DNA from: Mytilus trossulus
Lineage: Eukaryota
Length of the DNA: 64,000 nt
Reading direction: 5' to 3'
Assembly: GCF_036588685.1 (NCBI RefSeq)
Contig: NC_086375.1
Coordinates: forward strand, 44,702,001-44,766,000
Positions 1-64,000 of the stretch are shown here, piece after piece (within the stretch, counting starts at the first letter, position 1; each line of letters begins with the position of its first letter). The notes under the pieces are model-generated. The model was not told where the DNA came from and did no database searches. It saw only the letters and a program-made list of their open reading frames with translations. Both the position numbers and the translations under genes were made by a program.

Positions 1-397
1 GAAACTAGGTTCAACCCACCACTTTTATTCCCCTTTAAAAGTGTCCTGTACCAAGTCAGGAAGATGGTCATTGTTATATTATTGTTCGATTCTCTGTGTG
101 TTGCATTTTAACGTTGAGTCGTTTGTGTTTCCTCTTATTTTTGACATATTGAGATAAGACGTGGCACGGTACTTGTCTATCCCAAATTCATGTATTTGGT
201 TTTCATGTTATATTTGTTAATCTCGTGGTGTTTTGTCTGATGCTTGGTCCGTTTCTGTGTGTGTTGCGTTTCGGTGTTGTGTCGTTGTTCTCCTCTTATA
301 TTTAATGCGTTTCGCTCGGTTTTGGTTTGTTACCCCGATTTTGTTTTTTGTCCATGGATTTATGAGTTTTGAACAGCTGTATACTACTGTCTTTATT
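1..397 (+). mobile_element. Abundant non-autonomous interspersed repeat (5' end cut by window edge)
   Basis: Motifs GGTTCAACCCACCA, TGTCCTGT.CAAGTCA and GAACAGC.GTATACTAC.GT recur elsewhere in this window: inverted at 2118-2375, partial at 4360-4488 and 7630-7770. Confidence 0.75.
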
Positions 398-1036
398 TCC
401 TTTATCTATTATGGACTTTAGCAGATTATCTTTACAATGGACAATAATTGCTTAATCTGTTCTTACATTTATTTCTTTATTATTCTGTTTTATATACTAT
501 TTTAAAATAATTTATAAATGTTCTTTAAACATAAACACCGGGCTCAATATTGTAACATCGTAACGATACTTGTGCATCTCATAATTTTTACAACATTTCT
601 TTAGGCTTGCAATGTTAATTCAGCTTATCAGATTTTCAATATATATTTATGATGGTAACATTATTGGTATTACTTTATTTTTTAAATATTAGATTTAGTA
701 GAAGACTTATAGTGTCTGATCTTTGATATTAGCACTTATTGTTAATGGCAGATCTGTTCTTGTTACTATAAAATGTATTCGCAACTATTATCGAACTTTT
801 AACCCTTAAAAAAAGGTATTGTGTGTTTTCAATTTCACCACAAGAAAGAAATAACAGATTATCTTATTTGACTTATTTCCAGCCTCAACCAATGTTTGTA
901 ATGACTCAAGGGGTGACTGGAATACAAAGGGAATAAAAATATCATTTACTTAAGAAAGCAAAATCAAAATAATGAATTATGAAACTATCGAATAATACAT
1001 TTTCGAATATGACAATTGGTATCCATTCGTTTGATG

Positions 1037-1365
1037 TGTTTCAGCTTTTGATTTTTGCCATTTGTTTGGGGACTTTCCGTGTTGAATTTTCGTAGGCGTT
1101 ATTTTTTTGTGATTTTACTTTTTTTTATATACATGTAGGTGTCAAATGATATTGTTTCTATGAATTTTTCATCAGTAACCTTTATTTTATGCAATACTTT
1201 TTTTTATGTTTGAGCTTTTGATTTTGTCATTTGATTGGGGACTTTCAGTGTTGAATTTTCGTAGGCGTTATTTTTTTGTGATTTTACTTTTTTTATATAC
1301 ATGTATGTGTCCAATGATATTGTTTCTATGAATTTTTCATCAGTAACCTTTATTTTATACAATAC
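1037..1365. repeat. Tandem duplication, ~170-bp period, 2 copies
   Basis: 1037-1197 is nearly identical to 1207-1365 (GGGGACTTTC.GTGTTGAATTTTCGTAGGCG...CATCAGTAACCTTTATTTTAT). Confidence 0.85.
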
Positions 1366-2117
1366 ATTTTGGGAGTGTGTAGTGTCTCATTACATTATCA
1401 ATTTTTATATAAATCTTGCTTCGTGTTCTCCAGAGAATTGGGTCCTTATAACTGCTGTAGAATGGATGTTCACCAATGAATATGAGCAATTAGCTAATAT
1501 TTGATAGGGTTTTATAATATGTAATGAAGCATACTTCAAATTCAATAAACAACGTGATACAATCCTTTAACATTTGTGAATTATACATCAAGGTTTTAAT
1601 CATTTTTGCATCATTTAAAAAGAGTTAAATTGAGTGTTCAATTTAGAAGTTTTCGTTGCATGCCTATGCTCAGGGAAATTCTGATTAAGAAAAGCTTTGT
1701 AATTATACCTAACAACTATATCATATATTTCTTATTGCATTTGGTTTTCAAAATTATTTGTAGGCAAAACACCATTTGTACGTAAATAACACAATTAAAC
1801 ATTGCTGTTTTATAGTACGAAAGTAAGTATGTAAAGTGTAAGTAAACCAATTATGTGTATATTATATTTTTGGCACTAGATTCACAAAATAATGCCTATA
1901 GTATAATTTTGTTATGGTCCAAGCCGAAACTTAAATATTTTTAAATGCAATACAATCGGTTGGCAATAACTTATTGACAGTAAAAATCATTCCATTCTGA
2001 ACAATGTAAATGTGCATAGATTAACAAACAACACTTAAAACTTTTAAATTGAGACCTTAAGACAATCACATGATACTCGCTCTAAAGGGAGAATCGTCAA
2101 CAGTAGTATATAAAAAA

Positions 2118-2375
2118 AGGCAACGGTAGTATACCGCTGTTCGAAAGACATAAATAGATTGAGAGAAAATAAATCCGTGTTACAAACTAAAACCGAGGGA
2201 AACACATCAACTATGAGAGGAAAACAGCAAAACAACAGAAACACTGAAGTGCAACAAAAACAAAAGACAATGCAACACACACAGAAACGAACTATAAGAT
2301 AACAACTGTCATTATCATGACTTGACACAGGACATTTTAAGAAGATGGTGGGTTGAACCTGGTTTTGTGGCTAGC
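2118..2375 (-). mobile_element. Inverted copy of the repeat at 1-397
   Basis: Reverse-complement match, including GGCAACGGTAGTATACCGCTGTTC and GGTGGGTTGAACCT. Confidence 0.75.
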
Positions 2376-3011
2376 AAAACCTACAGCTTTTATGTGAACA
2401 TAGTAGTTAATTTTTTTTAGTTATATTTTATTATTTATTAGGTCTTTTATTGAATCAACGATGTTAATGACAGATTTTTCTATCGAAATTTATTTTTCCA
2501 ATTTTCAAGATTAACGATTTAGAGCTAGACATATATAGACTCTATTAATGATGGCCGCATCTATGTTTTTTTTTGTATGTCATTGTGTCACTGTCTCATT
2601 GACATATACAATCACATTTCTTTTCATGTAAAAATTAACAGATTTTTTTTGTTTTTAATAACGACAATGCCAAAGTCTGAAATTATCCTTTGCTAATTTT
2701 GTTTAGTTTTTGTTCGCACTTTTTCTGTATGTGAGGTATTCAGCAACAAGATATAGTAACATGAGAACTAACAATAACGATGTGAAGCTCTAAAGTCTAA
2801 AAACAGATTGGTACATTTATTATAAAAAAAATAAACACGAATAAATTAGTATGGTATCGTACAATTGGTTTTCTTCAACTTTGATGTGTCTTCATGCATT
2901 CTTGGTTTCGTCTAATAGCCTCCTACAAAATATGAAAAATGATAATTAAGTGTGCGTGTGAACTCTATGTAACTGTTCTGCAAAAGTAACAATGTAAGTT
3001 TTAATTATTCG

Positions 3012-3232
3012 GAATACTAAGGGTTGTCTTTATCCCAGCCATCGATAACCTTAGCCGTTTTTTGCAAACTTTTTGGGAATTTTGGGTTATAAATACTATT
3101 CAACTTTATACTTATGTGGCTTTCAAACTATTTTGATCGGAGCGTCACTGGTGAGTCTTATGTAGATGAATGGCACGTGTGGCGTATTAAATTATAAGCC
3201 TGGTTGTTAATACCTTAATTTGATAACTATTT
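3012..3232 (+). mobile_element. Penelope-associated short repeat with a degenerate hammerhead-ribozyme-like core
   Basis: Layout CTGGTGA(3148-3154)-GTCT-tatgt-AGAT-GAAT matches the hammerhead pattern CUGAUGA-stemII-GAAA with two core mutations. Confidence 0.45.
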
Positions 3233-3479
3233 TGAGTATACATCAGTATAATCCTTTTCAATTATTGGGCCTTTCATTAAATATTTTGATTATATTATTC
3301 AATGTTTTAAGGAAAGCACTAACATATTTTGACAGGAAGAAGAATCTTACCATTTTTGGAAATTAACAGACTAAATAATCGTTCTGGTCACAACTTATGT
3401 AAATCATAAAGAACAAAAAAACCTGTTTTATTTCAATTATGAAATAAAAGGAAATAAATGGAAAATTAATGATGAATAA

Positions 3480-4844
3480 TTACAAACCTTTTTTTAATCC
3501 TTTGGTACCAAAAGAACCTCCCATTTTCCCGAAACCGTTGTTTCCAAATTGTGGATAACCTCCTAAACCTTGCATCCCCATTCCTAAACCAGAACCAAAA
3601 CTGTTCCATCCTTCAAATCCCGATGGATATAACCCAGAATCCATCATGTCTTTCAAATATCCACCAGTTCCTCCATTGATTTGTCCGCCAATTCCACCTT
3701 TTTGATATCCAACATTTCCGCCATTAAATTGTCCTTCCATTCCACCTTTTTGATATCCGATATTTCCACCATTAAATTGTCCTCCCATTCCACCTTTGAA
3801 ATATCCTCCGATTCCACCTTTCTGATATCCACTATTTAACCCGCGGTTCTGAAATCCACCAACGCCGCCATTTAGATATCCACCATTGAACATGTCGTAC
3901 TGGTTTCCATATCCCATCATGCCAAAGTTGGAGTTCATTGGTCCATACCCTTCGAATCTCTGATACCTAGACTGCGGTCCAAAATTTCCTACAATTTGAA
4001 GTATACGTTATAAATTTATTATTACAATGCAACACATGTCGAAACAAATTATAAACCAATTTTGGGTACTAGTATCATGATACATGAAACAAGCTTAAAC
4101 AAAAAGGGCGAACGTGTATAGTTACTGTATGAACTGTGAGGTTCTTAAATAAAGTACAGGGGCTTATTCTTAAATATGTGAACAAATTTTGAATACCTCA
4201 AAATAACTCAGATGTCCTTTAACGCTGAATTTTACAGAATATGTAAAACTTCCAATATAAACATAGTGTAAATGTTGTCTGAAACAGCAGAAGGTTTTGC
4301 AGAATCACATTTGGTTTTCTAGGAAAGTGTAAAGATATTTTCAAATTTTTCCATTGTTTTTTGTTGTTCCCTTGTTTTCCTCTTATGTATATGATCCGTT
4401 TGCCTCGAATTTTGTTAAGTAATCCGGATTTGTTTTCTCTCAATCGATTTATGAGTACCGATTAGCGGTACACTACGGTTGTCTTTATTTTAAAATGTAT
4501 ACTTTTAGATTATTTATATTAATGGCAAATTGACCACAAATAAAGAAAACCTTTCATCCTTGTGCACATAATAACTAAATTTGATATGACCTTAATTGCT
4601 TAATTTTTGTGTTCATAGCATTGTTTGTTTCTACTAATAAGAATTATAGTTAAATCAAATCGGCATAGAGGCATTTTCTACTCTTTAATGCATGTTTTTG
4701 TACAAAATAATTCACCAATATTTATTTTTCTTCCTTGAAATCAATTACTTACGATATTGACAACGCATAATCGTTTAACTTACCTTTGTAGAATGTAGCA
4801 GATGTACAGGCCAAGAGGGCAGCGACAACAATCAAATTCATCAT
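3480..4844 (-). CDS. Secreted glycine-rich protein with 8-aa repeats (189 aa; structural/matrix protein candidate)
   Basis: Coding exons 4844-4784 (MMNLIVVAALLACTSATFYK, signal-peptide-like, donor GTAAGT) and 3988-3480 (acceptor TTGTAG). The phase-1 join is in frame: 61+509=570 nt. Repeats include GYQKGGIG, GYFKGGMG and GQFNGGN. Confidence 0.85.
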
Positions 4845-5095
4845 TTTCGTAGGAATCTGAATGCGAAAAAGACAGTCTTATTTAGCATCACCTGAATTAA
4901 TTACACTTTGTAATTTCAGAAATATTTGAAGAACCTAGTATAAGTATAGACTAATATAAAGTTGGACAAATGTTTTAAAAAGAATTGAGTTGTCTTATCA
5001 AACAATCTAAAAAAAAATTGTGACATTTTTTTTTTATCAATATCATGAAAACATATTTTATCAATATCATGAAAACATATATATAAATACATTAC

Positions 5096-5169
5096 CGCTA
5101 GATTTTTGGCAATTCAAGATGGTATGGATTAGCTTGTGGTTTGTGTATTAGCATCTCGTTCCTTTTATA
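5096..5169 (-). promoter_or_regulatory. TATA box and probable non-coding first exon of the Gly-rich gene
   Basis: Minus-strand TATAAAA at 5169-5163, donor G|GTAATG at 5096/5095, and acceptor TCAG at 4858-4857 just upstream of the ATG. Confidence 0.5.
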
Positions 5170-6642
5170 CAAAGTTAATCGTGGCTGAAAAAGATATGAG
5201 TTAGCACCCATTGTCTATAAACAGTCGTATGAAAGCAATAAGGATGCAGTACTTAAATCTAGTCCTTTGTTCTAGTATTCACGATCCAAAACACTATGAA
5301 AACTTGCGGTTAAATATATGTCGATCGGAAACTACAACTAATAAAACCTTTGCATTGTAAATGTTGACATTGACCCATTGACAACTAATGTGTTTCATTA
5401 CATAATAAATGTCTTAACGGTGAATGTGGTCATTTATGGAAATACATTTTTACATGTATACGGAGATATCTTTATAATTCATTTAAACAATTACATTTGC
5501 ACAATTATTCATGCACATTTTCTTCAGATACATATAATACACTATGTCTCTTGTGAAATACTGGATCAGTAATTCAACATGTCAAGATATCATAAATATA
5601 CGAAAATCAAACAAATGCTATTTTAAGTTTTATGTATGGTTATGTTGATTGAATGTGATCCTTTTCTCTATGTATTATAAATTGGTAATAAATCGAAATC
5701 AATCTTGAATGTATTAAAAATATATTGGTCAGAAATGTCCCATCTATTTGGATTGATATTAACAGGATGATCCTGTCTCAGAAAAAAGGTATATAGGAAA
5801 AACATTCTAACAAGTGCCTGTGCTGATATCCCGTCATATTCATACCGTATTAGACATAGCCAGATATGTGAATTATTTGATTGTCTCATTGCTGATTTTC
5901 TGAGATAGAAAAATTTAATCTGAATCTTGTTTTTCAATCATGAAATAACATAGTTGTCAACTGACCCGTATTCTGCGTTTGTGACCCGAGATTTTCACAA
6001 TTCTGAGGGATCACCCGGATCACCCACCGGGTCATTGAAATAACCCGGGAATTCCGAAAATGACCCGATTTCACCCGTATTTTTTAGCCTTCAGATTGAG
6101 TTCATATAAGTAATATTCAATTGAAATACCGGCAAATTCGTAATTCTTCCATGAACAGAAAGTTCATGTAGCTATGTAAACTATCAAATTAAGTGACCTA
6201 TTAAGTGCATGGCTTCACTTGACAGCTTTTGTGTCAAACACGCTGTTAATTAACACCAATTACCTTAGCTTTAGGTCGTAAATAAATTGCACTATTGATT
6301 TACAAAAATATTTCAACCAAGATTTACTTCCCCTTATTTGTCACCATTCAAAATTATTCCTTATATTTACGTTTTATGGGTGAAAAAGATTTAATAATCA
6401 AGTTAGAAAATCCAAATACATATTGAAAAATAACTTATCATTATTTTTATACCTTTATACAACTTTAAAAAAAATAGTTAAAAATTATATTTTACATTTA
6501 CACGTCCTTTAACTGTATTACTATATTTTATCATAGTCTAATTTCCTTTCGGTCTGCTTTAGCCAGTCAAGGTCGTTAAAAACTTCCATTTGTTGTCTGC
6601 TTAAAAGCTTCTTGGCAACTGATGTCAAACCTTTTAAAATTA

Positions 6643-7211
6643 TGAAACTTATAAAATACAATGTCTGTGATGTATGTGAAAAGGAAGTATAAAATATCAC
6701 TCATTTATTTTTATTACGTTCTGAATTAGTAGAATTTCATCTGTTTATGCAACAAAAGTTGTCAGTTTTATTTGATAATGTTGATTCTGACAAAATTGAT
6801 AATTTAGTGTATGAAGAGGTATTTATGTTTGGTTAATTTGGATCTATCAAAGGCGTAAATGTAAGTTTTGTCAATTTCATGTTATCTGTAGCGAGATATT
6901 GTATCTGCAGAAGAAGGAATTTACTTAACAAAAAAATTGTAACAGTAATGTTGATCTTGTTATACTATTTAAATACACTGTAAAACATAATATAACTTAC
7001 CTGTGTGAATATTTGTGTGATGCAAGATGTATGAGAAATGTCTTTTTAAAGAATAATATTCTGGTACAAGAAACCGAAGGTGTCATAACATTTAATTTCT
7101 AATTATTGTGCTGATTATACATGTGATTATACTTAAAAACATTGCCTTGTGATATTTTTGTGTAATATGTAATATATCTGTTGTATATATATGTTGAAGA
7201 ATTGAATAAAG

Positions 7212-7247
<36 letters not shown>
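6643..7247 (+). mobile_element. 5'-truncated L1/Tx1-type LINE 3' fragment with poly(A) tail
   Basis: Decayed Cys-x2-Cys...His zinc-knuckle codons (CDVCEKEV..ITHLF), AATAAA followed by an A34 tail, and a 12-bp TSD CTTTTAAAATTA at 6631-6642 and 7248-7259. Confidence 0.75.
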
Positions 7248-7249
<2 letters not shown>

Positions 7250-8274
7250 TTTAAAATTACATTTGAATAATAAATTATCATGTTTCATAATCTCAAAAAA
7301 GCAAACAACTTAAAAGACTGTTACTCAAATTTATAAAAAAAAATCATTAAATGTGCAATAAAATATTAATTAATAGAATTTAAAATGACTTAGCCAAGTG
7401 AACATGCATTGATGTTTTGGTATCTTTGATTTACATTTTAAGAAAATGTACCCTCAATACTGAAATTCTGTTCGAAAAAGTTCGTACGCGTTATGACCTG
7501 AGATTTAATTCTTCAATGCAGGTCATGACCTGCATTTCCATCATCACAGGTTGACAGGTATGAAATAATGATATTTAAGGCCAGGGAACCGTAAATGGCC
7601 ATGCCACAGATTTTGTTTAAAAAAAAAAAGGCAACAGTAGCATACCGCTGTTTGAAAGTCATTAATCGATTGTGAGAAAACTAATCCGGGTTAGAAACTA
7701 AAACTGAGGGATACACGTCAACTTAAATAGGAAAACAACGAAACAACAGAAACACTGAAGCGCAACTAAAAACCTTGATTCAAAAAAGCAATGCCTATTG
7801 TATCGTTACACCTAAAGTATAAACAAGCATTGCAGGACCTGATTTAGATCAATTTCTAAAACCTAAAAACCCTAAAAACATGTTACTGTTGCCAATCACC
7901 TTATAATTACAGCCCCTTTGGCTATGTAATAATAGGAGATCTAAACATAATTCAACACAAACATCTCCGAAAGGTGATATATCATGGTCCTAAATTTAGA
8001 GAACCCCAACATATGAATTTGAACAATAACTTTAAAAAAAAAAGAATTCCATTGGGAACTACTACGGAGCATGAGCTAAACGAGAAAAGACAAGGAAGCT
8101 GTAAGATGTCCCTCATCTCTTTGCGATAAATGTTGTTGTTCATGCGGACATAGCTTCAAATAAAATCGTCTTTGTATGTTGATCTTGCTATTAGCAGTGC
8201 CTTGTAAAAAAGAATCTGTAATGAATGAGCACTCAGATTATCCCACAAAAACATATCATTTGACGAGGAGAAGT

Positions 8275-8497
8275 TCATGACGGATGCCATATGTGGAGCA
8301 GAATCTGCTTACCCTTCCGGAGCACCTGTGATCACCCCTTGTTTTTGGTGGGTTCGTGTTGTTTATTCTTTAGTTTTATGGTTTGTGTCATTTGTACTAT
8401 TGTTTGTCTGTTTGTACTATTAATTTTTAGTCATGGCGTTGTCAGTTTATTCTCGATTTATGAGTTTGGCTGTCCCTCTGGTATCTTTCGTCCCTCT
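8275..8497 (+). mobile_element. Common interspersed repeat (Penelope-associated terminal sequence)
   Basis: GGAGCAG.ATCTGCTTACCCTTCCGGAGCACCTG.GATCACCCC motif, which I recall from mussel repeats; it lies next to the Penelope RT remnant. Confidence 0.5.
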
Positions 8498-8669
8498 TTA
8501 ATGGCGACACAAGTCCTTCATGGTTTCAATGAACATTACATTGAACAGCAATTCTGAGGACAAACCTTTTTTTGTATTTGAAACCTCAGATTCACAAAAT
8601 TCCGAACAAACAACAGCACATTGCTGGCTCATCAGTATATTCTACGAAATAGTTATCAATTGGATTGAC

Positions 8670-9410
8670 ACAAAGTCTGACTGCTGCGAAAGAGGGTCTA
8701 CAGAAATAGTGTGAAACTGTTTACTCTCGTATTCGTATGAGCCATATGTGCATTCTGAAAAACTCTTTAAGAACTTCTGGATAATTTGAAACTCATCTTT
8801 CTCTGAAATTCAACCCGGTATACTACCATTCACCATGTGAAATAGAAAAAATAGCAAAAAGAAATTATCCACAATGCTTTTCTCTATGATAAGTTTATTG
8901 TCAATATAAAATAGTAGCATACGCTATAAATGTACAACTTGGGGTACCAAACAGCATATTTTGTTAAGATTGAACAAAAAAGGTACAACATGCAACACAG
9001 AAACAAATAATCAGTTTGCTAGAGTTTCTTTCACGTATTTGTTGAATTCTGAAGTTAATACTTTTCTACAAATTGTTGGCATTCCTTTGGGAATGATTTG
9101 TGTGCCTCTAATTACCATCCTCTTCTCCTTTTCTTATGAGTCAGAGTTTGTGCAGACACTTGTCAAATACAAGACTAAAGAAGCCAGATCACCTAATTTC
9201 CCTTTAAGATATATTGATGCTGTCCATCCATTTACAATTCAAACTTTTCTGATTGGGTTAACTTAATAATTTAATATATCCTTCAGAACTAGAAATTGAA
9301 GAAACAATAGACCCAGCTTCCTCTGCCTCATTTTTAGACTTATATCTTGAATTTGACATCAGCCATCATCTCAGTACAAGAATCTAAGACAAACAAGACG
9401 ATTTTAAATA
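8670..9410 (+). pseudogene. Decayed Penelope-like element reverse transcriptase fragment
   Basis: Frameshifted remnants resembling KEGLQKxCETVYSR, MxILKNS.ELLDNLK, QIVGIPLG..C.PL, SYESEF, RYID and SASFLDL...DKxDDF. These follow the PLE RT motif order (GIPMGTNCAP...RYIDD). Confidence 0.7.
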
Positions 9411-10661
9411 ATAAAAAAATACATAACTTCAGGGAAAACTCAAAAGGGACCCTTATCAAATGGCAATATCAAAAGCTCAAATACATCAAAGAAATGGAAA
9501 ACAACTGTCATATTCCTGACATGGTACAGGCATATCCTTATGTAGAAAATGGTGGTTTAAATCTGGTTTTATTGCTAGCTAAACAACTCACTTACAGCAG
9601 TCAACATTGAGTTATAATCTTAATCACTATAAAAACAAACAAATCTGCATAAAATTTGTTTCTAAACAAAAATTGAAGATGAACAATTATAATATATACA
9701 GGTTTTCTGCAGTTCTGTAGTTGTTTCATGATAACATTTAAGTCTAAGCTATCTTCATCATTTCAGTGTTTCATAATTTTCTATATTTCTCAGGGGAAAA
9801 CAAACTCATTTATTCATACCTTAATGCAATAAATTATAAACTTCCAACAAACAGAAATGTCAAAACATTTAAACAGGTTTTAATATATTTATTCATTATT
9901 TAGTATTAGCACATAATTATATTTACTCTTTTTTAACAACCATCTCTAAAATATATTCTAAAACACTGTTTTAACGTATCTTCTATGGTTTGAATTGTTC
10001 AATGCTGAAAGATGTTTTTATATAAAATTGACTGCATACATTTAGGCAGTGAGTGATGTAAACAAGCACTGTGAAGGTAAACCTATAAAAATAAGGCGTC
10101 AACATCGAAAATAGTATAAATGTTGATACCTTTAATTACTGTAATATTTTTTTTTTAACTTGAAATTACTAATCATGTTTTTTCTTGACTCTTTTGTTTT
10201 TGCAATTTTTCTTCAAATTTTCAAGAAAAAATTATTACATTCATTGCCGTTTCTTTTTAGTAATACAATAATGATTCTTTCATTCTCACACTACAACAGG
10301 TATAAACCATATAATGCACATTGCTCTTTAACTGTTTTATCCAATGTCACAAACAAAAAAAGCTGCTCTTAGGAACATTGATACATTCATTCATCATACT
10401 CATCAAGTTCAGATGCCTTTCTATTTACTATTCTCCTCCACACACTTATCTGAACTTTTCAAGTACAAAGCCTAGACTTGCTCATACTTATAAGATAAAA
10501 GTGCTTTTTAAAGGGCAGTTCTCTCTACAACATTAAAGTGAGCATAATTAATGCTTTCAAAAGGCATTACTCTCTACAACATCAATGTAAGCACAATTAC
10601 ACAGAACTCTGACTGCACATTGTAAGGCTTAATATTTAATACATTTTAAGTTCTTCCAATA

Positions 10662-13600
10662 TCATTCATCACTAGAACTACTACTAGACGAGTCACTTGA
10701 CATAAATCCAACATCTTCATTTTCTTTGTTATGTCCCTTGATTTCTGATAAGATTCCTGATGAAGAACTTAATGAGTGATGTAATTCTGATGTGTTCTGC
10801 CATGTTGTTGTCGACTGTGAACCAGGACCATGATCTGTAAGAAATGGGGGAAAAAAACATAAATGACAGTTGTTGAAATATCAAACGATGAAACCTATCA
10901 TTAACTATCTAGATATGATTTAATTTTAAAGAAGTCAAAATAAAATGGATGGCAACAGGTGCATACTTTACTGTAAATTAAGAAATTATTGCAAAAAATG
11001 TGATAGGGTTATAATCTCAATAATTCAAACTGTCATTTTGAAATATTTTATATGAATTACTACCCGTTAAAAATTCATTGTATTGGAACAAAATTCTATC
11101 AGATCTATAACTTGTCGGGGTGTAAACAATTTTAAAAATTTCATGTCAATATCTTCAAGCATGACGAAAAAAAGGTTGAAAACTGATTATCTAAGTGATT
11201 TTTTTAAGTCCATGGACCATAACTCTGCACAAAATTATCAGACCAGAACAACATTTGAATTTGAATGAAACTTATCATGATAAAACAATATGCCAAATAT
11301 ATAATAAATATCTTCAAGCATGAAGAAAAAAGTGTGGAAAACTGATTTGCCAAATGTTCCTCCATATGACCCTTGTGACTTGAAGATGACCTACCCATTG
11401 GTGTATTAGCTGATGACCTATTACATATATAATTGCTAGACATTGGTTCTCCGTAGAACCCTATGACTGTAACATATGACCTACCCATTGATGTATTAGC
11501 TGATGACCTATTACTAGACATTGGTTCTCCATATGAACCCTGTGACTGTAACATCTGGGCTCCAGCGGGGATATCACTTCCCTTTCCTAAAAATCCTAAT
11601 CGCATTTCAAAATCTGTAGGATATGGTCTTCTAGGATCACCTGCAAATTAACATATTTTTTAAGGTAAATGTATGTGATGCTCAATTTGCTACACTTACT
11701 GAAAAGGTACAGAGCCTTAAAATGCAACCTTTATTGAGAATAATTATTATTTCTTTAGAAAAGGCTTCGAAGGATATTGGTATATCAAATATTGAGACAT
11801 AACTATACCAATATGCTTTAACACAAGTGAACAAGTATCTGACAATTTTGGTACAATGTAGAAGTAAGAAACTAACAAGGTTTACTATAACATTTGGTTG
11901 AAAATAAGTCATTGACATAGATGAAGGAACCAAGGTTTTATTTTGGATATTAAAAGAAAGGTTTTCAATCATCTAAGGAATAGTGCTACCAGGGTATATT
12001 AAATTAATGACTTCAAACAATTTGTCCAGAAGTTTAAATGGATGTTGAAAGTTTTGAAAACTAATCAATGCACATACAAAATGTATAGATAAGTCTTTAA
12101 ATCAAAATGCAGGTGAAAAACATTACACAGGCTAAAACTTCAATTAAATTAAAAGTCACTTCCATGTGGACAAAAAGGGGTGATAAATCAATATTTCACC
12201 TCAAAAATTACTTTCTAATACTACAAACTAGATAGTTTTATCATCAGATTACAATATGATGAAGATTTATTTTCTCACCTGGGGCCCATGTAGGAGGTGA
12301 AGCAACTGCATTACTGGCACTGATCCTATGAGCAAACTTGATAAGCTCTTCAGATGACACCTTTTTCTTGTTTGCCTGCTGGATAGCATTCAATTTTTTC
12401 TTGGCTTGATATATAGCTGTTGACTACAACAAAAATCAGTCTTCAATATTTTGAAATTAGAAATTTGTCATCTGAATGATTATGCAAACTGCTAGGTATT
12501 AAAGGTTTTATTTCATCAATACCACTATGTGTCAACAGTCAGGGATAATACTCATAAAAGTGTATTTCATTTACTGTTCGTAGTTTTAGAAGTTGAAATC
12601 AAATCGATTGTATGAGAACATTTTTGGAAAAGATAAAGGGGAGATAATTCAAACCTTGAAAAGAAAATATAAATGTTACAAATTTTATTTTATATACATG
12701 TACAAGTCTACAATTATAAGCATCTTTCAGTTAATAAAAATTACTTGTATAAGTATAACCCTGACTGTACTATGCAAGTAATAAGTTGGGTTTTAATGCT
12801 TTCATAAACTGCATTTTCGAACCAAATGCATATTTCTGTTCTCATTAAAAAAAAAAAATTAGCAATCATGCACAGAATTTTATCAGCCAAAAAACTCATT
12901 TACTGGCTATTAATTATGAAGATGCAACATTTTGTAAGGATAAAAACTATTCTCTCTAATTTGCCTTTGTGCATGGTATATCGTAAAATCCTACTCAAGA
13001 TCAATGATAGATGATTTCAATTTTTAAAACCTTAAAAGCATAATCAATGTAAGACAGGCATGCAACCAGTTAGGTGAATATCATTTGTTTTAATTTTAAT
13101 TCATACATGTATTAGTTCAGCCTTCCTTATAAATGGGCTTTTAAGACACACTATCCAGTAAGAGCATTGTGAAAAAGTCAGTTGCTTTTTATTTGATGAA
13201 ACCCAAGTCTATTTAAGGTTTGAAAAAAGCATGTTACTTGTTGAATATTATATTCAGGTGCATGTGCAATATTTCTGTAAAAATTGCTTTTTTCTTTAAA
13301 CACAAGAACTGTTGTCATACCAGGATTGTTTCAGCTTCCTTTAGACTGGTCTGTAACTGTTTTATATTGGCATCTCTTTTATCTACCTCTGTTTTTAATT
13401 CATCTATTGTTTTCTGTATCTCGGCTTGTTCTGCCGCTGTAATATTAAAATCACAATCTATCTAAAATGTATTTACTATTTTAATCAACTTGCGTTGATA
13501 TATATATATTCAATTGTTTGTTTTAATTTCAGTGAGTTAAAAAAATAATTAAATGCTATTCTTAAATCTTAATATCACAGATTTTTTACTTTAATGGAAA

Positions 13601-16600
13601 ACACTCAAGTGGTTTTCAGCCAATATATAAAGATTCTACCAATACATACAGTGTGAGAAGATATTTCACACCTGAGACTTCAACTTTAAAATAAAATTGA
13701 AATGGGAGTCTTGCTGCAGGTTTTATTAGAATACATATTTCAAATTTAGCTCTTGAAAGAAGAGAAAGATCCAATTCAACAGAATATGATGGAATCTGTT
13801 TCCCTTATTATTTTAGAGGATATCAGGAGAAAGTCATTTCTTCTGTTCCTATGATCTTCAAAAATGAGGGGTGATTTTTTTCAGTGAGACCTTATCACTC
13901 ATCAGGCATAGTTGCCTTTTTCAACTTGAGGTCATATTAGCTAAAATCAGATATTTGGAAAATTTGACAAACTGAGATTATGCATACCATGATACCACCC
14001 CTTGATAATTTATAAAATAATAATCATCTCTTTATGGATATTATAAATATAATAACTTTTTACATACCAACAGAATTTCTCATCACCTACCTGTTTTTAA
14101 TGATTCTTTAATTTCTTTATCCTTATGGACTAGCAGGTCCATCAGATTCATTGTATCTGGGGCATCAGGTCTTTGCTGTCCTTTAGGTGTGCTCATTATC
14201 TCAAATAATTCCCTGTCAAATAAATAAAATCATTCATTACATTTGAAAGAAAGTTGCTGAAGTTTCAAATCTGGAAAAAAGACTTGTCTATACCAGAAAC
14301 TTTTAACACAATACTTTTTTTTAAAGTAATACTCAGTACACCAAATGGCAAACACAGGATGGTCAGATATGTTTTAAATATATTGTAAAGTTAGATATGT
14401 TTGCAATTTACAAACATATCTAACTTTACAATTTAGTTTCAAGAATTTTGAAAGACAAAAAAACATTGATAATTGATATATTTTTATACAAACCAACTTA
14501 AGGCTAATAAATTTCTTATTCTTATTCTTATTCTTAAGGCAAATATTATCTTTAAACCTTCTTGAAAATAAAGTCTGGAATAAAATTATAAAATTAATGA
14601 TTCTGGAAAGGGCTACATATATGTACAACATAATCTAGAAACAAATATTCTTTAATTAAACCTTTCTCCAGAGCCAGAATATAAATCTAACAAATATTCT
14701 AATTGCATGAACAAGTGCTGTTTTTAAATAAAAATACAAGAATAGTACATCTAACGGGAAATTAATCTGATAGACTTTTAAGTAAAAAGTTGATATAATC
14801 CAGAACATTACGAGACTGCAAAATTTCTAGGTATTGGAAGGGTCTATATGAAAAATTATCAGAACGTTAACTGCACAATAAATTCAGCACATTATTTGAA
14901 GCGCTAGTGGTAAGTAGATATATTTTGTCATATAAAACGGCCATTGAGTATGATTTACATGATGTGAACTATTTAATAATGGTTTGTGAAAGTTATTGTA
15001 ACTCGAATGGCATCAGCGCCATTTTAGTATCACCCTGTTTGCATTTTGAACCTTTCTGTGATGGAATGAATGCAGTTATGACAAAGGAGTAGGTCCAGTA
15101 AGACCCCTTTTTGGCCCCAAAACATGGCAGTTTTACAAAATTGTTAAAATGTAAACTTTTAATTATTATTGGACAGTAGAATGCTTCTGTCATATAAATA
15201 TGGGCTGTTTTTGACAATTCAATGCACATATATCAGGAACTAGTACCATTACGTTATGCTAAATTACTAAAATTTTCACAATTCTATCATTTTAGTAAAA
15301 TTTAAACGGTTTTCGTGTGAAAGGAAAGTGGCCGCATTCCTGTTCATCCTTTATATTGAAATGTAAGTTGTATTTTATGATGATACATAACATATACAAA
15401 GGTTGAGGATGAACACCGATGTGGCCACTTTCATTTTTGACAAAATAACATCTGAAAAGTGACAATTTTCGGCATATTTGGTAGATTTTTCATATTTGAG
15501 CTTGAATCGGGTCGTTTTTAATAACTAAATCAGTTAAAATCTATTACATATACTAATTTAAATGAAATAGACATTTAAGTGTTTAAATAGTGGTCAAAAT
15601 CTTTCGTACATGTAAGATGAACCTGAAATTTGAGGCCAAACCGGTCTTTACCGGACCTACTCCTTTGAATTGAAAGATCACAAATTTAATAAACTGTATT
15701 CACTGAATACTTAGTTTTAATGACATTTTATTTAAAGTATCAAACATTATTAAGATCAAGATGATAGAATGTGAGTATGTACATGTACATTGTTTTTGTA
15801 ACATGTATACTACACACTCATTTTCATCCATTTCCATACACGTCATTTGTTAACTAAGACAAGACAGTATAATCAGTTTTAATAAGGTAGTGTCAAATCA
15901 TGTCAATTTATAAATATGTATATGTTTATGTATCTTGCCAAACAACAGAACAAGGACCCATGTCTAAGGGGGGTCTCCTTGGGCGGGGTTCTGATCCTGG
16001 ATCCCGCTTACTGTTTTGTCAGATTCCTGAATCCTGCTTACACTATGTACGTAAGCAATTCTCATTTTTTTGTCATTTAGCGGGTCCCGCTAGACCTCAT
16101 TGCCTATTTTCACGACACAATAGTTTGACTTTTAAGTGTCCCGCTAACAAAAAATTGGCAATCCCGCGTCTCGCTTAGACCCCTGAGACCCACTCTTAGT
16201 CTATCATTGATAAATAAAATAATTAAATGGTAAAATTAAGGATTTATATAATAAAGATCAGCAATATCCTTGTTAAAATTGGTAACCCTTTCACTTTTTC
16301 CCTCCACTTTTATTGTTTTAATTGGTAACCCTTTCACTTTTTCCCTCCACTTTTATTGTTTTAATTGGTAACCCTTTCACTTTTTCCCTCCACTTTTATT
16401 GTTTTAATTATCAAATAAGTGCAGTGCAGACAGAAAAGACAATCATGACAGTTTTCCAGGTTTCTGAAATTTGGTAGGAAAAAACCTAAAGCTGTCATTT
16501 TTATATGGTCTAGACCATGCATTTCATTTTGTGTTTCAAATATGTGAAACGACAGTAATACTATCAGTGAGATTACTTAGATATCAGCTCAACATCATCA

Positions 16601-16644
16601 ATTTGTTGTAAAAGTTTTTGTTTGGTGCTGATGGAAGAAGCCAT
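10662..16644 (-). CDS. MED4: Mediator of RNA polymerase II transcription subunit 4 (259 aa)
   Basis: Exons 16644-16577, 14212-14091, 13436-13321, 12423-12279, 11640-11485 and 10834-10662; all GT-AG, phase-consistent, 780 nt. Diagnostic [34 protein letters not shown] and C-terminal [22 protein letters not shown]. Confidence 0.95.
11356..11553. repeat. Local duplication of the 3' end of MED4 exon 5, including its donor site
   Basis: GACCTACCCATTG.TGTATTAGCTGATGACCTATTAC occurs at ~11388 and ~11478 (90 nt apart); a third partial copy lies at 11356-11385. Confidence 0.85.
15084..15665. mobile_element. MITE, ~580 bp
   Basis: TIR AAGGAGTAGGTCC.GTAAGACC / GGTCTTTACCGGACCTACTCCTT. A related element lies at 47306-47886. 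Confidence 0.75.
16277..16408. repeat. Minisatellite, ~43 bp x3, in MED4 intron 1
   Basis: AATTGGTAACCCTTTCACTTTTT(C)CCTCCACTTTTATTGTTTT repeated three times. Confidence 0.9.
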
Positions 16645-16771
16645 GCTGAATTATTTGACCAATAAATTATGCTGATAGAGAAGGAAAAATTTATGAACCA
16701 ATCGAATACACTTTCACATACAAGAAAAAGAAACCGGAAGTGAATGTCAATAAAATCAAAACAAACTCATC
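16645..16771. promoter_or_regulatory. Bidirectional promoter region MED4/EIF4E2
   Basis: Only 127 bp separate the divergent ATGs. It carries the ETS/GABP-type CCGGAAGT at 16734-16741 and CCAAT at ~16659 and ~16699. Confidence 0.7.
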
Positions 16772-19700
16772 ATGAACAACAAATTTGATGCGTACGTAAA
16801 ACATGCATAAATTCCTAACTGACCAATTATATTTAAAGACCCTTTAGTTAATCGCATGACACCTAGCAAATCCATTGACACATTTTTTCCGTAGGGTCAA
16901 TTTTTGTTCGGCAAAAGGCATAATTTTGACGTCATCAATTTGCCCAAACACGTGCAACTTATGAATAGTCAAAGCAGAACGGTCACCAAGATGAACAGGT
17001 TACATTTTTTAGGGCAAAACTAATGAAAACTGCAAATATTATTTTTCTTAATGTTTTCTTAATCATAAAATCCGACCATGGTACTTTTGTTTATTCGTGT
17101 GTATCAAAATTTCAACTTTGAATCAAAAATATGTGCCAACAGCTGTTCAGAGACCTTAGACTTTGCAGTATCATGATAAAAACAGATTTCCTAGCACTGT
17201 ACATGTACATTACTGTTACAATGAATGAAATAGTAGAAAAGCCTCTCAAGCTGAGATAAATGTAGTGCTTTGATCATCATTAATTACATGTATGCCTGTG
17301 TCACCATAAAGTGCATTTCAGAATTAATGTTGTGTGTTTCATTTCATGCAAAATTTCTTAGAAAACATTTAAGAATTTTTTGAGATGTTATATCTGTGAT
17401 AATGACAACACATCGTTTGTATTTGGATGTCATATGTATAATTTATCATGAAGTTATACATATGTTTGCTATAAGTATTATTCAAGTAGTACAAGTTTGA
17501 AATAATTCTTTTGTTAGCTTGAAAACTTTCTTTTTCATATACAAATAATGCATACATATGTCTTTAGAATGGTCTTTCGACAAAGGACAGCTATAAGAAG
17601 ATACATTGATTGTGCAGCAAAAGTGTTAATGAAATAAATTTAACTTATTTAATAATTGAGAGGAGATGATGAGTAAATAGCAATTAAATAGCAACCTAGC
17701 GACAAAAAAAAATCCAGACTTAGAAATTACTGTACAGTGATCAACCATAGCATTAATAGCCAAATGCCAAGTTTTTATATTTTAAGCTGTGAATCAATTT
17801 ATAAAAAGAAACTATCAAAGACATGCCATCAAAAACAAATAGCTAAAATATATGTATAAAAGGAAAAAAAAAATTACATGGGACAGTCGCATTCTCAACT
17901 ATCATGACTATATGCTTTTGTTATTTCAAACAATTCTATTGGTGAAATGTTATCACGAGACATGGAATAATTCAGTTAATTTTTATTCAATTGCAAGGAA
18001 GGACGAATAACCCTCAAAATTACACCAGCGGTGAATAACCCTATTATTCACCGGTGAATAACCTTTTGAGTTTGTTGATTTGTACTTAAGTTACCTCCCA
18101 TGAAAATGATGTCAAAGACTTAAATAAACAAAATAGCAACGTTCACATTACACTGGAATCCCACAGAGAGACAAGGAAATATGGCATTGGACATGAATAG
18201 AGCTGAGAGTGCCAGCAGCCGATAATATCTCTTATAAGCAGTCCTTTACCATTTTACAGGGCCATCAATATTTAACAAAAAGATTCTACATTTGTTGTAA
18301 ATTCGAGAAATTCAAACACAAATGTATTTTCAAACGTCAGTCTGTGTGTTATGTTGAAAATATAGACACTATAATAGTAAGTGTTTGAAATGCCCTTCCA
18401 CTGTTAGTTTGGTATAATAAAACAATTGTGGCCCCTTAGAATAGATGAATATCCAAAATTGGATATTCACTGTTTCAACAGGCCATAATTGTATATATAT
18501 AATAATTTCAGCTCGAGCATTTATTGTTGATTAACTACATTTATCATTATAAAGAGCTGGTCAAATACTAATGTAGCTAGAATGAAGACATCAGGGATGG
18601 GGTAATCGTAATCTCTAATCGTAATTGAAATGTAATTGATTACATTTTTTCAAGTAATTGACAGTAATCTGTAATCGAAGACATTTTCGATTACATGTAA
18701 TCGTAATTTAATCGATTACAGCAAAAAATTGGATGTAATCATCGATTACTTTTCGATTACATTTCGATTACTTTAGTAAAATAGTTTGATGAAAAACAAC
18801 CTATTTCAGAGGAAAATATGTATGTTATCACTTTAAAGTACAGATAAAATATTATGCATCAACAATACTTCAGAGTTAAGCAACTGCCTTATTTCTATCT
18901 ATTGTCTCAAGCTGCATTATGAGCAACCAGATCCCCTACCTAAATTTACTTTATATCAAGCTTTTTAAAACAAATGGATGTATAAGCTTGTCAATTATTC
19001 AAGAGCTTTAATATAAAAATAAATTTGAAATAATAAAATAGATCTTAAATAAGAAATGTTTCTGTCTTTCGTTAAGTTCTGTACTGCATTTTTAAAAGTA
19101 GTAAGTTTATTTGAATTATATTTCCTGAAAACACCATTTTCAATCAGAGTTGAAATTAAAGCTTAGAATAGATAATCAGTTGATTTCTTAAATGTTATGA
19201 TATACATGTATATAAATTGAATTAAAAAAAGAATAAAAAATCCTTTTAACATTAATGAACCAACGGCAACACATTGCAATTCTTTTTAGAAATAGATACA
19301 TGTATCCCTATGACACTATAAATATATTTTGTATATAATTTGATTGGAGAAGTCAACAAATCTTAACAATATTCTTGCCTTTCCTAATATGATGATCAAA
19401 GTCTTCTAATCAACAACAAACATAGGTTGTTTTTATTTCAATTATCTTATGTCTAGTTAAGAAGGAAATTTACAGTATTCAGTCCCAGGTTATAAATTGT
19501 ACCCAAATGGCAGTTAAATAATCTGTAATTAGGGTGGTTATCCAAACAAAAGGTTTAAATTATGCATGTCATTATAAAAATAAATTTTGATCTTAAAAAT
19601 TAGCTGAACTAATTAATTATTCTACTTTTTTTTATATTTCCTTAAACATTATAATTAACTATGCTAAAATATGTTTTTTTTTAAAGAGTGAAAACAAAAA

Positions 19701-22700
19701 GGCTAACTGAGGTCAGTAAGAAAGCAAATTTTTTTAAAAACAATTAGTTATGAATAAGTGTTTGTTGCAATGTGATGACATCTTTCATTTATGTTGAAAG
19801 TATAAATTTCAAGATTTTTTAAATATTTCTAATGTTCATCAAGAGATTTGATCTAAAAAAAAACAGCTATTAACTTATAATTTAGAAACAATGCTTTAAA
19901 TGATGCATTTGGTAAAGTTCTTAATTTCCACTATACAAATGTTGAGCAATATAATTGTGTTTATTCATGCTATTTTTTTGGTGAAATGTTGAGCATATAA
20001 TTGACAGTAATCGATTACATACCAAAATTTGAGTAATCGATTATTAATCGATTGCACAAAAATCCTTCATGTACTCGATTAGTAATTGATTACATTTGTC
20101 AGTAATCGTGCCCATCCCTGGAAGACATATATCAACAAGAGAATGGTTTATTCATTGAGGTGAATGCACATAATGTCCAATTTTGTAACAAGGGCATTTA
20201 TTGAGATGTATTGTAGTTATGTATTTAGAAACTGATTTTGAAATACATAGTAAAAGTATGATACATGAGTGATTGCTTTCCAATTTGAATTAATTTGTTT
20301 ATTGTAGATTAAAACAAGAGGATAGTGGTGAGGATGATCAAACAGAACAGAAAAATGAACAAGAAGAAACAGATTCTCCATTCAAAGTTCGACCTTCACC
20401 AGTAAGTCTTTAAAAGATAGTTTATGAAGATTGGAATGTTACATTTTGAAAATTTGATAAAACTTATACATGTATTTAAAACAAGAGAGACAAATTGGAT
20501 TGTGGTCTCTTCTAAAAAACTTGTCCATCTATTTTTCTGAGCTTTTGCAACAAATGTATGGTGGATTGATCATAACTGAAGTTATTTCAAACAGATCTAA
20601 TTGAAACTTTTGCACAATGTTAATCTTCCTCAGATAATACCCTTAAACAATTGTTTGATTGGTGTTGTCTACCCATTATATAATTGTAGCGTTTTATAGG
20701 TAGGTAGCGATTTTTATTTTGTGATGAAGTTTTTAAATGTCCAATCAACATAAAACTTAGTAAACATGTATTTGTTCTCTTTCTAATTTTAATGCCAAAT
20801 TAGAGTTTTGACCCCAATTTGGCAGTCCACTTATCAAAGAAAATAATAGTGTGAGTGATACATGTATTTACAAGTTGTTTCAGAGTTCTAATTATGAAGT
20901 AAGTCAATTAAAATTTAACAAGCATTTCACAATTCAATCTTGCTTTATTTGATTAAGTTTCAGTATAATTTACTGAGGGGTCATCCATGATTGCGAACCA
21001 TTTTCAAAAGTGTACAAAACATACTTTTCCTGACCCACTTGTCATCAAAAAGTGTACATCAACAATTTTCAGATTTCAGGAAGAGAATCAATCATTCTTA
21101 TTAAAAAGAAGATCCTGTCTATTATAGTAAAGTTTAATACAAAAATTTGCATTGAAAATAAACTAAAACATATCTGACTGTTTTATTTTTATTTAAAAAA
21201 AAAAGTGTACGGTAAAAAGGTTGATTTTTTAACCCCCTCCCCCCAAGTCTACGTTTTGTACACTTTGAAAAATGGTTTACAATTATCGATGAACCCATAT
21301 TAGCTCACCTGGCCTAAAAGGCCAAGTTAGCTTTTCTCATCACTTTGCGTCCGTCGTCTGTCGTCCGTCGTCATTAACTTTTACAAAAATCTTCTCCTCT
21401 GAAACTACCGGGCCAAATTAATCCAAACTTGGCCACAATCATCATTGATGTATCTAGTTTAAAGATTGTGTTTTTAGCTCACCTGGCCCAAAGGGCCAAG
21501 TGAGCTTTTCTCATCACTTGGCGTCCGGCGTCCGTCGTCCGGCGTCCGTCGTCGTCCGGCGTTAGCTTTTACAAAAATCTTCTCCTCTGAAACTACTGGG
21601 CCAAATCAAACCAAACTTGGCCACAATCATCATTGGTGTATCTAGTTTAAAAAATGTGTGGCGTGACCCGGTCATCCAACCAAGATGGCCGCCACGGCTA
21701 AAAATAGAACATAGGGGTAAAATGCAGTTTTTGGCTTATAACTCAAAAACCAAAGCATTTAGAGGAAATCTGACATGGGGTTAAAATGTTTATCAGGTCA
21801 AGATCTATCTGCCCTGAAATTTTCAGATGAATCGGTTAACCTGTTGTTGGGTTGCTGCCCCTGAATTGGTAATTTTGAGGAAATTTTGCTGTTTTTGGTT
21901 ATTATTTTGAATATTATTATAGATAGAGATAAACTGTAAACAGTAATAATGTTCAGCAAAGTTAGATTTACAAATAAGTCAACATGACCGAAATGGTCAG
22001 TTGACCCCTTTAGGAGTTATTGCCCTTTATAGTCAATTTTTAACCATTTTTCATAACTCTAAGTAATCTTTTACAAAAATCTTCTCCTCTGAAACTACTG
22101 AGCCAAATTAATCCAAACTTGGCCACAATCATCTTTGGGGTATCTAGTTTAAAAAATGTGTGGCGTGACCCGGTCAACCAACCAAGATGGCCGCCACGGC
22201 TAAAATTAGAACATAGGGGTAAAATGCAGTTTTTGGCTTATAACTCAAAAACCAAAGCATTTTGAGGAAATTTGACATGGGATAAAAATGTTTATCAGGT
22301 CAATATCTATCTGCCCTGAAATTTTGAGATGAATTCAATTGGACAATCGGTTGTTGGCTTGCTGCCCTCCAATTGGTAATTTTTAAAGAAATTTTGCCGT
22401 TTTTGGTTATTATCTTGAATACTATTATAGATAGAGATAAACTGTAAACAGCAATAATGTTCAGCAAAGTAAGATCTACAAATAAGTCAACATGACCTAA
22501 ATGGTCAATTGACCCCTTAAGGAGTTATTGCCCTTTATAGTCAATTTTTAACAATTTTCATTAATTCGGTAAATTTATGTAAATTTTTACCAAATATTTT
22601 TCTCTGTTACTAATGGGCAAGGTTCATTATAGATATAATTGTAAGAAGCAAGAACGTTCAGTAAAGTAAGAACTTCAAACACATCACCATCACCAAAATA

Positions 22701-25700
22701 CAATTTTGTCATGAATCCATTTGTGTCCTTTGTTTAATATGCACATAGACCAAGGTGAGCGACACAGGCTCTTTAGAGCCTCTAGTTTGACATGGCCAAC
22801 CATCCAAGATGGCCGCCATGGCTAAAAATAGAACATAGGGGTAAAATGCAGTTTTTGGCTTATAACTCAAAAACCAAAGCATTTAGAGCAAATCTGACAT
22901 GGGGTAAAATTGTTAATCTGGTCAACATCTATCTGCCCTGAAATTTTCAGATGAATCAGACAACCCATTGTTGGGTTGCTGCCCCTAAATTGGGAATTTT
23001 AAGAAAATTTTACTGTTTTTGGTTATTATCTTGAATATTATTATAGATGGAGATAAACTGTAAACAGCAATAATGTTCAGCAAAGTAAGATTTACAAATA
23101 AGTCAACATGGCCAAAATGGTCAGTTGACCCCTTTAGGAGTACTTGCCCTCTATAGTCAATTTTTAACCATTTTTCGTAAATATCCATGATCTTTTTCTC
23201 CTCTGAGGTAGCAATACACAGTTAGGAAAAAAACTTAAAATTGACACTCATAATTTTTAAACACCCCCTTTCCCCTCCTGTCTAACAAAGAAGGCTTTAT
23301 ATGTGTGTTATGCATGTATATACTTGTAGAAAGAGAATCTTCCATAGATTTGATTTCTAATGGTCATAAGGGTGAAATATAATCCCTTTTGGGTGTAACC
23401 ATGGCAACAATCTGCATTTCTTAGATACAAAATATAGCAAAAAAGGGGGGTGAACATGTCACAAAAGTCTCCAAAATTTGGTCTAAAGGAAAATTTCAAT
23501 GAATTACAGTGATACCTTTCCTGAATCCATAGGTTTATATCTATCAAGTGGTCCAAAAAAAATCATATGTCTTCCTGCTCGTTTTTCCATAAAATTGAAT
23601 TGAAAAGATCGAGCGCAAAATCTTTGTTGATAAACACTACAATAATTTATGGACCTATGAACGGTACGGATAGGAAAATACGGACTGTCAATCATTGAAA
23701 TGGCCTATAAAACATGTTAAAATCAATCTAAATGTTCATTTAAACCCACTAAGAAGGCTATATTATTCTTCAATTACCTAAAAATCAATTTAATTGTACA
23801 AAAACTTTCATATTTAAAAAATTCACAGGGGCCATAATGCGAAACTAAACTTCTAACTGTGTATTGCTACCTTAAGGATTAACATTTTTTTTCCCAATTC
23901 CACTTTAAATAGATTTCTGTTTTCTACTAGTTAAAACGAGCATTTTCGCCTGCTAGTTTTGAAAATCGGTTCAGAAATAAATATTTTATGAAGGTTAGCA
24001 GTTGACACTGAAATGCAACAAAAAAGTGATTTTATGAAACATGCCATGTCAAAGTGCATTTTCTCCTTTTTTAGTCAATTTTCTAAAACTATACCTTCTA
24101 AGCCTGTCTTTCCTTGTTTAAAAACCTAACTTAACCTTTACAGTAGACAACTTTTACAAGTTAAAGCTATTTTAAAGCTCTAGAATGTCAATTTTGTTGT
24201 GTATTACCATACCAAGGCCTTGGTTAAAATTTAGTCAATACTGAATTTATTTATAACAGCGGGGAAAAAATTGGGCTTAATTCATGCTAAATTGTGACTT
24301 TATACTTGCTAAAATAATAAATTTGATTTAGTCGCATGAAAAAATATAAAGCGTTCCCTTCTAAGGTTTCTACATAACGCGCAATCTTCTTTTCCAAGGG
24401 GTAGCCAATAAAGTATCAATTAATAACGGAACCAAGTCTATGTGTCAAAATGTCTATATTGGTTGCTAAGGACAATAAACAACAAAACTAACATACATTG
24501 TCATACTAAAGGTTGTTTCTTCCTTAGAATTGTATCTATAACCTAAATATCAATAGTTTTGTGGTATGTTTGTCTGAAAAAAAGGCAATTATTTGCTTTG
24601 TCAAATGCCATAAGGTAGCAATACACAGTTAGGAAAAAAACTTAAAATTGACACTCATAATTTTTAAACACCCCCTTTCCCCTCCTGTCTAACAAAGAAG
24701 GCTTTATATGTGTGTTATGCATGTATATACTTGTAGAAAGAGAATCTTCCATAGATTTGATTTCTAATGGTCATAAGGGTGAAATATAATCCCTTTTGGG
24801 TGTAACCATGGCAACAATCTGCATTTCTTAGATACAAAATATAGCAAAAAAGGGGGGTGAACATGTCACAAAAGTCTCCAAAATTTGGTCTAAAGGAAAA
24901 TTTCAATGAATTACAGTGATACCTTTCCTGAATCCATAGGTTTATATCTATCAAGTGGTCCAAAAAAAAATCATATGTCTTCCTGCTCGTTTTTCCATAA
25001 AATTGAATTGAAAAGATCGAGCGCAAAATCTTTGTTGATAACCACTACAATAATTTATGGACCTATGAACGGTACGGATAGGAAAATACGGACTGTCAAT
25101 CATTGAAATGGCCTATAAAACATGTTAAAATCAATCTAAATGTTCATATAAACCCACTAAGAAGGCTATATTATTCTTCAATTACCTAAAAATCAATTTT
25201 ATTGTACAAAAACTTTCATATTTAAAAAATTCACAGGGGCCATAATACGAAACTAAACTTCTAACTGTGTATTGCTACCTGAAACTACCGGGCCAAATTA
25301 ATCCAAACTTGGCCACAATCATCATTGATGTATCTAGTTTAAAGTTTGTGTTTTTTTACCCGGCCAACCAACCAAGATGGCCGCCATGGCTCAAAATAGA
25401 ACATAGGGGTAAAATGCAGTTTTTGGCTTATAACTCAAAAACCAAAGCATTTAGAGCAAATCTGACATGGGGTAAAATTGTTAATCTGGTCAACATCTAT
25501 CTGCCCTGAAATTTTCAGATGAATCAGACAACCCATTGTTGGGTTGCTGCCCCTAAATTGGGAATTTTAAGAAAATTTTACTGTTTTTGGTTATTATCTT
25601 GAATATTATTATAGATGGAGATAAACTGTAAACAGCAATAATGTACAGCAATTTAAGACTCAAAAATAAGTCAAATGACCAAAATGGTCAATTGACCCCC

Positions 25701-28700
25701 TAAGAAGTAATTGTCCTCTATAATCAATTTTTAACAATTTTCATAAAACATTTTCCACTGAAACTACACGGACAAGTTCATTATAGATAGAGATAATTGT
25801 AAGCAGCAAGAATGTTCAGTAAAGTAAGATGTACAAACACATCACAATCACTTAACACAATTTTGTCATGAACTGTCTGCTTCCTTTGTTTAATTCACAT
25901 ATACCAAGGTGAGCGACACAGGCTCTTTTAGAGCCTCTAGTTATATTGTTAGATAAATAGATTGGACATTTATAATTTAAATTTGAATGGGAGACTGGTT
26001 AAATAAAATAACAGCACCATATCTATAAATGTTCAATTTTCTTTCAGAGACCAGGGCCTGGAGAACATCCATTACAGTTCAACTACGCAATATGGTTTTC
26101 ACGGAAATCTCAAGGAAAATCTTCTGCAAGTTATGATCAAAATTTAAAATTAGTGGGAACATTTGCATCGGTAAGATCACAACTTTACAACAGTGTAGCG
26201 CTATTATTTAATAATAAAGTTATCATAAAATTGAGAATGGAAATGGGGAATGTATCAAAGAGACAACAACCCGACAGTAGAAAAAAACAGCAGAAAGTCA
26301 CCAACAGGTCTTCAATGTAACAAGAAATTCCCGCACCTGGAAGCGTCCTTCAGCTGGCCCCTTAATAAATGTATACTAGTTCAGTGATAATGAACGCTAT
26401 ACTAATTTCCATTTGCGAGTATAGTCTTGAGGAAACGATGATAGTCCGTCGGAAGGGGACGATAAATGGCTGACCCGTGTTAAGAGAGAGCCATATCTCT
26501 TGAACGTTAAAGACACCCTTGTAGATTTCTAAAAAGAGTAGGCTAATGCCGCTACAAGGCAGCACTCGCACCTGCAAAGTGGAGAGGGATTAATATAAGT
26601 CGCAAAACTTGTTTCCCAATCCACTATAAATAAATATGTTTAAACTAATTAAACTAAACTAATTTCCAAATTGTACACAAGAAACTAAAATTAAAAAATA
26701 CAAGACTAACAAAGACCAGAGGCTCCTGACTTGGGACATGCGCTAAAATGTGGGGGGTTAAACATGTTTATGAGATCTCAATCCTCCCCTATACCTCTAG
26801 CCAATGTAGAAAAGTAAACACATAACAATACGTACATTTAAAATTCAATTCAAGAGAAGTCCGAGTCTGATGTCAGAAGATGTAACCAAAGAAAATAAAC
26901 AAAATGACAATTATACATAAATAACAACAGACTCCTAGCAGTTAACTGACATGCCAGCTCCAGACTTCAATTAAACTGATTGAAAGATTATGATTTCATC
27001 ATATGAATATCAGGCACAATCCTTCCCATTATGATTAGGGGTTTAGTAACATACCATCATAACATATATGAGAAGATCATAACCTGTGTCATGACAATCA
27101 GCATATATAATGTACAATGGTCATGAACAATAGAAACACTCTTAAAAAGTCATCACCAAGAATTACTTTTAAGTTTACCGTACATAGTCATAAACAATTA
27201 GGTTAATGAAAACCAAATTCTTAAGTTTTTGAGTATCTGATTTGAATAGGACTAATACAGTACATCATAAAGCATCATATAAGCAATAATTGAAAAGTGA
27301 TTCAGATACAATAATGATGATTTCATTAAAGTACTACAGTGTTTTAAAGCTTCAAGCTCTAAAGAAAATGAGCATATAAATATATTGTTTTAACCTTTTT
27401 GTCTCTGTCATTGTTTGTAGGTAGAACAGTTTTGGGGTATTTACAGTCATCTTGTCAGACCCAGTGATCTCACAGGTCATTGTGATTATCATCTTTTTAA
27501 AGAAGGAATAAGGCCAATGTGGGAGGTAAGAATTTATATAACCTGGTAATTTGAAAAAAGGTATGCTGACATTTTAAACAGTTTTAAAATTCTAGTAATA
27601 TTTAATATACATGTACTAGTTTAATTTTTTTTGATAGACATATACCTTTCTCATACAGCTAGAATTTGTCATCGATCATAGGTGATCTGTTTAGATTATT
27701 CAAATTTATATGCTGATTTTGGTGCTTATATAAAAACTGTGATAAATACGGTAGTGAAAAAAAAATGATTTTTGTAAATTTTCGACTAGTTTCAGGACCT
27801 GCAAATAGAGAAAACATGCAAGTACAAAATAAATTACCTTGATGTTTGTTTGCATGTAAAAAAATTTTGGTACTTGCATATACTGATTATACATTTATCC
27901 CACTCACAAATTTGTGTCAAAATACACGATTTTGTCCTGTTTTGTAGCAAAACCAGTTAAAATATTGGTGAATTTAATAAAAAAAAAAAAAAAAAATGAA
28001 AATTCATAAATCACCACACTTTGTAGTACTTTGTAGCAAAACCAGTTAAAATATTGGTGAATTAAAAAAAAAATGAAAATTCATAAATCACCATGTTTTG
28101 TAGTACTAACGTTTTTTTTAAGGCTGAAAAGCCCTTCTCATTTACATAGCTTATGTTTTGAAATCATAATTTTTTAGGATAGTGCAAATAATAAAGGTGG
28201 AAAATGGATTGTTCGATTAAAGAAAGGATTAGGATCCCGATGTTGGGAGAATTTAATTCTTGCCATGTTAGGAGAACAATTTATGGTTGGAGAAGAAATA
28301 TGTGGTGCAGTGATCTCAATTAGATATCAGGTAAATTATAATTGGAATATAGATAATTATAGAATATCTTTGGTCATCTTATAGAGATTGATTTTTTTGC
28401 GTGATCTGGTATGGTGAAAGTCATCTTCGCTAGCCAAGGGTTACGATCCACTCCCGCTATCTTCACCCTTGGCGGATTGAGTCAACATTTGTGATAACAG
28501 TGTTGCGCCATCTATCGGAAGATACAAATCACACCAATTCTAAATAAATTATTTTTGATCAATGGTAGCACTTGAACTCTTCAATTTGGAGGTAAAAACA
28601 CAGTAGCGTCTAGATTCTACACACTTGGTAAAGCCGGAAATGAAAACATAGGTCAACATTCATGCATTTGTGCATGAAATAAACACAGGAACTGCTATTT

Positions 28701-30939
28701 GTTGAAAAAAACATTCAAGTTTTCACTAAATATAGTCGTATGTTTAGGGATGTAAAGACTTGTTGCACAAAAAACACGTGGCAATTGTTTACAAACACTT
28801 TCTACATTTACACGTGATCATGTTATTGGGGCATTTTGATTGGATGCAGTGAGTTTTGACTGCAACCAATAAAAATTCTTACCTTGTGTCTCTGAAATTT
28901 TATCTCAATCCGCCAAGGGTGAAGAGAGCGGGAGTGGATGGTAACCCTGGGCTAGCGTAGATGGGTGAAAGTTGGAAAAGCATTTAGTTGAGATGACCAA
29001 TGATAATTTTTTTAAATCGCCATTTTACCCATGACAACATTGTTAAGTTCCTTGACAACTGCATGTGCACCCTTAGTTTCTAGTGATAATTTATTATATC
29101 ACTCTACTGTGCTGAAAAAGAAAATTGTCAGTCAATGAAAATTTTGTAAAAAAGCAATTAAAGTGATTATAAATTTAAGCACAAATTATGCAAATTCATC
29201 TCTATAGAGAAGATGTGGTATGAGTGCCAATGAGACATCTCTGCATCCAAATCACAATAAAAAGTTATTAAATAATCAAACTATGACCTTCAACATAAAG
29301 CACACACCAAACAGCAAGCTATAAAGCTGCATTTTTATGGAAACTCAGTAAATACTGGATATCAAGGGCAATGTTATAAACATTTTCTATAACTATTAAC
29401 CAATTTATACTTATTTCAAAAAGTTGATTTCTTCGTTATTATATTTATCATGTGGGTTGCTTGATCTCAGTTCTTATTGCAAAAAAATCAATTTTGATGT
29501 CAAATTTTCTAAATTCTGATTTTACTAAATTAATGTACACCATGAATAATGAAGTCCCCATACAAAAAAAAATACATAATTAATGCAGAACTTTTTCAAG
29601 ATTCATTTGCCTACATGTTGTTTAAAAGTTATTAGAGAAACAACCGTATTAAAAGAACAGGATAAATAACCTCAAATTTTAAAAATAATTATGAAAAAAT
29701 AGATAACAGTACTGATTTAATTAAAAAAAAGTTGAGAAAGGAATTATTTGTGTCTTTAGTCTTTTAAATACCTTCAATTGTTTATCTTTTGTTCAAACAT
29801 TTTTTTCATAAATAAGAGTTTTGAATATGGTACCCAATGTGGTATTGCATGTGACACTAAGAAGAAATACCTTCATGAAAGAATTTTGAAGTATCTATGA
29901 TAGTACAAATGTATAAAAATCTTTTACAATAAAAAAATCTATATATTTATGCTTAATTTGATCTTCGATGACTATGTTTTGTAGGAAGATATATTAGCAT
30001 TATGGAATAGGACTGCCTGTGACCAAGTAACTACATCAAGAATCAGAGACACATTAAAAAGAATACTTAATTTACCTCCTAACACAATCATGGAATATAA
30101 AACACATAATGATAGCATAAAGTAAGTTGTTATCTGAGGTTGAAAAGAAGAATCTTTGCATGAAAGCTTGAGGAATTTCCACCCATTTTCAAAACATGGG
30201 AAATAACTCATTTTGGTACAATTGTTCAATTTTGTCAGTCCATATGGGAACTTAAAAGATAGTTTGCAAAGCTATTTTTCACCATTTATTTTGTAAATGT
30301 TTATTTATGGACGTCGTTCACAATTGTTTCAGAAGCAATTTGCAAAACCCAAGCCATTTGAGTCAATCAATATTGTTTAGAGTTATGTCCCTTAAAAACT
30401 TAAATTATATTGAGAATCGCCGCAAGTGGTCTCATTACCTGTCTGATTTTTATGAAAACTACATCAGATTCATATCAGCAATTTTCAGAGGCATTTAATC
30501 ATCATTGGACTGGTCAACCGTTTTTACCAGATTTTTTTCCCTTAGAAAGGTAAATAGTATGGAACATTATGTTGCAGGTCCTCTTATTTCTACATTTATT
30601 TTTGAATTAACATGATTCTTTAAGAACCACACATATATTGGGGTGTATATAAAATATTTGCCATTTCAGCTGACATTGTTTTGTTTTTTTAACTTGTCAA
30701 GTGGAAATTTGGTGTCAGTTCAAATATCTTATATTGAGTTCAATCAAAGATTATAATCATTGTTGTCAAAGTAACTTTTTGCTTTTGATAGTGTGTTAGG
30801 ACAGTTACACTCTGTTCACTGTCTAATATAACTAAAATAACTTAAATTCCCTTAGATTTCCTCATCTTAAATTGCATTTTATTTTGTATTTTTCAGAGAC
30901 AACTCAAGTTTTAGAAATACAGATATCTTCATGAGGTGA
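16772..30939 (+). CDS. EIF4E2: Eukaryotic translation initiation factor 4E type 2 (4EHP, class II eIF4E; 224 aa)
   Basis: Exons 16772-16791, 20308-20401, 26048-26170, 27421-27525, 28178-28330, 29985-30121 and 30897-30939 (675 nt, GT-AG). Translation MNNKFDALK...GEHPLQFNY..W...VEQFW..YSHLVRP.DL...KEGIRPMWED..N.KGGKW..RCWENLILAMLGEQFMVGEEICG...DNSSFRNTD, with the class II Trp-to-Tyr substitutions. Confidence 0.97.
18592..20120. mobile_element. Non-autonomous hAT DNA transposon (1529 bp)
   Basis: TIR CAGGGATGGG/CCCATCCCTG, perfect 8-bp TSD GAAGACAT (18584-18591, 20121-20128), and many subterminal GTAATC/GATTAC motifs. Confidence 0.9.
21476..22785 (+). mobile_element. HINE copy inserted into the outer HINE of the same family
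   Basis: Complete termini, inserted in a T-run. The outer element resumes at ~22788 (GACATGGCCAACCATCCAAGATGGCC). Confidence 0.85.
23207..23871. mobile_element. PIF/Harbinger-like MITE, left arm of composite (665 bp)
   Basis: 19-bp TIR GGTAGCAATACACAGTTAG / CTAACTGTGTATTGCTACC; flanks TGA (left) and TTA (right). Confidence 0.85.
24614..25279. mobile_element. PIF/Harbinger-like MITE, right arm of composite (666 bp)
   Basis: Direct repeat of 23207-23871 (I count 4 substitutions and 1 indel); flanks TAA (left) and TGA (right). Confidence 0.85.
26226..27095. mobile_element. Interspersed repeat (TGAGAATGGAAATGGGGAATG family) hosting a SINE
   Basis: Family head AAAATTGAGAATGGAAATGGGGAATGT.TCAAAGAGACAACAACCCGAC, recalled from mussel repeats; interrupted at 26412-26657. 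Confidence 0.55.
26412..26657 (+). mobile_element. 5'-truncated SINE with (AAACT)n tail
   Basis: 11-bp TSD ACTAATTTCCA (26401-26411, 26658-26668) and an AAACT-repeat tail. The body TCGGAAGGGGACGATAAA...ACGTTAAAGACACCC resembles the Deu/Nin SINE domain. Confidence 0.7.
28422..28963. mobile_element. Mutator-like MITE (542 bp)
   Basis: ~58-bp TIRs (CATCT.CGCTAGCC.AGGGTTAC.ATCCACTCCCGCT.TCTTCACCCTTGGCGGATTGAG) and perfect 9-bp TSD GGTGAAAGT. It sits in an older repeat (~28360-29140) that has an inverted relative at ~37790-38020. Confidence 0.9.
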
Positions 30940-32510
30940 CAGTGAATCTTTTAACGGCAATAAACAGACAGATTTTAGACATTTTAACAGAATAGTGACA
31001 AATGTTTTACAAATGGCACATAGGAAGTTTTGCGATACAAATTTTATGCTGTTAATGTTAAAGAAAGGAATTTGGACAATATTAAATGATGTAAATGTTG
31101 AGAAATACTCATGCCATATGCAGTATCTGTTAATTACGACAAATAGTATACAGTAAGGTTAGCAGAAGTGTTCATTTATATTGTAAAAGAACCTTGAGGA
31201 AATACTCCAGATCTGTTGTAATTATCTGTAAACTATTAACACTATGAATGAAAACAAATGGTATTCTGTGTAAATATGTGAAACTATTTGCTATATGGAT
31301 TGAAAATATCAGTGACTTATTTTAGTGGGAGCTTAAAATAAACGCATCTTTTCATGAAGATATACGATTGTAGGTCTCTTACTAAGAAACAAATTTACTT
31401 ATATAAGTGAATATGGACACCAGTGTTACTCAAATAATTGTCTCAAGATAACTAAAGACTTGATGAAAAGATCCTTGCAAATTGTTTATAAAATGTTTTG
31501 TTCAATAAAAGGTCCCTTCTGTTTTCTGTTCGTGAGGGTTTTTAGATTTATTATTCAAGATTTATGGTAGTTTTAAAATCAATTATCTAAAAAAAATTCA
31601 AGCCCCAAGAAATTAATAAATGGTTGGTTCACTATAAGGCAGGATCCATTTCAATTCTAAGGGTACTTGGATTTGTGATTCCATAGGAAGCAGACTTATA
31701 TCCTCCAAAATATTGCTTTGCATGAAAACTCTTGTTTGTTTTATCGGTTTTTGGATGTATAATTTTACATAACTAGCTTTCTAAATTTTGTGGATTTTCT
31801 ATATTTTCTTTCAGGAGTATTGAATTTTATTTGTTTAATTATATAATTTATTTCTTGTGCCATCTTTAGCAGAAATCAAGGTTTTTTTAAATGTTGTTTC
31901 ATAAAATTTTGTAACGATCTTAAATCTTGTACAAATGTCCTCCCATTTCAGTATTCTGAAATTTGTTGTTCTAGCGGTATGCCTCTTTAAAAGTGGCACA
32001 TTGTGATTTCTTGACAGCTGTTTGAGTAGCAATATTCAAACCTTGAAAATATGTAATATTAATAACAATCAACATGACTTCTTTTATGAATTATCATAAA
32101 AATGTGATATTTTACTGTCTATTTTAAATAAAAGGATAACACTTTTTATTTTATTATTAAGTTAGAGTAAAATGCTTTGGACTGTTATTAAATACAATTC
32201 ACATGTCTTACCTTTAAACACAAACCAGTATGTTTATTCTTCAACTCAAAAGAAGGAGCAAAACAGATATCTGTCCCACAATTCTTTTCTTTTTTGCAGC
32301 TACTACTAAATATAGATGCCCAGTCATAAGTAAGGTAAAAGCTCCAGTATGTTATTTAACTACGGTAATGATTGCTTTCATTTCAGGATGGTGGTAATGG
32401 TAATTTTCTTCATTTCCCTTGTTTTAAAATAGCTAAAACAAAGATATGCATAATGGCTTGTTCTAAAGCCGAGACCATTTCACATATGTATATTGTGAAA
32501 GGATAAAAAA

Positions 32511-33275
32511 CAAGAGGCTGTCACAACGACAGCAAACCGGATTTATTAGCATTTATTTGTGTCCTGGCAATACCACAAGAACCATTACTGATGATTTGTG
32601 AAAGTGAAAATTGTCAATATCAAATTTGACCTCTATTTTGTCATCAGTATCAACATATTAAAATTTGAAAACCTTAGATTGAATGGTTTGTGAGTAAATG
32701 CAACAACATGAATGGAAACACCATTTTACGATCTTTCAAGAACCATAACTCCTGAACGGTAAAAGTCAAAATCGTCATTATTGAAATTGACCTCTATTTT
32801 GTCATCAGTAACTACATATTAAAATTTGAAAAGCTTTGGTTGAATGGTTCATGAGAAAATGCATGGACACGACTGGAAACATCATTTTTCAATCTTTCAA
32901 GAACCATAACTCCTGAACGGTAAAAGTCAAAATTGTCATTATTGAACTTGACCTCCATTTTGTCACCAGTAACAACATATTAAAATTTGGGAAGCTTTGG
33001 TAGAACTGTTCATGCATAAATGCACGGACACGACTGGAAACGCCATTTTTCAATCTTTCAAGAACCATAACTCCTGAACGGTAAAAGTCAAAATCGTCAT
33101 TATTGAACTTGACCTCCATTTTGTCACCAGTAACAACATATTTAAATTTGGGAAGCTTTGGTTGAACGGTTCTTGAGTTAATGCACGGACAACATTTGAT
33201 TGCCGCCCGACCGACCGCCCGCCCGCCGAGCATCCCCAATTTAATAACCGACATTTTTGTCACAAAAATCCTGTT
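32511..33275 (-). mobile_element. HINE-like element (second family) with 161-bp internal tandem repeats
   Basis: AAGAACCATAACTCCTGAACGG at 32738, 32899 and 33060; a (CCG/CCGA)n microsatellite at 33202-33228; terminal hairpin GCTGTC-acaac-GACAGC. Confidence 0.75.
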
Positions 33276-34756
33276 AAAAATCATGAGGATTAACCCGGTC
33301 AGGGTATTCAAATTCTTGGGAGATGAACCGTCTTCTTGAATATAAAAAATAGCAATTACAAAAGAAAAACTAAGAATAGGGGGTATCCTTCCAGGAGACA
33401 AAATCAATACCTGCAGAGCAAAAACGTGCATAAAGGAAAAGAACAGCACTTTAATTGCTGCTCTTCATTTCAGTCACAGCAAGGTCTTCAATACAAAACA
33501 AAAAAATCTCTGCAAGTTTAAGACAGCCCCTAGCACCTACATGGGAGAAATTCTCTGCCAAAATACTTATACTTATATGATGTAACATCTCCAAATTGGG
33601 GCAGAGTCAAAAAAAATATACTAGAATGTTGCACATATTTAAAACAAAATAGCTCCTATGCATAGGTGTAAATATCAAACTATGTAGAATATATTTGGTA
33701 ATTTAGGTATCAGTTGAAAGAAGGACTGGTGATCTTCGAAGAAGATATTTTGACTGATAATTTTTAATTACACAAAAATTATATGAATAACGCCTGAAAT
33801 TGAGGACACCTTGCCTGTTTCTCAGACATAAAGTACCAGGTTATGTGTAACCAAATTTCCAGTAATTAGTACAAATGTGCAAATAATTTTTTGGAGCTTA
33901 GTCAATGGAAAATTCAAACTTCCCTCAGAAAAAAATTTCATTAATATTTCTGTTCAAAATCTCCTCCAGTGATGAAATTGATGAATATACATGTAATTGT
34001 ATGTACCAATACTCAATAATGACACACAACATTAAAATATCCTAAAAACTTGAATAGATTGGTATAAATTAACATGATATGACACCAAAACGTGAAGTTT
34101 CCAATGTGATAGATTCAGGTTCTTGTGGTCCTCTTGTTTATTCCACTGGTAGTGAATTCAATATGAGGGTTTATAACTTTAATACAACACTAGTCAAGCC
34201 ATGCTCAGTCATTGTGTGGAATTGTTTGGGTGCTTTTTGTTTTTGTTTATTTCTGCACAATTTTGACTAGAAGGAAATTTAAAAGTTGATGGTAAATATT
34301 TGGTAGTTGTTTAATTTGTTGAAAGGTTTTGAGAATTCTTACAATTTAGAGCTTTACTGTTAGCAAAGCCACATATCTTCTGTTGAAGATCATATCTTTA
34401 AATGTTTGCTTTATGGTGTTTGTGGTTGCTGTCTCATTGAGATATTCATATACATGTACCTCAAATTTACCCTATTCACAGAAATGAAAGCTATATTGCC
34501 TGTGTCAAACCGGCAAATTTCTCCAAAAAACAAAGTAGAATATTGTACAATGTATTACAATAACAATAAATGTTAACTATATAAGAATTTAGAGCACAAA
34601 AAAAAGTTTATTCATAGAATAAGATTCAATTCATAGCACTCATAAAACAATAGCACATCATTTAATGATAAAAAAAAATCGAGTAGATGAAAATAATATT
34701 ATATACTATATACTCAGTAAAATCTCCATAAATGAATCTTATACATACACAAAACA

Positions 34757-34920
34757 TTTAATGAATGGCTATTATCTATTTTGAATTTATTGAACCATAA
34801 AACTAATTTTTTACTCTTCACATTGAAATAATCCGCGATGCGGATTATGTAAAATGTGAAGAGTCAAAAATTAGTTTTATGGTTCAATAAAATCAAAATA
34901 AATTATTGCCATTCATTATA
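34757..34920. repeat. Long near-perfect palindrome (foldback element)
   Basis: TTTATTGAACCATAAAACTAATTTTT.ACTCTTCACATT..ATAATCCGC-gat-GCGGATTAT..AATGTGAAGAGT.AAAAATTAGTTTTATGGTTCAATAAA. Confidence 0.8.
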
Positions 34921-35564
34921 AATAAATTTCTATCAAAAATAAGGCTCAAAGAACTTTTTATGTTATTTATATTAACAATAACAACGTATGTGTACATATG
35001 TTGGCGTATGAATACACAACATCAGAGTGGGGTGTCGCCATCAAAATTGACAACATTGAAAATAAAACTAATAATTTTAACAAATCAGAAGACAGTAAAA
35101 ACACCAAATTTATTTATTCTAAAGTAATGTAAATGTACCTTTTGTTTTCAGAAAAACATGTAACAAAAAGGCTTTTTTTAAATTCCTCTATACAAGGATA
35201 AAACTAGAAGTCTTACTGGTAATATTGCTTGACGTGACATATATAAATGATATTTATGTATACTATTAATTCAAACATTATAATAATATTAAAATGTTTT
35301 TTTAATGCAAATAAATACTACAGAATCAGCTGGTTTGTAACGATTACAACTCGCATCTTTATTTGTGATTTTCCTCCATAATTTTTAAAGGTTTAATAAG
35401 ACTTCACATTTTTACAAATGGTTAAGGATTTGCAATAATAATTTCATGCATCACTTTCTAAATAAACAATATGATCTCACAACAAATGTTTGTACTTGCA
35501 TGGTACATGGTTTCAGGAAATAGACTATCAAATCATGTTTATATGTCTACTAAAATCAACACTA

Positions 35565-36599
35565 TCAAAGTTCCAAATTCAAAATTGTAACATTTGGAGA
35601 TTGATCAGCTATGGCAATTTTCTGAGAACCATCCAAAATAAATGGTTTCATCCAGTTAATTTTTCCAACATGTTGAATCTCAGATATTTTTGCTGCTTCA
35701 GACACAGATTCATTTCTAACGTCCTCCCCATTTGTATGTCCATTGGAAGTTGTGTCTCCATTTGTAGCCAACTCCGTTTCTACTTGGTCTGCCTTTTCTA
35801 AATCCCATATGCAAATGCTACAATCATTACCACCCGAAATTAACTTTTTATTTGACAGAAAGTGTACTTGAGATGTTCCTTGTGAATGAGCATGAAGACT
35901 ATACAGTTCCCTTATATTTTTTCTTGAAATGTCAAAAACTGCTACATGTCCATTTTCTAAGGCTGCTGCTAAATAATGGCCATCTAATGATGCTGCAAGG
36001 TTATGAACAAGGGGAGGATTAAACATATAAGCATCACCTTCAGCATTGACGCTCTGCAATTCTTGCATGTTAAACTGATCAACACATTTGGGGCGAGAAA
36101 AATCCCAATGGATTAATTTAGAGTCTAAGCCACCAGTTATAATCTCCCATGGTTTACGTGGTCGGAAACAAGCAGTTGAACAAATGTTTGTATGCTTTGA
36201 TCGCAGTGTCTTGAATACTTTTTTGTCATATAAATCAACTATTTTTATCTCCCCTGAATCATCACATGCTGCTAAATATTTTTCTTTCTCATCCAATACA
36301 ATCTGATTAATCTCTTCCTGATTATATTCAAAACAGTCAACTAGCTCATCTAAGTTCTTAATGTCATAGACTTTAATTTTTTCATCAAAGGAAACATATA
36401 AAATATTTTCTTTCTCTTTAGAGAAACAAACAGAAGTACAACCAGTGTCAGTATTATCTATCTTTTTAAGAAGTGATCCATCTGATTTCCAAATACAAAG
36501 TTCACCATTTTCACTACCACTTGCAAGAAAGGATGCTGTCTTATCGACATCAACACAAAGAACAGATGCAGTATGACCTCCTGTTAATGTTGCTGTCAT
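35565..36599 (-). CDS. WDR53: WD repeat-containing protein 53 (344 aa, single coding exon)
   Basis: Acceptor TTTTCAG lies one base before the ATG. Translation MTATLTGGHTASVLCV...LASGSENGEL..W...YNQEEINQI...LAACDDSGEIKIVDL..KKV..TL..KHTNICS...FRP..P..I..GGLD...HSQGTSQVHFL, which follows human WDR53. The N-terminal 44 aa of the track ORF are intronic. Confidence 0.9.
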   Translation of the reverse strand: MTATLTGGHTASVLCVDVDKTASFLASGSENGELCIWKSDGSLLKKIDNTDTGCTSVCFSKEKENILYVSFDEKIKVYDIKNLDELVDCFEYNQEEINQIVLDEKEKYLAACDDSGEIKIVDLYDKKVFKTLRSKHTNICSTACFRPRKPWEIITGGLDSKLIHWDFSRPKCVDQFNMQELQSVNAEGDAYMFNPPLVHNLAASLDGHYLAAALENGHVAVFDISRKNIRELYSLHAHSQGTSQVHFLSNKKLISGGNDCSICIWDLEKADQVETELATNGDTTSNGHTNGEDVRNESVSEAAKISEIQHVGKINWMKPFILDGSQKIAIADQSPNVTILNLEL

Positions 36600-37325
36600 T
36601 CTGAAAATAGAAATAGATAGCAAAGATGTGAAGTTGATCACATTGCTTCTTGGACATTTAGTTTTCAAAACCTGAACAGCAAAATAAGTTTTTTTTTTTT
36701 TTTGGTTTACCAGATCTGACATGTCTGACAATTGTCATGTATATATATTTATATTTCATCATTAAAACTAGCGAAAATGTACAAACTATATTGTTAAAAC
36801 AATCTTCATTTTTTTCAGGTATAAATTTATTCAATTGTTAATTTTCAATTTTTGGATAGAGTTATACTTTAAAAAAGCATTTTTTTTACAATAAACCTGA
36901 AACTTAAGAGAATATATGTTAAATTATTCTAAATGAAGAGTTGAACAAATTTATTCTTTCAAGATGATGTCAAATAAAATATAATAAATTGTGTAAAAGC
37001 ATGACCAATATAAAAGTTATTACAAATATTCCATATTTCAGTTGAAACTTTTCAATTTAATATTGTGCCAGAAATCAATGTCCATTTGTTTACATGAAAA
37101 CAATAAGATTTTTTTTCAATTATAGATATATTCTTAATCAAGGTCAAGTTAAATTTTCATGATTTTGGCTTTTGTCGTTGTTAAGTTATATCCCTTTCCC
37201 AAGAATTCAACTTTTGATGAATTGATTCATAACAATTATATCAGTACATATAAAGGAACTCATTTTCTAAAAGATTTTTAAAAGGCAATGTATTAATATT
37301 GATAAATGACATTTTGTGGATTTTG

Positions 37326-37589
37326 CATACCTGCCAACTGTCACTATTTGCAAGGGATTTCCTCCATTGAGGCTTCCAAATTGAAATTTTGAAAGAGCAT
37401 TTTTTTGTCCACAATTAAAACAAAATAATTAATTTCACAATGACTTTAGGCTTTTAAAAGTACATGTATGAAGAAGCCAAAAAACAACATCAAAATGTAT
37501 TTGCAGGTGCCCTTGAAGTTTTTTTAGGACTATGACAGTCATCTTGCACGCAAAACCCCCATGGGCATTTTGAAAAGTTGGCAGGTATG
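37326..37589. mobile_element. P-element-like MITE (264 bp)
   Basis: TIR CATACCTGCCAACT / AGTTGGCAGGTATG; 7-bp TSD GATTTTG (37319-37325, 37590-37596). Confidence 0.75.
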
Positions 37590-38616
37590 GATTTTGTTTC
37601 TTTTCTTTGGTAAATTTTTGAAGACTCTTGTTTGTTATTCAGTATAAACTACATGTAATTTCTGAATGCTATATAATAGTATAATTGTTTTTTAAGTAGT
37701 GAACTCCTTTATTTAGATTATAATCTATTTCTATTATGGGACATATTTCATTATCATGATAATCGCTATTTTAGGAATTTTTCCTTTCATCTTACTGACT
37801 GATCATTTCCTTTCTCAGCACAGTAGAATGAACTGAAAAATTATGGCTAGAAACTAAGGGTGCACATGCCCATTGTCAATGAACTTAACAACATCATTGG
37901 TTTAAAAATAGTGGTAAACAGATTATTGGTCATCTTAACTCAATTGCTTTTCTCACTTATGGCGTGCCGACTCCCGTGAGAAAATCAATCTTGTTGAGAT
38001 AACCAAGGATAATCTTTAATATTATTTAAAGAGATCCAGGATATAGAAAAAGGGGAAGGGCCAACCAGGCAATGTTAGAAGTGGGACATGTAAAAAAAAA
38101 AAATGCTTTAACCTTATATATATAAATCATTAACCTGTTCCCATTTTTATTACCTTCAAGTGAACTCAGCAATCTTAATTTTAAAATGATGAATGGAAAA
38201 AAAAAACAATAGAGAAAAAACAGAAGCAATTTGTCTTCATGGTCTTGGTCACAAATTAAAGTTTCTGAAGACCAAAAATGGTGTGGATTTACATTTGCAA
38301 GTGTTGCCAGAGTATCTTCTTTCTTGGTATTAATTTTTCTAGATGTCATAATTATTTGGACTAGGTGCTATAAGTCTAGATTGCAATAGTGAATAGTCTG
38401 CCATTGCCAAGGTATAATTTTATCAATTTTGATTTTTTTAATAGTTTACTTTGTTCAAATAATTATGACGTCTTGGAAGGCTATTTTAAATTTTTGCTTT
38501 AACGCCTTCCTGCGACGATGTAAGGCTTCAAAGAAAAAAAATATAATAGCCTTTCAAGATGCTATAATTATTTGGAATATAGTTTCATATGCCATGGAAC
38601 ACCTCGAGCTCAAAGC

Positions 38617-38727
38617 TAGTCCAAATAATTATGACGTTTGGCAAGGCTATTTTAATTTTTTTCTGGGACGCCTTCCTACAGAAAAATAATAAAATAGCCT
38701 TGCCAGACGTCATAATTATTTGGACTA
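38617..38727. mobile_element. 111-bp palindromic MITE with 9-bp TSD
   Basis: TAGTCCAAATAATTATGACGT.TGGCAAGGCTATTTTA...TAAAATAGCCTTGCCA.ACGTCATAATTATTTGGACTA; TSD GCTCAAAGC. Older copies lie at ~38451-38580 and ~38343-38362. Confidence 0.85.
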
Positions 38728-39217
38728 GCTCAAAGCCAGATAATAAAATAGGCTATCCTTCTTAATTTTTTAGTAAAAGCAAGGATTTGTATAGTTAACT
38801 ATACCTGGGAACAGTATATCTAACGTTAATATATATGTTCCCGACTATACAAATCCTTGGTAAAAGCAAAACAACTATTAAATCAAATTGGCATATATGA
38901 TTGACCTTCATGGCAATGGCATAATGTCTTTAGTGGCTCAGTGCCAAAATAAATGTTTAGTGCCAGTGGTCCCCCAAAACTGTCAGACCTATTCTTTATA
39001 AACCAGAGACATATGTCTCTGTAAACCTATAAACTTTAACATGTTCATTATGCAAAAGTTTCAAAGTCAATTAGTTATTGCTGAGGGTGTGTCATATATG
39101 TTTTGTATTGTATATGAATATGTGCTAATATAGAACAATATTTCTTGCATACTTTAATAATTTTGGTGCCTCATGTCATCCCATTCATCTGCTTTTCGAA
39201 GGTTTTCTACGCTTTAC

Positions 39218-39425
39218 CTTACATTTTGAGAAAAAACAGAGTTAATCCGAATGAAAACTGGATCGCCTGCTTGTGTTTCGACTCACACCAAAGAGCCAAG
39301 TAAAATTAGTAAAAATAAAATTTAAACCAGTCAAATAAAAAAAAATTGGATCTTTTCTATATCTGATATGAAAAACCTACTCAAAGATTTGGTTCCGAAA
39401 GGTTTGTTTGAGTTTTTGGGATAAT
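39218..39425. promoter_or_regulatory. Probable shared promoter WDR53/AMMECR1, including a putative non-coding WDR53 exon 1
   Basis: Minus-strand donor AAG|GTAAAG at 39218/39217, ~210 bp from the AMMECR1 ATG. WDR53 needs an upstream exon because its ATG directly follows a splice acceptor. Confidence 0.45.
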
Positions 39426-50856
<11,431 letters not shown>

Positions 50857-53800
50857 TGATAGCTTTGTACAGCAGGGATCCAGTAGCTCAACTCATTCTC
50901 ACAAGGACCACTGAAGAAACCATTTTACAGGGAACCAGATCTTGTATGCATGATTTCAAATCTAATTATGACTTTCTCATCAGTTAATAAATATGTTACA
51001 TGATGTTGGTTCATCTGAAAAACAAAACCATTAACATCCATTAATTTATTGAAAAGTTTGTCAAGAAAGCTTTAGTTTTATGTGTAGATTAATCCTTCAA
51101 AATATTATACACCCATCTACATGTATACACCCATCATATTTACGATCAGTAATACACCTTTTAGCAAAATGTAAAATATTTTAAAAATTACCAATAACAT
51201 TTGAGATCTGTTCTCTAATCTCAAATAGTTTTTAGTCAAATTTGAAACCAACCTTTTAGGAAATACAAAAAATGTATATAGCTTGTACAATTTTTACTTA
51301 ACAAATATTTTGTTTTTTTAATGATAAAAATAAGAACTAAGAAATTTTGTAAGGATTTTTCCACAGAAACTCTTGATAAACTTATTGATTTAAAAATTGA
51401 TTATGTTTTTTTATCCCATAAACACACATAGGCTTTGTCACTGCAAGAACAATTAACCTGTATGTATGTATGATTTCATTTTTTACCATGTCTTGAATGT
51501 AACTTAAAAGATACTTATCAATCAAAATACAAACCTATAAACACAATCAGCTGCATATCAGGGTATAGTGTTTGGTAACACCTTTCATGTTTGCATGATC
51601 ATGGAATATTCAAATCTTGTAGGTAAATATGTTAAACAGTTTCATACGCCATTACTGTATCATTCGTAAGATCTCATTCTTGTCTTTGAAAGTAGAATCA
51701 GACATTTTGTGAGCATTACGTCTGCTTTCAATTAGACAAAGAACATAACTTTAGCAGTGTATCTCTAAGTCATCATCTTTAAGAGGCCTTTTTAAACTGT
51801 GTACTGTTTTAACTTAGTTATCATGCAAAGAATCTCATTTGCTCTACATATATGTATATGCTCTTGTTGTATCAACCATTTCTAAAAATGTATTTGTTTA
51901 GCATCAAATTTTGTTAAGAGGAGAATGAAATTGACGTGTACTTTTTTTTTACTTTATTGTTAAAAGTTGGATCCTTTAGAAAATATTGTATGACTAACAG
52001 AATGTAGAAAGTCATGTGCTGACCCAAAAAGACAACTTTTATTCCTAACTGGGATGATAAAATATATAGTAGGCTTGAAAATCATATTACTGGAACTGAA
52101 CAGCATTGGTATGCAATTGTTAATTTTGTTATATTTTTATCGAAATGAAACATTTTTCCATAATGAAGATCTAATGACAGAATTGTGTTTTGTTTGCAAA
52201 ACAAAACCAGCATTATAGCAGAAAAAGTTATTGCATTAAGGCATAGTAATTGTTTTTTTCAAATAGTCTGTCTACACATGAAATCATTTTATACAAATCT
52301 AATTTGTTAATCAGAAAAGTAATCATTTGATCAACACTTTTTTCAAATCTTGACTGAAAAAATACTTGAAAATTCAAATTTCTGTCAGATAAAATTTATG
52401 AAATCAAAAGAGCAAAATCTGGTCTTATAACTTAATTAATATCTCAAATTTAATTCAACCAATAAAATTGTTTATTTTTGACCAACTTTTTGCATTTACA
52501 CATGCAGTCTCAGGGATCACTTATTTACATGTTTAACATTTATTGTGTATAGACTTTACCACAAAAACCTGCAAGCAATAATATTTTCAAACCACCAACC
52601 TGAAGTATAATATGTCCAGTTAATCTTATTTTCCTGGCTCATTTATACTTCCAAAGTGACAACCAACATGGCTCTTCTTGGCAGTCAGTTGGAAGTGAAA
52701 AGTAATAAATCTTTAATACTTAGGGTTTATTTTGTATGATTCTATGCACTCTTTGGCAAAATTTTATTTTTATATTTTTCATTCAAAAAATTTCAAATGC
52801 CATGACGATTTTCCATTCATGGCCTTGTAGGTCAATGAGGGGCAACACACATTTCAAGCAAGAAGTAAGACTATTTGGCAGACATACAAGAGATATGTTG
52901 TGTGGCATTCATGTAGTTGTCCGAGTAAAAGTATGAATGAGCTCTATAAATAAACGAAAAAAAAAGAAAAAAAAATAGAAAATAAGTTTACCTTCAATAA
53001 TGGGTTAGAAATTTATATTTAGTCAAACAAAAATATATTTAACTTTTAAAAGGATAGAAATGTGTTAGTTTTGTTTCCTTTAATGTAGTTTTTATGGACT
53101 AATTGCTATAAAAGTCCTTTTGCATTTTTTTTTATCTTAGTTAGATTTATTGCCTTGTTGTTTGAAATTGTGATGTTTGTAACTTCCATGAGTTATCATT
53201 GTTATTAGAGCTAAAGGTCCTTGGCTGTACAAAAATATTAGGATATTTCAATATATTTGTCATTTATATATTCAAAATATTGTTAAACATTAGTATATAT
53301 CTAGAGTTGGTTAAATGTTTGAATTTTATACTTAATTCATATTTTATGTGTGCATGTTTTAGTGTGTTTCAATTTTATGTGTTGTTGGTACATTCTGTCT
53401 GTTAAGTGTGTTCCAAGATGGAAGGATTTTATGCCGACTTATTTTGATTCTTTTTATTTTACAAATGCTTCTTCTCAGGATTGCAGATTAATAAATTATT
53501 GCCATGCTGTACTGCTGAATTTAAGGATAATGGTTCAATGACAGTAGATTGATTAAAAAATAGTTATTAAAAAAAACTTAACTGAACACCTTAATAATTA
53601 CGTGCATTAGCAATCCTGTTTTAGTTAGGGAGATTTCATTCAGAAATATTGTGGTTTACAATTTTATTTTTGAAAATAAGTTGAAAGTCCAGTTCTGTCA
53701 TTTGCTTTCCTTTCAGGTGAGAATAGAGAAAAATACATACCGGTACTTTGATTATAATTTTATTTAAGGTATACTTTTGGATATCTTAATTTTGATGGGA

Positions 53801-54529
53801 ATACATTTATTTTAAATTTTAATATCTCTAAATTCCAAAAGAAATGATTTATTCTGTTTGCCATAACTGTTTATTATTTATATGTAAATGGATTTATGGT
53901 GTATTTCAAATATCTCAACTTTTATATGCTTACACTGCATCATAAAAATCATAAACAAGAATATTATACCAAGAAATCTATATTAAGTAATTCAAATTAT
54001 ACAAAAGTATCTCTATGCATTGTTTTTAGATCTACTAAACCTTATAGCAGTCAGCAGAAAATAAATAATACATGATTAAAGGAAAGTTAAAAGCAAAAAG
54101 GAATCTTTTATGTTACTCTTAAGATCCACAAATTTTAAAGCAGGTTGTGATAGGTGTTTAAAATTCATAAAACATTGGTACAAGTGAAGAACATCATTTT
54201 AAATAGTGAACAAATGTTGATTTTTGTTTTACATTACTGATGAATAAATAATTAGACATTCTCATACTGTTTGTAGAGTTGGTCTTGAAAGATCTCTCAA
54301 TGTTTTTCTTATGTTTTATAAAGTTGTGAATGGTATATAAGTTTTTATATTGTCAGTATATTGTATGAATTGTGGCAATGGCCACACAAATTAAGCTTCT
54401 AAATGATATTTTAGGGTTATGATGTATGAAGGATTGATTATATATGAATGAGTGTCAAATAAAATAAAAAAATGAAAATAATACTTTGTGTTATACCTTA
54501 CTTGGCATCCAAAGGATATCTAGTTTTAG

Positions 54530-55285
54530 AATTTTATCTGGGGAATTTATTCATCAACAATCATAGTTAACAGTTAAAAAGAAGAATATAGGGGTAAAGT
54601 ACCACTTTCGGGTTATATATCTCCATTACTAAAGCAGCTAGAGCAGAACTGACAGAGTAATAAATTATCAACCGGTTGAAGTTTTTAGGTTTTGTTTTAA
54701 TTATAATTGTTAGAGAGACATTTTAAAAAGTAAGAATGTCAGAGCAGAACAATAAGATCTACAAATAAGCAAAACATGGGTCAAATCAACATCTGTACCC
54801 TACTTTGCAGAAACAATTACAGATTGCAAAATTGTTTAGTGAAATAAGATCTACAAGTTAATCAACATGTCTAAAATAGTCAATTGCCCCTTATGAGAGT
54901 TATTGCATTAGCCCTATCAAAGATGATTTAGCATAATTATGCACACAAATTGTAAAAAGCAAAAATGTTCAACAAAAACAGAAATTACAAATAAGTCAAC
55001 ATGGTCAAAATCGTAAATTGACCCTACAGGAGTTATTGATCATGAAAGATGGTTCTTACCTATTTTGGGCAAAAAACATAAGATAAATAGTTCAACAATA
55101 TATACAAAAATGTTCACCAATTTGAGATTGTCAATTGACCTCATTGAGGAGTTATTACCCTTAAAAGGTTAGTTTTATCCATGTGTGTGTGTTGATTTGC
55201 AAAAAAATGTAATATATTTCAGCACTGATAAAAAACATTTTCAAAATCCCATATTTTTACCAGGTGAGAAATTCAGGTTCTTCTT
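54530..55285 (+). mobile_element. Degenerate HINE
   Basis: Repeated AGATCTACAAATAAG / TGACCC..AGGAGTTATT core motifs and a 3' CCAGGTGAG subTIR remnant. Confidence 0.5.
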
Positions 55286-56054
55286 TTGAATACTTGTCAT
55301 GAACTGGAAAAAAACTAACAACTTTATATGGTGTATGTAATGATTTTACAGTGTACATGCCTGTCTATCTAACTCTATCATATATCATCTGACCTTGTCT
55401 TGACCTCACTTTCATGGTTCTTTAGACAGGATAAGTTTCTGTGATTGGTTTATTTCTCTCATGCTATAAACAAAGGGTCAACTATATTTGATGTATGCAA
55501 TGATTGAAATGTGTACATGTTTGCAGGGGGTTAACTGACCGTAGGCTTTTTGTCCACGATCACCGATAATGTTGCGTTTTTGTGATATTTGTATAAAAAA
55601 ACATTATTTTAGATACTTTCAACATTCAAACAGTCAAGGTCAGCAAAGCAGGCAAGACATTTCAACGTGCCGTTTATACGCTTGCATTGACACAAACGTG
55701 AGCTAGTTATTATTATAACACTTGTGTTAAGGGTGATGAGGGATACATATGACAAGCCTTTTATGTCAAAAACCCGATAAAGTAACGCGTTAACATTTAA
55801 CGCGATAAAATCACATTTAACGCGATAAATGTAGTTTAAACGCGTTAAAATTATTTTTAACGCGTAAATTGATAATTTAACACGTTAGGCAATTCACTAC
55901 AAAAAATGACAGAAAAACTTTCTACTTTTGCCTTAACTAAGTTTTAAGACGTCAGGTTTTACTCGAAACCTAATAAATGAAATGGCCGGATGTGTAATAT
56001 CTTCGTCAATTAATGCGATAATGTTGAGATAAGCAGAACATTACGTAAAAGCTT

Positions 56055-56785
56055 CTTTAACGCATAAAATGCAACTTTAACGCGTTAAATGTTATCTTAA
56101 CGTTTTAAAAGCAAGTTTAACGTGTTAAAAGCATTTTTAACGCGTTTAATGCAACTTTAACGCGTTAGATGTAAATGTTATGCGTTAAAAGCAAGTTTAA
56201 TGCGTTAGAAGCAACTTGAATGCGTAAAATGCAGTTTTAACACGTTAAATGTTATTTCAACGCATTAAATGCATCTTCAACGCGTTAAATGCAACTTTAA
56301 CGCGTTTAATGTAACTGTAACGCGTTTAATCAACTTTCACTCTTTTAATGCAACTTCAACGCGTCAAAAGCAACTTTAACGCGGTAAAAGCAACTTTAAC
56401 GCGTTGAAAGCAACTTTAACGCGTTAAAAGCAACTTTAACGCGTTAAATGCAACTTTAACGCGTTTAATGCAACTTTAACGCGTTAAATGCAACTTTAAC
56501 ACGTTGAATGCAACTTTGACGCGTTAAATGCAACTTAAACGCGTTAAATGCAGTTTTAACGCTTTGAATGCAATTTTAACGCGTTAAATGTAACTGTTAC
56601 GCGTTAAAGCAACTTTCACTCGTTGAATACAACTTCAACACGTTATAAGCAACTTTACCGCGTTGAAAGCAACTTTAACGCGTTAAAAGCAACTTTAACG
56701 CATTTAATGCAAATTAACGCGTTAAATGTAATTTTAACGCGTTAAATGCAACTTTAACGCGTTAAATGTTATTTTAACACGTTAA
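56055..56785. repeat. 20-bp tandem array with palindromic core TTAACGCGTTAA (roughly 35 units)
   Basis: Unit TTTAACGCGTTAAATGCAAC. The same core recurs at 55783-55887 and 60755-61082. Confidence 0.95.
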
Positions 56786-57674
56786 AAACAAATTTAGATT
56801 TACATTTGTCAACCTGTCTTTACGCTTCGTCTTGAATAAATTTTGTTTATTTGTCAAGTTTTTCAGATACTTTACTTCGACTTTTTGCATCATGTGATGT
56901 CTGTATCTAACATTAAAGTTTACCATAAACTGGTAGTTTGACGTATACTTACATAAGTCTCTACAGGTGAATTTTGTAAAATAAATTTTAAAACAAGAGG
57001 CCTTTAATAGCGTACATCGAGCATCTAGTAAACCATGCCCAATAATGTAACGAATCTGTGCCAAAAGAAAGAGGATGACCATTTGATATCCATTGGGGAA
57101 GGAGAATGTTATTCTTTGTTTTTACTACTTAATACTAAGTCGAGGTTTTTTTCGCCGCGCAATCATTCATTTTCGACATTTTGACCTCTAAATACTACGT
57201 TGTTTTGTAATATGGCATGTACGGAGAACAGATTATTTATCCCCCCTCTCTAAAATGGGCGCTAATATGAATGCCCTACCTGTAAAGCTGAAAGAAACTG
57301 TCTCTCTGTCCGTCCGAATTTTGTTCAAGGTTATGATTTTCTTTCTGATATTGTTTGACTCTAACCCCATTGTTTTATTTTTTATTTACATTGAGTCATA
57401 AATCACATTTATTCGGTAAGTGTTTCATCATAAGTTTTTTTAATACTAGTATGTCATTTGTTTGAGTAAAACCATTTCAGTTGATATTTCAAAGTGTGTC
57501 TTTCTATGTTGTGATTTTACATTATTGTTTCAAGATGGATAGGTGTTAGTGCCTATCTATACGTTTAAATCCACTGCATTTGTTTGCACCTGTCCTAAGT
57601 CGGGTACCTGGTACCGTATCAAAATGTCATTTTTTGATGTGCTTCATAAGTGTTTCCATTTGTTTTATAGATTA

Positions 57675-58753
57675 CTAGAACACACCCGTGATATCGCGGG
57701 TCCGTGACTGAATTAAAGTCTATAACTATGCGCAAGACTTATTTTTGTATTAGTATTGTCATCTGATAAAGTCATGCCGATTATAAGATAGTTATCACAG
57801 TTTTCTCTGCTTTCAAATCTTTCTGTTTGAACCCGTCTAACTGAAACTTATCAATTATTGGTAATATTAATTATTTGGAAAACAAAAGGTCCTGGGATGG
57901 AGTATTTTTTTTAATCAACAGCATTGTCCTATATTAGTTATAAATAAAGTTGAATTCTTTGATTCGCTGTTTTGCGTTATGCCCGCTAACAAATTGAAAA
58001 CTGTACCTATACGCCTTATTTTTAGTATTCGTATTGTTATCTTATAAAGTCTTACTGATTAAAATACTACAAAAGGTAACAATTTGACAATTTAGTAGTG
58101 TCAACCCTGTGATTATGACCCGTGTATATAGCATATCCTGAATACACCGTTTGGTGGTGCGCCTGTCAAATGCGAAACGTACAGATAAGGTAGTAGGTAA
58201 CAGATGAATATACTATTGGTATCGGTATCGGACTCGACCCGGAACTTTTTAGGTGTCAGACCACCAATTAAAAGTCCCTATCTGTTCAACCAAATTTTGC
58301 AATTTTCATAGCTTTCTAAAAATTTTATCTTAAGTTTAACCTCTTACAAACCAGGTATGTCCTGAATCGTACAGGTATCACCTTTCTTCATGCCAATTTT
58401 CGACATACCTTTAAAGCCATATAAGAAAGAAGAGACCTTCCGAATGGATGTACCACTAAAAATAACCTCTGGTTTTCTTGAAATCTTAAATTAGTATACT
58501 ATGGAGCGCATTAATCCTCAATTTTTAATTTCAAGTCATAGACAAGTAAATTTGGGCTCAAAATGGTCTAAATATATTTCTCTTTCACCAAAAGTTTCAT
58601 TTCTGCAAATTTGTTGGGTAATTTAAGTAAACAATGACATCAAATGCACTATTTTTTGTCCCGAGTAGGCCTACTTTTACATACGTTCTAAATTTGAGGG
58701 AGTAATTGGTGGTCTGACACCTTTAATTATTGGCGTAATTTTAGTATTATAGA
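57675..58753 (-). mobile_element. Non-autonomous canonical Helitron
   Basis: Minus strand begins TC(TATAATAC) and ends with hairpin ACCCGCGATATCACGGGT plus CTAG. It is inserted between A and T with no TSD. Confidence 0.85.
58252..58721. mobile_element. MITE nested in the Helitron (Harbinger-like)
   Basis: 19-bp TIR GGTGTCAGACCACCAATTA / TAATTGGTGGTCTGACACC; flanks TTA/TTT. Confidence 0.8.
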
Positions 58754-59403
58754 TACCGTTGGCTTTCCTGTTTTTACACTAGTCTTTTTTAAGGCCCTTT
58801 GTAAATTCGACAAAATAACGGCTTTAATTTAACCGAGAACTGACACACTTCGTTGCTTCCGCCAAGTTTCGGGAAGATCAGAGAATTAGAAATAGGATCA
58901 CTATACATAAGAGATAAAACAGTTGTTTAAAAATGTAACGTTGGACATCCGTTTGTTTCACAAAGTTTTGAAAATAACACGGGAAAACATATATATATAT
59001 ATATATACTGAATTAGTTTTTATAATGGTTAGTGTTTGTTAACATTTTATTTTGTTTTGCAGAGGAAATTTCGAAGATTCTGTTTTAAAACATAGGGGTT
59101 GTAGGAACAGCGTGCATGCCGTTACAGTGAAGGCTGTAATTCATTCCTGAGTGTGCTAAAATGGTATCGTCTTCATTAGTGTCATCTTCTTGTGTTTGTG
59201 GTGGTATGTTTTCATTTGCAGCACTTGTTTTTGGTAGTATGTTGTTCAAGATACCTGTTACAAATAGGACATTAGAACTTGTATGGTTTTAGTTAACAAA
59301 CCGAGATTCCTATTTTGAAATCTGGTTTGTTAAGGAGAATGGTTTAATCGTGAGAGGATGACGAAATGTAATATCTTCATTATCCTCCTCGTCTGAAATG
59401 TCC

Positions 59404-59656
59404 TGGGGTTGAAGTCATAAAACTTTGCTCAGTGCTCGGAGCACAAAAATCGTGCTCGAAACATGAAATCCAGCATTTTCATTTGTTGATTTCCGAGTAC
59501 GAGTACAAAAACTGACTCACAAGGCCAGACCTGACGGTCATTAAACTTTTGAGCATGATTTTTGTACTCAGACTCGAAAATCAAATGGCTGAATTTCATG
59601 TTTCGAGCATGATTTTTGTGCTTGGAGCACTGAGCAAAGTTTTATGCCTTCACAAC
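59404..59656. mobile_element. Foldback MITE (~250 bp, ~100-bp arms)
   Basis: TGAAG.CATAAAACTTTGCTCAGTGCTC..AGCACAAAAATC.TGCTCGAAACATGAAAT has its reverse complement at ~59592-59652. Confidence 0.8.
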
Positions 59657-59744
59657 ACGCTACTCCAAAAAATTTGAACAGATCATAGTATTCGTTAGCA
59701 ACATTATTCCATAACTCCAACCAACGATGTTTTATCGCGTTAAA

Positions 59745-60748
59745 CAGGCGCGTAGCTCCCTATACGCCAACACGCAGTTGCGTGCACATCGGTTCGGCAT
59801 GCAAAAAAAATTATTGCAAAATTAAAAATTTATAAATCAAATTTTAAAGGAAATACATATGTTGTCACTTTTTTGATTGATGAAATGTCATTAAATAACG
59901 GCATTTGGTTTCAAAATATAAGTTTTATTGGAGATCATGCATGACAAAATCGGACACTGTAACTTGTATCTTTCTCAAGATTTGAATTTGTTATACTCAG
60001 TAGTTTCGGAGCACATTTTACAGAGTACGGTTTATCTGTTTGGAATGAGATGTACCAATCGGCGTTAGCTTTAAACCCTTCGATATCGTTGAAATTATGC
60101 CACGGCGATGTGTTCGAGGGACTACCAGAGCCACTCATCCTGCAAACACGCCAAAACAGTATTGGAAAGTCTCATTCAAACTTTATTTTGCGTTTATAGA
60201 CCATATGATAATGGAACTGGAGAGTTGAGTCGCGTCTGGTATTATCAGAAAATCGCTTCTTTGTGTCGTATCTGCTTCCTCGTGTTGTAGGAAATATACA
60301 GATAATCTTTATTGCAAAAAACATGAAACCTTGACGGGTTAAAATATAACAAACGAACAAATCTCAACATTTTCTGAGACATACGAAACTGACCTGGTAT
60401 GTAATTTTGACGAATTCAATTGGGAGGTCGCTCGATGGCAAACACGTACACTGGTTTATAACATCTCGCGAATGCTACCGTGGTGACCTATCAGTGTACT
60501 ACGTCTGTTGAAATTAAATGTACGATCAACAATGACCAATGACAGGTTATCATCGCTAGCATTACTGCATATTCAACGAGATTTCAGTGTGAATATTGAC
60601 AAATAAATAGACCCGAAGAGCAGATTTTGGACAATTTTGAGAAAAGAAAAAAAAACATTTTCTTGCATAAAAGGGTCCCAAAAATTTTTCGCCTCGCTCC
60701 GCTCGGCGGTAGGTGCTTGCACATCGTTTCTTTCTAGCTACGCCCCTG
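59745..60748 (+). mobile_element. Internally deleted hAT element with 5-bp TSD (hAT5-like)
   Basis: TIR CAGG.GCGTAGCT / AGCTACGCCCCTG; TSD TTAAA; contains a transposase remnant. Confidence 0.8.
60030..60612 (+). pseudogene. Decayed hAT transposase C-terminal region
   Basis: Fragments VWNEMYQSALAL / PFDIVEIMPRRC...HPANTPKQYWKVS..YFAFIDHMIMELES* / SRLVLSENRF and hATC-like LRLLK..VRSTMTNDRLSSLALLHIQRD, with stops and frameshifts. Confidence 0.8.
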
Positions 60749-63021
60749 TTAAACGATGTTTTAACGCGTTAAATGAAGTTTTAACGCGTTAAATGGAGTT
60801 TTATCGCGTTGAATGATGTTTTAACGCGTTAAAATAATGTATCGTAGCAACGTTTTTGTGTTGAATTTAACGCGTTAATGTGATTTATTATGACACATGT
60901 GGCCAGTGCGACGGATATTTTATCGCGATAAACGTCAATTTTCACCTACGGGATAAATCCCAAACTTGATAATTGCAAAGTTTAACGCGTTAAATATATT
61001 GATTTCTTTTCGCGTTAAAGTCTTGTTTTAACGCGTTAAAACTGTATTTATCGCGTTAAATGTGATTTTATTTAACGCGTTACTTTATCGGGTTTTTGAC
61101 ATGATCGGCCTCTCATAGACACATGCTATGGAATATCCGTTTCACAGATGACAGCGGAGATGTACCATTCGTATCTTTCGTCTATCTTTTGCTGTCTCAT
61201 AGTTCGGTGTCACATTTTATAATATTCATGTTCTAGTATTTAAAAATTGATTTAATAATACAAATGTGATTGCACAATCAATACAAATTTCTTCGAAAGC
61301 TTTCCATCTGCAGAATGTACTGTTACATTGAGATTTGTTCTATGAATATGGCAATAAAGAAAACTTTTGAACGAAAGTTAGTAGTGCTTTGTGTAAATTT
61401 GTTAAAAAACATTTTTTACAAGTGCCAATCCTACACACTTAAGGATCGGTGATTTGTGAGAAGCAAGAAAGCGGTCTTAGTATTCCTAAACTCAGTATAA
61501 AATTAACTACACCGGTGACGTTTTCCGGTACAGAATCCCTACTTATGTTCCATTGGCAAAACAAATACCACCAATCGGCAATATCCACCAAGACTCGCAT
61601 TGGTTGGATTGATTGAAGTCCATGCAGCACCAATCAGTTAACGCAAACGTTACCACATGATATTTTACGTCGAAACGTCATAAACCTCTCTGGCAACCTT
61701 GTATCAGATTAGAACGTTGCTATCTATCTGCCTGCTGCTTTTATACGCCTGAATATCTAAAGTTGAATTTCGAAAGTTTTGTGAAGATTGTAGGAATCAA
61801 ATTGTAAGGTAAGACTATTTATTTTTGTCTTAAACGCAATTTTCCGAAGTAAACCAAATCCAAATAAAGATTAGCGAACATAATTGATGCATTTGTTTTC
61901 CTGTAAACTATTAATGAAGTTTCTTGTTTCTCCAACCTCAATGTCTGACGCAAGTAAAATCAGTGTATTATTCTGACCATTCAAGTTTACAGCAAGGCTA
62001 AAGAGTGAGAATAAAGAACTATTTCAATATTGGTTGTTTGAAAGAACCATGTATATAAAATAATCGTGTACAAAAGCCTCTTGTATTTAAAGTAAAGAAA
62101 TAAAATGGCTATTGTTTAGTTTTTGCTGGCCTGAAAATAATGAACAATGATTAACATAAAATTATGTAAAATTGTGCACCATAAACATATAAAATTATTA
62201 TAAAGTTAGTTAATTGATTGATTTGTTGCTGTTTGCTTAACGTCCAGTGGCAAATATTTCATTCATTTTCAACACGATAAAGTTAGTTGAATCCAATCTG
62301 TTTTCTAGCATTTCAGAAGTAATAAGTTAACACAAGTAAGCACATATAGTACCAGTTGAAATTTAAAGAATACTGTATATAAAACTCCGCGACCGAAGAG
62401 CTTTTCTTGATTTACCTTCCCCAGTTACGCTCACATGTATCATGGATGTAGAAGCACGTAGACACATTTGAAGCAACATAACACGAATGTACCTTATAAA
62501 GAATGGCAAAATTGATCTTAGGTCAACTTTACATAGAGGTTGTTGGAACCCTTGAAAACTGCTGTTAAAATAATACTATTTGCTATTGATGCTCTTAGAA
62601 CAGGGATCATGTACAGTTAAACCTCGGCCGAAACTATGTCACATGATCCTTGACGTCTAAACGTCATAGTTCTGATATTTCTTTGGCAACGTCGCCAGTT
62701 TGTTAACTTGCCTTCAGCAGTGTACACGCTTTTTTTAAACGATTCTAAACTAATACAACTATTTGTCCGAGATTCAGAAATCGAGAATAAGTTGGTAAGT
62801 TTTTATTCACATTAAAAAAAACACAGAGATATTGCATAAACGAGCAATAGATTAAATAAACCAAACATTTCAGTGTTTTATCGGATGAAAAAAAATAAGA
62901 CATACGCATGAGAGAGAGAAAAAGATAGTTTTGATTACAACAAATTAGGAATAAATATAAAAAAAAACCTTTAAAATTAGTTTTACTGTAACATTTCCTT
63001 TCCTTTTTTTCCAGAATAGAA

Positions 63022-64000
63022 ATGGAGACCGATAATAACAGTCTTGAATGGAATATCCGAACTTTAATGGTGTCATTATTTCAAGCTGCTTTCAGGTAGG
63101 TACTGACTACCATTTCTATGATATATGTTCGCACTGGTTTTATATTTTAACAAATTTTATTTTCTAGACTAAATTCATTATAGAATGTAAGAACTATTGA
63201 ACATTGTCTATAACCAAATTAAAGATTATAACAATACAAGAATTGTTATTACTTCAATTAGATATACCTTTCAGGCGCGGATCCAGAAGGGGGGTCCGGA
63301 CGATCAATGCATTTGATTGGTGACATTTAGTTGGAACCCCCCCCCCCCCTTTTTGTCCGGGGTTAGGAACCCCTTTTTTAATTGTATGGATCCGCCCCTG
63401 CCTTTTGTCTAATTCTGAAAAAAATGGCATTCAGTGAGTCTGATTGCTCCGTTTGAACCTGCCCTCTTCACTATTTATGCATCTTATTGAATGTGGTCGC
63501 ATGGTTCTGAATATTCATTTGTTTCATTTTCAGCGAAATAGAAGCTAACATTATGTCTGGTGCACAAACAGTTAATCATAACGAGACAGAAATGCCATTG
63601 AAAAACAAAATAGAAGAAATAACAGTCGACGATGAATGTGCTGCTTTTTACAAATCCGTTAGAGATGCTGAATATAATAAACTCGTTGACGCATATGCCA
63701 GAGAAAATATGACCAAAGAAGAGAAGGAAAGAAATAAGATAGTAAGAGAACAAGAACAGATTATTTCAGCCAAAGAAATAACAGACGACGATGAATGTGC
63801 TGCCTTTTACAGTAGACTTGTTGATGCATATGCTAGAGAAAAGATGATCCAAGAAGAAAAGGAGAGAAATAGGATAGTAAGACAACAAGAACAGATTATT
63901 TCAGCCAAAGAAGTAACAGACGACGATGAATGTACTGCCTTTTACAAATCCGTCAGAGATGCTGAATACAGTAGACTTGTTGATGCATATGCTAGAGAAA
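63022..64000 (+). CDS. Uncharacterised protein with 53-aa charged helical tandem repeats (partial, runs off window)
   Basis: Exon 63015-63095 (ATG at 63022, METDNNSLEW...AAFS, phase 2) joins exon 63534-64000, which is open with no stop. Candidate upstream UTR-exon donors lie at 61808/9 (G|GTAAGA) and 62794/5 (G|GTAAGT). Confidence 0.75.
63272..63400. mobile_element. 129-bp MITE with 5-bp TSD (hAT5-like)
   Basis: TIR CAGG.GCGGATCCA / TGGATCCGCCCCTG; TSD CCTTT (63267-63271, 63401-63405). Confidence 0.75.

What the first reader, a model, noticed from the sequence alone, without database searches (positions are those of the whole stretch)
23204..25282. Apparent eukaryotic composite transposon: two MITEs mobilised together with 742 bp of cargo under one TSD
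Seen: the host HINE core reads TTCTCCTC-TGA-AACTACCGGGCC uninterrupted elsewhere (~21392-21414), but here it is split as CTCCTC-TGA|2073 bp|TGA-AACTACCGGGCC. The insert is MITE(665) + unrelated 742 bp + MITE(666), in direct orientation and ~99% identical. Neither MITE has its own matching TSD: the inner flanks are TTA and TAA (typical Harbinger targets), while only the outer ends share TGA. Inference: a transposase used the two outermost TIRs and moved the intervening DNA, as in bacterial Tn5/Tn9/Tn10 or maize Ac macrotransposons. This could be a route for shuffling genomic segments and presence-absence variation in bivalves.
Basis: partly seen in the sequence, partly recalled or inferred. Interest (0 to 1): 0.8.

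Follow-up and report, generated by a model that had tools for sequence, protein, structure and literature searches.

The report
Non-autonomous KolobokP transposon in mussel
The "two MITEs plus cargo" is one ordinary 2,073-bp copy of a published kind of bivalve DNA transposon (KolobokP) whose normal build is two long direct end-repeats around an internal piece, so it is not a chance capture of host DNA by Harbinger elements.

Summary
Two 665/666-bp TIR-bounded repeats (99.25% alike, direct orientation) flank 742 bp, with a single TGA duplication. An uninterrupted paralogous site lies 1.8 kb upstream.

The 742-bp "cargo" is not host DNA. It is a high-copy family component, always found next to the repeat or next to itself. 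The genome holds many such 2,073-bp units with other perfect 3-bp duplications, plus solo repeats and tandem multimers of 1,407-bp period up to about 41 kb.

This is the KolobokP architecture (LTDR-INT-LTDR) of Kojima & Bao 2022. Their KolobokP-N1_MyEd (2,070 bp, 663-bp LTDR, 3-bp TSD) is a diverged sister subfamily that is also present here.

A 4,996-bp element with the identical 19-nt TIR encodes a DDE transposase (PF20700) and an opposite-strand His-Me nuclease (PF05551). It does not encode a Harbinger enzyme.

One new point: the two end-repeats of a copy share copy-private variants, which implies homogenisation. The paper does not analyse this.

The scan had not noted this element before. 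Verdict: a new member of a known kind, of low interest.

The parts
23204..23206 (.). Left copy of the 3-bp target-site duplication (TGA)
   Evidence: The paralogous uninterrupted site has a single TGA.
23207..23871 (+). Left long terminal direct repeat (LTDR, 665 bp), ends GG...CC. Its own TIRs lie at 23207-23225 and 23853-23871.
   Evidence: About 60% identical overall to the 687-bp LTDR of the autonomous element L084, with identical TIRs and a conserved 3' subterminal stretch of about 55 bp. About 75% identical to the LTDR of the published N1_MyEd-type subfamily.
23872..24613 (+). Internal region (INT, 742 bp, non-coding), beginning TTAAGGAT and ending GCCATAA.
   Evidence: at least 57 copies at 98-100% identity (nearly all 99%). 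In every fetched locus it is flanked by an LTDR or by another INT. It is 69% identical to the INT of the sister subfamily, and it shares the terminal motifs and a 13-nt block at the same offset with the autonomous INT.
24614..25279 (+). Right LTDR (666 bp). Its TIRs lie at 24614-24632 and 25261-25279.
   Evidence: It differs from the left LTDR at 5 positions, and all 5 are private to this copy.
25280..25282 (.). Right copy of the TSD (TGA)
21391..21414 (+). Paralogous uninterrupted ('empty') site in a neighbouring copy of the host repeat
   Evidence: TCTTCTCCTCTGAAACTACCGGGCC. It continues identical to the right flank of the insert.
25758..25781 (+). Second, more diverged uninterrupted paralog of the target site in the next host-repeat unit
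   Evidence: D10: CTGAAACTACACGGACAAGTTCAT, 79% identical to 25279-25302.

Best explanation
Window 23207-25279 is one monomer (LTDR-INT-LTDR, 2,073 bp) of a non-autonomous KolobokP DNA transposon of a Mytilus mussel. The composite look is the family's native, inherited architecture: a TIR-bounded 665-bp long terminal direct repeat, a 742-bp internal region, and a second LTDR.

Shown here:
- The unit lies in a host repeat with a 3-bp TSD (TGA).
- The same unit occurs at many loci with other perfect 3-bp TSDs.
- Solo LTDRs occur, as do (LTDR-INT)n-LTDR multimers and INT-INT junctions lacking 4 bp.

Inferred:
- The transposase of that autonomous relative (KolobokP-3_MyEd type) cut at the two outermost TIRs and pasted the whole 2,073-bp unit into the TGA site.
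- Multimers grow by unequal exchange between LTDRs.
- INT-INT junctions are footprints of excised LTDRs.
- The two LTDRs were identical at insertion and have since gained 5 private differences (0.75%), so the insertion is not brand new.
For: 1. Anatomy and TSD.

2. Multi-copy unit.
- 13 of 15 complete monomers have perfect 3-bp TSDs: TGA, TTT x2, TAA x5, TTA x3, TCA x2.
- A dimer has TTA/TTA. The C12 and C9 (about 41 kb) multimers have TAA/TAA and TTA/TTA. Solo LTDRs have TCA, TTA and AAA.

3. Genome counts: 2,231 exact TIR matches and 493 inner-junction matches.

4. INT-INT period is 738 against 742, a 4-bp micro-deletion.

5. A diverged subfamily keeps the same 1,407-bp period and the same TTA/TAA inner ends.

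6. Literature. Kojima & Bao 2022 (PMC9587614) define KolobokP by exactly these features:
- LTDR of about 450 or about 660 bp with its own TIRs, and RR..YY ends;
- TSD of 3-5 bp;
- solo LTDRs, multimers, and INT-INT junctions with a 3-4-bp deletion;
- richness in bivalves, including Mytilus.
Their Table S1 lists KolobokP-N1_MyEd (2,070 bp, LTDR 663, TSD 3, TIR 21) and KolobokP-3_MyEd (4,996 bp, LTDR 687, TIR 19). The printed N1_MyEd LTDR reads like locus L066 (compared by eye).

7. Autonomous partner.
- L084 (C13:55952124-55957119) is 4,996 bp with two identical 687-bp LTDRs, an INT of 3,622 bp and TSD TAA. Its 19-nt TIR is identical to the window's.
- Its 664-aa ORF scores 137 bits against PF20700. 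A 125-aa ORF on the opposite strand scores 41 bits against PF05551 zf-His_Me_endon.
Against: - The Kolobok assignment of the transposase was not tested independently. Pfam's best model is named 'Mutator-like transposase', so the assignment rests on the match in size, LTDR sequence and gene layout to the published KolobokP-3_MyEd.
- The comparison with the published N1_MyEd and 3_MyEd sequences was by eye, on machine-read supplement text.
- The window subfamily is only about 75% (LTDR) and 69% (INT) identical to the published N1_MyEd type, and its LTDR is about 60% identical to the autonomous LTDR. Cross-mobilisation is therefore inferred from identical TIRs and conserved subterminal and INT-end motifs. 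It is not shown.
- One-step insertion of the whole unit is not proven for this locus. The paper's alternative (an LTDR+INT circle recombining into a resident solo LTDR) leaves the same TSD.
- No reads span the locus.
- 2 of 15 monomers lack matching TSDs (L018, L033).
Confidence: 0.88

Rival explanations
1. Two independent PIF/Harbinger MITEs landed 742 bp apart at some locus. A Harbinger transposase then used the outermost TIRs and carried the intervening host DNA here, as an opportunistic composite or macrotransposon.
For: - There is a single outer 3-bp TSD, and the inner flanks are TTA/TAA.
- TSDs are mostly TAA/TTA genome-wide.
- Harbinger DDE genes are abundant in this genome, with 886 candidates.
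Against: - The 742 bp is a family component in all fetched copies and is never found in host context.
- The same architecture and inner ends are kept in a subfamily about 25-30% diverged and in the autonomous element.
- The TIR-sharing autonomous element encodes PF20700 plus PF05551, not DDE_Tnp_4.
- The left and right repeats have no fixed differences and share copy-private variants. Two independently inserted MITEs moved by plain cut-and-paste would not show this.
Confidence: 0.03
2. The unit is a small LTR-type retroelement (TRIM- or LARD-like): the 665-bp repeats are LTRs and the 742 bp is the internal domain. That would explain identical end-repeats at insertion, solo repeats and tandem LTR-internal arrays.
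For: - The left and right repeats share copy-private variants, and 5 of the first 11 elements have left identical to right.
- Solo repeats and repeat-internal arrays exist.
Against: - The ends are GG...CC with 19-20-nt perfect TIRs, not TG...CA.
- The TSD is 3 bp, not 4-6 bp.
- The internal region starts TTAAGGATTAAC (no TGG-type primer-binding site) and ends ...TGTCAAATGCCATAA (no polypurine tract).
- INT-INT junctions exist.
- The TIR-sharing autonomous element encodes a DDE transposase and a nuclease, with no reverse transcriptase.
Confidence: 0.02
3. Same family, different route for this locus. A solo LTDR first transposed into the TGA site. An extrachromosomal LTDR+INT circle of 1,407 bp (or nuclease-induced repair from another copy) then recombined into it and rebuilt LTDR-INT-LTDR. 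This is model 5b1 of Kojima & Bao. On this route the 2,073 bp never moved as one piece.
For: - Solo LTDRs with their own 3-bp TSDs exist and share lineage variants with multimers.
- The route leaves the TSD unchanged (PMC9587614).
- The two LTDRs evolve in concert.
Against: - A single crossover between a resident LTDR and a circle LTDR of different lineages should leave patterned one-sided variants. In the sampled monomers, one-sided variants are mostly copy-private and unpatterned.
- Monomers with perfect TSDs are as common as solo LTDRs among the young copies fetched.
- No circles were observed, and none could be looked for with the tools at hand.
Confidence: 0.07

Closest known systems
KolobokP-N1_MyEd, a non-autonomous KolobokP family of Mytilus edulis (Kojima & Bao 2022, Mob DNA 13:24; Table S1 and Data S1)
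   Same: - Architecture is LTDR-INT-LTDR.
- Total length is 2,070 against 2,073 bp, and LTDR length is 663 against 665/666 bp.
- Both have a 3-bp TSD.
- TIR is about 20 nt, beginning GGTAGCAATA.
- Both are high-copy.
- Inner ends are the same (...GCTACC|TTA... and ...GCCATAA|GGTAGC).
- This type is itself present in the genome as 1,407-bp-period arrays (L066, L067).
   Different: The window copy belongs to a sister subfamily, about 75% (LTDR) and 69% (INT) identical to it. By the usual 80% rule that makes it a separate family, and it is not listed in the paper's Table S1 for Mytilus.
KolobokP-3_MyEd, an autonomous KolobokP (4,996 bp, 687-bp LTDRs, 19-nt TIR)
   Same: - The 19-nt TIR is identical.
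- The 3' subterminal LTDR stretch is conserved.
- INT termini are the same (TTAAGGAT...CCATAA).
- Copies at C13:55952124 and C7:37918416 of this genome have a 3-bp TAA TSD.
   Different: - Its INT is 3.6 kb and encodes a transposase and a His-Me nuclease. The window's INT is 742 bp and non-coding.
- The LTDRs are only about 60% identical overall.
Bacterial composite transposons (Tn5, Tn9, Tn10) and maize Ac/Ds macrotransposons
   Same: Two TIR-bounded units in one molecule. The outermost ends define the mobile unit, which has a single TSD. Each flanking unit can also move or be excised alone.
   Different: - Those are opportunistic. Independent elements that encode or borrow a transposase bracket unrelated cargo.
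- Here the flanking units are non-coding, and the 'cargo' is the family's own internal region, which is the coding part in autonomous members.
- The layout is inherited across subfamilies and phyla.
TRIM / LTR retrotransposons
   Same: Long direct end-repeats, solo repeats, tandem repeat-internal multimers, and end-repeats of one copy that look alike.
   Different: It is a DNA transposon. It has 20-nt TIRs, GG..CC ends and a 3-bp TSD, it lacks a PBS and a PPT, and its partner encodes a DDE transposase.

Membership tests
KolobokP (Kojima & Bao 2022) | Composite-like LTDR-INT-LTDR architecture | tested here: met
   665 + 742 + 666 bp in direct orientation. The same unit is found at 15 or more loci.
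KolobokP (Kojima & Bao 2022) | Each LTDR carries its own short TIRs (11-21 nt) and ends 5'-RR...YY-3' | tested here: met
   perfect 19-20-nt TIRs, with ends GG...CC.
KolobokP (Kojima & Bao 2022) | LTDR length about 450 bp or about 660 bp | tested here: met
   665 and 666 bp. The sister subfamily has 663 bp.
KolobokP (Kojima & Bao 2022) | TSD of 3-5 bp with weak target preference | tested here: met
   Perfect 3-bp TSDs in 13 of 15 monomers, in solo LTDRs and in multimers. TAA and TTA are commonest, and TGA, TCA, TTT and AAA also occur.
KolobokP (Kojima & Bao 2022) | Solo LTDRs, (LTDR-INT)n-LTDR multimers, and abutted INT-INT with a 3-4-bp micro-deletion | tested here: met
   Arrays have a 1,407-bp period and reach about 41 kb. 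INT-INT spacing is 738 against 742 bp. Solo LTDRs are L032, L062 and L063.
KolobokP (Kojima & Bao 2022) | [quoted passage not shown] | tested here: met
   L084 has an identical TIR. Its 664-aa plus-strand ORF scores 137 bits against PF20700 (E 9e-40). Its 125-aa minus-strand ORF scores 41 bits against PF05551.
KolobokP (Kojima & Bao 2022) | The transposase falls inside the Kolobok superfamily by phylogeny | tested here: inconclusive
   No phylogeny was run. Pfam's model is named 'Mutator-like'. The ORF shows a CxxH motif (CFIH), a Cys/His cluster and a ...SESLHH motif in the order the paper describes. Dimensions equal the published KolobokP-3_MyEd.
PIF/Harbinger MITE (Tourist-like) | 3-bp TSD, typically TWA | tested here: inconclusive
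   The length of 3 bp fits, and TAA/TTA are commonest. TGA, TCA, TTT and AAA also occur. The feature does not discriminate against KolobokP.
PIF/Harbinger MITE (Tourist-like) | The TIR-sharing autonomous element encodes a DDE_Tnp_4 (PF13359) transposase and a Myb/SANT partner | tested here: not met
   The TIR-sharing element encodes PF20700 and PF05551. None of the PF13359 loci could be tied to this TIR.
Opportunistic composite / macrotransposon (Tn10-like, Ac macrotransposon) | The intervening segment is unrelated host or cargo DNA captured between two independently inserted elements | tested here: not met
   The segment is a conserved family part, kept in a diverged subfamily and homologous at its ends to the autonomous INT. 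There is no host-context copy among the fetched loci.
LTR retrotransposon / TRIM | TG...CA ends, 4-6-bp TSD, a PBS after the 5' LTR and a PPT before the 3' LTR | tested here: not met
   Direct reading shows GG...CC ends, a 3-bp TSD, an internal region that starts TTAAGGATTAAC, and an end ...AAATGCCATAA that is not purine-rich.

The most novel reading that the evidence does not exclude
The two LTDRs of a KolobokP copy are not passively carried along. They are made alike at, or just before, each new insertion. Candidate routes are copying from a one-LTDR template such as a 1,407-bp LTDR+INT circle, passage through homogenised multimers, or gene conversion induced by the His-Me nuclease.

Evidence:
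- In 16 complete elements, 59 deviations from the consensus sit on both LTDRs of the same copy and 61 on one.
- The left and right consensus sequences are identical.
- Several copies have left identical to right while carrying 1-17 lineage-specific variants.
- Multimers carry array-wide private variants.

The 2022 paper leaves open how the composite layout is maintained, and it does not analyse left/right identity. If a single-template step exists, this DNA transposon would regenerate its end-repeats as LTR retrotransposons do, but without RNA.
Probability: 0.3. Interest if true: 0.55.

Novelty: new member of a known kind. Interest (0 to 1): 0.2.

Why it matters
As filed, the finding would have been a rare eukaryotic case of opportunistic composite transposition moving host DNA. 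It is not. It is a routine copy of a published bivalve transposon lineage whose built-in layout mimics a composite.

The practical value is in annotation:
- Such units should not be read as MITE pairs with cargo, as Harbinger elements, or as LTR elements.
- The 1,407-bp arrays are KolobokP multimers, not an independent satellite.

The one point of wider interest is the concerted evolution of the two end-repeats. It bears on the unresolved KolobokP mechanism (circle intermediate, nuclease-induced conversion, or unequal exchange), and this genome offers hundreds of young copies with which to test it.

Tried and rejected
1. Harbinger partner. PF13359 gave 886 candidates, 150 of them scored. None could be linked to the TIR, and the idea was dropped once the TIR-sharing KolobokP-3-type element was found.
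2. TIR singletons on contig C1. All were ends of the two LTDR subfamilies except L071/L083. That locus proved to be a messy nest: an inverted LTDR copy plus LINE reverse-transcriptase fragments between two TIRs. It is uninformative.
3. Direct LTDR-NNN-LTDR tandems: none in the genome.
4. TA-TSD (Tc1/mariner-like) reading, with ends taken as AGG...CCT. It fits the inner junctions but fails at the outer ends in all copies, so it was rejected.
5. The INT-INT junction as an original satellite junction into which a MITE had inserted. It needs an extra base. It is better explained as an LTDR-excision footprint with a 4-bp loss, as in the paper.
6. Reads. Only Logan contigs of about 80-370 nt were available, so there was no spanning read, no empty allele and no usable joint at 23206/25280.
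7. The search of earlier findings by place, sequence and words held nothing on this element.
9. The published consensus sequences were not typed into any alignment tool. They were compared by eye only. One 29-nt search pattern joined the window's 19-nt TIR to 10 nt read from the paper's supplement.
Full report
**1. Observation**

- A 665-bp repeat (23207-23871) and a 666-bp repeat (24614-25279) lie in direct orientation around 742 bp (23872-24613).
- Each repeat is bounded by a perfect 19-20-nt inverted repeat, GGTAGCAATACACAGTTAG. The window holds 4 exact hits against 0.02 expected by shuffling.
- TGA precedes and follows the whole 2,073 bp.
- The host repeat reads ...TTCTCCTCTGAAACTACCGGGCC... 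with one TGA at 21391-21414. A more diverged paralog lies at 25758-25781.
- The two repeats differ at 5 positions.
- The inner flanks are TTA and TAA.

**2. The 'cargo' is not cargo**

A search of the window's own genome with the 742 bp returned at least 57 matches at 98-100% identity (nearly all 99%), out of 1,046 candidates.
- In all fetched loci the 742 bp is flanked by the 665-bp repeat or by another copy of itself.
- The repeat itself has 2,431 candidates.
- The exact 19-mer TIR occurs 2,231 times, and the inner junction CCWTAAGGTAGC... occurs 493 times.

Three forms recur:
- solo repeats;
- repeat-middle-repeat units of about 2,073 bp;
- tandem arrays of 1,407-bp period, up to about 41 kb on contig C9, with occasional middle-middle junctions of 738-bp period.

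The ends carry 3-bp duplications.
- 13 of 15 complete monomers have perfect TSDs: TGA, TTT x2, TAA x5, TTA x3, TCA x2.
- A dimer has TTA/TTA, and two multimers have TAA/TAA and TTA/TTA.
- Solo repeats have TCA, TTA and AAA.
- Two monomers have unmatched flanks (L018, L033).

So is its refutation clause (the cargo is part of a longer family consensus).

**3. The layout is old**

Arrays on C1 (L066, L067) belong to a subfamily whose repeat is about 75% identical and whose middle piece is 69% identical to the window's. They keep the same 1,407-bp period and the same inner ends...GCTACC|TTA... and ...GCCATAA|GGTAGC.... A chance composite would not be conserved in this way.

**4. Identification**

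A literature search led to Kojima & Bao 2022, Mobile DNA 13:24 (PMC9587614). They define KolobokP by these features:
- LTDRs that carry their own short TIRs and end RR...YY;
- LTDR length of either about 450 or about 660 bp;
- TSD of 3-5 bp;
- plentiful solo LTDRs and (LTDR-INT)n-LTDR multimers;
- abutted INTs that almost always lack 3-4 bp;
- richness in bivalves, including Mytilus.

Every one of these features is met here (see the membership table). Their Table S1 lists two relevant Mytilus edulis families:
- KolobokP-N1_MyEd: 2,070 bp, LTDR 663, TSD 3, TIR 21, high copy.
- KolobokP-3_MyEd: 4,996 bp, LTDR 687, TIR 19.

The printed N1_MyEd LTDR reads, allowing for machine-reading errors, like the LTDR in L066. 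That comparison was by eye, because I did not type published sequence into alignment tools. The window copy is thus a sister subfamily of a published family.

**5. The autonomous partner is not Harbinger**

I searched with the window's 19-nt TIR extended by 10 nt read from the supplement's KolobokP-3_MyEd LTDR. This gave 8 genomic hits, including two pairs about 4.3 kb apart.

The copy on C13 (L084, C13:55952124-55957119):
- It is 4,996 bp, with two identical 687-bp LTDRs, a 3,622-bp INT and TSD TAA.
- It has a 664-aa plus-strand ORF (PF20700, 137 bits, E 9e-40).
- It has a 125-aa minus-strand ORF just downstream (PF05551, His-Me/His-Cys homing-endonuclease zinc loop, 41 bits).
- This is the gene layout the paper gives for KolobokP.
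- Its INT begins TTAAGGAT and ends CCATAA, like the window's 742 bp. The two also share a 13-nt block at the same offset.
- Its LTDR shares the TIRs and about 55 nt of 3' subterminal sequence with the window's LTDR.

The copy on C7 (L085) has identical LTDRs but an 8-bp deletion inside the transposase ORF.

Pfam names PF20700 'Mutator-like'. I did not run a phylogeny, so the Kolobok superfamily assignment rests on the published family.

**6. Mechanism**

What is shown is one TSD around the whole unit here and at many other loci.

What is inferred is that the transposase of the KolobokP-3-type element cuts at the outermost TIRs and pastes the unit in.
- The INT-INT junctions (GCCATAAGGATT, 4 bp short) fit LTDR excision followed by joining at the shared TAA. 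The paper proposes the same.
- Multimers fit unequal exchange between LTDRs. Each array carries variants present in all its units.

**7. A point the paper does not treat**

- The left and right LTDR consensus sequences are identical.
- In 16 complete elements, 59 deviations from consensus are on both LTDRs of the same copy and 61 on one.
- Five young monomers and a dimer have left identical to right while carrying 1-4 private variants.
- L090, about 3% from consensus, has 17 two-sided variants and 2 one-sided.
- A solo LTDR (C1:9693387) shares three lineage variants with the C26 multimer.
- The window copy has 0 two-sided and 5 one-sided variants, all private. This points to identical LTDRs at insertion and later decay of 0.75%.

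Plain cut-and-paste of a composite would not make lineage variants two-sided, so some homogenising step exists. It could be passage through multimers, nuclease-induced conversion, or a one-LTDR circular template. The data do not choose among these. A few one-sided variants are shared by different loci (for example alignment column 575 T on the left LTDR of three copies), so intact carry-over may also occur.

**8. Reads**

All public runs offered were Logan contigs of about 80-370 nt. They show that both the LTDR and the INT are high-copy in runs of three coded organisms. They cannot span the locus or show an empty allele.

**9. Verdict**

The reading as a composite unit under one TSD is right in form. 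The reading as two Harbinger MITEs capturing host DNA is wrong. The element is a new member (sister subfamily) of a known and little-studied kind. Interest is low, apart from the LTDR homogenisation signal.

Noticed in passing
L084 = G000:C13:55952124-55957119; L085 = G000:C7:37918416-37923407: Two copies of an autonomous KolobokP-3_MyEd-type element. All four 687-bp LTDRs are identical, and both copies have TSD TAA. The C13 copy has an open 664-aa transposase ORF and a 125-aa His-Me nuclease ORF. The C7 copy has an 8-bp deletion inside the transposase ORF, and the two INTs also differ by a 4-bp indel and 6 substitutions.
   Followed up: partly
G000:C9:5323579-5366183 (loci L039-L054): A KolobokP multimer of about 41 kb (1,407-bp period) with matching TTA at both outer ends. 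One variant (95C) is present in all 23 sampled LTDR units. A few units have internal deletions or INT-INT junctions.
   Followed up: partly
L066 (G000:C1:22441100-22444100), L067 (G000:C1:26837000-26840000): Long arrays of the published N1_MyEd-type subfamily in which the 5' TIR of every unit carries the same change (GGTAGCAATAAACAG). The arrays therefore spread by amplification, not by TIR-dependent transposition of single units.
   Followed up: partly
L063 (G000:C1:9693387-9694051) and G000:C26:2943756-2957152: A solo LTDR with TSD AAA shares three lineage variants (259G, 385C, 386C) with all nine sampled units of the C26 multimer. It either came from that lineage by solo-LTDR transposition or shares its source.
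   Followed up: partly
window 22500-23203 and 25283-25950: The host of the insertion is itself a tandemly arranged repeat of about 495-bp period (22786-23085 is 97% identical to 25354-25653). In the laid contigs its summed depth is about ten-fold that of the KolobokP parts. Its identity as a 'HINE' was not tested.
   Followed up: no
L083 (G000:C1:15671950-15675398): A 3.4-kb stretch between two of these TIRs holds an inverted, 87%-identical LTDR copy and LINE-type reverse-transcriptase ORF fragments. It is a nested or rearranged locus, not a separate family member.
   Followed up: partly
L018 (G000:C3:1844457-1846528), L033 (G000:C4:50328958-50331029): Two otherwise complete monomers lack matching TSDs (TCG/TAT and CAT/TTT). 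In both, the flanks contain short repeated host motifs. Possible causes are recombination between copies or flank loss on excision and reinsertion.
   Followed up: no
G000:C12:6631256 and 6642814; C11:62060628; C6:64495111: Further hits to the KolobokP-3-type LTDR start, including a pair 11.5 kb apart on C12. That spacing is longer than one element, so there may be nested insertions or a multimer with extra DNA.
   Followed up: no
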